A stretch of 64,000 bases of DNA from Myxococcales bacterium (lineage in GTDB: Bacteria; Myxococcota_A; Polyangia; Polyangiales; DASUME01), in assembly GCA_047601445.1 (NCBI GenBank), contig JASGJH010000001.1, forward strand, positions 4,768,001 through 4,832,000. The letters are read 5' to 3'. A program made the position numbers and the translations under genes. The notes beneath the pieces were generated by a model. That model was not told the origin of the DNA and searched no databases. It saw only the letters and a program-made list of their open reading frames with translations. Shown here piece after piece: positions 1 through 64,000 of the stretch; within the stretch, counting starts at the first letter, position 1; each line of letters starts with the position of its first letter.

Positions 1-345
1 GAGGCCAAGCGCCCCGTTGTCGCTGCAAGCCCGAAGCCGATGGCCGCAGCCACGCCAACCGTCTTGCCCGACATCGCGCCCGCGCCGGCCCTGTCCGTGG
101 AGATCCCAGAGCTGGCTCCCTCGGAGCCCACGCCCTCCCTCGTGACCGGTCCACTCGCACTCCCGGGGCCGACCGACGATTCCGCGCCCCGTCCACCGCG
201 CGCACGTCGCGGCGCACCCGAGGCCGCGCTCGAACGTGAGCTCGCGACGGGCGCGTCCGCAGCCGCGCCGGTTGCTGCCGAGCCCGCCACTTTGCCCGAG
301 CCCGTGACGGCGCGCTCGGGGCGCCTTTCCCGCAGCGAGTTTTGA
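1..345 (+). CDS. 3' end of a gene truncated by the window edge; Pro/Ala-rich tail, possibly of a Ser/Thr kinase
   Basis: Frame is open from base 1 to the TGA at 345. Low-complexity P/A linker ending in RSGRLSRSEF, directly before a TPR/PEGA gene, a common myxobacterial arrangement. Confidence 0.5.
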   Translation, partial: EAKRPVVAASPKPMAAATPTVLPDIAPAPALSVEIPELAPSEPTPSLVTGPLALPGPTDDSAPRPPRARRGAPEAALERELATGASAAAPVAAEPATLPEPVTARSGRLSRSEF

Positions 346-425
346 CGCCATCGAGCCAGCCCCTGCGAATCAATCATCCCAGTTCCCGTGTTCATTCATC
401 AGTTCAATCTCGCGGAGCCGACAAC

Positions 426-1340
426 ATGTCGCTGATCGTTACGGCCGAAGACAGCCACACCGAATCCCTCGTGTTGGGGCTGTCGACTTTGCTCTTCCTC
501 CTCGCGTTACAGCTCGCGCTCTCGGGTCTGACGCGCGCTCAGGAACCCGCGACACAGGCACCCGCTAGCGCAGGAGTCGCGGCCGAGGCCACGTCAGCGG
601 GCTCGTCGGCCGGGCCGGGCGCAGCCGAAGCCGACGCCCCCGGCAGCGTGTATTCGCGCGCCATCGACGCAGCCCTGATGGAGTACGAGCGCGGCAACTT
701 CGAGGAAGCGCGCGAGCACCTGCGCGCTGCGCACGAGGCCTACCCCAATGCGCGCACCTACCGCGGACTCGGCAAAGCCGAGTTCGAGCTACGCAACTAC
801 GGCGAGTCCGTGAAGATGCTGGAAGCCGCGCTGACGTCCCAGGTGAAGCCACTCGACGCAACGCTGCGCGCCGAGGTCGAGGCGATCCTTGCGCGTGCCC
901 GCGCCTACGTGGGCGAGGTTCACGTCAACGTCGAGCCCGGTACGGCCACCGTGAGCGTGGACGGCGTCCTGATGGCGAGCGGCCCCGACGCGGCTCTCGC
1001 CCTGGTGGTCGGCGATCACGTGCTCGAGTTCCGTGCATCGGGCCATCTGCCCGAGCGACGCGCCATCCGCGTGAAAGGCGGCGAGAGCATGACGGTGCGC
1101 GTGGTGTTGCCTTCGCCCAACGACTCTGGCGACGGACACCAAACCATCGTGGCGCTCCAGCCGCAGGCCTCCCCGCTGGTCGACACCGCCACCCGCAAGC
1201 GACGCTGGGTCTGGGCCAGCGTCGGCACGTTGCTCGTTGGCGGCATCGTCACCGGTGCAGTGCTCGCCGCACGCTCTGGTCACCGCGGGAATGGTGACGT
1301 GAGCGGAGGCACCACCGGCGTGGTGATCGAGAACCCGTGA
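426..1340 (+). CDS. TPR + PEGA-domain membrane/secreted protein
   Basis: N-terminal hydrophobic segment, TPR-like helices (YERGNFEEAREHLRAA...LGKAEFELRNY), PEGA-like beta domain (VNVEPGTATVSVDG...GDHVLEFRASG), C-terminal TM helix. ATG at 426 chosen over the upstream TTG. Confidence 0.75.
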   Translation: MSLIVTAEDSHTESLVLGLSTLLFLLALQLALSGLTRAQEPATQAPASAGVAAEATSAGSSAGPGAAEADAPGSVYSRAIDAALMEYERGNFEEAREHLRAAHEAYPNARTYRGLGKAEFELRNYGESVKMLEAALTSQVKPLDATLRAEVEAILARARAYVGEVHVNVEPGTATVSVDGVLMASGPDAALALVVGDHVLEFRASGHLPERRAIRVKGGESMTVRVVLPSPNDSGDGHQTIVALQPQASPLVDTATRKRRWVWASVGTLLVGGIVTGAVLAARSGHRGNGDVSGGTTGVVIENP

Positions 1341-1364
1341 AGGCTTGAGAGCCGGCTCAGCTCT

Positions 1365-2285
1365 CTAGTAGCGCGCAAGCTCGGGATCGACCTCGAGCGC
1401 GTATCCGTCGATGCCACCCGCCACGTTGAAGACGTGCTTGAAGCCCTGGCGCAGGTAGTGCTCCGCCGCCTGCTGGCTGCGGCCGCCGTGGTGACAGTGG
1501 AAGTAGATGGGCGTGTCTTTGTCGAGCTTGGCGAGCTTTTCCTGGGCCGCCTTGTCGAAGTGCTGAGCCTGCTCGAGCTTGACGATGTTACGCTCCTCGT
1601 TGCTGCGCACGTCGAACAGCTCGAAGGACTTGCCGGCGTCGATCAGAGCCTTGAGATCCCTGGGCCCGATCTGCTTCACGCGCGGCGGCTCGTTGGGGTT
1701 GTCGATCTTGAAGCCCCCGCCGTCGGCGGCCAGGAAATCGATGCGCAAACCGTCGGCGCGTAGCGCGCTCTGGCGGTCAAACACCAGAGTCAGTCCACCG
1801 GCGTCCACCTTGATGTCACCCTCGTTGGGCTCATCCACCGACAGCGCGTACTCGAACTGCGGAGAGATCTCGATGCGCAACGCCGCCACGGCCTCGCCTT
1901 CGCCGGCCTCGAGCACCGCTCGCTTGGCGGCCTCCGTGACGGTCACCGTGGGCGCCTTGACCTCGGGTTTGGCGGTGCCGAGCACGTCGTAAATCTCACC
2001 GCTGGCGAACAGCTCCTTCACGATGTCCGCGCCGCCCACAAACTGCCCTTTGACGTAAAGCTGCGGGAACGTGGGCCAGCTGGTGTACTCCTTCATGCCT
2101 TCGCGCAGATCCGCACGGGCCAGGATGTTCACGTCCTTGAGCTCGCGGACCCCCGCTTCCTTGAGGATGTTCACCACGGTGGCCGAGAACCCGCACTGCG
2201 GGAAGCTCTTGGTGCCCTTCATGAAAAGGAGCACGGGGTGCTTCTGGACCAGCTCCTCGATCTCAGCCTTCAGCTGCGCATCCAT
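1365..2285 (-). CDS. grxD: Monothiol (CGFS) glutaredoxin fused to a degenerate A-type-carrier-like domain and a rhodanese domain
   Basis: LFMKGT..FPQCGFS, WPTFPQLY and GGAD motifs; IscA/HesB-like middle ending GFKIDNPN; C-terminal DVR...CHHGGRS...GGIDGY. GGAG upstream of the ATG. Confidence 0.9.
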   Translation of the reverse strand: MDAQLKAEIEELVQKHPVLLFMKGTKSFPQCGFSATVVNILKEAGVRELKDVNILARADLREGMKEYTSWPTFPQLYVKGQFVGGADIVKELFASGEIYDVLGTAKPEVKAPTVTVTEAAKRAVLEAGEGEAVAALRIEISPQFEYALSVDEPNEGDIKVDAGGLTLVFDRQSALRADGLRIDFLAADGGGFKIDNPNEPPRVKQIGPRDLKALIDAGKSFELFDVRSNEERNIVKLEQAQHFDKAAQEKLAKLDKDTPIYFHCHHGGRSQQAAEHYLRQGFKHVFNVAGGIDGYALEVDPELARY

Positions 2286-2584
2286 CGTCTCTTAACTCCT
2301 GCCGTCTCGCCGGGTTCGCGCGGACAGCAACAGCGTAAGGTCGCGAGGCGAGGCGTGCCAGCCAAAGGGGCTGGCGAACGCGGCCGACAGGCTTGGCTCA
2401 CGGGCCCACCGGGCCGAGCGCCGGGCCCGAACGCCCGTGATGGGCCACCCGGCCAGGAGCGGAGGGTAAGGCGCGTGACACGCGGGGGAGGCCGCCGGCA
2501 GCGTGGGGCCGGGGCCGCTTCCCCCGCCCCGTAAGGAACTTTCGGACTCGGCCCCCACGAGGCCAGGCGAAGCGGTGCCAGGAC

Positions 2585-3493
2585 TCACAGCCAGTGTTTG
2601 CGCCGGAACCAGCGCCAGATGGCAAAGGAAATCGCCACCAACGCCAACCAGAACACCGGATAGCTGTAGCGCCAGTGGAGCTCGGGCATCTCGCGGAAGT
2701 TCATGCCGTAGACCCCCACGATGAACGTGAGGGGCAGGAAGAACACCGAGTAGAGCGCCAGCGTCCGCATCACGTCGTTGGTGTCGTTGGCCGAAAGCGA
2801 GAGCTGCACCGCCAACAGGTTGCGCAGATCCTCGAGCAGGTTGTCCGCGAAGAACAGCAAGCTCTCCACGTGTTCGCGCAGGTCCTGGCACAGCGGCTGA
2901 TTGCGGTCGGAGCGCGGCACGAAGCGCTGCACGGCATTGTGCGTATGCCAGAGCATGCGCTTGATCACGGTGAGCCGAGTCTGCGTGCGAAAGATGGCAT
3001 CCCAGTGAGCGCTGTCGCGCTGGTCGGTCAGGATGGAGGCCTCGAAGGCGTGGATCTGATCTTCGATGGTCTCGAGTGGCTCGTGATAGGTCTCGACGGC
3101 GCTCATCAACACCTCGAGCATGCTGGTCAACAGGTACACGGGCCCTGGAGCATAGCGATACTTGCGCAGGATGGGCTCCATGAACGCGAGATCCTCGCGG
3201 TGCACGGTGATCAGGAAGCGATTGCCCAAGAACAGCGCCACCTTTTGCGTCAGGGCGTGCACGTCGCTGTCCAGCACGCTCGCGCGCGAGTTGAAGGCGC
3301 GCACGATCAGAAAGGTGGTATCGCCCGACTGCTCGTGCTTCGGCAGATGCTGCGGCTCGAGGCAGTCCTTCACCAGCGTGGAATGCAGGTGATATCTGCG
3401 CGAGAGCGTCTCGAACTCATCGGCCGTCGGATCGACCAGGTCGAGCCACACCGGAACCGGCGGCTCACCTTCCACGCGAATCTGGTTGATCAT
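2585..3493 (-). CDS. corA: CorA-family Mg2+/Co2+ transporter
   Basis: WLDLVDPT start, PLTFIVGVYGMNF (GMN signature), MPEL loop, two C-terminal TMs. ATG at 3493 is preceded by GGAG; alternative GTG at 3523. Confidence 0.92.
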   Translation of the reverse strand: MINQIRVEGEPPVPVWLDLVDPTADEFETLSRRYHLHSTLVKDCLEPQHLPKHEQSGDTTFLIVRAFNSRASVLDSDVHALTQKVALFLGNRFLITVHREDLAFMEPILRKYRYAPGPVYLLTSMLEVLMSAVETYHEPLETIEDQIHAFEASILTDQRDSAHWDAIFRTQTRLTVIKRMLWHTHNAVQRFVPRSDRNQPLCQDLREHVESLLFFADNLLEDLRNLLAVQLSLSANDTNDVMRTLALYSVFFLPLTFIVGVYGMNFREMPELHWRYSYPVFWLALVAISFAIWRWFRRKHWL

Positions 3494-3545
3494 CTCTCCG
3501 AGCCTGCTCCTCTCGTGTGCCACGCGCCACTCATGAGGCGCTCAC

Positions 3546-3807
3546 GTGCCCCGCGCGCTGCCCGGAAGCACGGGCCACCGCCTGCTGGCGCAAATCGCGC
3601 CCATGAGGCGCTTGTTCGCGGTGGGGTCGGTCGGTCATGGGGGCGCTTCTGGTCTTGGTGCGCAAGGCGCGCGCAAGAGCGCGCGCAGCTCAGTCTCCGT
3701 CGCTTCGTTCACTGACAGGGTCCACCGGTTGAGCTTCGCTTCCGATCGAGGGCGCGAAAGATTGCGCGCAGGCGGTGGCCCGTGCTTTCAGGCAGCACGC
3801 GGGGCAC
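3546..3807 (-). ncRNA. Structured element copy A, upstream of corA (putative cis-regulatory RNA)
   Basis: 40-bp terminal inverted repeat (3546-3585 / 3768-3807, 37/40 Watson-Crick) enclosing a core homologous to 4094-4235. Function is inferred. Confidence 0.55.
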
Positions 3808-4023
3808 TGTGTGCACTCCGGAGCACGAGCGTTCTCGAGTGTTCTTGGCCCGGATCGTCTCGAATGTTCTCTCGAATCAAGGTGGCCCCAAGCCCCAGTG
3901 GCCTCGAGGGTGCTCGCGCGACCACTGGGTCCACTCAAGCGAGCCTCACTCGAGCTCCCGAGCAACCCGTGCTCACATGAGCCCTCGAACACCACGAGAG
4001 CCCGCGTGAGTCCCGTCGTATTC

Positions 4024-4291
4024 GAGGGGGTTCGGCGGGCGAGTCGGTGGCGGGCGGTTCCCTCTGGCGCCGAGTCTTGGCGCGCTCCGACTCGAAGCAA
4101 AGCTCAACCGGTGAACCCCGTCAGCGGCCGATACGACGGAGACTGAGCCTGCGCGCTTCCTGCGCGCCTTGCGTACCAAGACCAGAGTCGACCCCATGAC
4201 CGTCCCCACCGCGCGGCGCACGATTCATGGCGCGACTCTCGGCCAGCCAGAGGGAACCCGACCGCCACCGACTCGCCCGCCGGGACCCTTC
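4024..4291 (+). ncRNA. Structured element copy B, upstream of feoA (putative cis-regulatory RNA)
   Basis: ~50-bp imperfect terminal inverted repeat (4024-4076 / 4234-4291) enclosing a core homologous to the reverse complement of 3596-3742. Function is inferred. Confidence 0.55.
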
Positions 4292-4311
4292 TGGGCAGGG
4301 ACGGGACGCAC

Positions 4312-4566
4312 GTGGACGGACGGGCTATCACAGCGCTCGTGGCAGTTCGTCTGGCTCAGTATCCCCGCCATCAGGTCGCTCGTATCGTCAGTGTGGGAGG
4401 AGCGCGTCCGGTGCGGCGTCGGCTGCTCGAGCTGGGCCTGACGCCTGGGACCGAGGTCACGGTGGTGGGCGTGTCGCCGCTGGGTGACCCGCTCGAGCTG
4501 TCGGTGCGTGGCTCGCGCGTCTCCATCCGCAAGAAGGACGCCCTCGAGATCGAGGTGGACGCGTGA
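4312..4566 (+). CDS. feoA: Ferrous iron transport protein A
   Basis: RRLLELGLTPGTEVTVV..SPLGDPLELSVRGSRVSIRK is a typical FeoA SH3-like signature. Overlaps the feoB start (GTGA). Confidence 0.92.
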   Translation: MDGRAITALVAVRLAQYPRHQVARIVSVGGARPVRRRLLELGLTPGTEVTVVGVSPLGDPLELSVRGSRVSIRKKDALEIEVDA

Positions 4567-6644
4567 GTGCCGCCACGCGCGTGGCCCTGGTGGGCAATCC
4601 CAACACGGGCAAGAGCACGCTCTTCAATCGACTCACGGGTGCCAATGCCCGCGTGGGTAACTATCCTGGGGTCACCGTGGAGCTCGAGCGCGGCTCGCTC
4701 GTGCTCGCCCCGGGCCGCACGGTCGAAGTCGTCGACGTACCGGGTTCCTACTCGCTCGTGGCGCGCAGCCGTGAGGAGCAGGTGGCCATCGAGTGCCTGC
4801 TGGGCCTGGACGGCCAGACCGCCCCGGATCTCGTGGTGTGCTGCGTCGATGCCACCAACCTTTCGCGCAATCTGTACTTCGTGCTGCAGGCGCAGGAGCT
4901 GGGGCTCAACCTCGTCGTGGCCCTGACCATGGTCGACGAAGCCGGCCCGCTGGCCCCCGAGGCCTCCGAACTCTCGGACATCCTCGAGTGTCCGGTGGTG
5001 AGCGTGGTCGCGCGTACGGGTCAGGGGCTCGATGGGCTCAAGCGGGTCATGGCCGAAGCCCTCACGCGCAAGGTCACACCCAAGCTGCGTTTCGCGCCCA
5101 GCGCCACCCTGGCCAAGCAAATCGCCCAGGTGCGCGCCGCATGCCCCACCGGCCTTCAGACCGATGCCTTCGCGCTCTGGGCGCTGATGTCGGTGGCTCG
5201 CGATGACGAGCTTTCGCTGCCCGAGAACCTGCGAGCCGCCGTGCTCTCGGCGGTGCCCGACGACCAAGCCGGCAAGGCCCTCGACGACGAGGTCGTGAAC
5301 GCACGCTACGCGTTCATCGATCGCACCGTGTCGCCGCTCGTGACTCAACCGGTGAAGCGAACGCTCACCGAGCGCGTGGACGGCGTGCTGCTCCATCCGG
5401 TGTTCGGTTTCTTCGCCTTCCTGCTGATCTCCCTGTTGATCTTCCAGTCTCTCTTCAGCTGGGCCAACCCTGCCATCGAGCTCGTCGAGTGGCTGTTCGG
5501 CAAGCTGGGCGAAGGCGTGGGGCAGCTGCTCGGCGACAACGTGGTGAGCGAGCTGATCGTCGAGGGCATCGTGGGCGGCGCGGGCAGCGTGGTGGTGTTC
5601 CTGCCGCAGATTCTGCTGCTGTTCTTGTTCGTGGGGTTGATGGAGGACTCCGGCTACATGGCGCGCGTGGCCTACCTCATGGATCGCATCATGAAGGGCA
5701 TGGGGCTCCACGGGCGTGCCTTCGTGCCGATGCTCTCGGGCTTTGCCTGCGCCATCCCGGCCATCATGGCCACGCGCACCATGGAGCGACAGCGCGACCG
5801 CCTCCTGACCATGATGGTGGTGCCGCTGATGACCTGCTCGGCCCGCCTGCCGGTGTACACGCTGATCATCGGCGCGCTGTTCCCGGCTCAAATGCGCTGG
5901 CTCGGCATCCCGGTGCAGGGTGGCTTGATGATCGCCATGTATCTGTTTTCGGTGTGCATCGCGCTGCTCGCGGCCTGGGTGCTCTCCAAGACGGTGCTGC
6001 GCGCCGAGAGCGCCACGTTGATTCTCGAACTGCCTCCGTACCGCCTACCGCGCTTGCCGGATGTGCTGCGCATGGTGTGGCAGCGCGCCAAGGCGTTCCT
6101 CACGCAGGCCGGCACCATCATCCTCGGCTGCAGTGTGCTGCTATGGCTGCTGCTGAATTTCCCGCGGCCCAGCGCCGAACAGCTGGCGGGCCACACACCC
6201 ACCGAGCAGCACTCTATCGCGCTCGCCAACAGCTACGGCGGCAGGCTCGGTCACACCATCGAACCCGTCATCGCTCCGCTCGGCTTCGACTGGAAGATCG
6301 GCGTGGGCATTATCGGCGCCTTCGCCGCGCGCGAGGTCTTCGTGGCCACCATGGGCGTGGTCTACAGCGCCGGCGACGACGTGGACGAGGAGAACCAGAC
6401 GTTGCGGGAGAAGCTGCGCGAGGAGCGCACGCCGGACGGCCAGACCGCCTACACCCCGTTGGTGGGCCTGTCCTTGATGATCTTCTTCGCCCTGGCCTGC
6501 CAGTGCATGAGCACACTCGCGGTGGTGAAGCGCGAGACCCACAGCTATCGCTGGCCCGCGTTCCTCTTCGTGTACATGACCGTGCTCGCCTGGTGCACGA
6601 GCTTCGCGGTCTACCAGGGCGGACGCCTACTCGGCCTGGGTTGA
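4563..6644 (+). CDS. feoB: Ferrous iron transport protein B
   Basis: G1 GNPNTGKS, G2 NYPGVT, G3 DVPG, gate motifs (GFACAIPA, MTCSARLPVY, ELPPY, AREVFV) and multiple TMs. Confidence 0.97.
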   Translation: MSAATRVALVGNPNTGKSTLFNRLTGANARVGNYPGVTVELERGSLVLAPGRTVEVVDVPGSYSLVARSREEQVAIECLLGLDGQTAPDLVVCCVDATNLSRNLYFVLQAQELGLNLVVALTMVDEAGPLAPEASELSDILECPVVSVVARTGQGLDGLKRVMAEALTRKVTPKLRFAPSATLAKQIAQVRAACPTGLQTDAFALWALMSVARDDELSLPENLRAAVLSAVPDDQAGKALDDEVVNARYAFIDRTVSPLVTQPVKRTLTERVDGVLLHPVFGFFAFLLISLLIFQSLFSWANPAIELVEWLFGKLGEGVGQLLGDNVVSELIVEGIVGGAGSVVVFLPQILLLFLFVGLMEDSGYMARVAYLMDRIMKGMGLHGRAFVPMLSGFACAIPAIMATRTMERQRDRLLTMMVVPLMTCSARLPVYTLIIGALFPAQMRWLGIPVQGGLMIAMYLFSVCIALLAAWVLSKTVLRAESATLILELPPYRLPRLPDVLRMVWQRAKAFLTQAGTIILGCSVLLWLLLNFPRPSAEQLAGHTPTEQHSIALANSYGGRLGHTIEPVIAPLGFDWKIGVGIIGAFAAREVFVATMGVVYSAGDDVDEENQTLREKLREERTPDGQTAYTPLVGLSLMIFFALACQCMSTLAVVKRETHSYRWPAFLFVYMTVLAWCTSFAVYQGGRLLGLG

Positions 6645-6648
6645 TCAC

Positions 6649-6712
6649 CCGCGTGCTCGTGCTCGGTCGCAACCAGGACGAAGATGGCGCTGGATCGAGC
6701 ACGAGCACGCGG
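6649..6712. repeat. Intergenic inverted repeat (REP-like or bidirectional terminator) between convergent genes
   Basis: CCGCGTGCTCGTGCTCGGTC (6649-6668) pairs 19/20 with GATCGAGCACGAGCACGCGG (6693-6712). Confidence 0.7.
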
Positions 6713-6749
6713 TCGGGCGTGTGCCCACCGGAGCTCCCCTAGCTGCTCT

Positions 6750-7688
6750 TCACTTGCAGCGGTCAGCAGGCGCGCAGATGCCGTTGTCTTGCTTGCTGCC
6801 GTCGGCGTTGGTGAACAGCACGCAGCAACCGGTGGCGGTGCATTCGCCGTTGTTGTGGCAGGGGATCTGGCAGCCGTTCAGACCGATGTCCTGGGCGCTC
6901 TGCGCGCAGACCAGGCCCATGCAGCACGGGTTGCGATTGGTGTCGCACTCCTCGTCGAGCCGTCGACACGCGTTTTGGCAGCTCTCGAAGGTGGTGCCGC
7001 AGAAGGGCTTGGCGACGCGATCGTTGTCAGCGCAACAGTTGCTCGAGCAGTTGTCGTCGGTGGTACAGGGCTTCATGCAGATGCCCAGGTACTTTTTCCC
7101 GTCGGGGGCCGTGCCCTGCATGCATTCGAGTCCCTCGCAGCAGCCGTCGGGGCGCCCATCACAGACGCTCTCCTCGAGCAAACACGCGGTGCTCGCGTTG
7201 GGGAGCAGCGACGCGCACTGGTGCGCCTTTTCACGACCCTGACGGTCGAGGCAAACGCAGCCAAGCTCGTCTGGAGTCAGACACACGGCCTGCAGGCAAA
7301 TCGGCGCCTCTTGCGGGCATCCGTTGAGGCGGCAGTCGTCCACGTTCTGGTAGCGTGGGTCCGGTAGGCACACACTGCCCTCACACGTGAGTCCGGGTCC
7401 GCATGGTTTTCCCGATTCGCATGTGTTACCCAGGTTACCGCATTGCTCGGCGGCCACGTATCCACCCGCCAGCATCTTGTCGTCGCCTGGATGGATGACC
7501 GCACCATCGGGACCGATGATCACCTCACCGGCATCGCTGTCGATGCCACTGCTGGTCGGGCTACAGCCCGCCCCCAGGAAGACGGCAGCCATCAGGCAGA
7601 TTGCGCTGGAAGGGCGCGGACTAGAGACGCGCGGAAGGGCGCGAGGAGGATTGGGAGCACGGTGACGATTGGCCGAACCAAAGTGCAT
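6750..7688 (-). CDS. Cys-rich putative lipoprotein
   Basis: Lipobox-like FLGAGC, acidic linker and many CxxxxxCC modules. Start uncertain. Confidence 0.7.
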   Translation of the reverse strand: MHFGSANRHRAPNPPRALPRVSSPRPSSAICLMAAVFLGAGCSPTSSGIDSDAGEVIIGPDGAVIHPGDDKMLAGGYVAAEQCGNLGNTCESGKPCGPGLTCEGSVCLPDPRYQNVDDCRLNGCPQEAPICLQAVCLTPDELGCVCLDRQGREKAHQCASLLPNASTACLLEESVCDGRPDGCCEGLECMQGTAPDGKKYLGICMKPCTTDDNCSSNCCADNDRVAKPFCGTTFESCQNACRRLDEECDTNRNPCCMGLVCAQSAQDIGLNGCQIPCHNNGECTATGCCVLFTNADGSKQDNGICAPADRCK

Positions 7689-7835
7689 GGCGAGACTCTA
7701 CATCGGGCGCACGGAGCCGGAAAACCTTCTGTGGTCTCCAAGTGTGACCTGAGGCCACCTGCGATCGGGAGGGTTGAGGGTTCTCGTAGCCTTGGGCCGC
7801 GAAGTCGGCGACAAGGGAACGATAGGAGGTGCGCC

Positions 7836-9023
7836 ATGCAGTATCGGGCGCGCGCTTTGACCCGCGCGGTGTCGTTCTTGGGCCTCTTGCTGGCCCTCAC
7901 TGGTTGCACCCGGGTGCCCGAGCTGAGCGGCATGGGCACCCTGCTCTCGGCGCGCGATGCGGCCCACGGGCCCCTGGCCAGCACCACCGCGGAGGCTTTG
8001 ACCCTCGACCAACTCCAGCTCAAGGGGTCCCACAACAGCTATCACCAGGCGCCGCGCATGGCCCTGGCCAAGGGCTGGCGGTACAGCCACCTCCCGCTGC
8101 GCAAGCAGCTCGAGACCCAGGGCGTGCGCCAAATCGAGCTCGACGTTCGCTACAGCGGCGGCCAGGTCGTGGTCGGCCATCTGCCCATCGTCGACGGCCG
8201 CAGCAGCTGCCGTACCCTGGCCGCGTGCCTGCAGCAGGTGAAGGCCTGGTCCGACGAGAATCCCTCGCACCTGCCGCTGTTCGTGTTCCTGGAGCCCAAG
8301 GAGCACATCACGCCCTCGAACCTGGACGGGCGTCTCGAGGTGCTCGACCAGACCATCGCCAAGGTCTTCCCGCGCTCGTCGCTGCTCACGCCGCGCGACG
8401 TGGCGGGGGAGGAGCGCACGCTCAAGGAGGCCGTGCAGGCGCACGGCTGGCCGAGTCTCGAGTCGACCCGAGGCAAGGTGGTGTTCGTGCTGTTCGGCCG
8501 CAAGAACCACACGCGCGCCTACGGCGAGGGTCGGCCGCGCCTCGAAGGGCGGCTGATGTTCGCGGCGGGCAGGCCGCAGGACCCCTATGCGGTGTTCGCT
8601 TCGTGTGACGATCCGGTGGCAGAGAAGGCCGAGATCGCGGCCGCGCTCGACCAGGGCATGCTGGTGCGAACGCGCGCCGACAGCGATTTGCGCCGTGACC
8701 GCAACCGCCGCGACGCGGCGTTGGCCAGCGGCGCCCACTTTATCGGCAGCGATTTCGTCGATCCCAAGAGCAACTGGCTCGCACTGGGAGAGCGTGCCCC
8801 GGCACGTTGTAACCCGCTTTCGGGCGCGGCCTGCGTGAGCGCAGCGCTGACGGAGACCCCCGAAGACGTGGTCGCGCTCGGCGCGAATCCTGCGTTGCCC
8901 GCAGCGAGCGCGTCCCCTGCCGTGGGAACGAGCGCATCTGGTTCCCTCGTCGAAGAGCGCGCGCTCTTGCCGCTGCCGGCCAATGCCAGCGCCACCGGCA
9001 AGGCCCCCATCGGCGTTCCGTGA
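7836..9023 (+). CDS. PI-PLC X-domain (phosphoinositide phospholipase C-like) lipoprotein
   Basis: LTGC lipobox, GSHNSYH, QLETQGVRQIELDV, SGAHFIGSDF. AGGAGG upstream of the ATG at 7836. Confidence 0.8.
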   Translation: MQYRARALTRAVSFLGLLLALTGCTRVPELSGMGTLLSARDAAHGPLASTTAEALTLDQLQLKGSHNSYHQAPRMALAKGWRYSHLPLRKQLETQGVRQIELDVRYSGGQVVVGHLPIVDGRSSCRTLAACLQQVKAWSDENPSHLPLFVFLEPKEHITPSNLDGRLEVLDQTIAKVFPRSSLLTPRDVAGEERTLKEAVQAHGWPSLESTRGKVVFVLFGRKNHTRAYGEGRPRLEGRLMFAAGRPQDPYAVFASCDDPVAEKAEIAAALDQGMLVRTRADSDLRRDRNRRDAALASGAHFIGSDFVDPKSNWLALGERAPARCNPLSGAACVSAALTETPEDVVALGANPALPAASASPAVGTSASGSLVEERALLPLPANASATGKAPIGVP

Positions 9024-9310
9024 TCGACGGTCTTGCGCGCGCTGGGCACTCCGCCTTGCACGCGCTGGACACGTGACGCGCTGATCGAGGACGCGCTGGC
9101 ACGGAACACTGCCGCCCCAAGTTTTGGGTATGCAGCGACCCGTCGCAGCGCGGCCGATTGAAACGCCTGCGCGAAGGTGGCAAGAGTGGTTGCTGCTGGC
9201 CACCGCGTACGCGCCGCGCGTCACGCGCACGCGGGTCTGGCGTGGCGAGCCCGAGGGCGATTGCTCGCGGGCCGACCCGCCCGCTTCGACGCTCCGGGAG
9301 AGGTGATCCA

Positions 9311-10456
9311 ATGCGTTTGGGGGAACCAATCGATCCGCGCCTGCCGTGGGTGCGGCGTCTGCACAACCTCGATTCGGCCTGGAACCACGGCGTGAGTGGC
9401 CCGCGCCTCAGCGCGCTCGAGCAGGCGGGCCTGCGTCTGGGCGATGCCTTGCGCGCGGGCCCCTCCGTGGTCGCCGTACGGACGCTGCCTCTGAGCACGC
9501 TGCTCTACCCGACCAAATACGCTTTCCAGGGCGCCTGCCGTTTGCCGGTACCTTACGTCGTGATGACCCACCGCGCGCTGCTGGTACAGGTGCGTGTCGA
9601 CGGCGAGATCCGCAACATCCTGTTCAATCCCACGTCGGTGGATGCAGCCCTGGCGGCCCCCTTCTTCCGGCAACTCGCGGATCGCACGGGCGACTGGGCG
9701 GTGAAGAACATCCTCACCAAGCGCTTCGGGAGCGTGGAGGAGCAACTGGCGCGGCTCGGCTTGTCGCCGGCCGACATCGATGTGATCGCCTTCGATCATT
9801 TCCACGTGCAAGACCTGCGGCCGCTGCTCGGTGCGCGGCATACCGACGAGCAAGCCGGGCAAGTGGGGCTCTATCCCCGCGCGCTGCTGTTGGCTCCGCG
9901 CTGCGAGTGGAACGACTGGGATCAGCTCCACCCGTTGCAGCAGGCCTGGTTCGTGCGCGACGGAAAGCTCGGCGTACCCTCCGAGCGCGTGGTGCTCACC
10001 GACGGGGATCTCTCGCTGGGTCCGGGCGCCCTCCTGCTGCGCACGCCGGGGCACACCAGCGGCAACCAAACCCTGGTCGTGCGTAGCGATGGCGGGGTCT
10101 TCGGCTGCAGCGAGAACGGCGTCTCGGTGGACAACTGGGCCCCCCTCGAGTCCAAGATCCCGGGCCTGCGCGAGGTCGCCTTGCTGCAGGGGCTCGACGT
10201 GATCCTCAACTCGAACACACCCGAGTCGGGCATGCAGCAGTACACGTCGATGATGCTGGAGCGCGCCCTGGTGGACCGGCTCCCCGAGCACCCCGCGCTG
10301 TTCCAGATGTTTCCCTCGAGCGAGCTGACGAGCTCCTGGTTCGCCCCCGGCGTTCACCCTGCGCGCAGCCTGCTGGAGCGCGTGGGCGGACAGGTCGTGT
10401 TCTCGCCGCCCAGGCGCGCGCCGCTGGAACATGCGCCGGCCCTGGCGGAGGACTAG
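9311..10456 (+). CDS. Metallo-beta-lactamase-fold protein
   Basis: DHFHVQD (HxHxD-like) and TPGHTSG motifs. GAGG upstream of the ATG at 9311. Confidence 0.75.
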   Translation: MRLGEPIDPRLPWVRRLHNLDSAWNHGVSGPRLSALEQAGLRLGDALRAGPSVVAVRTLPLSTLLYPTKYAFQGACRLPVPYVVMTHRALLVQVRVDGEIRNILFNPTSVDAALAAPFFRQLADRTGDWAVKNILTKRFGSVEEQLARLGLSPADIDVIAFDHFHVQDLRPLLGARHTDEQAGQVGLYPRALLLAPRCEWNDWDQLHPLQQAWFVRDGKLGVPSERVVLTDGDLSLGPGALLLRTPGHTSGNQTLVVRSDGGVFGCSENGVSVDNWAPLESKIPGLREVALLQGLDVILNSNTPESGMQQYTSMMLERALVDRLPEHPALFQMFPSSELTSSWFAPGVHPARSLLERVGGQVVFSPPRRAPLEHAPALAED

Positions 10457-10468
10457 CATCGAGGCCCG

Positions 10469-11062
10469 ATGGGCACCTCGAGCGCTTCGTTGATCCTGGC
10501 CTCCACCTCGCGCTACCGACACGAGCTCCTGGGGCGGCTCGGGCTGCCTTTCCGCGCCTGCGCCCCCGACTGCGACGAGGATTCGTTCAAGGGCCGTGGC
10601 CATGCGCCGCAACAACTGGCGGAGCTACTCGCGCGAAAGAAGGCCGAGAGCGTCGCGCGCCTGGAGCCAGACAGTTTCGTGATCGGCTCGGATCAGGTGG
10701 TGGACCTGGACGGCGAGATCCTGGGCAAGCCCGGCAGCGTGGCCGCGGCGGAGCGCCAGCTGGCGCGCCTTCAGGGACGCGAACACCGACTCATCACGGC
10801 GGTCGCCCTGTGCGGACCGGGCCCACGCGTGGCCTTCCACACGGACATCACGCGGCTGCGCATGCGCGACCTCGGGGACGAGTCGATCCGCCGCTACGTG
10901 GCCCACGATCAGCCCCTGGACTGCGCCGGAAGCTACAAGATCGAGTCGCTGGGGATCGCCCTCTTCGAACACATCGAGTGCGCCGACTACAACGCCATCG
11001 CCGGGCTCCCGCTGCTGGCCCTGGCAGGTCTGTTGCGCGCCGCCGGCTTCAGCGTGCCATAG
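10469..11062 (+). CDS. maf: Maf-family nucleoside triphosphate pyrophosphatase (YceF-like)
   Basis: LILASTSRYR, IGSDQ, GKPG, DCAGSYKIE and GLPL motifs. Confidence 0.9.
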   Translation: MGTSSASLILASTSRYRHELLGRLGLPFRACAPDCDEDSFKGRGHAPQQLAELLARKKAESVARLEPDSFVIGSDQVVDLDGEILGKPGSVAAAERQLARLQGREHRLITAVALCGPGPRVAFHTDITRLRMRDLGDESIRRYVAHDQPLDCAGSYKIESLGIALFEHIECADYNAIAGLPLLALAGLLRAAGFSVP

Positions 11063-11072
11063 GGGGGTGTCC

Positions 11073-11513
11073 CTAGAAGCTGCCGCGCAGGCTCACGAAT
11101 GCTCCGCGGCGATCATTGGTGAGACGCAGGTCGGGGCGCAGCACCACGGCCCGCGGGCCATGGTCGAAGTGAAAGCCCGGCGGCTCGGGCAGCCGGGTCG
11201 GCATCACGAAGCGCGCCGCCAGGGCGGGCGGCGTGACCAGCAAGGCGGGCTGCGGGTCGGTGTGCACGAGCCGGACGCGGGGCAGGCGCCTAGTCTCGGG
11301 TGTCAGCTCGACGCCCACGCGGGGCGCGCTGCGAACCACCAAGCCGGCCAGGCCGCTGCCCACCAGGGTCGTCGCGATGACCATGGGTGCCGCCGGCCAG
11401 AACGCCAGCGCCGAGAGCCCCGCCTCGGCCCGGGCCGGCGCGGAGGCCAACAGGCCCAGCAGGCAGACTCCCCACACACTCGCTGCCCGCGTCCGGTTGC
11501 CCCAACTGCCCAT
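11073..11513 (-). CDS. Hypothetical secreted protein
   Basis: Signal peptide ending in ARA and C-terminal VSLRGSF. Fills the gap between maf and glnS. Confidence 0.5.
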   Translation of the reverse strand: MGSWGNRTRAASVWGVCLLGLLASAPARAEAGLSALAFWPAAPMVIATTLVGSGLAGLVVRSAPRVGVELTPETRRLPRVRLVHTDPQPALLVTPPALAARFVMPTRLPEPPGFHFDHGPRAVVLRPDLRLTNDRRGAFVSLRGSF

Positions 11514-11739
11514 TTTTCGCGCCCCCGCTCGCCTCCCCGCCGAGGCGTTCGGGACAGTTCGTCTTCACCTTTCGGGCCAACTTGTGCGTTTTTTGCTTTG
11601 TCGCGCGATTACATCCCCTTACAAACCGCGGTTTGCTCGGCAAAACGGGCCCTCTCGCAACGGTGTGGCGCGCTTGCGCCGCACCCCAAAACGCTTCCGC
11701 ACCGGGCGCGCGGGCCGAGCCAGTCAGGGTTTGGGACTC

Positions 11740-11748
11740 TGCTATAAC
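11740..11748 (+). promoter_or_regulatory. Extended -10 promoter element for glnS (probable leaderless transcript)
   Basis: TG-C-TATAAC lies 8 nt before the ATG at 11757, with no SD sequence in between. Confidence 0.5.
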
Positions 11749-11756
11749 GCGAGCGC

Positions 11757-13496
11757 ATGTCCGAAGAGCGAGTCCAGCCGAGCGGGGCTGAAGAGAACGC
11801 CCCCAACTTCATCAGCGACATGGTCCGTGAGGACCTCGCGAAGAACAAACACCCTGGTAGGCTCAACACGCGCTTCCCGCCCGAACCCAACGGGTACCTC
11901 CACATCGGCCACGCCAAGTCGATCACGTTGAACTTCGGCACCGCCGAGCTGGCGCCGTTCGGGAAGTGCAACCTGCGTTTCGACGACACCAACCCCACCA
12001 AAGAAGAGACCGAGTTCGTGGAGTCCATCCAGAACGACGTTCGTTGGCTGGGCTACGACTGGCAGGACCGGCTGTACTTCGCCTCGGACTACTTCGAGCG
12101 CCTCTACGAGTGCGCAGTGGACCTGATCCGGCGTGGACTCGCCTACGTGGACAGCCAGAGCCTGGAAGAAATCCGCAAGAACCGCGGCGACTTCTACACC
12201 CCGGGCACGCCGAGCCCCTTCCGCGAGCGCAGCGCCGAGGAGAACCTCGACCTGCTGGCGCGCATGCGCAAGGGCGACTTCGAGGAGGGCGTGCATGTGC
12301 TGCGCGCCAAGATCGACATGGCGTCCGCAGACCTCAACCTGCGTGATCCGCTGCTCTACCGCATCAAGCACGCGCACCACCACCGCACGGGCGATGCCTG
12401 GTGCATCTATCCGATGTACGACTACGCGCATCCGCTTTCCGATGCCTTCGAGGGCATCACGCACTCGTTGTGCACGCTGGAGTTCGCGCACCATCGGCCG
12501 CTCTACGACTGGCTGGTGGCTCAGTTCTCCTTCGATCCGGTGCCCGAGCAGACCGAGTTCGCCAAGCTCGCCCTCACGTACACGGTGCTGAGCAAACGCC
12601 GCCTGCAGGCTTTGGTGGTGGGTGGACAGGTAAACGGCTGGAACGATCCGCGCATGCCGACCCTGGCAGGACTGCGCCGCCGTGGCTTCACGCCGGCAGC
12701 GCTGCGCCGCTTCTGCGAGCGCATCGGCGTGTCGCGCCGCGACAGCGTGGTGGACGTGAGCTTGCTCGAGCACGCGGTGCGCGAGGACCTCAACGCCACG
12801 AGCCCGCGGGTGCTGGCCGTGCTGCGTCCGCTCAAGATCACGCTCACGAACTTCCCCGAGCACGAGACCATCGAGCTCGACGCCCAGTACAACAGCGAGA
12901 ACCCGAGTTGGGGCAGCCGCAAGGTCCCGCTCACACGCGAGCTCTACATCGAGCGCGACGACTTCCTCGAAACGCCCGTCAAGGGCTGGTTCCGGCTCTC
13001 ACCCGGCGCGGAGGTGCGACTGCGCTACGCCTGCATCATCACGTGCAACGAGGTGGTGAAGAACGAGGCCGGGGAGATCGTGGAGCTCAAGTGCACCTGG
13101 GACCCCGATTCGCTGGGTGGGCAACCCAAGGACGGCCGCAAGATCAAGGGCACCATCCACTGGGTCAGCGAGAAGCACGCGTTGACCGCCGAGGTGCGCC
13201 TGTACGACCGGCTGTTCACCGCCGAGAACCCGCTCGACGAGGCACACTACGCCAACGACACCAGCAAGCACGAGCATCCCTGGATGCGGTTCCTGAATCC
13301 GAACTCGCTCGAAGTGGTGCGGGGCGCCAAGCTCGAGCCCAGTCTGGCCAAGTCCGAGCCGCTCAGCCGCGTGCAGTTCGAGCGACTCGGCTACTTCTGC
13401 GCGGACGAAATCGACAGCAAGCCCGGCGCGCTCGTGTTCAACCGGACCATCTCGCTCAAGGACGGCTGGGCCAAAGCCCAGGGTAAGGGCAAGTAG
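11757..13496 (+). CDS. glnS: Glutamine--tRNA ligase
   Basis: RFPPEPNGYLHIGHAK (HIGH), LRFDDTNP, THSLCTLEF, LSKR, QFERLGYF. Confidence 0.97.
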   Translation: MSEERVQPSGAEENAPNFISDMVREDLAKNKHPGRLNTRFPPEPNGYLHIGHAKSITLNFGTAELAPFGKCNLRFDDTNPTKEETEFVESIQNDVRWLGYDWQDRLYFASDYFERLYECAVDLIRRGLAYVDSQSLEEIRKNRGDFYTPGTPSPFRERSAEENLDLLARMRKGDFEEGVHVLRAKIDMASADLNLRDPLLYRIKHAHHHRTGDAWCIYPMYDYAHPLSDAFEGITHSLCTLEFAHHRPLYDWLVAQFSFDPVPEQTEFAKLALTYTVLSKRRLQALVVGGQVNGWNDPRMPTLAGLRRRGFTPAALRRFCERIGVSRRDSVVDVSLLEHAVREDLNATSPRVLAVLRPLKITLTNFPEHETIELDAQYNSENPSWGSRKVPLTRELYIERDDFLETPVKGWFRLSPGAEVRLRYACIITCNEVVKNEAGEIVELKCTWDPDSLGGQPKDGRKIKGTIHWVSEKHALTAEVRLYDRLFTAENPLDEAHYANDTSKHEHPWMRFLNPNSLEVVRGAKLEPSLAKSEPLSRVQFERLGYFCADEIDSKPGALVFNRTISLKDGWAKAQGKGK

Positions 13497-13627
13497 CTCC
13501 GACCCGCTCGCGCGTTCCTGCGCGAGCGCGCGCTCCATCGCGCGCTTCCATCGCTTGGCATGAAAAGACGGCGCTCACGCGGTTGAAAGCCGCGCCGGTC
13601 CGCGGCAGGAACGATCAGGGGGTGCAA

Positions 13628-14524
13628 ATGCTCTCGGCTCGTTCATGCATCGATGGAAAGCGCTTGCTCGCATGGAGTGGCGCAGGCTTGCTCGCGCTGG
13701 GCTCGATCTCGGTGGCGGGCACGGGCCTGGCGGAACCGACTCCCGCCGACAGTGCCAAGGCGAAGTCGACTCAGCGCACGGACGCCAGGCGCGATCCCAG
13801 GGCGATGACGGCCCTACAGCGCATGAAGGACTACCTGCGCAGGTTGCCGGCGTTCAGCGTGCGCGCGGAGATCTCGCGCGACGAGGTGGTGCAGGACGAC
13901 TTCAAGCTCGAGCGCAGCATGCATCTGTTCGCCACGGCGCAGCGCCCGGATTGCATGCGCGTGGAGTCGAGCGGCGACGACGGCGAGCGGCTCATCGTCT
14001 ACGACGGAAAGGCCCTCAACGTGTACGCCAAGTCGGAGAACTACTTCGGCTCGATGGAGGCGCCCGCCACGCTGAAGGAGACGCTGGAGATCGCGGTGGG
14101 GCAGCGCGACGTGGAAGTCCCGCTGCTGGATGTGTTCTACGTGGCGATGGGCGGCGAGCTCGGCGAACCCATCGACGCCGCTGGCTTCATCGGCACGTCG
14201 TTGGTGGATGGCACGCCCTGTGATCACGTGGCCTTTCGCGGCGACAAGGTCGACTGGCAGCTGTGGATCGAGCAGGGCAAGCGGCCGGTCCCGCACAAGT
14301 TGGTGGTGACGACCCGCGACCAGACGAGCCACCCGCAATACCGCGCGGTAATCGGCTGGGACGTGGCGCCACGCATCGAGAACGGCATGTTCACCTTCGC
14401 GCCTCCTCAGGGCGCGCTGCCGATGAGCATCGGGCTCGGCCAGCCTGCGCTGCTGAATGCCGTCACGGGCGCCAAGAAGCCCAAAGCGCAACCGCCCACG
14501 AACAGCGAAAAGCAGACGCCGTAG
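13628..14524 (+). CDS. DUF2092-like periplasmic protein (LolA-like fold)
   Basis: Signal peptide; RPDCMRVE, YDGKAL, CDHVAFRGDKVDWQLWIEQG..PVP, FTFAPPQGA motifs. Confidence 0.8.
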   Translation: MLSARSCIDGKRLLAWSGAGLLALGSISVAGTGLAEPTPADSAKAKSTQRTDARRDPRAMTALQRMKDYLRRLPAFSVRAEISRDEVVQDDFKLERSMHLFATAQRPDCMRVESSGDDGERLIVYDGKALNVYAKSENYFGSMEAPATLKETLEIAVGQRDVEVPLLDVFYVAMGGELGEPIDAAGFIGTSLVDGTPCDHVAFRGDKVDWQLWIEQGKRPVPHKLVVTTRDQTSHPQYRAVIGWDVAPRIENGMFTFAPPQGALPMSIGLGQPALLNAVTGAKKPKAQPPTNSEKQTP

Positions 14525-14538
14525 GAAGGAGCTCCAAC

Positions 14539-15081
14539 GTGCCGAAACTCGAGAAATTCGAAGCGCGCCCTCGGGCGTGCGAGCGCAGAATCGACTCACG
14601 CTGGGCCTGGCTCGCCTTCGCGTTCGCGCTCGTCGTCTGCTGCCTGAGCACGCCGCTCGAGGCGCAACGCCGCGGCGGCGGTGGTGGGCGCAGCTTCGCA
14701 CGCAGCAGCGTCTCTCAACCGCGCGGCGGCGGCTACCAGGGCAATCGCGGGGGCGGCCGCGACTTCAATGACAACCGCAGCTTCAACGACAACCGCAACT
14801 ACAACCAGAACGTCAACGTCAACCGCAACGTCAATGTGCACAACGACGTGAACGTCTACCACCATGGCTACTATTACGACGGCTGGGGACATCCCGTGGC
14901 CGCCGCGGCGGCCGTCACCGCGACCGCCATCGCCGTGGGCACCATCGTGGCGTCGTTGCCCCCCCAGTGCTCGACCATGGTGATGGGCAACGTGACCTAT
15001 CAAAACTGCGGCGGAACCTACTATCAGCCGGTCTACCAGGGCACCACGGTGCAGTACGTGGTGGTGAACCCGCCGCAGTGA
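14539..15081 (+). CDS. Secreted Gly/Asn-rich protein with a C-terminal Cys-containing domain
   Basis: AGGAG precedes the GTG at 14539. Signal peptide, RGGG/NVNV low-complexity tract, C-terminal LPPQCST...YQNCGGTYYQP. Confidence 0.7.
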   Translation: MPKLEKFEARPRACERRIDSRWAWLAFAFALVVCCLSTPLEAQRRGGGGGRSFARSSVSQPRGGGYQGNRGGGRDFNDNRSFNDNRNYNQNVNVNRNVNVHNDVNVYHHGYYYDGWGHPVAAAAAVTATAIAVGTIVASLPPQCSTMVMGNVTYQNCGGTYYQPVYQGTTVQYVVVNPPQ

Positions 15082-15128
15082 GCCGCTGAGCCGCGCTGGG
15101 CTCCCGGTCGTGCCATAGTCGCGACGCG

Positions 15129-15887
15129 ATGATCGAAAGCAGGTACCCGCCCGACCTCTTCGCCTTGATCCATCGAGGCACGGCGGGCGACATGGAGTTC
15201 TACCGCGAGGTCTGTCAGAGCACGGACTCGGTGCTCGAGCTCGGCTGCGGCTATGGGCGCTTGATCCCGGAGCTGGTGGCCACCGGCACGCACTACTTCG
15301 GGCTCGAGTTGTCGCCCGAGCTGCTGCGCCTGGCCCGCCGCGTGCGCGCCAAGCTTCCCGAGCGCAAGCGTGGGCGGGTGTCGTTGCGCGCGGGCGACAT
15401 GCGGGACTTCCAGTTCAAGCGTCGCTTCGATCGCATCCTGTTGCCCCACTCCACGTTGTATTGCTTGCCCGACGACCGCAGCGTGCTCGCCTGTCTGCGC
15501 TGCGCGAAGGCCCATCTGAGCGAAGGCGGCCAGCTAGTGCTGGACGCTTACTGCGCCGACGACTTCCACTATCGGCTCGATCCCAAGGAGCTCACCGGCA
15601 AGCAACGTGAGTATCTGACCCGGGTGGAGAGCCGCCTTGGCAGCTACTTGGTGTTCGAGCGCACGCGCTGGATCAGAAGCAAGCAGCGCTTCGTGGTCAC
15701 CTACGAGCACGAGAGCGAGCGCGGCAAGCTCCTGCAGGGCACGGTGGAGCATCGCTACCTCCTGCGTGGCCAGCTGGAGAGGCTGCTCGAGCGCGCCGGC
15801 TTCGAGCACAGCAAATGGGCAGGCAATTTCCGGGGTGGGCGGCTCAAGACCCGCAGCGAACAGCTGGTGGTGCAGGCCTGGGGCTGA
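15129..15887 (+). CDS. Class I SAM-dependent methyltransferase
   Basis: VLELGCGYGR motif I, GDMRDF, HLSEGG. Confidence 0.88.
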   Translation: MIESRYPPDLFALIHRGTAGDMEFYREVCQSTDSVLELGCGYGRLIPELVATGTHYFGLELSPELLRLARRVRAKLPERKRGRVSLRAGDMRDFQFKRRFDRILLPHSTLYCLPDDRSVLACLRCAKAHLSEGGQLVLDAYCADDFHYRLDPKELTGKQREYLTRVESRLGSYLVFERTRWIRSKQRFVVTYEHESERGKLLQGTVEHRYLLRGQLERLLERAGFEHSKWAGNFRGGRLKTRSEQLVVQAWG

Positions 15888-15969
15888 CAAACACGTTGAC
15901 ACCAACCACTGTCACAGTTATTGATGTCCTATTGTCGACCCGCGCAGCGGGCAGTACCCGAGGCAGCTT

Positions 15970-16266
15970 ATGAACCAGAGCGACCGAGCCCAGATCGAGC
16001 GTGAAGTCCGCCAGCAGATCGTGCGCCGGATGCGCATCAAACTGGGATTTTCCTGGCATGCGGCCGTGTTCGCCGTGGCCAACGCAGCCATGATCGCCAT
16101 CAACGTGCGCTTTACTCCCAACACGCTCTGGTGCGTGTGGCCCCTCGGGGCCTGGGGCGTGGGCCTGCTGTTTCACGCCTTTGCGGCCTTCGGCGGCGGC
16201 TCCCTGAGCGAGGCCGAGATCCAGGCCCAGGTGCAGGCCGAGCTCGCGCGGCGCGGCTTGAGCTGA
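15970..16266 (+). CDS. 2TM-domain small membrane protein
   Basis: GFSWHAAVFAVAN...WPLGAWGVGLLFH is typical of the 2TM family. Confidence 0.8.
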   Translation: MNQSDRAQIEREVRQQIVRRMRIKLGFSWHAAVFAVANAAMIAINVRFTPNTLWCVWPLGAWGVGLLFHAFAAFGGGSLSEAEIQAQVQAELARRGLS

Positions 16267-16311
16267 GGCGGGCACCCTTTCGGGCGCAGGCCGTGGTAGG
16301 ACCCGGGTCGA

Positions 16312-16977
16312 GTGACGAGACCACGCGACGTCCTTGAGCTCTCCCAGCGCGCCGCCGCGCTCGCGGGCCGCACGCTCGGCGAGGTGGCAGCGGAGTTCGC
16401 AGCGCAGCAGGGCACGGGTTCGCTCCTGCACCGCAAGGGCAAGCTCGGGCAGCTGGTCGAGCGCGTGCTCGGTGCGAGCGCGGGCTCACGGGCCGAACCG
16501 GACTTCCCCGAGCTCGGGGTGGAGCTCAAGACCATTCCGCTCGACGACGCTGGACGTCCACGCGAGTCCACTTTCGTGGCGTCCTTCTCCCTGGCGGACG
16601 CCGACACGGCGACCTGGGAGAGCTCCTCCGTCCGTCACAAGCTCGCGCACGTGCTGTGGATCCCCGTGATCACCAGCGGCTCCGAGCAGCGCTTCGGGAG
16701 GCCGCTGTTCTGGCGGCCCACGCGCGAGCAGGAGCAGGTGCTGCGCGCGGACTTCGACGACATCATGGGCACGGTCGCCATCGGCAACGTCGAAGGGCTC
16801 ACGGCCCACGTGGGGCGCTGGCTTCAGGCCCGCCCCAAAGCGGCCCACGGGCGCGTGCGCACCCTGGCCTACGACGAGGATGGCCCCCAGCTGGCCTTGC
16901 CGCGCGGCTTTTACCTGCGCGCGCGCGTGACCTGCGAGCTCCTGCGCGACCCATGCACGCTCGCCTTCTCGGAGTGA
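16312..16977 (+). CDS. mutH: MutH/Sau3AI-family endonuclease
   Basis: KGKLGQLVE..LGASAGSRAEPDFPELGVELKTIP (PD-ExK), ESTFV, LWIP, RPKAA, RGFYLR. Single-domain, MutH length. Confidence 0.85.
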   Translation: MTRPRDVLELSQRAAALAGRTLGEVAAEFAAQQGTGSLLHRKGKLGQLVERVLGASAGSRAEPDFPELGVELKTIPLDDAGRPRESTFVASFSLADADTATWESSSVRHKLAHVLWIPVITSGSEQRFGRPLFWRPTREQEQVLRADFDDIMGTVAIGNVEGLTAHVGRWLQARPKAAHGRVRTLAYDEDGPQLALPRGFYLRARVTCELLRDPCTLAFSE

Positions 16978-16987
16978 GCGCTGGACC

Positions 16988-18286
16988 TCAAGGGCTGCAC
17001 AGCAGTGCGGCCGAACGCAGTCCCTTTGGCGTGGTGTACACGAGCTCGAACTCGCCTGCGCGCTCGCCAGGCGCCACGCTCGGTGAACTGGCGGAGGCAT
17101 CGTCGAGTCCCAAGGCGAGCGGCTCGCCCGCGCCGGCCGCATCGACCACGCTAACGACGACCTTGCGGGGCGAATCCTTGCCGTCCACGCGGAAGGCCTC
17201 CACGGCGAACACACTGACGCCCGACTGCTGCGCGGCGCCGAGCGCGAGCTCCCCATAGCCGTACGAGGGTACCAGCGCGACGGGCGCCTCGGCGGCACGC
17301 AGCGGCACCAAGCCGATCGCCGTGGCGGCGGCGCGACCGATGGCCGTGTAGGCGACCACGGTGCGATCTTTGGAGAGCTGCATGGCCGCGAGTGCAGGGG
17401 GCGCGTAGGGCTGACTCACGGGCGTACGCACCACCGCGGGCGCGAGCTTGCCCGTGCCGTCGAAGGGCAGCTCCAGCAGCGGGGAGACCCCCGCATGGGC
17501 ATCGACCACCACCAGCGCCGGCGGCTGGGCGCCTACGATGAAGGTCGGCGCGCTCGCGCCATGTCCCTCGGGGGTCACGTCTTCGACCGTGGAGCGCTCT
17601 CCCTCGACGCGCGCCAGGTGCACGTGCATGGCCTCGCCGACACTGCGCGTGAACGCCAGGAGCAGCTGCTGGTGGTTGCGCGCAAGGGCCGGGGTGAAAC
17701 GTCGATCGATGCCCTCGGCGAGCCGGCGGGGCGCCGAGAACTGCTGCTCCACGACTGACAGCCAGAGCTGAGCCCGCTCGTCGACCCAGGCCACGTAGAC
17801 CTGTTTGCCCGCGCTCAGCAGCGCTGCACGGCGAGCCGGCGACGACAGCTCGAGCTCGGCGCTGGGACGAAGCTCCTGGCCTGGCTGGGCGCGCCACAGC
17901 TCGAGCTTGGGCTCCGCGTCGGAGATCACCAGCAGGGCCCCGCGCTCGCGCACCCCGCGCGCGGCGCCGGCTCGCAACACGCGTTGCTCCGCCATCACGC
18001 AAGCGCGCGGCTTGCGCGTCACCTGCACCGCCCGCGGGGTCGACGGCGCGGCCTTCGAAGCATCCGAACCAGCATCGGCGCTCGGCCCTCGCAGGTCACT
18101 CGGCGTCCCTTCCTGCGCGGGCTCGGGCGCGGGCTCCTTGGCGCCCTCACGCGCTGCCGGCAGCGCCGCGTTGGTGGCTCGCGAAGGTTCGGGTTCGGCA
18201 GCGCGCTCGCCGCAAGCGCCGAGCCAGGTGGCCGCGCTCAAGCCGGTGATACAAGCAAAGACGAGGGCACGTCGCACGCGCGGCAT
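16988..18286 (-). CDS. Hypothetical lipoprotein (beta-rich C-terminal part)
   Basis: LGAC lipobox after the ATG at 18286, then a P/A/E-rich linker and a beta-strand-rich domain. Confidence 0.65.
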   Translation of the reverse strand: MPRVRRALVFACITGLSAATWLGACGERAAEPEPSRATNAALPAAREGAKEPAPEPAQEGTPSDLRGPSADAGSDASKAAPSTPRAVQVTRKPRACVMAEQRVLRAGAARGVRERGALLVISDAEPKLELWRAQPGQELRPSAELELSSPARRAALLSAGKQVYVAWVDERAQLWLSVVEQQFSAPRRLAEGIDRRFTPALARNHQQLLLAFTRSVGEAMHVHLARVEGERSTVEDVTPEGHGASAPTFIVGAQPPALVVVDAHAGVSPLLELPFDGTGKLAPAVVRTPVSQPYAPPALAAMQLSKDRTVVAYTAIGRAAATAIGLVPLRAAEAPVALVPSYGYGELALGAAQQSGVSVFAVEAFRVDGKDSPRKVVVSVVDAAGAGEPLALGLDDASASSPSVAPGERAGEFELVYTTPKGLRSAALLCSP

Positions 18287-18321
18287 GGTACTGCCATCGG
18301 CCCGCAGAGCCCAGCGCGAAC

Positions 18322-19818
18322 TCAGGCGCTCACTTGCCCGAGCAAGCGTTCCTCGTCCATGGCACAAGGTAGATCGACCTGGAACGTGCTGCCGGTGCGG
18401 CGGCTGTGCACGAGCCGTAGGTTGCCACCATGGGCCTCCGCGATGCCGTGGCTGATCGACAGCCCGAGCCCCGTACCGCCCGTGGAGCTCTTGGTGGTGA
18501 AGAAGGGATCGAAGATCTGGGCCGCCACTTCAGGCGCCACGCCATCGCCGTTGTCGTCCACCGCCACCGTGAGCCAGGGGCGACCGTCGCGCGTCTCCGT
18601 GTTCACCACGATCTGGATCGACTTCTCCTCGGTGCGCGTGGGGCAGCGCGCCGCGAGCGCGTCCCGCGCGTTGTTGATCAGGTTGAGCAGCACCTGCTGG
18701 AGCTGATACGGGCGACAACGCAGCACGGGCAGCTCCTTGGCCACGCTGACGCTCAGCAGGATGCCCTCCTGGCGCACCGCGTTCTGCGTCAGCGCAAGCG
18801 TGGCGCGCACGATCTCACCGAGGTCGGCCAGCTGCGACTCGGCCTCGTCCGCACGCCCGAAGCGCAACAGCCCGCGCGCGATGCGTGCCACGCGCTCGCC
18901 CTCGGCATCGAGCTTGTCGAGATACTCGCGCGCTCCTGGGTCCTCTTTGAGCGAGAGCCGAAGCAGACTGGAGTAGTTGAGAATGCCCTGGATGGGGTTG
19001 TTGATCTCGTGGGCCATGGCAGCCACCAGGCTGCCCAGACCGTCGAGCCGCTGCTTCTGCACCAACGTGGGCGAGAGCAGGAGCTTGCGACGCTGGTCCT
19101 CCAACACCTGCACGGTTTCCTTGAGCTCGAACAGCGCGCGCTGAAAGCGGCGGGTCAGAAAGCGGAAGCTGCCCAGCACCAGCCCCAGGAACCCGAAGTG
19201 CGAAAAGAGCAGGCCGTCGCGCAAATCGAGCAGGGTCGCCAGGTCGAGCAGGCTGCACAGCACGAAGGCCAGGCAGCCGCACACGATGGGCAAGAGGTCC
19301 TCGCGCTCGCGATACGAGCGCACCGCGTGCACCATGAACAGCGAGAGGGCGAGCATGGCGAACGCCATGGGTCCGGCACCGAGTGGCGTGATGCCCAGGG
19401 GCGTGTGCACGGAGCCCGCTGCGTGGGCGACCTCGCGCTCGAACACCAGACCGGGCCAGAACAGTAAGTCGCTCACTGCCAGGGCACCGAACACGGCGAC
19501 GACCCCGAGGTGCAATTGCTGGAAAGCGTGCAGAACGCGCGGAGCGCTCACCACCCCAAGACACAACTGACCAAACAAGTAGGTAAGACAAGGGACGAGC
19601 ATGCAGATCGCTTGTCCCCAGGGCGCAGCGCTCGGTCCATCTTCGCTTCCCATGTAGCGATAGGCGAGACCGCAGTAGAGCGCCTCCGAGATGGAGAGAG
19701 AAAACAGCCTCAAATACTGGCGATTTCTCGTCTGTACGGCCAGCGCTGCAGCCTGCAACGCGAGCGCGATGCAGGTGCCGGCAGAGAGTAAGAGGCTGGC
19801 AAAGTACAGCTCGCGCAT
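18322..19818 (-). CDS. Membrane-bound sensor histidine kinase (orphan)
   Basis: ~7 TM N-terminus; AHEINNP H-box, NLINNARDA N-box, DNGDG, FDPFFTTK, GTGLGL. Confidence 0.92.
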   Translation of the reverse strand: MRELYFASLLLSAGTCIALALQAAALAVQTRNRQYLRLFSLSISEALYCGLAYRYMGSEDGPSAAPWGQAICMLVPCLTYLFGQLCLGVVSAPRVLHAFQQLHLGVVAVFGALAVSDLLFWPGLVFEREVAHAAGSVHTPLGITPLGAGPMAFAMLALSLFMVHAVRSYREREDLLPIVCGCLAFVLCSLLDLATLLDLRDGLLFSHFGFLGLVLGSFRFLTRRFQRALFELKETVQVLEDQRRKLLLSPTLVQKQRLDGLGSLVAAMAHEINNPIQGILNYSSLLRLSLKEDPGAREYLDKLDAEGERVARIARGLLRFGRADEAESQLADLGEIVRATLALTQNAVRQEGILLSVSVAKELPVLRCRPYQLQQVLLNLINNARDALAARCPTRTEEKSIQIVVNTETRDGRPWLTVAVDDNGDGVAPEVAAQIFDPFFTTKSSTGGTGLGLSISHGIAEAHGGNLRLVHSRRTGSTFQVDLPCAMDEERLLGQVSA

Positions 19819-19975
19819 ACTCTGAGTGCCCCATCCTTATCACGGGATAGCACCGGCATGGCCAGACTGTTCGCGATCGAAGCCTGCGATTGCGCGATCT
19901 TACGCGAGATTTCCCATCGGCCGCCCAGCCAAGGTGCGCTATCGGAGCCGTCGCGCCGGGAGTTTCGAACAGCGT

Positions 19976-21373
19976 TTAGATGACACTGGGCTCACCGACC
20001 AGGTCGATGTTGCGCCAACGTCCCGACGCGAAGCGCAGGCTGAACGCCACCGAGAGCGCGCCCAAGTACACGACCATGGCGGCGATCACCGCGTGCACGC
20101 CGCCGCCGTACACGATCACCGCGGCCCAGCCGAGCGGGGTGAACACGAACCACGCGAGCATGATGCGCACCACCATGCACCAAGTGGTGTCCCCCGCACC
20201 GCGCAGGGCTTCGCCGAGCGTGAGGCCCAGGGCGTCGAAGAGCTGCCACACCGCGGAGAGCATGAGCATGGTGGCGCCGATGGCGGCGAGCTCGCCGGAA
20301 TCCGCGCCGCGCGGCACGAACAAGCCCATGAGCTGCTTGGAGAACAACAGATAGATCAAACCGATGGAGCCCATGAAACCGCAGGTGAGCTTGGCTGTGA
20401 GCTTCACGATCGGCGGGACCTCGTCGTGGGCGCGACGTCCGATGGCTTCGCCCACCAGGATGGCCCCCGCGGAAGACAGGCCGAAGGCGGGCATGAAGGA
20501 GATGGAGTTGATCTGAATCACCACGTTGAAGGCCGCCAGCACGGTGGTGCCGAGGTGGCCGACCACCAGGTTGATGAACAGCACGAAGGCCGAGAACTCG
20601 AGGAACCAATTGACCCCGTTCGGCACGCCGAAGCGCAACATGCGCAGGAACTCCGCACGACGAAAGGTGAAGGGCTCCTTCTTCGCAGCCTTGCGGCGGT
20701 CCCGCCAGAAGCGCAGGAGCAGCACGCAGAAGGCGCTCCAGGTGGCAAACGAGCTTACCCAGGCTGCACCCACGACACCGTAACCTGGCAAACCGAAGTG
20801 AGGCTGGATCAGGAGGTAGGCGCCGGCCACGTTGGTCACCATGGCGAACAGGCCGGCGAACATCGCGGGGCGAGTCTCGCCCAAACCTCCATACCAGTTG
20901 CCGAGCGCCTCCATGCCCACCGCGGGGGCAACCGAAGTGAGGCGGATCATCAGGTACTGACTCATTAACGAGTGCACCTGGGGCGTGTAGCCGAAGGACC
21001 GCAGCAAGCTCGGGATGAACGGTGTACACAGCAGCGCGAACAGGCCCGCCGCGGCAGCCAGCATGAGGCCGTAGTACGCGTAGCGGTCGACCGCAGCGAG
21101 ATCACCCCGACCTCGGAGCTGGGCCGCGAAGCTCTGCACGATGAACGCGGTGCCCATGGGCAAGATGATGAAAGCCATGGTGTTGAGCGCGCTGGTGGTG
21201 ACCGCGGCGAGCGCGTCCTCTCCGAGCGGGGCCACCAAGAAGGCGTCGGAGAAGCCGATCACCGACTGCGTCGCGCGCGCGATGACCACGGGCCAGGCCA
21301 GGGTGAGCAAGGTACGCAGCGGGGAGCTCTTGGGCGATGCTTGTTCGATGGCAGACGGTGATTCAGCAAACAT
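19976..21373 (-). CDS. MATE-family efflux transporter
   Basis: LAWPVVI, ~12 TMs, ALRGAGDT motif. ATG at 21373 chosen. Confidence 0.9.
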   Translation of the reverse strand: MFAESPSAIEQASPKSSPLRTLLTLAWPVVIARATQSVIGFSDAFLVAPLGEDALAAVTTSALNTMAFIILPMGTAFIVQSFAAQLRGRGDLAAVDRYAYYGLMLAAAAGLFALLCTPFIPSLLRSFGYTPQVHSLMSQYLMIRLTSVAPAVGMEALGNWYGGLGETRPAMFAGLFAMVTNVAGAYLLIQPHFGLPGYGVVGAAWVSSFATWSAFCVLLLRFWRDRRKAAKKEPFTFRRAEFLRMLRFGVPNGVNWFLEFSAFVLFINLVVGHLGTTVLAAFNVVIQINSISFMPAFGLSSAGAILVGEAIGRRAHDEVPPIVKLTAKLTCGFMGSIGLIYLLFSKQLMGLFVPRGADSGELAAIGATMLMLSAVWQLFDALGLTLGEALRGAGDTTWCMVVRIMLAWFVFTPLGWAAVIVYGGGVHAVIAAMVVYLGALSVAFSLRFASGRWRNIDLVGEPSVI

Positions 21374-21641
21374 AAAGCAGCCCGCAATGTAGCGGCGTGC
21401 GCGCGCCGGTCGAGTTTTGGTGAGGCACCGCGCTGATGGCACGGCATCGCGACGAGCCTCTCGGATGCGTTCGACATGCACGCGAGTGCGCTTCGCGATC
21501 GCGACGCAGCCTCGCTTGCGCCCTTCCATATGGGTCGCGACCACGCCTGGATTCGTCACGTAAATCGCGGTTTTTCTGGGACCGTCGTGTCGGCCCTGTT
21601 TCATTTGCTCCGGCCGTTAAAGATCCGTTGCCGATCACAAT

Positions 21642-22940
21642 GTGTTTCGTGCGATCGTTCGGCTCGTGCATCCGCACGCGCACAAACCGCAGCTCGCGAA
21701 CGCCAAAACGCTGGGGCAACCCTGGCACGGTCCAGCAACCGCTTTGGCCAACGTCGTGGCGTTTCTGCAGCCCGTGGTTTCGGTGCGGCAGCAAGAAGTG
21801 CGGCTCGTGGAAGCGCTGGCGCGCGGCGTCGACCCGGACGGGCGCACGCGTTCGCCCGCCGAACTCTTCGCCGAAGCCGCACGGGGTGACTACTCACGGG
21901 AGCTCGAGCGTACGTGCCGCAAGGCCGCCTTCGCCGCCTACCGGAGTTTGCCCATCGCACAGCGCCCCATCCTCTCGCTCAACACCGACACCGCGCTCAT
22001 TCTCGAGGGCGAGCGCGGAGCGGAGCGGGTGGCGAGCGAGGCGACCGAAGCGGGCGTGGATCCGGCCAGCGTGGCCCTCGAGATCCTCGAGTATGCCCAG
22101 CCCGATTCGATGCAGCTCGAGGCATTCTGCAAGCGCGCACGTCAGCTCGGCTTCTTGCTCGCGCTCGACGACGTGGGCACCGGCCATTCGAACCTCGAGC
22201 GCATCCCGCGCCTCGAGCCAGACATCCTGAAGATCGACCGCGTGCTCGTGCACGGCATGAGCGAGAGCTACCACCGGCGCGAGGTCTTCCGCTCGCTGCT
22301 CGCGCTCTCGTTCCAGATCGGCGCACTGGCCATCGCCGAGGGCGTGGAAGACGAACAAGACGTGCTCGCCGCGCTGTCGTTGGGCTGCGACTACTTCCAG
22401 GGTTACTACTTCGGCAGGCCGCGCGACGTGCGCGGTGCGAGCGCCCAAGCCATGGCGGACCGCAGCACGCTGCAGCAGGTGGGCGAGGAGTTCCGCACCG
22501 GAGCCCAACGCAGGGTGGGCGAGCGTCGCGCGCAGCAACGGCGCTGCGAGAAGGCCATTCGAGAGCTCTCGAGCACGCTGCGCGGCGTGGACCCCGAGTC
22601 CTCCTTCGAGTCCGCGCTGCACCAGGCACTCGACGCGCTGCCATTCGTGGAAGCGCTCTACGTACTCGACGCGCGCGGCGTGCAAATCACCGACACCGTG
22701 CAGCGTGCCACCGGCCACCCGCGCGGCCTGTTCGCGCCCGCTCCGCGCGGCACCGATCAGTCGCTCAAGCAGTACTACTTGATGCTCGAGGCAGGCCTCG
22801 ATCGCTACACCTCGGATCCGTACATCTCGAGCGCCTCGGGCAACTTCTGCATCACCATGAGCCGCTATTTCCGCGACGCGCTGGGGCAGAGCTACGTGCT
22901 CTGCTGTGATCTGATGGTCTCGCGCGAATCCGGTCGCTGA
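21642..22940 (+). CDS. EAL c-di-GMP phosphodiesterase-domain protein with a YkuI-like C-terminal domain
   Basis: QPVV, EALAR, LDDVGTG, KIDR, AEGVE, QGYYFGRP; C-terminal SDPYISSASGNFCITMS. Start uncertain. Confidence 0.88.
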   Translation: MFRAIVRLVHPHAHKPQLANAKTLGQPWHGPATALANVVAFLQPVVSVRQQEVRLVEALARGVDPDGRTRSPAELFAEAARGDYSRELERTCRKAAFAAYRSLPIAQRPILSLNTDTALILEGERGAERVASEATEAGVDPASVALEILEYAQPDSMQLEAFCKRARQLGFLLALDDVGTGHSNLERIPRLEPDILKIDRVLVHGMSESYHRREVFRSLLALSFQIGALAIAEGVEDEQDVLAALSLGCDYFQGYYFGRPRDVRGASAQAMADRSTLQQVGEEFRTGAQRRVGERRAQQRRCEKAIRELSSTLRGVDPESSFESALHQALDALPFVEALYVLDARGVQITDTVQRATGHPRGLFAPAPRGTDQSLKQYYLMLEAGLDRYTSDPYISSASGNFCITMSRYFRDALGQSYVLCCDLMVSRESGR

Positions 22941-23120
22941 CGAGCGCCTCGCACGTTCGCACTGCTCTCCGGCGCTCGCCATCGCACGGAGCCCGCACCG
23001 TCGCGCCCCCGATTGGCCGCTGAACTCCACGCGCAACGCCGAGCGCGAGTGCTTGGCGCGCCTCTAGCACGGTCTCCTGGGAACGAAGCGCCCCTGCCGG
23101 GGGCCCTGCCGGGAGGAACC

Positions 23121-24551
23121 ATGAAGCAGCTCTCACGGACCGCGCGAGCGGCCACCCTAATGTGCTCTCTGACGGGCGCGCTGGCGCTCGTTGCGCCGGC
23201 GAGCCAGGCGCAGCCCACGAGCGCCGCACCAGCCTACACGGAAGCCGCCCAGATCGCGGAGGACGCTTATATCTACGGGTATCCGCTGGTGCTGATGGAT
23301 CTCACGCGGAAGCAGACGCTCGCGAACGCCAACCTGAAGCCCAACCAATTCTCTCACTCGAATCGCCTCGCCACATCCGCCGACCGCACCGTGGTGCGAC
23401 CCAACGTGGACACCCTCTACTCGACGGCCTGGCTCGATCTCTCCAAGGGCGCGGTGGTGCTGCAGGTGCCCGCCACCCAGCGCTACTACGTGATGCAGAT
23501 GCTCGACGCCTACACCAACGTGTTCGCGGCGCCGGGAGCGCGCACCACGGGCACGGGAGCGAATCAATTCCTGATCGCTGGTCCCAACTTCAAGGGACCC
23601 GTCCCCGACAGAATGACGCGCATCGACGCGCCCACCGATATGGTCTGGTTGCTCGGTCGACTGCAGGTCAATGGGCCGCACGACGTGCCGGCCGCCACCG
23701 AGGTCCAACTTCAGTTCAGCCTGCGTGATGCCAACCAGCCGGTGCCGTTTCCGCAGCGCAGTAGCGGGGAGGCGCTCGGAGGTGGCAACGCCAAGGGGCA
23801 GACCCCGCCCGAGCTGGTCGCCCGCATGGACACGCAGACCTATTTCGATCGCCTGGCCGCGCTGCTGAAGGCCAACCCTCCGCCGCAGGCCGATGCCCCT
23901 GCCCTCGCGCACTTCGCGACGATTGGGCTGAAGCCGGGGCAGACCTTCAGTCCGAGCGCCGAACAGCGCACCGCCGTAACGGCCGCCTTACCCCGCGCGC
24001 GCAAGCGCCTGGTGGAGTCTGCGACCCGCATCGCCGAGCCAGTCAACGGCTGGCAGGTGGTGCGCAGCGAGATCGGCACCTATGGCACCAACTACGATCG
24101 ACGCGCCGCGGTCGCCGTATACGGCCTGGGCGCGAACCTCCCGGAGGATGCGGTCTACCCCGGCACGCATGTGGACGGGCAGAACCAGACGCTCACCGGA
24201 AAGCGGCGTTACACCGTGCGCTTCAACACGGGCAAGCAGCCCCCCGCCAAGGCCTTCTGGTCCCTGACCCTGTACGACAAGGACGGCTACCTGGTGCAGA
24301 ACTCGATCAATCGCTACGCGTTGGGCGATCGGGACAAGCTGCTGGTCAACCCCGATGGCTCGGTAGACATCTTGATTCAGCACGAGCCCACGAGCGCCGA
24401 GCGCACCTCCAACTGGCTGCCAGCTCCAGACGGGGAGTTCAGCCTGCTCATGCGCATCTACAGCCCCAAGCCCGAGGTGCTCAACGGACAGTGGATGCCA
24501 CCGCCGGTGCGCCCCGCGGAGATCCCGCTGCGGCCCGCTGCAGCGCGCTGA
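23121..24551 (+). CDS. DUF1254/DUF1214 secreted protein
   Basis: YIYGYPLV, RPNVDTLYSTAWLDL, FWSLTLYD, NWLPAP. GGAGG precedes the ATG at 23121. Confidence 0.9.
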   Translation: MKQLSRTARAATLMCSLTGALALVAPASQAQPTSAAPAYTEAAQIAEDAYIYGYPLVLMDLTRKQTLANANLKPNQFSHSNRLATSADRTVVRPNVDTLYSTAWLDLSKGAVVLQVPATQRYYVMQMLDAYTNVFAAPGARTTGTGANQFLIAGPNFKGPVPDRMTRIDAPTDMVWLLGRLQVNGPHDVPAATEVQLQFSLRDANQPVPFPQRSSGEALGGGNAKGQTPPELVARMDTQTYFDRLAALLKANPPPQADAPALAHFATIGLKPGQTFSPSAEQRTAVTAALPRARKRLVESATRIAEPVNGWQVVRSEIGTYGTNYDRRAAVAVYGLGANLPEDAVYPGTHVDGQNQTLTGKRRYTVRFNTGKQPPAKAFWSLTLYDKDGYLVQNSINRYALGDRDKLLVNPDGSVDILIQHEPTSAERTSNWLPAPDGEFSLLMRIYSPKPEVLNGQWMPPPVRPAEIPLRPAAAR

Positions 24552-24591
24552 TCGGGTTGTTGAAGCGGGAGCGGGGTGATACTGCGGGCGC

Positions 24592-25053
24592 ATGAACAAG
24601 CCGGATGCCCAGGCAATCCAAGATTTTCTGTTCAATCTGACGAAGAAAGCCGACGGCACGCCCCGTTTCCTGGTCGAAGAGCTGAGCGCTGATTACGCCC
24701 GCGTGCGCATGCCCGCCCGCAGCAGCCATCTGCGCCCCGGCGACACGGTGAGTGGTCCCGTGCAAATGACACTCGCCGACACCGCGAGCTGGGCCCAGAT
24801 CCTCCACAACCTGGGCTTCGACGCCGCGCCCTCGGTGACCAGCAACCTCAACATCAGCTTCCTGAGTCGCCCGATGGCGGGCGATCTGATCGCCGAAGCG
24901 CGCCTGCTCAAGTTGGGTCGACGCCTGGCGGTCTCCGAGGTGCGGCTGTTCAGCGAAGGGCGCGACAAGCCGGTGGCGCATGCGACGGTGACCTACGCAG
25001 TGCAACTGGCTTCCGAGCTGGCCAAGCAAAAAGCGGAGCCCAAGGCGCCGTGA
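24592..25053 (+). CDS. PaaI-family hotdog thioesterase
   Basis: HLRPGDTVSGPVQMTLAD, VTSNLNISFL, KLGRRLAV. Confidence 0.88.
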   Translation: MNKPDAQAIQDFLFNLTKKADGTPRFLVEELSADYARVRMPARSSHLRPGDTVSGPVQMTLADTASWAQILHNLGFDAAPSVTSNLNISFLSRPMAGDLIAEARLLKLGRRLAVSEVRLFSEGRDKPVAHATVTYAVQLASELAKQKAEPKAP

Positions 25054-25751
25054 CCTGCGACAAGCCCACCATCGTCTTGTTCGACATCGACGGTACGCTC
25101 TTGCTCACGGGCGGCGCCGGCAGGCGCGCCTTCGAGCGCTCGTTTCGCAGCGTGATCGGGCGCGCCGAATCGCTGGCCGGCTTCTCCTTTGGGGGCATGA
25201 CCGACCGCGCCATCGCGCGCATGGGCCTCGAAACCGCTGGCCTCAGCGCCGACGATGAGCGCATCGAGGCACTGCTCGACGCCTACGTGATGGCGCTCGA
25301 AGACGAACTCGCGCAACGCCCCAACTACCGCATCATGCCTCACGCGCGCGAGGTCGTGAGCGCAGCGCGCGAACACCCGCACGTGGCGGTCGGACTCGGC
25401 ACGGGCAACCTCAAGCGTGGCGCCGAGGCCAAGCTCCGCCACGGCGGGCTCTGGGAGCTGTTCGACTTCGGCGGCTTCGGCTGCGACCACGAGAACCGCA
25501 CCGAGCTCCTACGCACCGGCGCGCTGCGCGGCGCCGAGAAGCTAGGTCAGCCGCTGTCGCACTGTCGCATCGTGGTGGTCGGAGACACGGTGCGCGACGT
25601 GGTCGCGGCGCACGGCATCCTGGCCGATTGCGTGGGCGTCGAGACCGGCGGCATCTCGGCCCAGGAACTGCGTGCCGCGGGTGCGCACGCCGTGTTCCCG
25701 GACCTCTCGGCCGCGGGCGTACTCGAGGCTATTTTGCAGGGTGGTTTTTGA
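25050..25751 (+). CDS. HAD-superfamily hydrolase
   Basis: FDIDGTL motif I, TGN, VGDTVRD. Confidence 0.9.
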   Translation: MTCDKPTIVLFDIDGTLLLTGGAGRRAFERSFRSVIGRAESLAGFSFGGMTDRAIARMGLETAGLSADDERIEALLDAYVMALEDELAQRPNYRIMPHAREVVSAAREHPHVAVGLGTGNLKRGAEAKLRHGGLWELFDFGGFGCDHENRTELLRTGALRGAEKLGQPLSHCRIVVVGDTVRDVVAAHGILADCVGVETGGISAQELRAAGAHAVFPDLSAAGVLEAILQGGF

Positions 25752-27150
25752 CCCAGTCCACGATGGCGCGCGCCTTCGGATTCTGACTGAGCGCACCGCC
25801 CGTCTTCTCCTTGGCGCCCCAGGCACCGCTCGAGGACCAGCTGCCACTGTTCGCGTAGTGGGTGGTCATGGCGTAGAGCTTGGCGGACGCGTCGAGCCAT
25901 TCCTTGTACAGGTCGTAGGCCACTTGGTTGCGCGAGAAGGCGTCGGCGCCCTGCAACAGGTGTTGCCCGCCTTCGTAGCTGATCAGCTTCATGCTGGTCT
26001 TCGAGATCAGGTTCTTCTGAGACGTGGCCCAGGTGACCATGTCCGTGAGCGCCTTGCGGAACTGGGCGGCCACGTCCGCGGCGTTGCCGTTCACGCTGCC
26101 GTCGGCGCCCACATAGTTGGAGATCGCGTAATAGTCCGGCGTGCGCGAGCCGAAGTTCACGTTCGGATCCGCCAGCGCCTCCAGCTGCATCTGGGTGCCG
26201 TAATCGCTGCCGAGCTGGCCCGAGACGACCCAGCGCACGCGCGCGATCTCGCTGCCGTAGACCTTCACGAAGGCGTCGTACATGCGCGACGAGGCGTAGA
26301 CGTGGAACTTGAAGGATGCGCCGTAGCTGTCGTCGGCGAGCATCATCTGGGTGCCGCGGTTCTGACAATAGGTGGACTGTCCGAAGCCGGGGTTCCAGGT
26401 CTCGTTCGAGTACTCCACGTACAGCGTGAGGCCGGGATCGAGCTTCTCCTTGGCCAACTTGGCGAGCGAGGTGAAGAAGTTGTCGTCGGCGTTGGCCTCG
26501 TAGCTCTCGATGGCGAGGTGGGGCACCGTGATCCAGCAGTCCTTCTGCATGCGATTGCAGAGATCGAACATCCACTCGTAGGCGATGCCGCGCCCGCCCA
26601 CGTCGCCGCCGTTGCTGTTGCCGGTGGCCGACTGCTGCGTACGATCGGCCCAATTACGGATGGAGGAGTTGTTGGTGCCGCCGAAGTCCATGAAGCGGTA
26701 CACGGAGTAGTCCGCCTCCTCGAGGTCGCTCAAGAACGCCGGGTTCCACGGGTTCATGCTGGTGGCGAAGTTCACGCCCGAAGACCAGGCCTCCTCGGCC
26801 CAGCCGGCGCTCAGGAACCAGAAGTTGGTCCCCACGCGCATGCCGCTCCAGCTCTGCGCGGGCTTCGTGCCGGTGACTGGCGTGGAAGGTGTGCTCGGAC
26901 TGCCCGGGTTTGCCGGCTGGTCCGGCGCTCCGGAGTCGGCGCTCGCGCCGGGGGGCAGCTCTTCGTGATCCGCTCCCGCATCGCCCGCGAGGGGGCCGTC
27001 GGCATCGCCGCCAGACAGGTCGTCACCGGAGTCGGGCGTCTCTTCGATCTGGTTCAGGTGTTGATCGATCGGCGAGCCATCACTGCCGCAAGCACCGAGC
27101 AGAAGGATCGCAAAGAAAGGCATGAGACGGGCAGAGCTGAGGGCTCGCAT
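25729..27150 (-). CDS. Lipoprotein with a putative glycoside-hydrolase-like TIM-barrel domain
   Basis: LGAC lipobox, D/P-rich linker; RFMDF, YVEYSNETWN and SYEGGQH motifs resemble a clan-A-like catalytic pair. Confidence 0.7.
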   Translation of the reverse strand: MRALSSARLMPFFAILLLGACGSDGSPIDQHLNQIEETPDSGDDLSGGDADGPLAGDAGADHEELPPGASADSGAPDQPANPGSPSTPSTPVTGTKPAQSWSGMRVGTNFWFLSAGWAEEAWSSGVNFATSMNPWNPAFLSDLEEADYSVYRFMDFGGTNNSSIRNWADRTQQSATGNSNGGDVGGRGIAYEWMFDLCNRMQKDCWITVPHLAIESYEANADDNFFTSLAKLAKEKLDPGLTLYVEYSNETWNPGFGQSTYCQNRGTQMMLADDSYGASFKFHVYASSRMYDAFVKVYGSEIARVRWVVSGQLGSDYGTQMQLEALADPNVNFGSRTPDYYAISNYVGADGSVNGNAADVAAQFRKALTDMVTWATSQKNLISKTSMKLISYEGGQHLLQGADAFSRNQVAYDLYKEWLDASAKLYAMTTHYANSGSWSSSGAWGAKEKTGGALSQNPKARAIVDWVKNHPAK

Positions 27151-27480
27151 TCCGTGGACTCCTGGTTTCTGGAAAAGGGAAATCGCGGCGTCTGGGGCCG
27201 ACCTGCGGCACCGCGTCCGCCACAACGCGAGCTCCGTTCCTAGCAACCACGACTCGCGCGCTGCTCGTCGAAAGCCGTGTCGACGGGCAATTGAACGCAG
27301 CCTGGTCAGCTGCGCTCCTCGCTATCGGCTACGCACGTGACGCGATCGCGGGCGCGCAGAACGCCAGCACACGCTCGCTCTGTGGCAGCTCGAACCGGTG
27401 TCGAGGGGCCGCGCACATGTCTTGAATTCAGGCCAAAACCGTCGCAAGTTCAGCGCATGGTTCGCAGGCCGCGGCACACC

Positions 27481-27678
27481 ATGCCACACGACCTTCCCGA
27501 CGTGCGGGACGGCCTCACACGCCTCGAGCGCGCGGTGCTGGTGGAGCTCGCTCGCGCCCGCGAAGAATACGGCGAGCGACATGTGCCCAGCGCGCTCTTG
27601 TACGGACGCGTGGTGGAGCACGTCGACGTGAGCGTCGAGGAGTTCCAGCGCGTGCTGCGCAGGCTAGCTGGAGGCTGA
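27481..27678 (+). CDS. 65-aa protein resembling the GyrA/ParC N-terminal segment
   Basis: LPDVRDGL motif followed by helical segments; clean start and stop. Confidence 0.6.
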   Translation: MPHDLPDVRDGLTRLERAVLVELARAREEYGERHVPSALLYGRVVEHVDVSVEEFQRVLRRLAGG

Positions 27679-27695
27679 CCGAGTCAGGCGTCCGT

Positions 27696-28529
27696 TTACT
27701 CGAAAGCGATATCCCGGAAGTCGCTGATCGGTTCGTAGCCGATGCGCGGATAGATGTGGTTCGAGATCGGGTTGGCGAGATCGGTGAACAGACACGCCTG
27801 CCGCTTGCCGGCGTCGAGCACGTACTGGCTGAGCGCAGACACCAGCGCGGTGGCATAGCCCTCGCCGCGCCGTTCAGGGGGCGTGTAGACGGGACCGATG
27901 GATGCGCTGGTGGCGAGCTCTCGCCCGACCGCCGCCAGGCACACGGGGCCGCCGTGATCCCAGACGAACACGCGCCCGGCATCGAGTGCGCGGCGTGCGA
28001 TGCCCACCGGGTCGACTGGATCGCGCGGGATCGCTTCGCGATGGAAGGCCCGGAACCAGTGGGTCACGAGGCTGGCATCGCGCGGCTTGGCCAGGCGCAT
28101 CACCCCGGGCACGCTGGGGCGGAACTTGACGCGCTTGAGGGAGAAAAGCCGCAGGTCGAGCTCGTTGCGGGAGCGGACGCACTGACGACGCGCCCAGGCC
28201 TCGGCAAACGCCGACGCGCTGGCGGCGGGACCGTGCACGGCCGGAAATTGCGCCTGCACCTGCGCCAGGAATTCGGCCAGGGCTTCGGCGGACTCGCGAT
28301 CGAGCTCCGAGATCACCAAGTTTCGTGGGGGAGTCTGAAGCGCGCAGCCGCGGATTTCCCCGTAACATCGAATCACCGCGAACCAGGCGCTCGGGCAGAC
28401 CTGGGGCTCGTGGATCAGTAGCTGGGTGACCCCCAGCTTCAGGCCACAGGTGAGCTCGCGATCCGCCAGGAAGCCCTGGGCCGTCGCGAGAAAATCCCGC
28501 GCATTCGACAGGCGCTCCACGCTGCGCAT
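27696..28529 (-). CDS. GNAT-family acetyltransferase
   Basis: IGPVYTPPERRGEGYA, LFTDLANPISNHIYPRIGY. Confidence 0.9.
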   Translation of the reverse strand: MRSVERLSNARDFLATAQGFLADRELTCGLKLGVTQLLIHEPQVCPSAWFAVIRCYGEIRGCALQTPPRNLVISELDRESAEALAEFLAQVQAQFPAVHGPAASASAFAEAWARRQCVRSRNELDLRLFSLKRVKFRPSVPGVMRLAKPRDASLVTHWFRAFHREAIPRDPVDPVGIARRALDAGRVFVWDHGGPVCLAAVGRELATSASIGPVYTPPERRGEGYATALVSALSQYVLDAGKRQACLFTDLANPISNHIYPRIGYEPISDFRDIAFE

Positions 28530-28658
28530 TCCAACCGCTTATCGCCGCTCGGTCCTGGCCGTCAAGGTCACTCCCCGGAACCCTCCTGGTCACGGCCGTG
28601 GGGCCCGTGATCGGACCTGGCGCGCGGCGTCCCCATCCAGGCTCAGGTCGAACTCGGT

Positions 28659-28771
28659 CACTGAGTCTGAGCTCACTGATAGTGAATGATCTTTCAGTGG
28701 GATTTTTTGGCGTCGTTTCGCTGTTTTGGACAGCGTTCAGACTTGCTTGTCAAAGCGCATCTGACTACACC
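28659..28771 (+). promoter_or_regulatory. Candidate promoter/operator of the sterol cassette
   Basis: AT-enriched segment. CACTGA at 28659 and 28674, inverted TCAGTG at 28694; TTGCTT-17 nt-TACACC at 28743-28771. Confidence 0.3.
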
Positions 28772-28801
28772 GGCCGCAAGGCCAGGGGGAGGACGAGGGG
28801 C

Positions 28802-31800
28802 ATGGTTCGTAACAGCTACGACGTCGTGGTGGTCGGTGCAGGACCAGTGGGCTCGGTGGCTGCGGTGGCAGCCGCGCGGACCGGGGCACGCGTGCTCTTG
28901 CTGGAGGCCAATCCCGAAGCCGCGCGCCGCTTCGCGGGCGAATGGCTGCATCCCACGGGAGTCGCGGTGCTCGATCGCCTGCGCATCGGCCGCCTCGAAG
29001 GCGCCGACGCACGCACGGGCTACGGCTTCGTGGTGTTCCCGGACGACGGAAGCGAACCCGTGGAGCTCGCCTATCCGAGCGGCCAGGTCGCGCTGGCCTG
29101 CGAGCACTCGAGCATCGTGGAAGCGCTGCGCGAGCGCGCCGCCTCGCTCGACGAGGTCGACTATCTGCCCCACGCGCGCGTGACCAGCATCGAGGGTCAC
29201 CGCGTGACCTTCCGCACCCGCGAGGGTGAGCACAGCGTGCATGCCGGCAAGGTCATCGGCGCCGACGGGCGCTCCTCCGTGGCGCGCAAGGCGCTCGGGC
29301 TCTCCGCCCACGGCGCCCCGGTCTCGTACATGGCCTCGGTGGAGCTGCGCGGCGTGGAGCTGCCGGTCGAGGGCTATGGTCACGTGGTGCTCGGCGGGCC
29401 CGGGCCCGTGCTCATGTACCGCATCGGGCCCGACCTGATCCGCGGCTGCTTCGACGTGCCGCTGTCGTTCGACGCCAGCCGCCGCAACCCCACCTTCCTG
29501 TGGGACGGCTTCTCGGCCGTGCTGCCGGGGCGTCTGCGACGCTCCTTCCGCGACGCGCTCGAGCGGGGACCCGTGCACTGGGCCGTCAACCGCTTCGCGC
29601 CGCGCGGCTTCTATGGGCAAGGCCCTGTCTGGCTGGCGGGCGACGCGGTGGGGCATTTCCACCCGCTCACCGCGGCGGGCATGACGCTCGGCTTCCTCGA
29701 CGCCGAGCTCGCGGGCGAGACCGGCTCGCTCACCGAATACCATCGCACGCGCGAGCGCGGCAGCTACGTGCCCGAATTGCTCTCCAACGCGCTTTACCAG
29801 GTGCTCTCCCGCGAAGACGCCAGCGCCACCGCCGTTCGCAGTGCGGTGTACCGCGTGTGGCGCAAGAGCCCGTCCGAGCGCGAGCGCACCATGCGCCTGC
29901 TGATGGGCGCCACGTCCAGCCGCTCCACCTTCGGCGCCTCGTTCACGCGCATGGCCCTGTCGGCCTTCCGCAACACCATCAGCGAGCTCTCCCAGGCACG
30001 CCGCTTCGACGCGCTGCTGCCGTCGCTCGCCTCGTACCGTGAGTGGGTCCAGTGGCCCGCTGCCTCGCTCGCACCCTCCCGCGGACGTCGCCGCTATCGC
30101 ATGAAGAGCACCTCCGAGCGCCCGCTGCCCTGGCGCGGCCTGAAGCTGCTCAAGCCCAGCCAGATCGAGGCCGCTCCCGCGGTTCCGTTGATGGAAGCCA
30201 GCGCCGAGAAGGGCGAGGGCCCCACCCTACAAGAGGCGCTCTCGCTGGCCGGTGATGCCCTGCTCGTGGAGCTCAAGCGCCTGCACGAGCGCATCGGCCG
30301 CGATCCTCACTGGATGCTGATGCGCAGCGCCACGCGCATCGTGGCTGCCATCGACGCCGCCGACCTGGGCACCAGCATGGCCGCCCGCATGGGCCTGGCC
30401 CGCCGCCCCATGGCGCGTCTCGGCATCGCGAGCCTGCTCGGCGCCTACGAAGCCGACCCGCACGTCATCCGTGCCAGCGACTTCGCCTCGTTCATGCTCA
30501 GCCTCGTCACCCCCGACGACAGCTCCACCGTGGACCGCCTCGACGACGGCGTGCGCCACTTGCTGGCCTGCCAGCGTCCCAACGGCGGCTTCGCGCCGTG
30601 GCCGCAGCCGTCGGCGCAGCCCGATCTCGCGACCACAGAGCTGGCCTGCCGTGCACTCGCGCGCTGCCGCGATCGCTACGGCGACGACGGCGCCTTCCGC
30701 TATACCGACGCGCTCTCGCGCGCCCGGCGCTTCCTGCTCTCGAGCCAGGCCAAGGACGGCAGCTGGCCCGCCAGCGAGCTCGAGGGCGTCCTCAGCAACA
30801 CCGCCCACGCCATGCGCGCCCTGTCGGCAGTCGGAGAACCCGCGGCCTCCTCGGCTTTGCGCCGCGCCGCGCGCTTCTTGGCCTCGGCCCAGTCCGAAGA
30901 CGGTGTGTTCGCCGCGCGCGCAGACGAGCGCGCTGCCACACCCGAGCTCACGGCCCGCGCCGTCAACGCCTTGCTCACCGTGCGCGGTCCCCACTGGGGC
31001 GTGATCCAGCGCGCGGTTCCTCACTTGATCGCGCGCCTGGCCGACACGGTCGCGGTCGAAGTCCGCGAAGCCCGCAGCGAAGAGGCCTGGGAGCGCTGCT
31101 GCGATCTCGTCGACGCGCTCACCGCACTCGAGGCGCAGCGCCGCGCTCGACCGCGCCCCGAGCTGTTCCGCGCCCAGCAGTCGGGCGACGACTGGGCCTT
31201 CTGCAAGGAGAGCCTGGTGGCGGTCTCGCGCACCTTCTCCAAGCCGATCGCGATGTTGCCCGGCGACCTCGAGGTCGCGGTGACCTGCGGCTATCTTCTG
31301 TGCCGCATCGCCGACACCGTCGAAGATCACCCGGCCGTGCCGCGCGGGCAGAAGGACGACCTGTTCAACCGCTTCCTGAGCGTGCTCGAGCAGGGCGGCA
31401 GCGCGCGCGACTTCTCGATCGCCTTCGAGGCCATCGAGGGTGACGACGCCGAGCTCTCGCTGGCGCGCCAACTCCCGTGCGTCATGCGCGTGTTTACCTC
31501 GCTGCCCGAAGGCATGCAGGCCGTGGTCGGTCGCTGGGTGGCCGAGATGTCGCGCGGCATGAGCCTCTACACGCACCGTGAGCCCGGAGACGACGGCTTC
31601 GTGGCCCTCTACACGGTCGAGGATCTCGAGCGCTACTGCTACTACGTGGCGGGCACCGTCGGGCACATGCTCACCGAGCTCTTCGCGGAGGCCATGGGCG
31701 ACCGCGTCGACAAGCGCACGCTGGCGGAGATGCGGCATCACGCCGAGGCCTTCGGCGCCGGACTGCAGCTGGTGAACATCCTCAAGGACGTCACCGACGA

Positions 31801-32218
31801 CCGCCAACGCCGCTGGTCCTTCATCCCGCGCGCAGCCTGCGAGCGCGTGGGCATCAGCATCGAGAACCTCACCGACGAGGACGTGCGCGACCGTGCCCAC
31901 CTGGCGGTGGCGCCGCTGTTCGACTTGGCCAAGGTCAAGCTCGACCGCGCGCTCGCCTACGCCCTGTCCATCCCCCCGGATCAAAAGGGGGTGCGCTTGT
32001 TCTGTCTGTTGCCACTCTGGATGGCGGCCCTCACGTTGGTGCACGCCCGCGGCAACGACGCCATGTTCTTGAGCGACGAAGAGGTGAAGATCTCTCGCCA
32101 GTCCGTGGAGCAGGTCATCGCGGATTGCCTCGCGCATGTATCCGATGATGCCGCGCTCAAGGCGCGCTACCGCCAACTGTGGACGGTGCGCGAAGCACAA
32201 GAAGAACGCCGCGCTTGA
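28802..32218 (+). CDS. Fusion of squalene monooxygenase, a QW-repeat (prenyltransferase/squalene-oxidase repeat) domain and squalene synthase
   Basis: GAGPVG, GEWLHPTG, ADGRSS, GDAVGHFHPLTAAGMT (SQMO); QRPNGGF, QAKDGSW, QSEDGVF (QW repeats); VSRTF, YLLCRIADTVED, YCYYVAGTVG, LQLVNILKDVTDD (SQS). GAGG precedes the ATG at 28802. Confidence 0.88.
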   Translation: MVRNSYDVVVVGAGPVGSVAAVAAARTGARVLLLEANPEAARRFAGEWLHPTGVAVLDRLRIGRLEGADARTGYGFVVFPDDGSEPVELAYPSGQVALACEHSSIVEALRERAASLDEVDYLPHARVTSIEGHRVTFRTREGEHSVHAGKVIGADGRSSVARKALGLSAHGAPVSYMASVELRGVELPVEGYGHVVLGGPGPVLMYRIGPDLIRGCFDVPLSFDASRRNPTFLWDGFSAVLPGRLRRSFRDALERGPVHWAVNRFAPRGFYGQGPVWLAGDAVGHFHPLTAAGMTLGFLDAELAGETGSLTEYHRTRERGSYVPELLSNALYQVLSREDASATAVRSAVYRVWRKSPSERERTMRLLMGATSSRSTFGASFTRMALSAFRNTISELSQARRFDALLPSLASYREWVQWPAASLAPSRGRRRYRMKSTSERPLPWRGLKLLKPSQIEAAPAVPLMEASAEKGEGPTLQEALSLAGDALLVELKRLHERIGRDPHWMLMRSATRIVAAIDAADLGTSMAARMGLARRPMARLGIASLLGAYEADPHVIRASDFASFMLSLVTPDDSSTVDRLDDGVRHLLACQRPNGGFAPWPQPSAQPDLATTELACRALARCRDRYGDDGAFRYTDALSRARRFLLSSQAKDGSWPASELEGVLSNTAHAMRALSAVGEPAASSALRRAARFLASAQSEDGVFAARADERAATPELTARAVNALLTVRGPHWGVIQRAVPHLIARLADTVAVEVREARSEEAWERCCDLVDALTALEAQRRARPRPELFRAQQSGDDWAFCKESLVAVSRTFSKPIAMLPGDLEVAVTCGYLLCRIADTVEDHPAVPRGQKDDLFNRFLSVLEQGGSARDFSIAFEAIEGDDAELSLARQLPCVMRVFTSLPEGMQAVVGRWVAEMSRGMSLYTHREPGDDGFVALYTVEDLERYCYYVAGTVGHMLTELFAEAMGDRVDKRTLAEMRHHAEAFGAGLQLVNILKDVTDDRQRRWSFIPRAACERVGISIENLTDEDVRDRAHLAVAPLFDLAKVKLDRALAYALSIPPDQKGVRLFCLLPLWMAALTLVHARGNDAMFLSDEEVKISRQSVEQVIADCLAHVSDDAALKARYRQLWTVREAQEERRA

Positions 32219-32235
32219 TCTAGGAGAGCATCCTG

Positions 32236-34260
32236 ATGGAAACGTTGAGTTCGATGGAGCGAAGCCCGAACCGAGACGTTCCTCCCAAGCCGCCCGTGTC
32301 CGAGCCCGAGCTCGACACGCAGCTCGAACAAACCATCGATCGTGCCCTCGTCCACCTCGCATCTCAGCAGAGCGAGAGCGGCGCGTGGCTGGGCGACTAC
32401 GGCGGCCCCATGTTCCTGTTGCCGATGTACATCGGCACCTGCTACGCGACGCAGACCACGATCCCCGAGGACGTGCGGGCCGACATGGTCCGCTACCTGC
32501 GCAACACGCAGAACGCGGACGGCGGCTGGGGCCTCCACGTCGAGAGCCATAGCTACCTCTTCACGAGCACCATCATCTACGCGGCCCTGCGCTTGTGCGA
32601 TGTGCCCGCCAACGATCCCGACCTGGTGCGCGCCCGCGCGTTCATCCACAAGCACGGCGGTCCCACCCACTCGGCCTCGTGGGGCAAGTTCTTCCTGTGC
32701 CTGCTCAACGTCTACGACTACCGCGGTATGAACCCGGTGCCGCCCGAGCTCTGGCTCCTGCCCAAGCAGCTCCCTATGCACCCCGGCCAGCTGTGGTGCC
32801 ACTCGCGCATGGTCTCGCTGCCCATGTCCTTCCTGTACGCCAAGCGCGTGCAGATTCCGCTCGACGAACGCGTGCTCTCCCTACGCGCCGAGCTCTATCC
32901 GCAGGGCTTCGAGGCCGTGGACTGGGAGCGCTCCCGCGACAGTGTGGCGGAGAGCGACGACTACGTGCCCGTGCACGCCCTGATGAAGGCCGCCAACCGC
33001 GTCTTGGGGGCCTACGAGGAGCTGCCCAACAAGCCGCTGCGCCCGCGCGCGCTGGCCGTGACACTGGAGCAAATCGACGCCGAAGATCAGAACACGAACT
33101 ACGTGTGTTTGGGCCCCGTCAACAAGCTCTATCACATGTGGGTCTGGCACCACGAGCGCCCCTACGGCACCGAGCTCAAGCGGCACCGCGAGCGTCTGCC
33201 CGAGTATCTCTGGAAGGCCAAGGACGGCACCAAGATGCAGGGCTATCACTCGTCGCAGCTGTGGGACACCACGTTCGCGGTTCAAGCGGTGCACGCGAGT
33301 GGCCGTGAGAACGACTACGCCAAGCTGCTCGAGCGCGCCCATCAGTTCATCGACGACAACCAGGTGCGGGAGGATCCGCCGCTCAAGGCGCAGAGCTTCC
33401 GCGACCCCACCAAGGGCGGCTGGTGCTTCTCGGCCAAAGACAACGGCTGGATCGTCAGCGACTGCACCGCCGAGGGTTTGCGCGCAGCCATGTTGCTCGC
33501 GCCCCGCGTGAAGACACCGCTCTCGAAGGACCGCCTGCTCGACGCGGTGGAGTACCTGCTGTGGAGCCAAACCCAGGGCGGCGGCTGGGCCAGCTACGAA
33601 CCCACGCGCGGCCCGCGCTGGCTCGAGAAGCTCAACCCCTCCAACTGCTTCCACAACATCATGATCGACTACCCGTACGTGGAGTGCACGGCGGCGTCGA
33701 TGCTGGCGCTCGAGCAGTTCCGCGAGCTCTACCCGAACGATCGCGAGGCCGACATCGCGCGCGCCATCGAGCGCGGCAAGAGCTTCCTGCTGCGTGAGCA
33801 GCGCTCGGACGGCTCCTTCGAGGGCTCCTGGGCCATCTGCTTCACCTACGGCACCTGGTTCGGCATCGAAGGTCTCAAGGCAGGCGGACTCGCCGAGAAG
33901 AGCGCGCCCATCCGCCGGGCATGCGAGTTCCTGATCTCCAAGCAGCTGCCCGACGGCGGCTGGGGCGAGACTGCGGAGAGCAACCTCAAGCGTACCTACG
34001 TACACGCCGAGAAGGGTCAGGCCGTGATGACAGCCTGGGCATTGCTCGCGCTGGTCGCAGGCGGCGAGGGCAAGTCACGGGCGGTGGAAGAGGGCATTCG
34101 CTTCCTGATCACCCAGCAGAGCGACGACGGCAGCTATCCGGACGAGCACATCGCCGGCATGTTCAACAAGAGCTGCGCCATTCACTACGAAAACTACCTC
34201 AAGGTCTTCCCGTTGTGGGCCCTGGGTGAGGCTCGCCGCGCACGCGGCGTGGGCAGGTGA
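32236..34260 (+). CDS. osc: 2,3-oxidosqualene cyclase
   Basis: DYGGPMFL, QNADGGWGLHVE, WCHSR, SQLWDT, VSDCTAE (OSC-type catalytic motif, not DxDD), several QW repeats. Confidence 0.95.
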   Translation: METLSSMERSPNRDVPPKPPVSEPELDTQLEQTIDRALVHLASQQSESGAWLGDYGGPMFLLPMYIGTCYATQTTIPEDVRADMVRYLRNTQNADGGWGLHVESHSYLFTSTIIYAALRLCDVPANDPDLVRARAFIHKHGGPTHSASWGKFFLCLLNVYDYRGMNPVPPELWLLPKQLPMHPGQLWCHSRMVSLPMSFLYAKRVQIPLDERVLSLRAELYPQGFEAVDWERSRDSVAESDDYVPVHALMKAANRVLGAYEELPNKPLRPRALAVTLEQIDAEDQNTNYVCLGPVNKLYHMWVWHHERPYGTELKRHRERLPEYLWKAKDGTKMQGYHSSQLWDTTFAVQAVHASGRENDYAKLLERAHQFIDDNQVREDPPLKAQSFRDPTKGGWCFSAKDNGWIVSDCTAEGLRAAMLLAPRVKTPLSKDRLLDAVEYLLWSQTQGGGWASYEPTRGPRWLEKLNPSNCFHNIMIDYPYVECTAASMLALEQFRELYPNDREADIARAIERGKSFLLREQRSDGSFEGSWAICFTYGTWFGIEGLKAGGLAEKSAPIRRACEFLISKQLPDGGWGETAESNLKRTYVHAEKGQAVMTAWALLALVAGGEGKSRAVEEGIRFLITQQSDDGSYPDEHIAGMFNKSCAIHYENYLKVFPLWALGEARRARGVGR

Positions 34261-34796
34261 CCCCCGCGCGGCTTGCCGTGCGTGTGGGTGTCATCGGTCT
34301 TGAGCACGCTGGGCGCCACCGCTTCGCCTAACTCGGGCCCCTCGTGATCGAGCAGTGAAGCCTCGTGGATGGCCTCGTCCGTGAGGTCCACTTCGTCCCA
34401 GGCATGGCTCGCGCCTTGCCCGGTGTTGAAGGGACGCGTCTGCGCCAGCCTGGGTGTATTCGGGGGCGGCGGGAGCCCGCGGGCCAAACGCTTGGTCGGC
34501 CCGTTCGCCATGGCCCTGAGCAGCGCGCGCTCCCATGATTTCAAGCTTCCCGCCTCGGCTTCGAGCTCGAGCGCGTCGCTGAGCGCGGCGCCGTCGTCGC
34601 TCGGGAAGTCGTCCTCGTTGAGTTCGCGCGGCCACTCGGAGTTCACGCTCTGCTCCACCGCCGACGCCAAGAACTGCTTGCCGAGGTCGTCTGGATCCAC
34701 GGAGAGCCCCGACTCCGCGGGCGCCACCGATCCGACCTGCTCGGAGATGTGCGTTGGCTGCGCGGTCACCGAAAGAGATGTCTTCAGCGTCGCCAT
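34194..34796 (-). CDS. Hypothetical acidic protein
   Basis: ORF fills the gap between osc and the next gene and overlaps the osc 3' end convergently by 67 nt. No recognisable motif. Confidence 0.55.
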   Translation of the reverse strand: MATLKTSLSVTAQPTHISEQVGSVAPAESGLSVDPDDLGKQFLASAVEQSVNSEWPRELNEDDFPSDDGAALSDALELEAEAGSLKSWERALLRAMANGPTKRLARGLPPPPNTPRLAQTRPFNTGQGASHAWDEVDLTDEAIHEASLLDHEGPELGEAVAPSVLKTDDTHTHGKPRGGHLPTPRARRASPRAHNGKTLR

Positions 34797-34862
34797 ACGC
34801 AATTCAATCTGGCGCCGTCGTGGGACGCTTGCCAGGTCTTTCCACCTTGCACTCGCGAAACA

Positions 34863-35729
34863 CTAGGCGGCGGAGGCGCGGCGGTACTCCGGAGACAATG
34901 CCGCTTCGCGCTTCCAGGCCTCGAGCAGGGCGCGGTTATCGTGTTGCCAGGGATGAAAGTTCACTTTGAAGAAGGCTAGATAGGGCTTGAGCAAGCTCTG
35001 TAGACCGCGCGGCCGAAACACGAAGCGACCGAGCTCGCTCCAGGCGCCGACGCTGCCGAGAATGCCGTCGGCGTGCATCAACCTCAGCTGCTGCTCCACC
35101 ACCTTGCCCCAGAAAATGGCGGTCGTACCGAGCATCACCACGGCGCGCTCGGCGTAGGTCCCGCCCACCTGCTCGAAGACGTCGAAGGCCACCGCCTTGT
35201 GCTCGTTCTCCTCGGCCGCGTGCCAGCGCCAGAGCGCCGCCATGGCCGGGTGGGCGCCCTCGAGCAAGGTCGAGTCAGGCTGGAGCAGAAGTTCGGCGAG
35301 CAACGCCGTGAAGTGCTCGAGGCAGACGGTGACCGCGAGCTGGATACGCTTGGGATCGTGGCGCACGCCCGCCAGGATGCGCTCGATGCGGCGCTCCATC
35401 GCGTCGATGGGAAACCCCTGGGCGCGCAGCATCTCGTTGTACCGTACGTGCTCGCGGCTGTGGATGCCCTCCTGGGCGCAGAACGCCTGCACTTGCCGGC
35501 GCAGGGGCTCGCTCCGAAGCTGCTCACGATAGGCCTTCACGCTGTGCACGAAGAAGCGCTCACCGGGCGGAAAGAACACCGACAGGTTGTTGAAGAGCAA
35601 CGTCACGGGCCGCGATCCGTTGTGCCAGTAGCGCGGCACCGCGGGGCCCACATCGAAGCAGAAATTTCGGATCTCGGGGATCGGCTCGGCGCCTGCTTGG
35701 TCGGGCATCGAGCGGCTCGCTTGCGACAT
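34863..35729 (-). CDS. Predicted metal-dependent hydrolase (ferritin-like ExxH family)
   Basis: FPPGERFF, QEGIHSREH, LEHFTA, WHAAEENEHKAVAFD, FHPWQHD. GGAGG SD. Confidence 0.88.
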   Translation of the reverse strand: MSQASRSMPDQAGAEPIPEIRNFCFDVGPAVPRYWHNGSRPVTLLFNNLSVFFPPGERFFVHSVKAYREQLRSEPLRRQVQAFCAQEGIHSREHVRYNEMLRAQGFPIDAMERRIERILAGVRHDPKRIQLAVTVCLEHFTALLAELLLQPDSTLLEGAHPAMAALWRWHAAEENEHKAVAFDVFEQVGGTYAERAVVMLGTTAIFWGKVVEQQLRLMHADGILGSVGAWSELGRFVFRPRGLQSLLKPYLAFFKVNFHPWQHDNRALLEAWKREAALSPEYRRASAA

Positions 35730-35999
35730 GATCTACCTCCGAGCCTGCGCACGCAGCTCTTAGAAGCCTGCGCCGCCGAGCCGTTCGCCGGTGCCTCTTC
35801 GATTGGTCATCTGAGGCCAATTCTGCGGGAAATAGCGCGGCGATTCTCCTCGCTGAGGCGTAAATGCACCGCACAGCCCCTGGACCGCATGGGAGCGCGC
35901 TACCGGATCGAACCGAAAGCCGTGCGATTCGTGCGGGCGCTTTGTGCGGAGGCGGGAGAGTCGGGCTACTTTTTCGCCGCCCTCGGAGAAAGCTCCCGC

Positions 36000-38360
36000 A
36001 TGTCGCGCTTTACCTGGTTCTTGTGTGCTTCGCTGCTGTTTGCTTGCCGTCCAGCCGCTCCGCTCGAGCTCTCGACCGCGAGTCTGCCCCCGATCTCCGT
36101 GCCCCAGGCCCCCGAGACGCCGCAAGAGCGCGCGCACGATGCCGCGTTGTTCAAGGCAGCCAAGCAGACCTTCGATCAGCGCTGCGTGGTCTGTCATGGC
36201 TGCTACGACGCGCCTTGCCAGCTGATCTTGAGCTCCTTCGAGGGCGTGACGCGCGGCGCGAGCAAGGACAAGGTCTACGAGGCGACACGCCTGCGCGCGG
36301 CCCTACCCAGCCGGCTCTTCATCGACGGCCGCAGCGTACCCGAGTGGCGCGACAAGGGCTTCCATCCGGTGCTCCCGGAAGGCATGGAGCGTGACCCTGG
36401 TGGGAGCCTCTTGTTGCGCATGCTGGAGCTCAAGCGCGAACATCCCTTGCCGCTCGGACAGGGTTTGCCCCAGGGCTTCGAGCTCGGCCTCGACCGCGAG
36501 GCCAGCTGCGCCGCACGCGAGGAGTTCCCCAAGTACAAGGAGGAGCACCCGCTGTGGGGCATGCCGTATGCGCTGCCCGGGCTCGATGAGCAGGAACACG
36601 GCAGCGTAACGCGCTGGGTGGAAGCAGGTGCACCGGCCGCACAGCTCGACACGTTGCACCCCGACGTACTCGACTCGATCTCGCGTTGGGAGGCCTTCCT
36701 CAATGAGCCGAATCCCAAATCACGCCTGATGGCGCGCTACATCTACGAGCATCTGTTCCTGGCCAACCTCTACCTTTCGGATCTGCAGCCCGCCGATACC
36801 GAGGCCGAGAGCCGCACCTTCTTTCGCCTCGTGCGCTCGCACACGCCGCATGGCGAGGCCGTGGACGAGATCCCGACGCGCAGGCCCTTCGACGACCCGG
36901 GCACCAGTGGTTTCTACTACCGCTTCGTACGCAAGCACGACACCACCCTGGCCAAGACCAACATGCCCTACGCGCTCAACGACGCGCGCATGGCTCGCTG
37001 GCGCGAGCTGTTCCTCACGCCGACCTACGAAGTCACCGAGCTCCCGTCCTACGAGCCCGAAGCCTCCGCCAATCCTTTCCGCGCCTTTCACGCCATTCCT
37101 GCCAGCTCGCGCTACCGCTTCATGCTGGACGAAGCCGAGTTCACCATGATGGGCTTCATCAAGGGCCCGGTGTGTCGTGGACAGGTGGCGCTCGACGTCA
37201 TCCAGGACCGCTTCTGGATCACCTTCGTGGACCCGGACTCGCCCGTGCTGGAGGCCGAGGACGCGTTCCTCTCGAACGTGACCGATCGCCTGGACTTGCC
37301 CGCCGGGGACGGCAGCAACGGGCACTTGTTGAGCTGGCTCCGCTATGCGCGCAACGAGAAGAAGTACCTGGAAGCCAAGAGCCAACTGCTGGCCAAGCTC
37401 GCGCAGGTGCCCGGGCGCGTGAGCCTGGACCTGGTGTGGGACGGCGACGGCAGCAACGACAACGCTGCGCTCACCGTACTCAGGCACTACGACAGCGCCA
37501 CGGTGATCAAGGGCTTCGCGGGGACGGCCCCCAAGACCGCCTGGCTGGTGAGCTACGCCATCCTCGAGCGCATCCACTACTTGCTGGTGGCGGGCTTCGA
37601 CGTGTTCGGCAACGTGGGGCATCAGCTCAATACCCGCATGTACATGGACTTCTTGCGGATGGAGTCGGAGTTCAACTTCCTCGCCTTGCTGCCCAAGTGG
37701 CGCAGGCGCCCGCTGGTGGACGCATGGTACCGCAACGTGAGCGGTTCGGTGCGAGACGAGGTCTACGGCAAGATCGCCCAGTTCAACCAGGACACGGACA
37801 TCGCGTACAAGACCAGGCAACCCGAGCTCGAGCTCTACGAGATGCTCAACAGCAAGCTCGAGCCGGTGCGGCGAGCACAGCGCGCGCTGGAGGAGGAGCC
37901 CGACGCGAGCGCGCGCGTGGCCCTGGAGCGATTGGTGGCAAGCGTGGGAATCGCGGCCTCGCTGCTGCCGGAGACGAGCTTCCTCGAAGTGCGGCGCGCG
38001 AACCAGGAGTCCGTGTACTTCACCATCTTGCGCGACAGCAGCCACACCAACGTGGCGCACATGTTCCGCGAAGATGCCCGGCGCGTGCCCGCGGAGGATC
38101 GCCTGAGCGTGCTGCGCGGCTTCGTGGGTGCCTATCCAAACGCGCTGTTCAGCGTGGCCGAGGCGGAGCTCGCGGCCTTCGTGGAGAGCGCTCTGGCCCT
38201 GCGAGACACCAACTCCTATACGCTCTTTCACGCGCGCTTCGGGGTCAGCCGCGCGAGCCCCACGTTCTGGTCCACGCTCGACGCCATGCACCGCGCCTAC
38301 GCTGCGCTTGCACCACTCGAGTCGGGCTTGTTCGACCTCAATCGCCTCGACCCCAACTAG
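36000..38360 (+). CDS. cti: Fatty acid cis/trans isomerase (heme c protein)
   Basis: Signal/lipobox, RCVVCHGCYDAPCQL, GMPYALP, YEHLFLA, FIKGPVCRGQVAL, GFDVFGNVGHQ, GLFDLNR. ATG at 36000. Confidence 0.92.
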   Translation: MSRFTWFLCASLLFACRPAAPLELSTASLPPISVPQAPETPQERAHDAALFKAAKQTFDQRCVVCHGCYDAPCQLILSSFEGVTRGASKDKVYEATRLRAALPSRLFIDGRSVPEWRDKGFHPVLPEGMERDPGGSLLLRMLELKREHPLPLGQGLPQGFELGLDREASCAAREEFPKYKEEHPLWGMPYALPGLDEQEHGSVTRWVEAGAPAAQLDTLHPDVLDSISRWEAFLNEPNPKSRLMARYIYEHLFLANLYLSDLQPADTEAESRTFFRLVRSHTPHGEAVDEIPTRRPFDDPGTSGFYYRFVRKHDTTLAKTNMPYALNDARMARWRELFLTPTYEVTELPSYEPEASANPFRAFHAIPASSRYRFMLDEAEFTMMGFIKGPVCRGQVALDVIQDRFWITFVDPDSPVLEAEDAFLSNVTDRLDLPAGDGSNGHLLSWLRYARNEKKYLEAKSQLLAKLAQVPGRVSLDLVWDGDGSNDNAALTVLRHYDSATVIKGFAGTAPKTAWLVSYAILERIHYLLVAGFDVFGNVGHQLNTRMYMDFLRMESEFNFLALLPKWRRRPLVDAWYRNVSGSVRDEVYGKIAQFNQDTDIAYKTRQPELELYEMLNSKLEPVRRAQRALEEEPDASARVALERLVASVGIAASLLPETSFLEVRRANQESVYFTILRDSSHTNVAHMFREDARRVPAEDRLSVLRGFVGAYPNALFSVAEAELAAFVESALALRDTNSYTLFHARFGVSRASPTFWSTLDAMHRAYAALAPLESGLFDLNRLDPN

Positions 38361-38600
38361 CTCACGCATGGCGCGCGAGGCGAGCGCGTCCCGGCCACAA
38401 CGAGCGCGAATTCCACGGGTGAAATGGGGTTCGCGACACATCCCCGCTGTGCCGAGGCAGGCGTGTGCGCAAGGTCAGGTGCGAAGGTGTGGGCCGAAAT
38501 CGCGTTCGAAAGCCCGCAGCTCGGGCGCCGCTTCCTTGTGATGGGAACATCGAGCGCCCTACCATCGTAAGTCCTTTTACCTCGTTCAAGGATCGTCCTG

Positions 38601-40403
38601 ATGCCGAATCCAGGTCTTCACCTCGCTCGAATCCTCCGTGCGCACTGCCTGGCGAGCTCCATCGCGCTCGCCTGCACGAGCGGGCTCGCAGGCTGCTCCG
38701 ACGACGCCGCGCACGAGTCCGGGCCCACAGACGAAGCGAGCGCACAAATCGGCAAGGGCGGCGGCACGCTGAAGACCAAGGACGTCACGCTGGTGATCCC
38801 CGCTGACGCGCTCGATGGTGACGTCGAGATCACGATCAAGAACAAGGGCTTCACGGCGCCCGCCGATCTCGATGTGAAGCAGGCCTCGGACGTCTTCGAG
38901 TTCGGTCCGTCGGGCACCAAGTTCAAGAAGGATGTGGAGGTTCAGTTCCACACTGACAAGGACGACGCCCAGCAAGCCGTGTACTTCACCAAGGAGAACT
39001 CGACCGAGTTCGAAAAGATCGCCAGCGAGAAGCGCGCAGGAGAGCCGGGCAAGGGACCCGATCTGGTCGCCAAGACCAGCCACTTCAGCGAGGGCTTCGT
39101 GGGGGTCCCGAATGATGCGCTCGACGGCGGCAGTCAGCCCACGCCCACGGGAGATGGCGGCGCGCTGGATGGCGGGGCCGGAGATGCAGCGCCCGACGGT
39201 GGCCCGGCGCCGCAGGTCAAACACGTGGTAGTGCTCAGCAAGGACCGCTTCGGTCTCGCGGTGAATCAGACCTGGGCGGCGTTTCAGGATGCCGATGGGG
39301 CATGGCAGCCGCTCGCTGCGTCGAGCACCGTGGGCATCTACCAGTTCGATGTCACAGGGTCTCGCTACGCGGTCGCCTTCATCTGCGCCAACGCGGCTGC
39401 AACGGCCTCTGCGGGCAGCATCTGGCTCGAGCCGAGCACCACCTCCACGCTCGAGGTCGAGAGTCTGGGTACGGACTGCGATGTCGGAACGGCAGCCGCC
39501 GAGCACTACGATGACGGTACGCTCAACCTCGGCAGCGCCACGGTCTGGCGCTACGGCTCAGCGCTCGAAACGGGCGGCGAGATCGTCCAGACGGGAACGA
39601 CCACCGCGAAGTTCGCTCACTTCGTCCATCAGCAGCCCAATGACCTCTTGCTTGGCTCCGGCACGGGTAACTTGTCGCTCACGCGGCTGCTGTTCGATCG
39701 CGACATCACGCTGAGCGCCGACGCAAGCGGCAGTTATCGCGATATGGTAAAGCAAGGAACCGCCGTGACCGCCAATCTTTCGGCGCAGGCATCCAACGCG
39801 AGCGCGCTGACCACCGTCGACGTGCGCTACACGACCCGCGGCACCGAGGACGGGCTCTGGCTCAACACGGCCGCCACCTTGGGCACCAGCACTCGCTCGG
39901 CCCAGTTCGCGGTCGTTCCGGATGCCATGCGGGTCGCCACGGATCGCTATCTGCTCCTGGCGGACGAACAGGACACCAGCGCCTGGCGCACCGCGAGCGT
40001 GACGGCCTACGCTCCGAACAACCTCGGCGTCGCGCTGCCTGCCGCCTTCCCGGTGACGTTCTCCTCAGCTGCCACGCCCTACTTGCGACCGACCTACGCG
40101 TTCACGCCAACCGCAGACGCCGAGCACTACATCTTCAACATGATCTACCAGGTGCAGCGTTCGTTCTCGCACGACTTCGTGATCACGCTCGCGCCGGGCT
40201 GGCTCGGCGGAGCAACCAACGCCTCCGTGAGCTTCCCCGACTTCTCTCAGGTGACCGGCTTCAATCTAGCGTGGGTGCCCCCTGGCGTGCTTCCGCAGGG
40301 CCAAACCGTGAACCTCGACGGCGCCGTGCAGACCCGCAAGGCGGACGCGGCCAGTACCGTGAGCAGCGTGTCGGGTCAGCGCCAGCAGCTCAAGGGGCCG
40401 TAA
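38601..40403 (+). CDS. Lipoprotein with an N-terminal ZU5-like domain and a beta-rich C-terminus
   Basis: LAGC lipobox; GGTL...LVIPADAL...FEFGPSGTKFKKDV...TSHFS. Confidence 0.7.
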   Translation: MPNPGLHLARILRAHCLASSIALACTSGLAGCSDDAAHESGPTDEASAQIGKGGGTLKTKDVTLVIPADALDGDVEITIKNKGFTAPADLDVKQASDVFEFGPSGTKFKKDVEVQFHTDKDDAQQAVYFTKENSTEFEKIASEKRAGEPGKGPDLVAKTSHFSEGFVGVPNDALDGGSQPTPTGDGGALDGGAGDAAPDGGPAPQVKHVVVLSKDRFGLAVNQTWAAFQDADGAWQPLAASSTVGIYQFDVTGSRYAVAFICANAAATASAGSIWLEPSTTSTLEVESLGTDCDVGTAAAEHYDDGTLNLGSATVWRYGSALETGGEIVQTGTTTAKFAHFVHQQPNDLLLGSGTGNLSLTRLLFDRDITLSADASGSYRDMVKQGTAVTANLSAQASNASALTTVDVRYTTRGTEDGLWLNTAATLGTSTRSAQFAVVPDAMRVATDRYLLLADEQDTSAWRTASVTAYAPNNLGVALPAAFPVTFSSAATPYLRPTYAFTPTADAEHYIFNMIYQVQRSFSHDFVITLAPGWLGGATNASVSFPDFSQVTGFNLAWVPPGVLPQGQTVNLDGAVQTRKADAASTVSSVSGQRQQLKGP

Positions 40404-40427
40404 TCGCCCAGCTCGACAGGGCAGGCC

Positions 40428-41093
40428 TCACCAGGGCAAGCGCTCACCGTTCTGGTGCCAGAAGCCGCCGCTGTCCGGGAGCGTGAGCGCGTCCATGCGC
40501 GCGATGAGCCCCTTGGCCGCCTCGTCGGGCGAGACGTTGCCCGTGTTGCGGGTCATGTCCGTTTGCACGTGCCCCGGGTGCAGGATGGCCACCGCGACGC
40601 CCTGGGGCTTGAGGTCGTGGGCGAGCGATACGCCCGCCATGTTGAGTGCGGCCTTGCTCATGCGGTAGCCGTACATCCCGCCCGAGCTGTTGTCGGCGAT
40701 GGAGCCCATGCGGCTCGTGACGAGGCCCACCTTGGAGCCCTTGCCGAGCCTTGCGCGCAGCGCCGCCACGCAGCGCAACGGGCCGAGCGCATTGATCTCG
40801 AACTGGCGCCGAATGTTGGCTTCGTCGAGCTGCTCCAGGCTCTCGAACGTGAGCACACCCGCGTTGCACAGGAGCCATCCCAGTTGGGTCTCGCCGAGCC
40901 GCCGCGCCAGGTCCGAAAGTCCCCTGGAATCCGTGACATCCACGCCGCTCTCCACGCGCACGCCGAGCCCGTCGAGTGCGGGCGACGAGCTGCGCACGGC
41001 CGCGATGACGTGGTCGCCGCGGTCCTTGAGCCGACGCGCCAGCGCGAGCCCGATACCGCGATTTGCCCCTGTAATGAGAACCGTTTGAGTCAT
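40428..41093 (-). CDS. Short-chain dehydrogenase/reductase, C-factor (CsgA)-like
   Basis: ITGANRGIG, NAG, SRMGS, YRMSK, LHPGHVQTDM. ATG at 41093. Confidence 0.9.
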   Translation of the reverse strand: MTQTVLITGANRGIGLALARRLKDRGDHVIAAVRSSSPALDGLGVRVESGVDVTDSRGLSDLARRLGETQLGWLLCNAGVLTFESLEQLDEANIRRQFEINALGPLRCVAALRARLGKGSKVGLVTSRMGSIADNSSGGMYGYRMSKAALNMAGVSLAHDLKPQGVAVAILHPGHVQTDMTRNTGNVSPDEAAKGLIARMDALTLPDSGGFWHQNGERLPW

Positions 41094-41194
41094 GCGAAAT
41101 AGGCTACCCCTGGCTGGCCGGCGAGGCCACACTGTGCCGCCGAATGGAAGGCCCGGGTGCGCTCGCGCGTATCCTGAGGCTCGGAGGGGATCGA

Positions 41195-42328
41195 ATGACG
41201 CTGCGTCCAACACAGCTCCGGGTCCATGCCCGGAGACACTCGCCTCGAAGTGCCCGCTTCTTGGTCGTCCCGCTTTTGGCCGTGCTGGCGTTGGTCGGCG
41301 TCGCCTGCGGGGATGACGACGCCAAGGGCCCACCCAGCTACGTGGGCAAGCAGACCTCCTCGCTCGTGACCGTGAGCAACGGCGGCAAGCTCGAAGTGGG
41401 CGCGGTGTCGGTGGAGATCCCCAAGACCGCCATCGACGCCGACAAGGAGATCACGGTGAAGGTGGTCTCCAAGAAGGGACTGCCCTCCGAGAAGGAAGTC
41501 GCCATCGACGTCTACGAGTTCGGGCCCGAGACCAAATTCTCCATGCCCGTGAAGATGACGTTCGACCTCAAGGGCGTCTCCGTGGGCAACAAGAAGGCGG
41601 ACATCGCCTACCTCGATGAAGAAAAGGGCGCCTGGGAGAAGCTCACCGACTCCGTCACCAAGGACGGCAAGGTCACGGCCACCACCGACCACTTCAGCCA
41701 GTACACCGTGCTGCTCTCGCCGGGCACCGGCGGCGGGGGTGGCGGCGGCTTCGGCCTCGCCTGTCAGAACACGGGCTTTTCGGCCTGCGGCGGCGACCCC
41801 ACGGGAACCTGGACCTATCAGACGGCCTGCAGCTCGTCGCTGCCCGACGCCGCGGACGGCGGTATCGCGCTCCCCTGCAAGAACCCCGGGAAGTACGAGA
41901 GCGGCATCGAGATCTCCGGCACCATCACCTTCAACGCCGACCACACGTATCAGGTCAACCAGACCACCACCACCACGCTCAACTGGGTGATCCCGCTCAG
42001 CTGCCTCACCGAGGTCAGCCAGCAGATCGGCCAGCCCTACACCTGCGACATGTTCAGCGGCAAGATCGAGGGCGACAACTGCGTCGCGGGAACCGGTGAC
42101 GCCCAGCCCAGCACGCTCGACGACATGGGCACGTTCACGATCGACGGCACGACACTGAAGACGACCAACTACGACGCGGACACGCTGGACTCGGGCATTT
42201 TCGAGGACGCCGGCGTGAGCCCCTACGCGATGGCCGAATTCTGTGTCTCCGGCAATCAGCTGCGTGTGCGCTACGCCGACGACTCCTATCAGCAGGGCTT
42301 GATCACCGAGTTCACGGCGACCAAGTAG
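41195..42328 (+). CDS. Lipoprotein with an N-terminal ZU5-like domain and a Cys-containing C-terminal domain
   Basis: GVAC lipobox; GGKL...VEIPKTAI...YEFGPETKFSMPV...TDHFS; CGGDPTGTW. Confidence 0.7.
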   Translation: MTLRPTQLRVHARRHSPRSARFLVVPLLAVLALVGVACGDDDAKGPPSYVGKQTSSLVTVSNGGKLEVGAVSVEIPKTAIDADKEITVKVVSKKGLPSEKEVAIDVYEFGPETKFSMPVKMTFDLKGVSVGNKKADIAYLDEEKGAWEKLTDSVTKDGKVTATTDHFSQYTVLLSPGTGGGGGGGFGLACQNTGFSACGGDPTGTWTYQTACSSSLPDAADGGIALPCKNPGKYESGIEISGTITFNADHTYQVNQTTTTTLNWVIPLSCLTEVSQQIGQPYTCDMFSGKIEGDNCVAGTGDAQPSTLDDMGTFTIDGTTLKTTNYDADTLDSGIFEDAGVSPYAMAEFCVSGNQLRVRYADDSYQQGLITEFTATK

Positions 42329-42334
42329 GCCTGC

Positions 42335-42910
42335 TCAGAGCACCCGATTCAAGGCCTCGACGCCCCGCGCGATCTTCACCTGGAAGTCGCGCTCATGGGG
42401 TACGTGAACGAAGTGCGGGTGCGCTCCCCAGACCGCGCGCAGCCGTCGGTCGATTTCCACGGCCGTCTCCAGGTCTTCCATGCGCACGTGGTTGCCCTCG
42501 GCGATGGAGAACCCGCCCAGCGCCGCGCTCTCCATGAACAGCACGGCGTCGTAGCGGGCGAGCTCCTGCTCGTGGGTGGTCTCGAGGCAGCGGAAGAAGT
42601 CCTGGTGACCGCTGGGCCAGTAGCCGCCACCGTCGGGGGTGCCGCGGTCACACAGCAGGACCTGGCCAGGCTTGAGGCGCGCCTCGTGGAACGACTCGAG
42701 CTGCTTCTGCACGGCGAAGATGGCTCGCTGCACGGCCTCGCGTTCGCTCGAGCAGGAGACCTGCGGGAAGATGTGGTGGAACATCAAGGTGGCGACCTCG
42801 GGCACCGCCACGAGCTCGGCCGCGCACTCCATGGACAGCGCGCGCCACAGCGTGGTCTTGCCCGCGCCGGGTCCGCCCGTCACTGCGATGCGTCGCGCCG
42901 CTTGCGCCAC
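42335..42910 (-). CDS. P-loop NTPase (NadR/Ttd14-like nucleotide-kinase fold)
   Basis: IAVTGGPGAGKTT, VPEVAT, LCDRG, RYDAV. GTG at 42910 lies just after the upp stop. Confidence 0.8.
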   Translation of the reverse strand: MAQAARRIAVTGGPGAGKTTLWRALSMECAAELVAVPEVATLMFHHIFPQVSCSSEREAVQRAIFAVQKQLESFHEARLKPGQVLLCDRGTPDGGGYWPSGHQDFFRCLETTHEQELARYDAVLFMESAALGGFSIAEGNHVRMEDLETAVEIDRRLRAVWGAHPHFVHVPHERDFQVKIARGVEALNRVL

Positions 42911-42914
42911 ACCT

Positions 42915-43547
42915 TTACTCCGTGCCGTAGAGGCGGTCGCCCACGTCGCCGAGGCCCGGCACGATGAAGCCCCGCGCGTTGAGCGACTCGTCGACTGCAC
43001 AGGTGTAGACAGGCACCTCGGGGTGCTCGTCGTGGAAGTGACGCAAGCCCTCGTGGCAGGCCACCAGGCACACGAAGCGCACCGAACGCGCGCCACTCTC
43101 CTGCACGCGCCGCACCGCGGCCGCCGCCGAGCTTCCGGTGGCCAGCACGGACGAGACCACGATGGCGTCGCGCTCGGTCATGCTGTGCGGCAGCTTCAGG
43201 TAGTACTCCACCGCCGTGCCGAGCTTGGGATCGCGGTACAGGCCGATGTGTCCCACGCGCGCCGAGGGCAGCACGGTGAGCATGCCGTCGAGCACCCCGA
43301 GACCCGCACGCAGGATCGCAACCAGGACGGTCTTCTTGCCGTCGAGCTCCACCCCGTGGGCCGGTCCGAGCGGCGTTTCGATCTCCACGGGACGCGTGGG
43401 GGCGTCGCGCATGACCTCGTAGGCGAGCAACGCGCCGATCTCCTGGGTCAGCGAGCGAAAGCCGCGCGTGCTCAGGTTCTTGTCGCGCAGCAGCGTGAGC
43501 TTGTGCTGGACCAGGGGGTGATAGAGAACGTGAATCTCGCGAGACAT
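42915..43547 (-). CDS. upp: Uracil phosphoribosyltransferase-family protein (altered PRPP motif)
   Basis: HPLVQHKL, IETP, ILRAGLG, HIGLYRD, IVPGLGDVGDRLYGT. ATG at 43547. Confidence 0.9.
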   Translation of the reverse strand: MSREIHVLYHPLVQHKLTLLRDKNLSTRGFRSLTQEIGALLAYEVMRDAPTRPVEIETPLGPAHGVELDGKKTVLVAILRAGLGVLDGMLTVLPSARVGHIGLYRDPKLGTAVEYYLKLPHSMTERDAIVVSSVLATGSSAAAAVRRVQESGARSVRFVCLVACHEGLRHFHDEHPEVPVYTCAVDESLNARGFIVPGLGDVGDRLYGTE

Positions 43548-43591
43548 GATGACTGACCTCGAACCCGTCTTTCGAACGACGGGCAGCTCCA

Positions 43592-44833
43592 TCAAAACAC
43601 GGTACCGTCGCTGAGCACACGAATTGGCGGCCCACCATCGGACCGGCGCCGCGCTGCGAACTCGCGCCCTAGCGCCCAGGTGCCTCCCTCGAGCACGGCC
43701 GCCAGGGGAAGCCGTTCCGCCGGGACCCCGAGCGCGGCGCGCACGAGGGGCGCCACGCGGTCGAGCAAGGCCACCGTGAGCGCGCGCCATTCCACCACCA
43801 GCTCCGAGCCCACCTCGTGCGCCTCGGACAGCACGCCCGGGTGCTTGGGCAGCAACACCCCCGCATCCACGAACAGGCCACCATTGCGGTACTCGGCGAG
43901 CCCCGTGAGCGCATCGAGGTCCACGACCTCGAGACCCGACACGCGCAGCGGATGGAGCAGCGAGTAGCTCAGCCACTGGGACAGCTTGTGGAAGGGCACC
44001 AAGCCCGCCGTGAGCCCCTGCCCGCCTGCGCGAGGATGACGCCACACGTCCCCGAGTGGAACACCACCGAGGCTCAAGCGACCCGGCCAGATGCCGCCGA
44101 GCCCCTCGAGCACGGCGCTCAAGATGGACTCGGCCGGAAGCACGCCCTGGTCGGCTTTGGACCACAGATGATCGACCAGGCCGCCTGGCCGCGCTTGCCC
44201 GGCAAAGATGGGCGAGCTCGAGACCGCCCGGCCGAGCGCTCGCAACAGCGCCACGCGACCGGCCATCCCCACCAGCGGATTGTCCACGCTGACCTGGAAG
44301 GCATCCGCCAACGCGCGCTCGTCCACTGCCGCCAAGCCTGCCGCGTCGACCTCGAAGGGTCGGCCGCGACTCGAGAGTCCACCGCGCTCGAGCCAGACGA
44401 GGCTGGCCACCGCGAGGCCCTCGGAGCGCCCCAACGCAAGACCCGTCTCGGCCTCACGGAAGCGCCAGGCCATCCCCGCACCGGCGTCGAGCAACACGCT
44501 GGCCACCACCACGTCCAGGAGCGCCCGTGCGCGCTCCTTGGGTGCGAGCTCGCCCAGCGCCCGCTCGACGCGAGCCAGCCGCGGCACACCGCCCGCATCG
44601 AAGTGCCCGAAGCGGCTGTGGGCCGGGATCTCGAGAGACGGAAAGCGGCGCCTGGTGAGGTCCGCGGTCTCGCGCGCGACCTCGTCGAGTCGCGCCATGT
44701 CCACGGCGAAGTGCGTGAGCTCCCCGCGCAACCCGGCCTCGAAGATGTTGCCCGTGCGCTCCCGGATCGCCCGTCCTGCGCCGAGCTCGCGCGCGGCGGC
44801 GGCGCCATCCACTGCCACGCCTACCTCACTCAT
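43592..44833 (-). CDS. URC4/Urg3 (DUF1688) family protein
   Basis: HSRFGHF, SVLLDAGAG, RSEGLAVAS, PFHKLSQWLSYSL, LAEYRNGGL, VEWRALTV, LEGGTW, SDGTVF. Confidence 0.92.
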   Translation of the reverse strand: MSEVGVAVDGAAAARELGAGRAIRERTGNIFEAGLRGELTHFAVDMARLDEVARETADLTRRRFPSLEIPAHSRFGHFDAGGVPRLARVERALGELAPKERARALLDVVVASVLLDAGAGMAWRFREAETGLALGRSEGLAVASLVWLERGGLSSRGRPFEVDAAGLAAVDERALADAFQVSVDNPLVGMAGRVALLRALGRAVSSSPIFAGQARPGGLVDHLWSKADQGVLPAESILSAVLEGLGGIWPGRLSLGGVPLGDVWRHPRAGGQGLTAGLVPFHKLSQWLSYSLLHPLRVSGLEVVDLDALTGLAEYRNGGLFVDAGVLLPKHPGVLSEAHEVGSELVVEWRALTVALLDRVAPLVRAALGVPAERLPLAAVLEGGTWALGREFAARRRSDGGPPIRVLSDGTVF

Positions 44834-46181
44834 CGAGCTCGCGTCCCTTCACCTTGGCCAGCATTTCGGGCGGCGGGATGGAGCCCTCGGTGTAGTAACC
44901 GGCCGCGATCTTGGCTTCGATCTCGACGCGCGCGTCGGCGGGCACCAACCCATCCGGAATCTTCACGCGCTGTCCGATGGTGATGCCCGACTTCGTGATG
45001 GCGTCGTACTTCACGTTGCTCATCGAGACGAAGCGGTGGATGTGGCGGATGCCGAGCCAGTGCAGCACGTCCGGCATCAGCTCCTGGAAGCGCACGTCTT
45101 GCACGCCCGCTACGCACTCCGTGCGCGCGAAGTAGGCGTCGGCGCGATCGCCGCCCTCTTGACGCTTGCGCGCGTTGTAGACCAGAAACTTGGTGACCTC
45201 ACCGAGCGCACGGCCTTCCTTGCGCGAGTACGCGATGAGACCGGTGCCACCCTCCTGGGCCTGTCGGATGCACTCCTCGATGGCGTGCGTGAGATAGGGG
45301 CGACAGGTGCAGATGTCCGAGCCGAACACGTCGGATCCGTTGCACTCGTCGTGCACGCGCGCCGTGAGCGGCACCGAGGAGTCGTGAATCTTCTCGATGT
45401 CCCCGAACATGTAGAGCGTCTGACCGCCGATGGGTGGCAAGAACACCTCGAGATCGCCGCGCGTGACGAGCTCCGGATACATGCCCGCGGTCTCTTCGAA
45501 CAGGGTGTGCCGCAGCTCGGTCTCGTCGACGCCGAAGCGCCTGGCCACGCCAGGCAAATACCAGGCAGGCTCGATGGCGGCCTTGGTGACCACGACGTCG
45601 CCCGAAGCGCGCAGCACCCGTCCATCGGGCTTGAGCCGACCGCGCTCGATAGCGCTCTGGATCTCCGGTAGGTGCAAATGCGCCTGCGTGATGGCGATGG
45701 TCGGCTGGATGTTGTAACCGCGACGCAGCTCCTCGCTGAAGACCTCGCTCACCATGTGCCCGTAGGGATCGATGGAGACGATACGCTCGGGATCGGCCCA
45801 GCCAGGGTGCGGACCGATTTGCGTGGTCGGGCGGGTGTTGGTCAGGTCCGCCTGGTGATCCGGGTCGAGCGCCCCGTAGGCCACCGCCAGCGCCCGGTAG
45901 ATGGCATAGGAGCCGGAGTGGGCGCCGATCACGTTTCTATGGTTGGGCTGGGTCAAGGTCGCGATCAGCGGACCGCGTTCCTCTGGTGTGGCGGCTCCCC
46001 AGCGGATGGGCAGGGGGCGAGGACCGTTGTTCCCCGGGTGAGTTAGCAGGCGAATGTGACCGTTTCTTCGGCGTTTCTTCGTCATCTTCTCGCTCGCGCG
46101 GGTCTCGCGCTTGGACCGACCTGTACCAGCCCGGGACGCCCCGCTGACCGTGCGGCGAGCGCGCTCCGGAACTTTGGACAT
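44826..46181 (-). CDS. URC1/Urg1-type GTP cyclohydrolase II-like protein
   Basis: N-terminal extension (RNVIGAHSGSY, IEPAWYLPGVARRF) plus RVHDECNGSDVFGSDICTCRPYL and RKEGRALGEVTK. Alternative start at 46085. Confidence 0.9.
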   Translation of the reverse strand: MSKVPERARRTVSGASRAGTGRSKRETRASEKMTKKRRRNGHIRLLTHPGNNGPRPLPIRWGAATPEERGPLIATLTQPNHRNVIGAHSGSYAIYRALAVAYGALDPDHQADLTNTRPTTQIGPHPGWADPERIVSIDPYGHMVSEVFSEELRRGYNIQPTIAITQAHLHLPEIQSAIERGRLKPDGRVLRASGDVVVTKAAIEPAWYLPGVARRFGVDETELRHTLFEETAGMYPELVTRGDLEVFLPPIGGQTLYMFGDIEKIHDSSVPLTARVHDECNGSDVFGSDICTCRPYLTHAIEECIRQAQEGGTGLIAYSRKEGRALGEVTKFLVYNARKRQEGGDRADAYFARTECVAGVQDVRFQELMPDVLHWLGIRHIHRFVSMSNVKYDAITKSGITIGQRVKIPDGLVPADARVEIEAKIAAGYYTEGSIPPPEMLAKVKGRELDE

Positions 46182-46348
46182 AGTACCGCGCTCAGCGCGC
46201 GGAATCCCGAGTACGAACGGAGCTGAGACGACCTCACGCCGGGTGACACGGTGTTCCAGGACCTACAAGGTCCCACTCGACTGTCTATTCCCAGCGTTGG
46301 GGAGGTTCGGCCAGGGGCCGTTTGTGAGAAGATGGACGTCCTGCTCCG

Positions 46349-49300
46349 ATGTCCGTAGCTTCCCGCCCGCGCGAAGACTCAAGCCTGAATACCGTCGTGG
46401 CCGGGCGCTACCAACTGATCGAGCGCCTGTCTCAAGGCGGCATGGGCGAGGTCTTTGCTGCGCGAGACACCACCAGTGGTCGCAAGGTCGCACTCAAGCG
46501 CCTGTTGCCCGCCCACCGCCAACGGGCGGCTTTGTTTCGGGCCGAGTACCACACGCTGGCGCGCCTGCGTCACCCGTACATCATCCAGGTCCAGGACTTC
46601 GGACTCGACGGCGAGACGCCCTACTACACGATGGAGCTCCTCGACGGGCAGGACCTGCTCGAGACGGGACCATCCGACTACCACGAGTCCTGTCGCATGC
46701 TGCGAGACGTGGCCACCTCGCTGGCCCTGCTGCACGCGCAGCGGTTGCTGCACCGCGACCTGAGCCCACGCAACGTCCGCAAGACCAGCTCGGGTCGCTG
46801 CAAGCTGTTCGACTTCGGCATGATGGTCCCCTTCGGCGTGCCACCGAACTTGGCCGGCACGCCACCGTTCGTGTCGCCCGAAGCGTGGGAAGGCTCGGTG
46901 CTCGACCAGCGCTCGGACATCTATTCGCTGGGCGCGCTCGCCTACTGGTTGATCACGCGCAAGCTGCCCTATGAGCCCAAGAGCACGGCGCAGCACGGCT
47001 ACGCAGGCGTCGGCCCACCCGCGCGACTGCGCAAGAGCGTGCCGGACTTGCCCGAGGCCCTCGATGACCTCGTGATGTCCATGCTCGAGCTCGACCCCGT
47101 GAAGCGTCCGTCATCGGCCGCGGAGGTCATCGTACGGCTCAATCAGATCGCGGGGCTCGAGCCGGACGACGCGGTGGAGCTCGCGCAGAGCTACCTGAGC
47201 AGCGCGCGCTTCGTAAGCCGTCGCAAAGAGCTCTCCATCATCGATCAAGCCCTGGCCCGCGCAGTGGAGCGGCGCGGCGGTGGCTTGCTCGTGACGGGCG
47301 CGGGTGGCATCGGGCGCACGCGACTCCTGCAGGAGGTGGCGTTGCTGGCGCAGACGCGGGGCGCGCGCATCGTGCGTGCCTTCGGAGCGGGTGGCAGCTC
47401 GAGCGGCGAGCTGGTGCGGGAGATCTATCAGGGGCTCAGGCGAGCGGCCCCCGAGGCGTTCAAGCTGCTCGACTATCGCGACCAGGCCATCGTCAAGCAG
47501 CTCGACCGCGAGTCGCGCAACCCTCAGCAGCCCAACACGCCGAGCCCGGAGGCACGCGCGCGCTTGCACGCCGCGCTCAGCGCCTACGCCCACGTGGCCA
47601 CGGCCGAGGGCACCTGGGTGTTCCTGATCGACGACCTGCACGTCGCCGATCCCTTCTCGAACGCCTTCGTGGCCTCGCTCGCGCGCGAGGCCGAGAACCG
47701 CGCACTCTTGGTGGTGGCCACCGCCCGCGGCATGGAAGAGGAACTCACCGACACGCCGGCCGCGCTGTTCGCGAAGGACGCACGACACCTGGGCCTCGAG
47801 GACCTCGACCAGGACTCCATCCGCGCCATCTGCAGCTCGCTGTTCGGCGCCGTGCCCAACCTCGATCGGCTCATCGCCTGGCTGTACCGGCAGGCGCGCG
47901 GCAACCCAGCGTTGACCATGGAGCTCGCCTCGCTGCTCTTGCGCCGGGGCACGATTCGTTTTCTGGAAGGCGCGTTCTCGCTGCCGCGACACGACATCGA
48001 CGACGAAGTGCCGGCCGATCTGGCGCACACGCTGGCGCTGCGGTTAGACCCGCTGAGCAGCCATGCGCGCAAAGTTGCCGAGCTGGTCGCCACCTGCCGC
48101 GGCAGCGCCCCGCTCGAGCTGTGCCTCTCCGCCTGCGAAGGCAGCGCCGACGAGATCATGGCCGCGCTCGAGGAGCTGGTGCGCCACGGCGTGCTGATGA
48201 CCGCCCGCGGCGAGTACGCGTTCGCCCAGGAGGCCATGCGCAACGCAGTGCGCCTGACGCTCGTGCCCGCACGCGAGAAGCAGCTCCACGGACGCCTTGC
48301 GGATGCCTTGCTCGCGAGTCCCGCGCCCGACCTGGAGCACCGTCTCGAAGCGGGTTGGCACCTCGTCCACACGGATCAGGAGCAGCGCGGCGCGGACCTC
48401 TTGGCGCAAGTCACGCCGCCCTTGATCGAGTCCGGTCTGGCCTATGCGGGCGCCATGGCGGCAGCCGAGAAGGCGCTCGAGGTGTACGAGCGAACCCACG
48501 CCGCGCTCGAGAAACGACTGGCCCTGCGCACCATCTTGGTGCGTGCAGGGTTCCTGTACGACTACCGCCTGGCCCAGCGCTACGGCGTGGACACCATCCG
48601 GATGCTCGAGAACTGGATGGGCTTGCCGAGCTTGCGCCGCTTCGAGCGCTTCATCGGCGGCTTCCTGATGCTGGTCTTGGCGTTCGCGGTGACAGCGCTG
48701 AAGCGCGCCTTTGCCAGCCCCGAAAAGCGGGGTCCTCAGGCGTATCTGTCGCTGAAGTATTTGTGTCGCTCGCTGGTGTCGCTGCTGGGCGTGCGCGTCC
48801 TGGGGCTCGATGGTCCGGGCGCCGCCGAGCTGCTCGCCAAGATCACCTTCCTCGAAGATGCGCCTTCGTGGACCTCGGGCAAGCAGGTCTTCTTGATCGG
48901 GCGTGCGGTGGCGATGCAGCCCCTCGGCCGCGAAGTGGCGGTGCGCAGAGACGTCCAACTGGCGCTCGATCACCTCAACAACATGCGCGCTGCAGACATG
49001 TCGGAGGCCGAGCGGCTCGACGCGCGGGCGGGGCTCATGCTGTCGGGCGGCATCAACGAGTGCTACCGCGCAGGCTCGGACGCGCTGACCGCCGCCGATG
49101 CGGTGGAGGCGGTCGGCACGCAGTTGGCGCGCGCATCGGCCCAGCGTATTCGGCTCACGTATCACATGGTGCGCGGCGGGCGCGATGAGGCCGACCGTCA
49201 CCGCCGCATGCTCGACACCCACGCGATCCAGGGCGGTACCACCTGGCAGGTCGAGTGGTTCGCCGTCTCCGTGGAGGGCGTAGCGAGCGCGCGACTCGGG

Positions 49301-50371
49301 GACTTGGTGTCTGCGCGGCGCTCCCTGGAGCGACTCGAAGAACTGGTCCACGAGGTCCCAACGCTGACCCCGATGCGCGACATCATGCGAGTGATGTACC
49401 AGTGGCGGCGCGGCAACCTCGAAAAGGCCATCGAGCTCGGCGAGTACCTGGTCAACAAGTATCCGGCCAAGAGCGTGATCGGCTGGGTGGCGGGTTACGG
49501 AGCCTATGCGGGCGCGCTGAATGAGTCGGGGAACTATCAGAAGGCCCAGGAGATCTGCGAGCGAGCGCGGGCCGTCATCACGGACGCCGACCGCGAGTAC
49601 GCCATCATCTACAGCCATGTAGATCGCGAGCTCGCGGTGGCCCTGGCGGCGCAAGGACGGCGCGCCGAGGCCGAAGCCATCACCCAGAAGGCCATCAAGT
49701 TCTACGAAGAGCGACGCGAGTACGCCTGGCTCTACGCGGAGTACGAGAACGCCGCGCGCATCGCCAAGATCTGCGGGGACGGCGAAGGGGTTCGCGAGGC
49801 CGTGAAGAACATGCGCGAAGCCGCCAAGCGCGCCAACAGCAAGTTCCTGCTGGCCCAGTCCGCGCGCGCTGCCGCGACCCTGCTCCGGTCCTTGCCGCGC
49901 GCCGAGCGCGCGCCCGTGGAGGTGCAGGGTGCCGACATGATCACCCCCGTCGACGGCGGCGAAGAGGTCGAAGTCCACACGCCCGTGCGTGGCTTCACCC
50001 GCTCACGCGCGCGCAACGTGCTCAAGCGAGCCATGGACGAGGCGGGCGCCAACGCGGCTCACCTCTACGTGCTCGGCCCGGACGGCGCGGTGCTGACCGC
50101 GAGCGCCGGCGAAGACGACCCGCCCAGCCAGGTCGCCGATGAGGCTTGGTCCCTGGGCAACCACCACGAAGCCGTCGACTCGCAAGCCGAGAGCAAGCTG
50201 CGCATCCGCACGATCAACGCCCTCGAGCGCACCTACGAACTGATGCTCCTGCCGCGTCGCGACGGCGAGGCGCGCACCACGGTGCTGGCCCTGGAGCACC
50301 AGCACAACCGCGCAGCCACGGATTTGCCGGTGAGCGTGCTGGAAAAGCTCACGGCGTGGTCGGCGGACTAA
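46349..50371 (+). CDS. Ser/Thr protein kinase with an AAA-like domain and TPR-like repeats
   Basis: QGGMGEVF, VALKR, HRDLSPRN, DFG, SPE, DIYSLG; Walker-A-like GAGGIGRT, Walker-B IDDLH, GNP; helical C-terminus. Confidence 0.9.
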   Translation: MSVASRPREDSSLNTVVAGRYQLIERLSQGGMGEVFAARDTTSGRKVALKRLLPAHRQRAALFRAEYHTLARLRHPYIIQVQDFGLDGETPYYTMELLDGQDLLETGPSDYHESCRMLRDVATSLALLHAQRLLHRDLSPRNVRKTSSGRCKLFDFGMMVPFGVPPNLAGTPPFVSPEAWEGSVLDQRSDIYSLGALAYWLITRKLPYEPKSTAQHGYAGVGPPARLRKSVPDLPEALDDLVMSMLELDPVKRPSSAAEVIVRLNQIAGLEPDDAVELAQSYLSSARFVSRRKELSIIDQALARAVERRGGGLLVTGAGGIGRTRLLQEVALLAQTRGARIVRAFGAGGSSSGELVREIYQGLRRAAPEAFKLLDYRDQAIVKQLDRESRNPQQPNTPSPEARARLHAALSAYAHVATAEGTWVFLIDDLHVADPFSNAFVASLAREAENRALLVVATARGMEEELTDTPAALFAKDARHLGLEDLDQDSIRAICSSLFGAVPNLDRLIAWLYRQARGNPALTMELASLLLRRGTIRFLEGAFSLPRHDIDDEVPADLAHTLALRLDPLSSHARKVAELVATCRGSAPLELCLSACEGSADEIMAALEELVRHGVLMTARGEYAFAQEAMRNAVRLTLVPAREKQLHGRLADALLASPAPDLEHRLEAGWHLVHTDQEQRGADLLAQVTPPLIESGLAYAGAMAAAEKALEVYERTHAALEKRLALRTILVRAGFLYDYRLAQRYGVDTIRMLENWMGLPSLRRFERFIGGFLMLVLAFAVTALKRAFASPEKRGPQAYLSLKYLCRSLVSLLGVRVLGLDGPGAAELLAKITFLEDAPSWTSGKQVFLIGRAVAMQPLGREVAVRRDVQLALDHLNNMRAADMSEAERLDARAGLMLSGGINECYRAGSDALTAADAVEAVGTQLARASAQRIRLTYHMVRGGRDEADRHRRMLDTHAIQGGTTWQVEWFAVSVEGVASARLGDLVSARRSLERLEELVHEVPTLTPMRDIMRVMYQWRRGNLEKAIELGEYLVNKYPAKSVIGWVAGYGAYAGALNESGNYQKAQEICERARAVITDADREYAIIYSHVDRELAVALAAQGRRAEAEAITQKAIKFYEERREYAWLYAEYENAARIAKICGDGEGVREAVKNMREAAKRANSKFLLAQSARAAATLLRSLPRAERAPVEVQGADMITPVDGGEEVEVHTPVRGFTRSRARNVLKRAMDEAGANAAHLYVLGPDGAVLTASAGEDDPPSQVADEAWSLGNHHEAVDSQAESKLRIRTINALERTYELMLLPRRDGEARTTVLALEHQHNRAATDLPVSVLEKLTAWSAD

Positions 50372-50386
50372 ACGCCCCGCCAAAAC

Positions 50387-51889
50387 TCAACTCATCCATC
50401 CTCCGTCTCCCTCCGCCCACTTGGTGGTCACCTTCTTCAGCTGGCTCCAGAACTCCACTCCGCCGGCGCCCGTGATGTCGCCGTGACCGAAGCGAGAAGT
50501 CTTGGTGCCGCCGAATGAGAAAGGTTCGCGGGGAACGGGGACGCCGACATTGACGCCGATCATACCGCTCGTGCTGCGCTCGCTGACGAAGCGCGCCGCG
50601 GCGCCGCTTTGTGTGAAGACGCTGGTCGCGTTGCCGTAGGGGCTTTCGTGTTCGAAGGCCAACGCCTCCTCCAGATTTTTCACGCGCACGATGCTCAGGA
50701 CCGGCCCGAATAGCTCTTCGCGCGCGCAGTACGTGTAGGGTCCCACGCGATCCAGGACGGTAGGCGCGAGCCAGTGACCTCCTGCGCAGGCTTCGGGGGT
50801 GGTGGGCTTACGTCCGTCGAGTCGTAGCTCCCCGCCCTCCGCGACGCCGCGCGCGATGGCCTCCTCCAGGCGCGCCAGGGCGCTCCCTTCGATGATGGCG
50901 CCCATCTCGGAGCCGAGCACGATGCCGCGCGCCTTCTCCACCACCGCATCCACCACGGCCTCGCAGTCGCCTACCGCGACCAGCACACTGCCGGCCATGC
51001 AGCGCTGCCCCGCGCAGCCGGTGAACGAGTTGACGATGCCTTGCACCGCCAGGTTGGGGTCGGCGTCCGGCAGCAAGATCATGGTGTTCTTAGCGCCGCC
51101 GAGCGCCAGCACGCGCTTGCCGGCCTGCGCCGCCCGCGCGTAGACCGCACTGGCAACCTTGGACGATCCGACGAAGCCGTAGGCGCGCACCTGGGGATGC
51201 GCGAGCAGCGCGTCCACCGTTGGAGCACGCCCGTGGACCACCGAGAATACACCCTTGGGATAGCCCGCCTGCACCATCAGCTCGCCGAGCATGCAGGCCG
51301 TGAGCGGCACCTTCTCGCTGGGCTTCAAGATGAACGCGTTGCCGAGCGTGACCGCGATGGGAAACATCCAGAGTGGGACCATGGCCGGAAAATTGAACGG
51401 CGTGATGCCGCACACCACGCCCAGGGGCTCGCGGCGCGCCTCGCAGCGAATCCCTGGCGACACTTCGAGGCTTCCGCCTGCGTCCAGGTTTTGCAAGCTC
51501 AGTGCGTACTCGGTGACTTCGAGTCCCTTGAGCACGCCGGCACGCGCCTCCTCCACGGTCTTGCCGCACTCGCGGGCCGCGCTGTGAGCGAGCTCGGTGA
51601 GCCGAGCCTGGAGCAGGGCGCGGAAGCGAAACAGGGGCTCCGTGCGCTGCTTGATCGATTGCCGCGCCCAGCCGAGTTGTGCAGCTGCCGCGCTGCGCAC
51701 CGCCTCCCGGACTCCCGAATTGTCCGTATCGGGCACGCTGCCGAGGAGCTCCCCAGTGTAAGGACTGCGCACTTCGACGCGCGGTAGGCCCTCGCACACG
51801 TCGAATTCGCCGGCCACCAGGTTTCCGGCGACAAGCGGGGCCTCGGGCATCGAGACGAATGGATGGTTGTTGGGCGAGCGCGGCGACAT
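50387..51889 (-). CDS. mmsA: CoA-acylating (methyl)malonate-semialdehyde dehydrogenase
   Basis: ITPFNFPAMVP, KPSE, FVGSS, GGAKN, GCAGQRCMA, EELFGP, GVNVGVPVP. Confidence 0.9.
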   Translation of the reverse strand: MSPRSPNNHPFVSMPEAPLVAGNLVAGEFDVCEGLPRVEVRSPYTGELLGSVPDTDNSGVREAVRSAAAAQLGWARQSIKQRTEPLFRFRALLQARLTELAHSAARECGKTVEEARAGVLKGLEVTEYALSLQNLDAGGSLEVSPGIRCEARREPLGVVCGITPFNFPAMVPLWMFPIAVTLGNAFILKPSEKVPLTACMLGELMVQAGYPKGVFSVVHGRAPTVDALLAHPQVRAYGFVGSSKVASAVYARAAQAGKRVLALGGAKNTMILLPDADPNLAVQGIVNSFTGCAGQRCMAGSVLVAVGDCEAVVDAVVEKARGIVLGSEMGAIIEGSALARLEEAIARGVAEGGELRLDGRKPTTPEACAGGHWLAPTVLDRVGPYTYCAREELFGPVLSIVRVKNLEEALAFEHESPYGNATSVFTQSGAAARFVSERSTSGMIGVNVGVPVPREPFSFGGTKTSRFGHGDITGAGGVEFWSQLKKVTTKWAEGDGGWMS

Positions 51890-51955
51890 ACGAAGAGGCT
51901 AACATCGAATGGAACTTTCTGTGCGCTTCGCAGGTGGTTACACTGGCCGTCTCGA

Positions 51956-53191
51956 ATGCTCCGCGGTGCCTTCCCTCTCATCCTCGTCAGCGCGCTAGCC
52001 TCCGCTTGTTCCGACGCGCCGTCGGACCCGCACGACGAGCAGCCAGACGCGGGCCCCGCCGACGACGCCGGCCCCGACGATGCGGGCTCGGACGCAGCGC
52101 TCGGCCCAGTACCCATGGTGGGTGCGGACTACGCGAGCTTCGACGCGCTGTCGGTCTCCGACGCGGGCGTGCTCGAGCTATCGTTCCCGCTCCCCGCTGA
52201 CGCGCGCTCGTTCGTGATCACGGCCAGCGCCGATCAGCGTGGCTACCTGCTGCTCCTGGATCTCCAGCACGCCGATGGTCGTGTCCTGTTCGATCGCAAG
52301 ACCAAGGACGCGGGCCCGTTTCGTCCAGCGCTGAGTGAAAACCTCGAGCTGTGGGCGCCGCTGTCGGTGCTGTACCCGAGTGCGCCTTCCGATTCCGCCC
52401 TGGGCGCGGGTCGCTATCGCGTACGATTGGGCTTCGTGCCGGAGAGTGGCGGGGGCGCGGCCGCAAACCTGCGCGTCGACGTGGTGTGGCAGACGCGCAG
52501 CGCGCCCACCAGCTTGCCCCTCAACATCTGGTTGGCTCGGGGCTCCAGCGAGACGGCGGAGAGTTTGATCGCCAATAGCTTGTACCTCGATGCCTTCGAT
52601 CGACTGCGCACCATCTTCGAGCCAGTGGGCGTGGCTTTGGAGCCCTTGCAGGCCTTCGACCTGGGCGCCGAAGGCAGCGACCTCTCCCAGATCGAGAGCG
52701 ACGACGACTTGGTCGATCTGCTCGCGGCGTTGGAGCAGGAGCCCGCAGGAGGACTCGACGTGATCCTGGTCGACCGCATCGTGACCACCGGCAAGACGGT
52801 GCGCGGCAAGAGTACGGGCATCCCCGGCCCCCCCGCCCATCCAGCGCTCACGCGGCGCGGTGCCGTGGTGCTCTCGCTCGAGGATCTGCCGCGCGATCCA
52901 TTGCGCATCGCGGAGGCCATGGCCCACGAAGCAACGCACTATCTGGGGCTGCGCCATACCACGGAGTTGGACGCCGCCGAGCACGACCCGCTCGCTGACA
53001 CACCCGAGTGCCCCATCGCGCTGGCCAGCTACAAGACCACCTCGGGTGACCTCCTCTTGAGCCCTGCCGACTGCGCGGACTACGACGGCACGAACCTGCA
53101 ATTCCCGATGCCGCCCTTCGACGACAAGCCCCAACACGACCTGACGCCCGATCAGATCTCGGTGCTGCGCGGCTCACCGCTCCTGCGCTGA
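51956..53191 (+). CDS. Lipoprotein zinc metallopeptidase (metzincin, M43-like)
   Basis: ASAC lipobox, AHEATHYLGLRH (HExxHxxGxxH), downstream DTP. Confidence 0.8.
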   Translation: MLRGAFPLILVSALASACSDAPSDPHDEQPDAGPADDAGPDDAGSDAALGPVPMVGADYASFDALSVSDAGVLELSFPLPADARSFVITASADQRGYLLLLDLQHADGRVLFDRKTKDAGPFRPALSENLELWAPLSVLYPSAPSDSALGAGRYRVRLGFVPESGGGAAANLRVDVVWQTRSAPTSLPLNIWLARGSSETAESLIANSLYLDAFDRLRTIFEPVGVALEPLQAFDLGAEGSDLSQIESDDDLVDLLAALEQEPAGGLDVILVDRIVTTGKTVRGKSTGIPGPPAHPALTRRGAVVLSLEDLPRDPLRIAEAMAHEATHYLGLRHTTELDAAEHDPLADTPECPIALASYKTTSGDLLLSPADCADYDGTNLQFPMPPFDDKPQHDLTPDQISVLRGSPLLR

Positions 53192-53197
53192 GCTAAA

Positions 53198-53231
53198 CGA
53201 AAAAGGCCACCCTCGTCGGTGGCCTTCTTCG
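53198..53231. terminator. Bidirectional intrinsic terminator
   Basis: AAGGCCACC-CTCGTC-GGTGGCCTT hairpin flanked by A and T tracts, between convergent genes. Confidence 0.75.
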
Positions 53232-53252
53232 ATGCTCGCCTACACGCTCAGC

Positions 53253-55109
53253 TCAACGGCAGGCGTACTCCCCGGCCGGCAGCGCTCCGTCGTCGCACAA
53301 GAAGGTCTCGTGGCGCAGCGTGCACGCGCCATTGGTGAGGCAGTCCAGGTCGCCGTAGCGCGCCTGGCAGGCCTCGCCGACGCGAGACTGCTTGCGACAG
53401 GTACCGGTGTGCATGTCATCTCCGAAGGCGCAGAAAAGACCGGCGGCACACACGTTGAGCGTACTGCTCTCGGTGTCGCAGGCTCCGTTCTCTGCGATGG
53501 GCGCGGCACAGGACGAGCCGGCGTTCGGGGTGTTGCTGCGGCACCAGCCGTGTGCGCACTCCACGGTGGCCGTACAGCTCGCACTGTCGGCCTTCTTGTC
53601 CGCGCAGGTGCCGGCGTTGCAGAACTTGCTGGCGCAGCTCGCGTGCACGCCCACCGGGCACGCCTGCGTGGTGGCGATCTCGGGTTCGCAGCGGCTGCCG
53701 GGCGTGGTGTCGGCACAATAGGAGCCCGCGGCGCAGGCCTTGCTGAAGCTGCAAGCAGGCGCGCACTTTGAGTTGCGATCACACCAGCCGCTCGTGCACT
53801 CGTTGGTGGCGAGCCCGGGCAGCGCACAAGCTGCACCGTCGGACTTCAAGCTAGCAGCGCACAGGTTGGTACCCTCGGTGCAGGTCCCGCTCGCGCAGTT
53901 GGTCTCCACCGCGATCCCCACGGTGTTGCGCAGACAGGCTTGGCCGTCGGCGGTGGGCGGCGTGCAGAGGCCGTAGAAGGTCACGCTTTGCTGGGCCAAC
54001 TTGTGCAAGGGCTCGCTGGCCAGACCGTTGCACACGAGGCCCGTTCCGCACTGGCTGTTGCGCGTGCAGTAAGCACCCGCCGCACAGCTGGCTCGCACGC
54101 ACTTGTTGCTCGTGGGGTCGCACGAGAAGCCGTCCTCGCAGTCCACCAGCGTCACCGCGCCCGTGCCGAATCCGCTCGAGCCCGACGAGAAGGGCCGCAC
54201 GTCCACGAAGGTAGGATCGATGAATGCACAGGCCTCCCCCTCCTTCGCCCGCAGCTTGCAAGTGCCGCTCGTGAATTCGCAGTAGAGCTCGTCACACTCG
54301 CTCTGCTGGGTGCAGCGATCGCCCGCCTTGGCCTTGGCCGAGCATACGCCGGCGCTCTGGCCGAAGATCAGAGAGCTCGTCTGTCGACAGGCCAGTCCCT
54401 CGCCACACTCGGGAACCTTGGGTCCGTTGATGGCGTTGTAGGGGTCGCAGGTGTCGCCTGCGCGCTCGAGGCCCTTGAGCAGCTTGGCGGGACTGCACGG
54501 ATCGGTGGTGGGCGCCGCACAGCTCGCGGCGGCCACGGGCGCACCCGGACACTGGATGGCCTGGATGGACGCGGCGCAGGCATTGACACCTTCGGGGTTG
54601 ATGGCGACCTGGAAGTCGGTGTCGTTGAGCGCGCGGACCGCATCGAGCACTCGCAGCACATACTGGCCGAACAGGCCCGAAGAGTTGATCAAGCCACGGT
54701 TGAGCAGATCACCGAAGGCGCTCACGCAGTCGGCCTCGCTCTTGACCGCGGGGCCGTAGATCCAGTTGAGCTCTCCCGCATCGCAACACTTGATCTCGTT
54801 GGCACACAGGGCCGCGATGACCGGCTGCATGCCTTGCTCTGCGAGGTCCACGCCATCGGGCACGCACAGCTCCCCGACGCTGCATGAGCTGTCTGGCTTG
54901 GGCGCCTCGAGCACGTCGAGGCGTGCGTCGGTGTCCATCCCCAGCTTGTCGAGATCGCCCCGCAGGCGCGCGATGTCGTCGTCGTAGTTCTCTGGCGTGC
55001 CGCCGTCAGGATTTAGCGTGCCCTTGCCGTCGTGACCGTTGTCGTCGTCACAGGCGGAAAGCCCGAGCGAGAGGGCGACCCCCAGGCTCAACCATGCGAA
55101 GCGCTTCAT
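53253..55109 (-). CDS. Cys-rich lipoprotein (Dickkopf-like repeats), paralogue 1
   Basis: LSAC lipobox, short coiled segment, many GxxC...C...C repeats. Confidence 0.8.
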   Translation of the reverse strand: MKRFAWLSLGVALSLGLSACDDDNGHDGKGTLNPDGGTPENYDDDIARLRGDLDKLGMDTDARLDVLEAPKPDSSCSVGELCVPDGVDLAEQGMQPVIAALCANEIKCCDAGELNWIYGPAVKSEADCVSAFGDLLNRGLINSSGLFGQYVLRVLDAVRALNDTDFQVAINPEGVNACAASIQAIQCPGAPVAAASCAAPTTDPCSPAKLLKGLERAGDTCDPYNAINGPKVPECGEGLACRQTSSLIFGQSAGVCSAKAKAGDRCTQQSECDELYCEFTSGTCKLRAKEGEACAFIDPTFVDVRPFSSGSSGFGTGAVTLVDCEDGFSCDPTSNKCVRASCAAGAYCTRNSQCGTGLVCNGLASEPLHKLAQQSVTFYGLCTPPTADGQACLRNTVGIAVETNCASGTCTEGTNLCAASLKSDGAACALPGLATNECTSGWCDRNSKCAPACSFSKACAAGSYCADTTPGSRCEPEIATTQACPVGVHASCASKFCNAGTCADKKADSASCTATVECAHGWCRSNTPNAGSSCAAPIAENGACDTESSTLNVCAAGLFCAFGDDMHTGTCRKQSRVGEACQARYGDLDCLTNGACTLRHETFLCDDGALPAGEYACR

Positions 55110-55241
55110 GCATGTCCCCTTTGAAGAGGGCGCAGCCCGGCCGTCCGATCCGGTACGGCGGTCACCCCCGCGCCAAGGCTACGCATGGGGATCGTCGTGT
55201 CCACACCAAATCGCGGTCGCGTGGGCGCGAGCTCCAAAAGC

Positions 55242-55270
55242 AAAAGGGCCACCCTGGTGGGCGGCCCTTC
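55242..55270 (-). terminator. Intrinsic terminator downstream of Cys-rich paralogue 2
   Basis: Minus strand reads AAGGGCCGCCC-ACCA-GGGTGGCCCTTTTGCTTTT. Confidence 0.7.
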
Positions 55271-55312
55271 GAGTCAAGGCACTGCGCCTAGCGCGTCAAC
55301 CGCGCGAGGACG

Positions 55313-57457
55313 TCAGAGCAGCTGGTCGGCGTGGCAGAACACCTTGTCCTCGGGCAACGAGTTCAGGTCACACAGGAAGGACTCGTGCTGGAGGGTGCAA
55401 CTTCCGCCCACGCAGTCGTTGCCTTCGAAGCGCGGCTCGCAGGTGTCGCCGGCGGCGCCGCGCTTCTTGCAGGTGCCCGCGTCGGTGTTCACCACGGTGG
55501 CGCAGTAGGAGTCCGCGCCGCAATGGTCGGGGGTCGCTCCGGCGACAGTGCAGGCCGCGCCGTCGGCCACGGGTTCCTTGCAGAGGGTGTTGCCGCTGTT
55601 GCGGCACCAGCCCTTTTCGCACTGGCCGTCGCTGCCGCAGTACACGCCCGCGGGCAGGTTCTTGGGAGTGCCGTTACCCTCGTAGCAACGCTTGACGGTG
55701 CCGGAGAGCGCGCCGTCGACGTCCCAGCAAACCCGGGTGTCCGTCGGGCCGCAGGCATCCGCAGCGGCGCACGTGTCGCCGATGGCGGGCTGTGCGGTGC
55801 AGGTGGTGCCCTTGCAGAACTGACCGTCGGGGCAGGCAGCGTGCTGGTTCGCGGTGCAGGTGCCGCCGGGGCCGACCTTGGCCGTGCACTGGTTACTGCC
55901 ATTGCAGTAGCCGCTGGTGCAGCTCTTGTTGTTGTAGTGGGCGTCGAACACGTAGGAGCTCGTGTTGCAGGTGAGGCCGTTGGCGATCTGCGGCTCGCAG
56001 AAGCCGACCGAGGCGTTGGTGGGCGCGCAGTAGGTACCCGCGCCGCAGCTGCGACAGTCGCTGCCCGTGCAGTTCATGTCACAGGCCGGCGAGCACTTGA
56101 GGTCCGTGCCGCAATGGCCGCTCGCGCAGTCGCCGGGGACGGCGCAGGTGGCACCGTCGGCGGCCAGCGGAGGCAAGCAGGTGCCCGAGCAGCGCTTGCT
56201 CGCGCAGTCGTTCTCGGCGCCGAACACGTGACACACGCCGGAATCGGCGACCGTCGCTCCGCACACGCCGATGTTGGCGTAGTTTCCGCCTTGGCCCTGG
56301 AGCGCCTTCATCGCGTCGTTCTGGCCGTGGAGACAGGCGGTGCCGGTGGGGCAGTCACTGTTGGCGAAGCAGTACGAGCCGGTGTCGCAGTAGATCTTGG
56401 TGCAGGTATTGGTGAGCGGATCGCAGCTCAGCTCCGTCTCGCAGTCGAGCTTGGTCACCTGGCTGTTGGCATAGCCGATCAACGGGCGGATCCACTCGTT
56501 GACCCCGGTGGTCAGCCACGTGTACCTGATGTCCGGGCGGACGTACTGGAACGTGGGGTCCACGTAGACGCAAGCTTCGCCTTCCTTGGCCCGCGCCGCG
56601 CACTTGCCGGCCGCGAAGTCGCAAAACAGGTCGTCGCAGTCCTCGTCGTCGGTGCAACGGTCTCCCACGGCCGCCTTGGCCGCACACAGGCCGGGCTGGG
56701 CGCCGGTCCCGAGGTCACGACGACAGACGAGGCCGTCGCCACACTCGGTGATCTCTGTCTCGGGATCGCAGGTGTCGCCCTCGCGCTCGAGCCCCTTCAC
56801 GAGGCTCTCCAGCGAACAGGGGTCCTGGGCATCGATGTTGGGCTTGCAGCTAGCGGGTCCCTTGACGGCCTCGCCGGCGCCCGGACATGCCTTGGCCTTG
56901 ATGGAGGCTGCGCAGGCGGTGACCGCGTCGGTGTTGATCGAGATGTGGACGTCGGTGTTGTTGAGCGCGTGGGCGATCATCACCACTTCGTCGAGGTACG
57001 GCGAGAACATCTCGTTGGACTCGCGGATACCGTTGTTGACGAGGTCGTTGAAAGAGGCCTCGCAGTCGGCCGCGCTCTTGATGGCGGGTCCGTACAACCA
57101 GTTGAGCTCACCGGCGCTGCAGCAGGTGGTCTCGCGGGCACACAGCTCCGTGATGATGGGCTTGAGGCCTTCGCGCGAAAGGTTCACGCCGTCGGGGATA
57201 CACAGCTCCCCGGCGCTGCACGACTTGGGGTCCTTCGGCATCTCGAGCACGTCGAGCCGGCCGTCGAGCCCCGTCTGGTCCATGCCGAGCTTGTTGATGT
57301 CGTTCTGCAGATTGCGGAGCTGATCGGACAGATCGCCACCGCCGTCGACTCCACCGTCGCCGACATCACCGGGCATCCCCTTCTTGTTGTCGTCGTCGCA
57401 GGCCGCGATCACCAGAGACAGGCCGAGCCCGAGGGTCAACCAGTTATGACGCTTCAT
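55313..57457 (-). CDS. Cys-rich lipoprotein (Dickkopf-like repeats), paralogue 2
   Basis: IAAC lipobox. Shares RLDVLE, GELCxPDGV, GELNWxYGPA, KGLER and CTLxHE blocks with 53253-55109. ATG at 57457. Confidence 0.8.
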   Translation of the reverse strand: MKRHNWLTLGLGLSLVIAACDDDNKKGMPGDVGDGGVDGGGDLSDQLRNLQNDINKLGMDQTGLDGRLDVLEMPKDPKSCSAGELCIPDGVNLSREGLKPIITELCARETTCCSAGELNWLYGPAIKSAADCEASFNDLVNNGIRESNEMFSPYLDEVVMIAHALNNTDVHISINTDAVTACAASIKAKACPGAGEAVKGPASCKPNIDAQDPCSLESLVKGLEREGDTCDPETEITECGDGLVCRRDLGTGAQPGLCAAKAAVGDRCTDDEDCDDLFCDFAAGKCAARAKEGEACVYVDPTFQYVRPDIRYTWLTTGVNEWIRPLIGYANSQVTKLDCETELSCDPLTNTCTKIYCDTGSYCFANSDCPTGTACLHGQNDAMKALQGQGGNYANIGVCGATVADSGVCHVFGAENDCASKRCSGTCLPPLAADGATCAVPGDCASGHCGTDLKCSPACDMNCTGSDCRSCGAGTYCAPTNASVGFCEPQIANGLTCNTSSYVFDAHYNNKSCTSGYCNGSNQCTAKVGPGGTCTANQHAACPDGQFCKGTTCTAQPAIGDTCAAADACGPTDTRVCWDVDGALSGTVKRCYEGNGTPKNLPAGVYCGSDGQCEKGWCRNSGNTLCKEPVADGAACTVAGATPDHCGADSYCATVVNTDAGTCKKRGAAGDTCEPRFEGNDCVGGSCTLQHESFLCDLNSLPEDKVFCHADQLL

Positions 57458-57824
57458 TCGCAGTGTCCCTTTCCCGAAACCCAAGACCGCGCGGAACCGT
57501 GCGCGGGGCAAACTGGACGCACGAAGGCCCCTCGCTCACGCCCCTGGCGCAGCTTGGTCCCCCCGAAAATCCACCCACAAGGCTACGTGTACCGATCCGC
57601 AAAATCACTCCCAAAAGAGGTCGCGCAGAGGTCCTCTTTTTCGAACCCGAGGGCGGCTATGCATGCTGGATCACAACTCAAATGGGGTTCTTGAGGGACG
57701 CCGTGGGAGAGGTGGGTTTTGTGACCCGATTGCCCTCGATTTGATGTACCGTGGTGGCTCCGCCAGTCAGTCCCGCCCGCCATCCCAAGCGGCCGTCGGC
57801 TGATTCGCGACCGGTGGCGAAGAG

Positions 57825-58430
57825 ATGGGCATCGTGCGTGACAAAACCCCGGCCTCGCTCCCATTCACCTTCAAGGGAGTGAGCTCCGCGCGGGTGAGCT
57901 CCCCGGGCGCCGCCCAAAGCGGCGTCACGGCCCAGGCGATCTTTCGCGAACATGCGGCGTTCGTTCTGCGTGTCGTACGGCGACTCGGGGTGCCCCCTCG
58001 GGACGTCGAGGACGTGGCGCAGGAGGTTTTCGTGGTGGTGCATCGCAAGCTCGAGACCTTTACAGGGGAGAGCTCCGTTCGCACCTGGCTGTTCGGCATC
58101 GCCAGCCGCGTGGCCTCCGACCACCGTCGTCGGGCCTACGTGAAGCGCGAGAGCCTGGAGGCGGAGCCGCCCTCGGAGAGCTTCGACGCCCCCCAGGCGA
58201 AACAGCTGCACGACCGCGAATTGCGAAGAAATTTGGACCACGCCCTCGACCAACTGGACGATGCCAAGCGCGCCGTGTTCGTGCTCTACGAAATGGAGGG
58301 CGTGCCGATGACCGAAATCGCCGAGAGCCTCGGTTGTCCCCTGCCCACGGCCTATTCGCGTTTGCGTGAGGCACGCGAGCGCATTCGCAGCCACTTCGCC
58401 CGGGTCTATCCGCGCGAGGAGAACCCGTGA
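57825..58430 (+). CDS. ECF RNA polymerase sigma factor
   Basis: DVEDVAQEVF, RTWLFGIA, VFVLYEMEG...EIAESLG...TAYSRL. Confidence 0.92.
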   Translation: MGIVRDKTPASLPFTFKGVSSARVSSPGAAQSGVTAQAIFREHAAFVLRVVRRLGVPPRDVEDVAQEVFVVVHRKLETFTGESSVRTWLFGIASRVASDHRRRAYVKRESLEAEPPSESFDAPQAKQLHDRELRRNLDHALDQLDDAKRAVFVLYEMEGVPMTEIAESLGCPLPTAYSRLREARERIRSHFARVYPREENP

Positions 58431-59215
58431 AACACGCAGACTTACGCAGCCCCGATTGGCTGGGCGCCGACGACCCCATGCCGCTCGAAGTCCTGGACGC
58501 GATCCGCGTGGCCGACCGGGAAGACGGCACCGCGGCGCAGGTGGCGAGCCTCGAAGCGCGGCTAGCCCCGATCTTCCAGGTCCCCCAGAGCAGCCCGGGG
58601 ACCCCGGTCCAAGCGGGGGCGGGCACGGGCGGCTCGTTGAGCGCGCTCAAGTTGCTGGGCGTGAGCGCGGCGCTGGTGGGCTTCGCAGCCCTGGTTTGGC
58701 CGTCACGCGAAGCCGTGCATCCGCCCGCCGCCGTGCCAACGGCCAAGTTGGTGCCGATCGTCCCCGCGCCTGCTCCGTCGATCGAGAGCGCTTCCCCGGT
58801 GACCCCGCAGGTCGCCCAAATCGCGGCGGTCGAAATGGACCAGGCCCCCACCTCACCGGCTGGCGACCCCGCACCCGTGGCGGAGAGCAACGCGAGCCGA
58901 CGTGGCGCCAGGCCAGCTTCCGCTGCCAGTGAGCAGTCCCCGAGCCAGAAAAATACCCTGGCCCTCGAAGCGCGACTCTTGAGCCGCGCCCGCCAGGTGC
59001 TGGAGAACGACCCCGCCCTCGCGCTGAAGCTGGCGGAGCGCCACCTAGCGCGCTTTCCGGCGGGTGTGCTCAGCGAAGAGCGCGAGGCCATCGCGATCAA
59101 GGCACTGCGCCGGGCCGGAAACGAAGGCGCGGCGGCCCAGCGTCAGGCGCGATTCTTGACCCGCTATCCGGAGTCGCCCCACGCGCACAGCTTGAGCGCC
59201 GGCGCGCGGCCCTGA
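58427..59215 (+). CDS. Putative anti-sigma factor with a TM helix and a C-terminal TPR-like domain
   Basis: GTGA overlap with the sigma gene, single TM, P/A linker, EARLL..AR...RFPAGVLSEERE...FLTRYPESPH. Confidence 0.75.
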   Translation: MKHADLRSPDWLGADDPMPLEVLDAIRVADREDGTAAQVASLEARLAPIFQVPQSSPGTPVQAGAGTGGSLSALKLLGVSAALVGFAALVWPSREAVHPPAAVPTAKLVPIVPAPAPSIESASPVTPQVAQIAAVEMDQAPTSPAGDPAPVAESNASRRGARPASAASEQSPSQKNTLALEARLLSRARQVLENDPALALKLAERHLARFPAGVLSEEREAIAIKALRRAGNEGAAAQRQARFLTRYPESPHAHSLSAGARP

Positions 59216-59274
59216 GGGGGTCCCTCATTCCTGCGCGCGCCAGCATCGCGGCTTGCCGTCGCCTCGCGGCTTGG

Positions 59275-60927
59275 GTGGTCGGCCGGACCTTGAGGTCGAG
59301 CCTACCGGCGCGCTTGGCCGCTGCACTCGTCGGTTGCGTGGCAGGTTCCGCCTGCGGCATCGGCGACGAGATCATCCTGGCCCGTTTTCGCGAGAGCCCC
59401 TCCGACGACCCCGGCCTCGACGCGGGCAGCGATGCGGCCATCGGCCCCGACTCCGGCGATGGGGCGGTCCACCCACCGGATGGTGGCGATGGCGGCGCAG
59501 GCAATCCCGAGTGCCTGGTGCCCATGGAGCGCGAGCCGGTCGCTTGCACCACGCTGCCACCTCCGGGCACCGCCCTCCCCCACGTGAAGTGGCGCTTTCC
59601 TCCCGCTTCGCTCGAGCTCAAGCAGGCATCCCCACCTGGCACCCCCCTGGTCGCGAACCTGACGGACGACAATGGTGACGGTCTCGTCAACCTGTGTGAC
59701 GTGCCGGACGTGCTGCTGGTGGCGGGCGAGGGCACGCGTGGTGCGGCGCTCTGGTTGTTGGCGGGCGACACGGGGCGCATCGAGCGCTTGATTGAACAGC
59801 CCTTGCTCGAAGGCGTCGCGCCGGCCATCGCCGACCTCGAAGGCGACGGAGTGCCGGAGATCATCGCCATCGACGACCAGAAGCGCCTGATCGCGCTCAA
59901 GCCAGACGGAACGCGCCTCTGGCAGGGCGCCGAAGTCGCCATGCCCGCGGGCGTGCAAGCGGACTGCTACGCAGTCTCCGTCTACGACGTCGAGGGCGAC
60001 GGCAACCCCGAGATCTTGGCGGGCTTCGACGCGTTCGACGCCATGGGCAACCGTCGCTTCGGTGCCCCCACCAATCGTCTCGGGTTGTTGTTCCCTGCAG
60101 TACTCGACGGCTGCGTGGCGCCGGTCGCGGCCGATCTCACGGGCGATGGTCAGCTCGAGATGCTGTTTGGACACGTCACGCTCTCGCCGGACGGAAAGCA
60201 GCTCTGGCAGCACCGGCTCGGCGACACCGCAAGTATCCCGGTGGTGGCGAACCTCGACGCAGATCCGCAGCTCGAAGTGGTGCTGACCGCGCCCACCATG
60301 CTCTACGTACTCGAAGCCGATGGCAGTGAGCGCGCCACGCTGGCCCGCAGCTGCGGCGGCAACGTGCCGAGTGTTCATGACTTCAATGGCGATGGCATCG
60401 ACGAGCTGGCCGTGCCCGAGTGCGAGAACACCAAGCGCGCCACCATCTACCAGCTACAGGACAACAACCTGGTCGCACGCTGGGGCGCCGAGAACCTGCT
60501 CGGACCGGTGGGCAGCAGCAGCGTGGCGGGCTTCGACTTCGATGGTCGCGGTAGCGCCGACCTGGTGTACGCGGACGAGCAGGCCTCGGCCGTCTACGCG
60601 GGCGCCGACGGCCGCATGCTCTTCGAGGGCTTGCGCGTGGGGAAGCCCGTGGTGGGCACGCCCGTGATCGCCGACGTGGACAACGACGGCAGCGCCGAGC
60701 TCCTCTTGCCTGCCTTCGAGGCCGGGGATTCCGCCGTCCTCACGGTGATCAGCGGAGCGCCCGGAGCCTGGATGGGCGCGCGGCGCATCTGGAACCAACA
60801 CGCCTACCACGTGACGAACGTGCACGAAGACGGGCGCATCCCGCACGGTGCGGCCGATGCCCCCAAGGTGCCGCTCCGCATGCGCAGCAACGCCCACCGC
60901 GAAGGCAATCACATCTGCGTGCCGTGA
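59275..60927 (+). CDS. FG-GAP/VCBS-repeat lipoprotein
   Basis: GSAC lipobox; repeated ADLEGDGVPEI, DFNGDGIDE, ADVDNDGSAE; WNQHAYHVTNV. Confidence 0.85.
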   Translation: MVGRTLRSSLPARLAAALVGCVAGSACGIGDEIILARFRESPSDDPGLDAGSDAAIGPDSGDGAVHPPDGGDGGAGNPECLVPMEREPVACTTLPPPGTALPHVKWRFPPASLELKQASPPGTPLVANLTDDNGDGLVNLCDVPDVLLVAGEGTRGAALWLLAGDTGRIERLIEQPLLEGVAPAIADLEGDGVPEIIAIDDQKRLIALKPDGTRLWQGAEVAMPAGVQADCYAVSVYDVEGDGNPEILAGFDAFDAMGNRRFGAPTNRLGLLFPAVLDGCVAPVAADLTGDGQLEMLFGHVTLSPDGKQLWQHRLGDTASIPVVANLDADPQLEVVLTAPTMLYVLEADGSERATLARSCGGNVPSVHDFNGDGIDELAVPECENTKRATIYQLQDNNLVARWGAENLLGPVGSSSVAGFDFDGRGSADLVYADEQASAVYAGADGRMLFEGLRVGKPVVGTPVIADVDNDGSAELLLPAFEAGDSAVLTVISGAPGAWMGARRIWNQHAYHVTNVHEDGRIPHGAADAPKVPLRMRSNAHREGNHICVP

Positions 60928-60931
60928 GGCG

Positions 60932-62068
60932 CTAGCGGAAGTGCACGCCGAGTTCGAGCCCGAAGCTGCCCACCACGGGGGCGACCCGATGCAGCAGCAC
61001 GCGCGTCTCTCGCGTGCCCACCGCGGTGAAGCGGTCGCGCACGAAGGGCACACCGAGGCCCGCTGCAGCCCTTGCAAAGAAGTGCTCGGAAAAGTCGTAG
61101 GCGGCGCGCACGTGCGCAGTCGCCCCCGAGAGCGGCGCCGTGCGCGCCATGTTTTTCGAGAAGTCATGGGCGCGCGCCCGCAGCACGCCGTTCCAAAAGC
61201 CCACGCAACCATCCAGCAACACCGGCGCACGCAGCAGCGGCGCACAGCCGCGCAGCTCGGCCAGGCCGGCGCGGAAGTCGGCATACCCCTGGTCCGTCGG
61301 GACGCGACCGAAGGGCACGAAGGTCCCGCTCAACTCGACACCGAATAACGAGGGCGTGCGAAAGCCGAGGGTGACACCCAGATCCCAAGCCGTGGCGGGC
61401 ATCAGTCCCTGGGTGAATCCGCTCCCCACCGCGAGCAAGAGTCCGAAGGTGGCCCCCGTGCCCTTCACGCGCACGATCTTCACGCCGCTGGCGAACTTCG
61501 GATGGCTCTCGGCCACCGTTGGAGGCGCTTGGGTCACTTCCACGGGCGCGGGGGCGACAACTGCTTTGGGCTCGGGTTCGATCGGGGCTGAGTTGGCTGG
61601 TCCACTTTCCGTGGTGCTCTGGGCTGGCTCCGATGGCGTTGCCTGAGCAGCCAGGAGCGTGAGCTGGGTATCGATGGCCAATGAGAGCACCAATACCAAT
61701 GCCTCATCGAGGGCACCACACGCGCTGCCGGGCGCTTCCACCTCGCGCCGTCCCAGTAGCTTCCCTTGCCGATCGCGCAGCTCCACTTCGGCGCGAAAAC
61801 GCGGCGGATTGTCCGCCTTGGACACCGTGCCCTGCACCACCAAGTCACCGTTCGCGTCGAAGGCCGCGTAGCCGAGATGGTCCGAGAGAGCTTTCTCGAG
61901 GCGCTCCGGAGAGATGCACTCCTCGGCACCGGGTCCGCGCCGCCACACCAAGGAGGCTCGCGCTTGCTGGCTCGGCATGGCCTCCTGCGCCCGGACGCGC
62001 GCAGCCGTGCTGCACACCAGGGCGAGCAACAAGCAGGCTCTCCAAGCAAAGCTGGTAAGAAACCGCAC
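60932..62068 (-). CDS. Secreted protein with a probable C-terminal outer-membrane beta-barrel
   Basis: Signal peptide, Cys-paired N-terminal domain, linker, alternating beta strands ending in LGVHFR. TTG start, uncertain. Confidence 0.65.
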   Translation of the reverse strand: MRFLTSFAWRACLLLALVCSTAARVRAQEAMPSQQARASLVWRRGPGAEECISPERLEKALSDHLGYAAFDANGDLVVQGTVSKADNPPRFRAEVELRDRQGKLLGRREVEAPGSACGALDEALVLVLSLAIDTQLTLLAAQATPSEPAQSTTESGPANSAPIEPEPKAVVAPAPVEVTQAPPTVAESHPKFASGVKIVRVKGTGATFGLLLAVGSGFTQGLMPATAWDLGVTLGFRTPSLFGVELSGTFVPFGRVPTDQGYADFRAGLAELRGCAPLLRAPVLLDGCVGFWNGVLRARAHDFSKNMARTAPLSGATAHVRAAYDFSEHFFARAAAGLGVPFVRDRFTAVGTRETRVLLHRVAPVVGSFGLELGVHFR

Positions 62069-62204
62069 GAGCCGCTGCAGGTTATCCCACGTTGGGTCAC
62101 CTGCACCAGCGCGACGAGAACTCTACGCCGCGGGCGCAAAGAAGATGTGAGCGAAGGCCCGCGAGGCCCTCGACTTTCGCATCCCACGCAGGCTAGATGG
62201 GGAA

Positions 62205-62885
62205 GTGAACCTCAAGCTCTCACCCAGCGGGCTGATGTCGGGCCTGGCCAGCGTGCTCGTCAGCGCGCTCTGCTTCGCAGAGGCGCCCGCGGGAGAGTGG
62301 AACGTGATCGAGCAGGAGCGCGGCATCACGGTGAGTCGTCGTGAGCAGCCTGGCTGCGGACTGCCGGCATTTCGCGGCAAGGGCCCCGTGCGCGGCGGCG
62401 TACTGCAGATCCTGGCGTTGATGTTGGACTCGAACAGCGTCGAGCAGTGGGCAGACGGCGTGGATGAGTCGCGCTTGCTCAAGCGCATCGACGAGAATCA
62501 AGAGCTCATCTACCTCTACTCGGACGTGCCGTGGCCGGTGCGCGACCGCGACATGGTCGTGCGACGCACCGTCGAAGTCGTCAAGCCCGGCGAAGAGTTT
62601 CACATCCACCTGCGTTGCGAACCGCAGGCCACGCCAGAGGTCAGCGGCGTCGTGCGCGTGAAGAAGTGCAAGAGCGGCTTTCACCTGCGCAGGCTCGATC
62701 AGAGCAACACCGAGATCGACTACGACATGTCGCTCGACCCGGCCGGCCTATTGCCAAAGTGGGCCGGCAGTTACGTCGCCAAGAACGTCCCCTTCAAGAC
62801 CCTGGTGGCTCTCGAAGAGCGCGCCGCCGAGACGCGCGGCAAGTACGAGGCCGTGGTGCAGCGCTGGTCCGCAGCGTCCTTCTGA
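62205..62885 (+). CDS. START-domain lipid-binding protein (secreted)
   Basis: Signal peptide; W...GITVSRR, PWPVRDRDMV, GVVRV, DPAGLLPKW. Confidence 0.85.
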   Translation: MNLKLSPSGLMSGLASVLVSALCFAEAPAGEWNVIEQERGITVSRREQPGCGLPAFRGKGPVRGGVLQILALMLDSNSVEQWADGVDESRLLKRIDENQELIYLYSDVPWPVRDRDMVVRRTVEVVKPGEEFHIHLRCEPQATPEVSGVVRVKKCKSGFHLRRLDQSNTEIDYDMSLDPAGLLPKWAGSYVAKNVPFKTLVALEERAAETRGKYEAVVQRWSAASF

Positions 62886-62945
62886 CTCACGCTGAGCAGC
62901 GCGTTGCTATGCTGGCAACGTGAACCCCGAGCGCGAGGGAACGCC

Positions 62946-63155
62946 ATGAGGATCGATCAGGAAGCGGCCACGGCCCACGTGCGGCTCTTGGAGAAGTACC
63001 GTCCCTGTCCGGACTGCGGCAGCGAGCGGGTCACCGTCCGCCAAGACGCCGCCTTGCTACGTCCCAAGGCCGGCACGAGCCAGGGCGCCTCGGGCAATGT
63101 CTTGCGCGTGGAGTGCTCGGACTGCCACTTTGCGCGGGAATTTCCGGAGCCATAA
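62946..63155 (+). CDS. Small zinc-ribbon protein
   Basis: CPDC...CSDC pair. GAGG upstream of the ATG at 62946. Confidence 0.55.
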   Translation: MRIDQEAATAHVRLLEKYRPCPDCGSERVTVRQDAALLRPKAGTSQGASGNVLRVECSDCHFAREFPEP

Positions 63156-63303
63156 CAACGAGGAGGTCAGGCGACTTCCCCGCTGATTCGAGGGTTCTAC
63201 CTTTGGGCCCGTATCCGGACGTCCAGTAAGTCGGCATCTCCGGATGGGGCTGCTACGTTCGACCCCGATGGCGGAGATGGAAGGCAGCCAGGCTCAGGGG
63301 GGC

Positions 63304-64000
63304 ATGCTCACGGAGCTCTGGCAGAAGTACGGTCTGATCGTGGTCGGGAACGTGGTGTTCTTCGCCCTCCTCTATTTCATCCAGTACCGCCCCAATAGCC
63401 GCGACAACCGCGCCACCGAACTCCTCACCCTGGCCCAACGCGAAGAAAACGAGGGCCGCCTGGAGGCCGCCGAGACGCTCTATGGGCGCATCGTGGGGGA
63501 GTACGGCGACACCAGCGCCATCAATGTGGCCAACGAGCGTCTGCCCAAGGTGCGCGCGCTGGCCAAGAAGAGGCGCGAGACCCAGCCTCCCCTGCCGGCG
63601 GCCTGCACGCCCCAGGTGGACATCCGTGAGCTCCTCGAGCTGAAGCCGAGCCTGTACCTGGCCGAGTTGGTGGCGGGTCACTATCCCACGGTCTCGCCCG
63701 CGGAACGGGAGCGCTATTTTGGAGTGCTCGACGACTACGTCTGGCTGGCCCTCAACCGCGACAACGTGCCGCTCGACAAGCTCAAGAAGAGCCCTACTTT
63801 CGTGGATGGCGAGCTGCAACGCCGCTACTTCGGCCTGAAAGCCGCTGCCCGCTTTACCCCAGATTGGATGTACGAAGATTTCAAGGTGAAAAACCAGAGC
63901 TTCTTCACCCTGCACAACGCAGTCGTGCAACTGACGGTCAGCCAGGGCGACCATAGCGAGACCGACAGCCTACGCGCGGCGGAGCTCAAGCCCGATAGCG
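63304..64000 (+). CDS. Membrane-anchored protein with a TPR-like segment, truncated by the window end
   Basis: Not in the supplied ORF track because it has no stop. Reads MLTELWQKYGLIVVGNVVFFALLYF...AQREENEGRLEAAETLY... and stays open to the end. Confidence 0.7.
   Translation, partial: MLTELWQKYGLIVVGNVVFFALLYFIQYRPNSRDNRATELLTLAQREENEGRLEAAETLYGRIVGEYGDTSAINVANERLPKVRALAKKRRETQPPLPAACTPQVDIRELLELKPSLYLAELVAGHYPTVSPAERERYFGVLDDYVWLALNRDNVPLDKLKKSPTFVDGELQRRYFGLKAAARFTPDWMYEDFKVKNQSFFTLHNAVVQLTVSQGDHSETDSLRAAELKPDS

Follow-up and report, generated by a model that had tools for sequence, protein, structure and literature searches.

A myxobacterial gene predicted to encode a squalene synthase-squalene epoxidase fusion around an apparently dead cyclase barrel

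Among the closest described systems are the ERG1-SQS-ERG7 cluster of Stigmatella aurantiaca (PMC2817430), which brings the same three consecutive activities together in one locus as the DNA analyzed here, and the fusions of squalene epoxidase (SE) with oxidosqualene cyclase (OSC), including MsbE (PMC7074536) and the "fused SMO/OSC homologs" (PMC10070321), which share an N-terminal SE followed by cyclase-derived sequence and a setting in bacterial sterol gene clusters. The S. aurantiaca cluster, however, was described as three separate genes, with a middle barrel unmentioned (PMC2817430). SE-OSC fusions are already published, and proteins joining SE to squalene synthase (SQS) have been published as plain SE or SQS: such fusion proteins stand, without comment, in both the SQS and the SQMO trees of a study (PMC8237579 supplement) that supports a myxobacterial origin proposed for the sterol genes of eukaryotes (PMC8237579). 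Since such proteins count as ordinary SE or SQS in published surveys, gene-presence tables for myxobacteria miss the rearrangement history. No account of SE fused to SQS came up in our literature search, which covered few subscription journals and, among supplements, those of PMC8237579 and PMC7306690.

The window, a stretch of 64,000 nucleotides from a Myxococcales genome, carries on its forward strand a fusion gene, P0001 (28802..32218), that encodes 1138 amino acids organized as SE, an apparently dead barrel of the cyclase beta-domain type, and SQS. As originally predicted, the reading frame spans 1138 codons and is translated without a stop, and all SE and SQS motifs quoted in that prediction are present (GEWLHPTG, 46-53; HPLTAAGMT, 287-295; CRIADTVED, 834-842; YCYYVAG, 945-951; LQLVNILKD, 988-996). 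A Shine-Dalgarno-like GGAGG recognized from the sequence (28788..28792, + strand) precedes the ATG by 9 nt; initiation at an in-frame GTG (28598), which would extend the product to 1206 aa, was rejected because homologs begin at the ATG. The AlphaFold2 model of the whole protein has a mean pLDDT of 90.1 and a pTM of 0.72. A linker (aa 444-475; 30131..30226, + strand), with blocks of low pLDDT, is poorly conserved, with a mean column identity of 0.28 and no column reaching 90%. Each of the four segments has a GC3 of 0.88-0.91, and therefore no foreign-looking join is apparent. The fusion stop ends at 32218 and the ATG of the OSC gene is at 32236, which leaves the 17-nt gap reported in the original prediction; an AGGAG resembling a ribosome-binding site, likewise read from the sequence, lies within it (32222..32226, + strand). 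A promoter scan of the locus found no sigma-70-like site, and terminator-like hits were at chance level (2 found versus 2.6 expected). The two genes are probably co-transcribed, to judge by their 17-nt spacing and the AGGAG within it.

The architecture is not rare. Among the 120 best homologs listed, which came from five source collections, 112 display the SE-middle-SQS order, 6 join SE to SQS with no middle domain, and one end is missing from the other 2; the fusion is also present in isolate genomes. The full arrangement spans many families of the window's order as well as cultured sterol producers, and is carried by proteins of Cystobacter fuscus and Sandaracinus amylolyticus. The stretch between SE and SQS measures 326-395 aa in full forms, approximately 230-240 aa in one subgroup and 21-43 aa in others, and close relatives of the SE and SQS are also found as separate adjacent genes. 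Of the 72,556 plasmid records searched, 3 matched, each across a single domain. The trees, that of SE being a quick tree, suggest but do not establish secondary splitting of the fusion into separate genes, since a single clade of fused SQS domains was not rejected (p 0.16).

The N-terminal domain (aa 3-443; 28808..30130, + strand), delimited with PF01494/PF08491, Foldseek and a residue table, is an SE-type monooxygenase, in agreement with its earlier identification. FAD_binding_3 and SE both match above cut-off within aa 6-396 (73.3 bits for PF08491, against a cut-off of 20.1), the best sequence match is human SQLE (6c6n, E 2.2e-24), and the top three Foldseek hits are human SQLE structures with TMt of 0.81-0.83. 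The domain contains GAGPVG, GEWLHP, DG, Y206 (human Y335), GDA and HPLTAAGM, and the flavin-site residues G12, G14, G17, E47, Y206, G280, D281, H287 and P288 are kept in all 33 SQS-fused SE rows (33/33). The Y195-Q168 pair of the human enzyme is absent, with F76 and H50 at these positions; in human SQLE, Y195F abolishes more than 90% of the activity (PMC6327030). Across the 65 myxobacterial SE rows, stand-alone genes beside an OSC included, the Y195 position is F in 61 and the Q168 position H in all 65, so that the F/H combination is probably a lineage trait.

The C-terminal domain (aa 795-1126; 31184..32179, + strand) was delimited with PF00494, alignments to SQS structures in the PDB, conservation and hydropathy, and SQS_PSY (PF00494) matches aa 807-1099 with an E-value of 1.6e-43. 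It contains the SRTF flap, DTVED, Y945, Q989, NILKDVTDD, F1067 and VKISR. Every one of the 92 aligned homologs has D838, E841, D842, Y945, Q989, N992, K995, D996, D1000, F1067 and V1095-K1096-I1097-x-R1099. The Asp-rich motifs D838-T-V-E-D842 and D996-V-T-D-D1000, together with Y945, match DTLED, DYLED and Y171 of the human enzyme, and the features of the second half-reaction are likewise in place, namely the flap (human 50-54), F1067 (human F288) and VKIxR (human VKIRK). VKIRK is a proposed NADPH site, which other class I isoprenoid enzymes reportedly do not conserve (PMC10378455). The best NCBIfam model is TIGR01559, whose scores of 124-129 bits lie below the equivalog cut-off of 286.75; a stand-alone myxobacterial homolog also falls short of it, with 94 bits. 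Hydropathy revealed no C-terminal transmembrane anchor in the domain. It is thus likely a squalene synthase converting FPP into squalene, as originally proposed from the sequence.

The middle domain (aa 476-785; 30227..31156, + strand) is an (alpha/alpha)6 barrel corresponding to the beta domain of triterpene cyclases, with no gamma domain attached. Pfam SQHop_cyclase_C matches it over aa 609-707, scoring 28.5 bits against a cut-off of 26.1. Because Foldseek with the whole model listed only monooxygenases, this domain was modelled separately, with a pLDDT of 86 and a pTM of 0.87. The best structural match is human OSC (1w6k; VIA-align Z 26.4, rmsd 3.3), in which the 296 aligned residues span 67..727 of the 725-residue chain, the middle domain itself having 310 aa and no gamma barrel; hhalign against three OSC sets gave 99.1-99.5%. 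The QW motifs of the original "QW repeat" are indeed present (CQRPNGGF, SQAKDGSW and AQSEDGVF), but they belong to a complete barrel rather than to a loose repeat. No protonating Asp motif (DCTAE, DxDD or DxD) was found in the domain: the corresponding position, aa 559-563, reads SDFAS, and over 92 rows no acid is conserved there (S28/E19/R18/A11 in the S559 column; D in 40/92 in the D560 column). The cyclase active-site loops are deleted. Mean column identity is 0.51, compared with 0.68 for SE and 0.71 for SQS. The barrel thus appears, from sequence and model, to be a catalytically dead OSC beta domain. Structures of single-domain class II cyclases are available from Archangium and Cystobacter (8PAJ and 8PAK).

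As to its origin, the barrel is most likely left over from an SE-OSC fusion gene in which the cyclase half degenerated, shed its gamma domain and was joined to SQS. Scored against a profile of the SE-OSC-type cyclase clade, 73-88 of the 92 middle domains do better than against that of the window-type clade, and squalene-hopene cyclases give the lowest average. For the middle domain of P0001 itself, the margin in favour of the SE-OSC-type clade is only slight (5 of 6 draws); with small profiles, 1 of 4 draws favoured the window-type clade. In the cyclase tree, the middle domain sits on a long branch outside both OSC clades, and both placements withstood AU testing (p 0.37 and 0.23); the first-helix match to SE-OSC is weak (probability 27%). 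Eleven of the loci examined hold an SE-OSC and an SE-middle-SQS gene in tandem, and in these the SE of the SE-OSC has drifted at flavin-site residues.

The downstream gene, P0002 (32236..34260, + strand; 674 aa), encodes an OSC with DCTAE (D409), H189 (the H232 equivalent), Y337/N403/V407 and both barrels. It matches human lanosterol synthase with 629 bits and exceeds the TIGR01787 cut-off; its 711 bits on TIGR03463 do not reach that model's cut-off of 851. V407 corresponds to human V453, a signature of lanosterol-type OSCs (PMC4919349, Fig. 7 legend). Valine occupies this position in all same-genus OSC loci examined (9 loci in 8 genomes, plus the window), and isoleucine in the 13 other members of the P0002 clade. 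Owing to this valine, the product is most likely lanosterol. The fusion is the only SE candidate and the only SQS candidate of the genome, which elsewhere contains mevalonate genes, CYP51, SdmA/SdmB-like genes, ERG24/ERG4, ERG2 and a sterol methyltransferase. The "minimal two-gene cassette" of the original prediction therefore describes the locus but not the genome.

Cultured relatives provide a link to products. D187_003106 of C. fuscus DSM 2262 (EPX59202.1, 1163 aa), listed as the SE of that strain (PMC4919349 Table 4), is an SE-middle-SQS fusion, and the strain makes squalene and cycloartenol (PMC4919349). Two further genomes (G493 and G475) encode fusions 96-97% identical to D187_003106, in each case the only strong SE match, together with a second, stand-alone SQS, so that Cystobacter squalene need not derive from the fusion. 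Genome G045 encodes a fusion 100% identical to AKF09140.1 (1146 aa) of S. amylolyticus, which makes lanosterol and zymosterol (PMC4919349), and its PF00494 genes are only the fusion and one CrtB-like gene.

Several other readings of P0001 were considered. The window was drawn from one assembly, with a contamination figure of 5.4%, and junction errors had been named beforehand as a way in which the prediction could fail. However, the same architecture recurs in 112 of the 120 best homologs listed, from five source collections, and in isolate genomes, and for this reason the junctions are not assembly errors: the SE-middle-SQS fusion is real, and the chance that an assembly or frameshift artefact joined separate genes is negligible. 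The SE and SQS identities, their union in one polypeptide and the link to the OSC, all claimed first, are supported. An SE domain that is inactive or oxidises another substrate, leaving an SQS only, is improbable. It would fit the F and H at the human Y195 and Q168 positions, and a Corallococcus with SE and OSC that yielded only squalene in culture (PMC4919349), but both residues are general among myxobacterial SEs, the genome has no PF08491 match besides P0001 and yet possesses an OSC and downstream sterol genes, the cycloartenol producer C. fuscus DSM 2262 has the fusion as its listed SE, and the decay occurs in the paired SE-OSC copies, not in the SQS-fused class. We regard as very unlikely a C-terminal domain that stops at presqualene diphosphate or yields dehydrosqualene or phytoene (HpnD-, CrtM- or CrtB-like): the SQS equivalog cut-off is not reached and the HpnD, HpnC and CrtB models match weakly (30-50 bits), but the SQS model scores 124 bits against at most 50 for these, and the VKIxR site and the equivalents of the flap and F288 are invariant. 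Membership among phytoene synthases, HpnD or HpnC was rejected on the same scores and on the OSC rather than carotenoid or hpn context; the only other PF00494 gene of the genome is CrtB-like and lies beside carotenoid-type genes, and no HpnE above cut-off is found in this genome.

For the barrel, an active single-domain class II cyclase (MstE-like or 8PAJ/8PAK-like), which would make the protein trifunctional, is highly improbable. Single-barrel cyclases are known, and the model resembles them (8paj, Z 23.9; MstE, Z 21.1), but the acid and the loops are missing, the single-stretch sequence match is longer to human OSC than to 8paj, and relatives dispense with the domain. It is conceivable, though unlikely, that the barrel is functional and brings about real channelling, be it by binding squalene or oxidosqualene, by anchoring the protein to the membrane or by docking the OSC. 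In its favour, the barrel is complete and confidently modelled, is kept in the 112 of the 120 best homologs listed and has 33 of 310 columns conserved at 90% or more; against it, the domain is less conserved than either enzyme, its gamma domain is gone, the intervening stretch has shrunk in some subgroups, and closely related SE and SQS exist as separate neighbouring genes. The channelling idea of the original prediction finds no support in a domain this variable and sometimes absent. Slightly less probable still is that a duplicated SE-OSC fusion became an FPP-to-oxidosqualene machine in which the de-catalysed barrel was kept as a lipid-handling or OSC-docking module, passing on squalene and oxidosqualene without release; it would then be a natural anchor-free sterol metabolon, in which two copies of one fusion gene decayed in mirror image, with a dead cyclase in one and a decaying epoxidase in the other.

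Collectively, sequence and model make it probable that P0001 is a bifunctional enzyme at the entry to sterol synthesis in a Polyangiales-type myxobacterium, with the adjacent OSC leading to lanosterol and the dead barrel being a relic. Domain profiles, the SQLE fold match and conserved residues point to the FPP-to-oxidosqualene role that had been proposed. The C-terminal domain would condense two FPP into presqualene diphosphate and, with NADPH reduction, squalene, judging by its motifs; the N-terminal FAD domain would convert squalene and O2 into 2,3-oxidosqualene, as fold, motifs and context suggest; and the adjacent OSC would cyclise this product, most likely to lanosterol, from which the CYP51, SdmAB-like, ERG24/4, ERG2 and methyltransferase genes elsewhere may finish the sterol. 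The dead middle barrel may serve as a spacer or scaffold, and what fusion offers is more likely a shared location at the membrane, with a fixed stoichiometry, than a tunnel.

One gene without a predicted transmembrane helix would thus cover two consecutive steps upstream of all oxidosqualene-derived sterols and triterpenes. The fusion could be tested in existing Escherichia coli sterol systems, with possible engineering use, and the natural variants, in which the barrel is full, shortened or absent or the genes are split, form a series for testing the channelling of a very hydrophobic intermediate. If they are active, the SEs of myxobacteria manage without a hydrogen bond on which the human enzyme depends. 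The surprise is limited, as the chemistry of each step is known.

Compared with human SQLE (6C6N; PF08491), the SE domain shares the fold, GxGxxG, the E165 and Y335 equivalents and the HPLT.GM motif, but differs in the F and H substitutions, in having no N-terminal extension and in being fused. The SQS domain resembles known squalene synthases (FDFT1 1EZF/3VJ8; 7WGH; TIGR01559) in both Asp-rich motifs, Y171, the flap, F288 and VKIxR, and differs in a K at the human R218 position, its sub-cut-off TIGR01559 score, the absence of a C-terminal membrane helix and the location at the C terminus of a fusion. The middle domain has the (alpha/alpha)6 barrel and QW motifs of cyclase beta domains and single-domain class II cyclases (1W6K, 1GSZ, MstE 6SBB and 8PAJ; Z 21-26), but neither their catalytic Asp motif nor their active-site loops, and it sits between two enzymes. 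Whereas MsbE lacks SQS and retains a full cyclase, product-determining valine included, P0001 has an acid-less beta barrel lacking a gamma domain and followed by SQS, which rules it out as an MsbE-type SE-OSC fusion. The fusions of C. fuscus (D187_003106) and S. amylolyticus (AKF09140.1) have the same three-part architecture at about 48-49% identity to P0001. In Cystobacter-type loci (L136 and L137), the fusion is followed by an OSC, as in the window, but one with the cycloartenol signature (H/I) instead of N/V, whereas the Sandaracinus-type locus (L081) carries an SE-OSC fusion as a second gene.

The fusion gene (window 28802-32218, + strand) is a single frame of 1138 codons, with GGAGG 9 nt upstream of its start, and 17 nt separate its end from an oxidosqualene cyclase (OSC) gene of 674 aa (window 32236-34260, +; ORF read and domain scan). 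Its product matches the Pfam models FAD_binding_3/squalene epoxidase (SE) at aa 6-396, a squalene cyclase (weakly) at aa 579-710 and SQS_PSY (squalene synthase, SQS) at aa 807-1099, bearing out the original prediction of a single-ORF SE/SQS fusion directly upstream of OSC. The upstream neighbor (a GNAT acetyltransferase gene) and the downstream ones (an unannotated ORF and a gene for a metal-dependent hydrolase) lie on the opposite strand, so the fusion and OSC genes form a two-gene unit. The AlphaFold2 model of the fusion (92-row alignment; mean pLDDT 90.1, pTM 0.72) consists of 3 compact domains, with a soft linker near aa 444-475. Two nearby ORFs lack Pfam matches, one of 202 aa immediately past OSC (window 34194-34802, −) and one of ~470 aa with a lipoprotein-like N-terminus (window 25729-27246, −). 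Another membrane-lipid modifier is encoded two ORFs downstream (window 35073-38360, +; true start probably later than 35073), a fatty acid cis/trans isomerase with 840 bits on PF06934.

The SQS domain is alignable to the human and other solved squalene synthases and in 92/92 rows keeps the Asp-rich motifs, the equivalents of Y171 and F288, the flap and V-K-I-x-R; a review gives VKIRK as the proposed NADPH site and notes that, among class I enzymes, SQS alone conserves it (PMC10378455). It differs from human SQS by K in place of R218, scores below the TIGR01559 cut-off and has no C-terminal membrane helix by hydropathy. The genome carrying the window (G000) has 2 PF00494 genes including the fusion, the other scoring best on CrtB models and adjoined by ORFs that we take, from their sequences, to be crtI, crtE and crtY. 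HpnE was not found above the cut-off in any of the 5 genomes tested. For the SE domain, human squalene epoxidase (SQLE) is the best sequence match and occupies the top 3 structural ranks against the fusion model (TMt 0.81-0.83); flavin-site residues are retained in 33/33 SQS-fused SE rows, and the fusion is the sole PF08491 match in its genome. Compared with human SQLE, however, it has F76 at Y195 and H50 at Q168, and in the human enzyme Y195F is reported to abolish >90% of activity (PMC6327030). Decay appears the poorer explanation, because the same residues are general in myxobacterial SE rows, stand-alone genes included (F in 61/65, H in 65/65); F76/H50 thus looks like a lineage trait. A monooxygenase on a Planktothrix agardhii plasmid (NZ_LR882940.1) is 47.6% identical to the SE domain.

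Folded alone (pLDDT 86.4), the middle domain was compared with 48,161 chains and best matches human OSC (Z 26.4, rmsd 3.3, 296 residues, chain range 67..727), with squalene-hopene cyclase next (Z 24.7), then a single-domain myxobacterial cyclase (Z 23.9). Because unrelated (alpha/alpha)6 barrels reach up to Z 21, the fold alone is not specific. Profile alignment matches it to OSC one helix after another, beginning at the TAE of DCTAE and continuing almost to the OSC C-terminus (probability 99.1-99.5%), with the long active-site loops of OSC deleted, and column counts in the aligned rows revealed no conserved acid at the catalytic position. Together, these features argue that the middle domain is an OSC-like beta domain without a gamma domain and, judging by its sequence, without catalysis. 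The deleted loops and missing acid speak strongly against an active cyclase. The original description of this region as a QW repeat is corrected accordingly, to a complete cyclase beta-barrel. Column conservation is 0.51, versus 0.68 and 0.71 in the neighboring SE and SQS domains, and full forms have 326-395 aa between SE and SQS, compared with about 230-260 aa for one subgroup and 21-164 aa for others. Squalene channelling, also proposed originally, gains no support here and remains a testable idea.

A homolog search with the fusion protein yielded 342 proteins at E ≤0.001 among 8000 scored candidates. By domain profiles, the best 120 of the 342, which were listed, comprise 112 with the SE-middle-SQS architecture, 6 SE-SQS proteins without the middle domain and 2 with one end missing. 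The fusion is neither an artefact nor rare. Its SE domain was matched in 125/301 genomes of the window's order (a tally including the unpublished genome G122, which bears on no further claim), among them 9/9 other members of its genus; 40 of these loci were annotated together with 80 from a collection scan, and dropping duplicates left 65 SE rows (33 SQS-fused, 18 OSC-fused, 14 stand-alone). In the order of a Myxococcaceae locus, 46/201 sampled genomes matched; two of them (G493 and G475) have close matches in long frames, with the fusion followed by OSC as in the window, and full annotation covered part of the other long frames. The scattered distribution suggests that the Cystobacter lineage gained the fusion by transfer. 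In one genome (G162, locus L092:5690-9713), the SQS part is split across 3 reading frames, through frameshifts or sequencing errors. Other SQS fusions were also encountered: a Candidatus Binatia locus (L014:8001-9947) combines a polyprenyl synthase domain (PF00348) with an SQS (PF00494) from the fused-SQS clade, possibly an IPP-to-squalene fusion, and a 666-aa frame in L025 looks similar; a Polyangiaceae locus (L048:516-3518; 1001 aa) has SQS fused to a full squalene-hopene-type cyclase.

Among the named carriers are Cystobacter fuscus (D187_003106) and Sandaracinus amylolyticus (AKF09140.1). In Wei et al. (PMC4919349), the SE assigned to C. fuscus DSM 2262, a producer of squalene and cycloartenol, is D187_003106, and S. 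amylolyticus is reported to make lanosterol and zymosterol (Tables 3 and 4). The G493 and G475 fusions are 96-97% identical to D187_003106, in genomes with no other strong SE but a second SQS, whereas that of G045 is 100% identical to AKF09140.1, in a genome with no other SQS candidate but a second, OSC-fused SE. Each activity is therefore backed by a different relative. The fusion is real and conserved, and we consider it very probably bifunctional, its SQS and SE activities being predicted and the in vivo evidence indirect.

The window OSC carries DCTAE and has V407 at human position 453, where V is linked to lanosterol and I to cycloartenol (PMC4919349, Fig. 7 legend). The 13 other members of its clade, all outside its genus, have H/I at 449/453, whereas all same-genus copies read (window 32236-34260; loci L156-L164) have N/V, which indicates a probable product switch from cycloartenol type to lanosterol type within the genus. 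The Y/N/V combination likewise characterises plant lanosterol synthases. Further pathway genes are scattered over contig C1 of G000: a mevalonate cluster with polyprenyl synthase (C1:6188263-6194876), SdmB-like, SdmA-like and CYP51 genes (C1:9105520-9113119), ERG2 (C1:8187158-8187820) and ERG24/ERG4 (C1:3798341-3799627). The fusion and OSC therefore start a longer pathway whose genes are dispersed; the 'minimal two-gene cassette' holds for the locus but not for sterol synthesis as a whole. An aldehyde dehydrogenase-GMC oxidoreductase fusion (1091 aa; L147:10771-14043) sits inside the G000 sterol demethylation cluster, between the SdmA-like gene and CYP51. In Cystobacter-type loci, OSC is followed by a 754-aa gene (L136:4756-7017, L137:4283-6544), which may encode an MMPL/RND-type sterol transporter, with a 40%-identical homolog at G000 C1:3663005-3664969. 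A methyltransferase with a Sterol_MT_C C-terminal domain (C1:3438985-3440004 = L151:5986-7005; PF08498, 75.9 bits) is a candidate for de novo side-chain-methylated sterols in a myxobacterium, described as unconfirmed in isolates (PMC10070321).

SE-OSC fusions are in print as MsbE (PMC7074536) and 'fused SMO/OSC homologs' (PMC10070321), and form one clade in the SE tree (support 100). In 11 loci (L001, L002, L081, L082, L091, L092, L097, L104-L107) they adjoin SE-middle-SQS genes, and in such pairs the SE-OSC copy shows drift of its SE at flavin-site residues R43, Y206, D281, H287 and M294; the 7 unpaired SE-OSC copies retain the first four. Cyclases fall into 2 clades (support 100 each), and middle domains favour the SE-OSC-type profile in 73-88/92 cases (6 draws); their first helix best matches, though weakly, the first cyclase helix of SE-OSC. 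In the simplest history, an SE-OSC gene would have been duplicated, the cyclase of one copy would have decayed and that copy would have captured SQS. We rate this history as reasonably likely and not higher, because a tree test of middle-domain placement was neutral and the window's own copy of the domain scores nearly alike on both clade profiles. The window OSC, as a member of the other cyclase clade, is therefore not the relic's sister. In both quick trees, split genes for SE and SQS branch within the fused sets, but monophyly of the fused SQS set was not rejected.

In Stigmatella, SE, SQS and OSC are described as 3 adjacent genes (Desmond and Gribaldo, PMC2817430). Hoshino and Gaucher (PMC8237579) placed AKF09140.1 in an SQS tree (Fig. 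S12) and reused residues 4-437 thereafter, apparently in an SQMO tree; the accessible text and supplement contain no 'fusion', and 'fused' in a reference title only. No passage on SE-SQS fusion was found in the accessible parts of Santana-Molina et al., Wei et al. and McShea et al., nor a description elsewhere in the literature searched, in which subscription journals are sparsely covered. The architecture seems undescribed in print, though widespread and present in public databases. It represents a variation on sterol-enzyme fusions already known, and is predicted to work like SQS plus SQLE.
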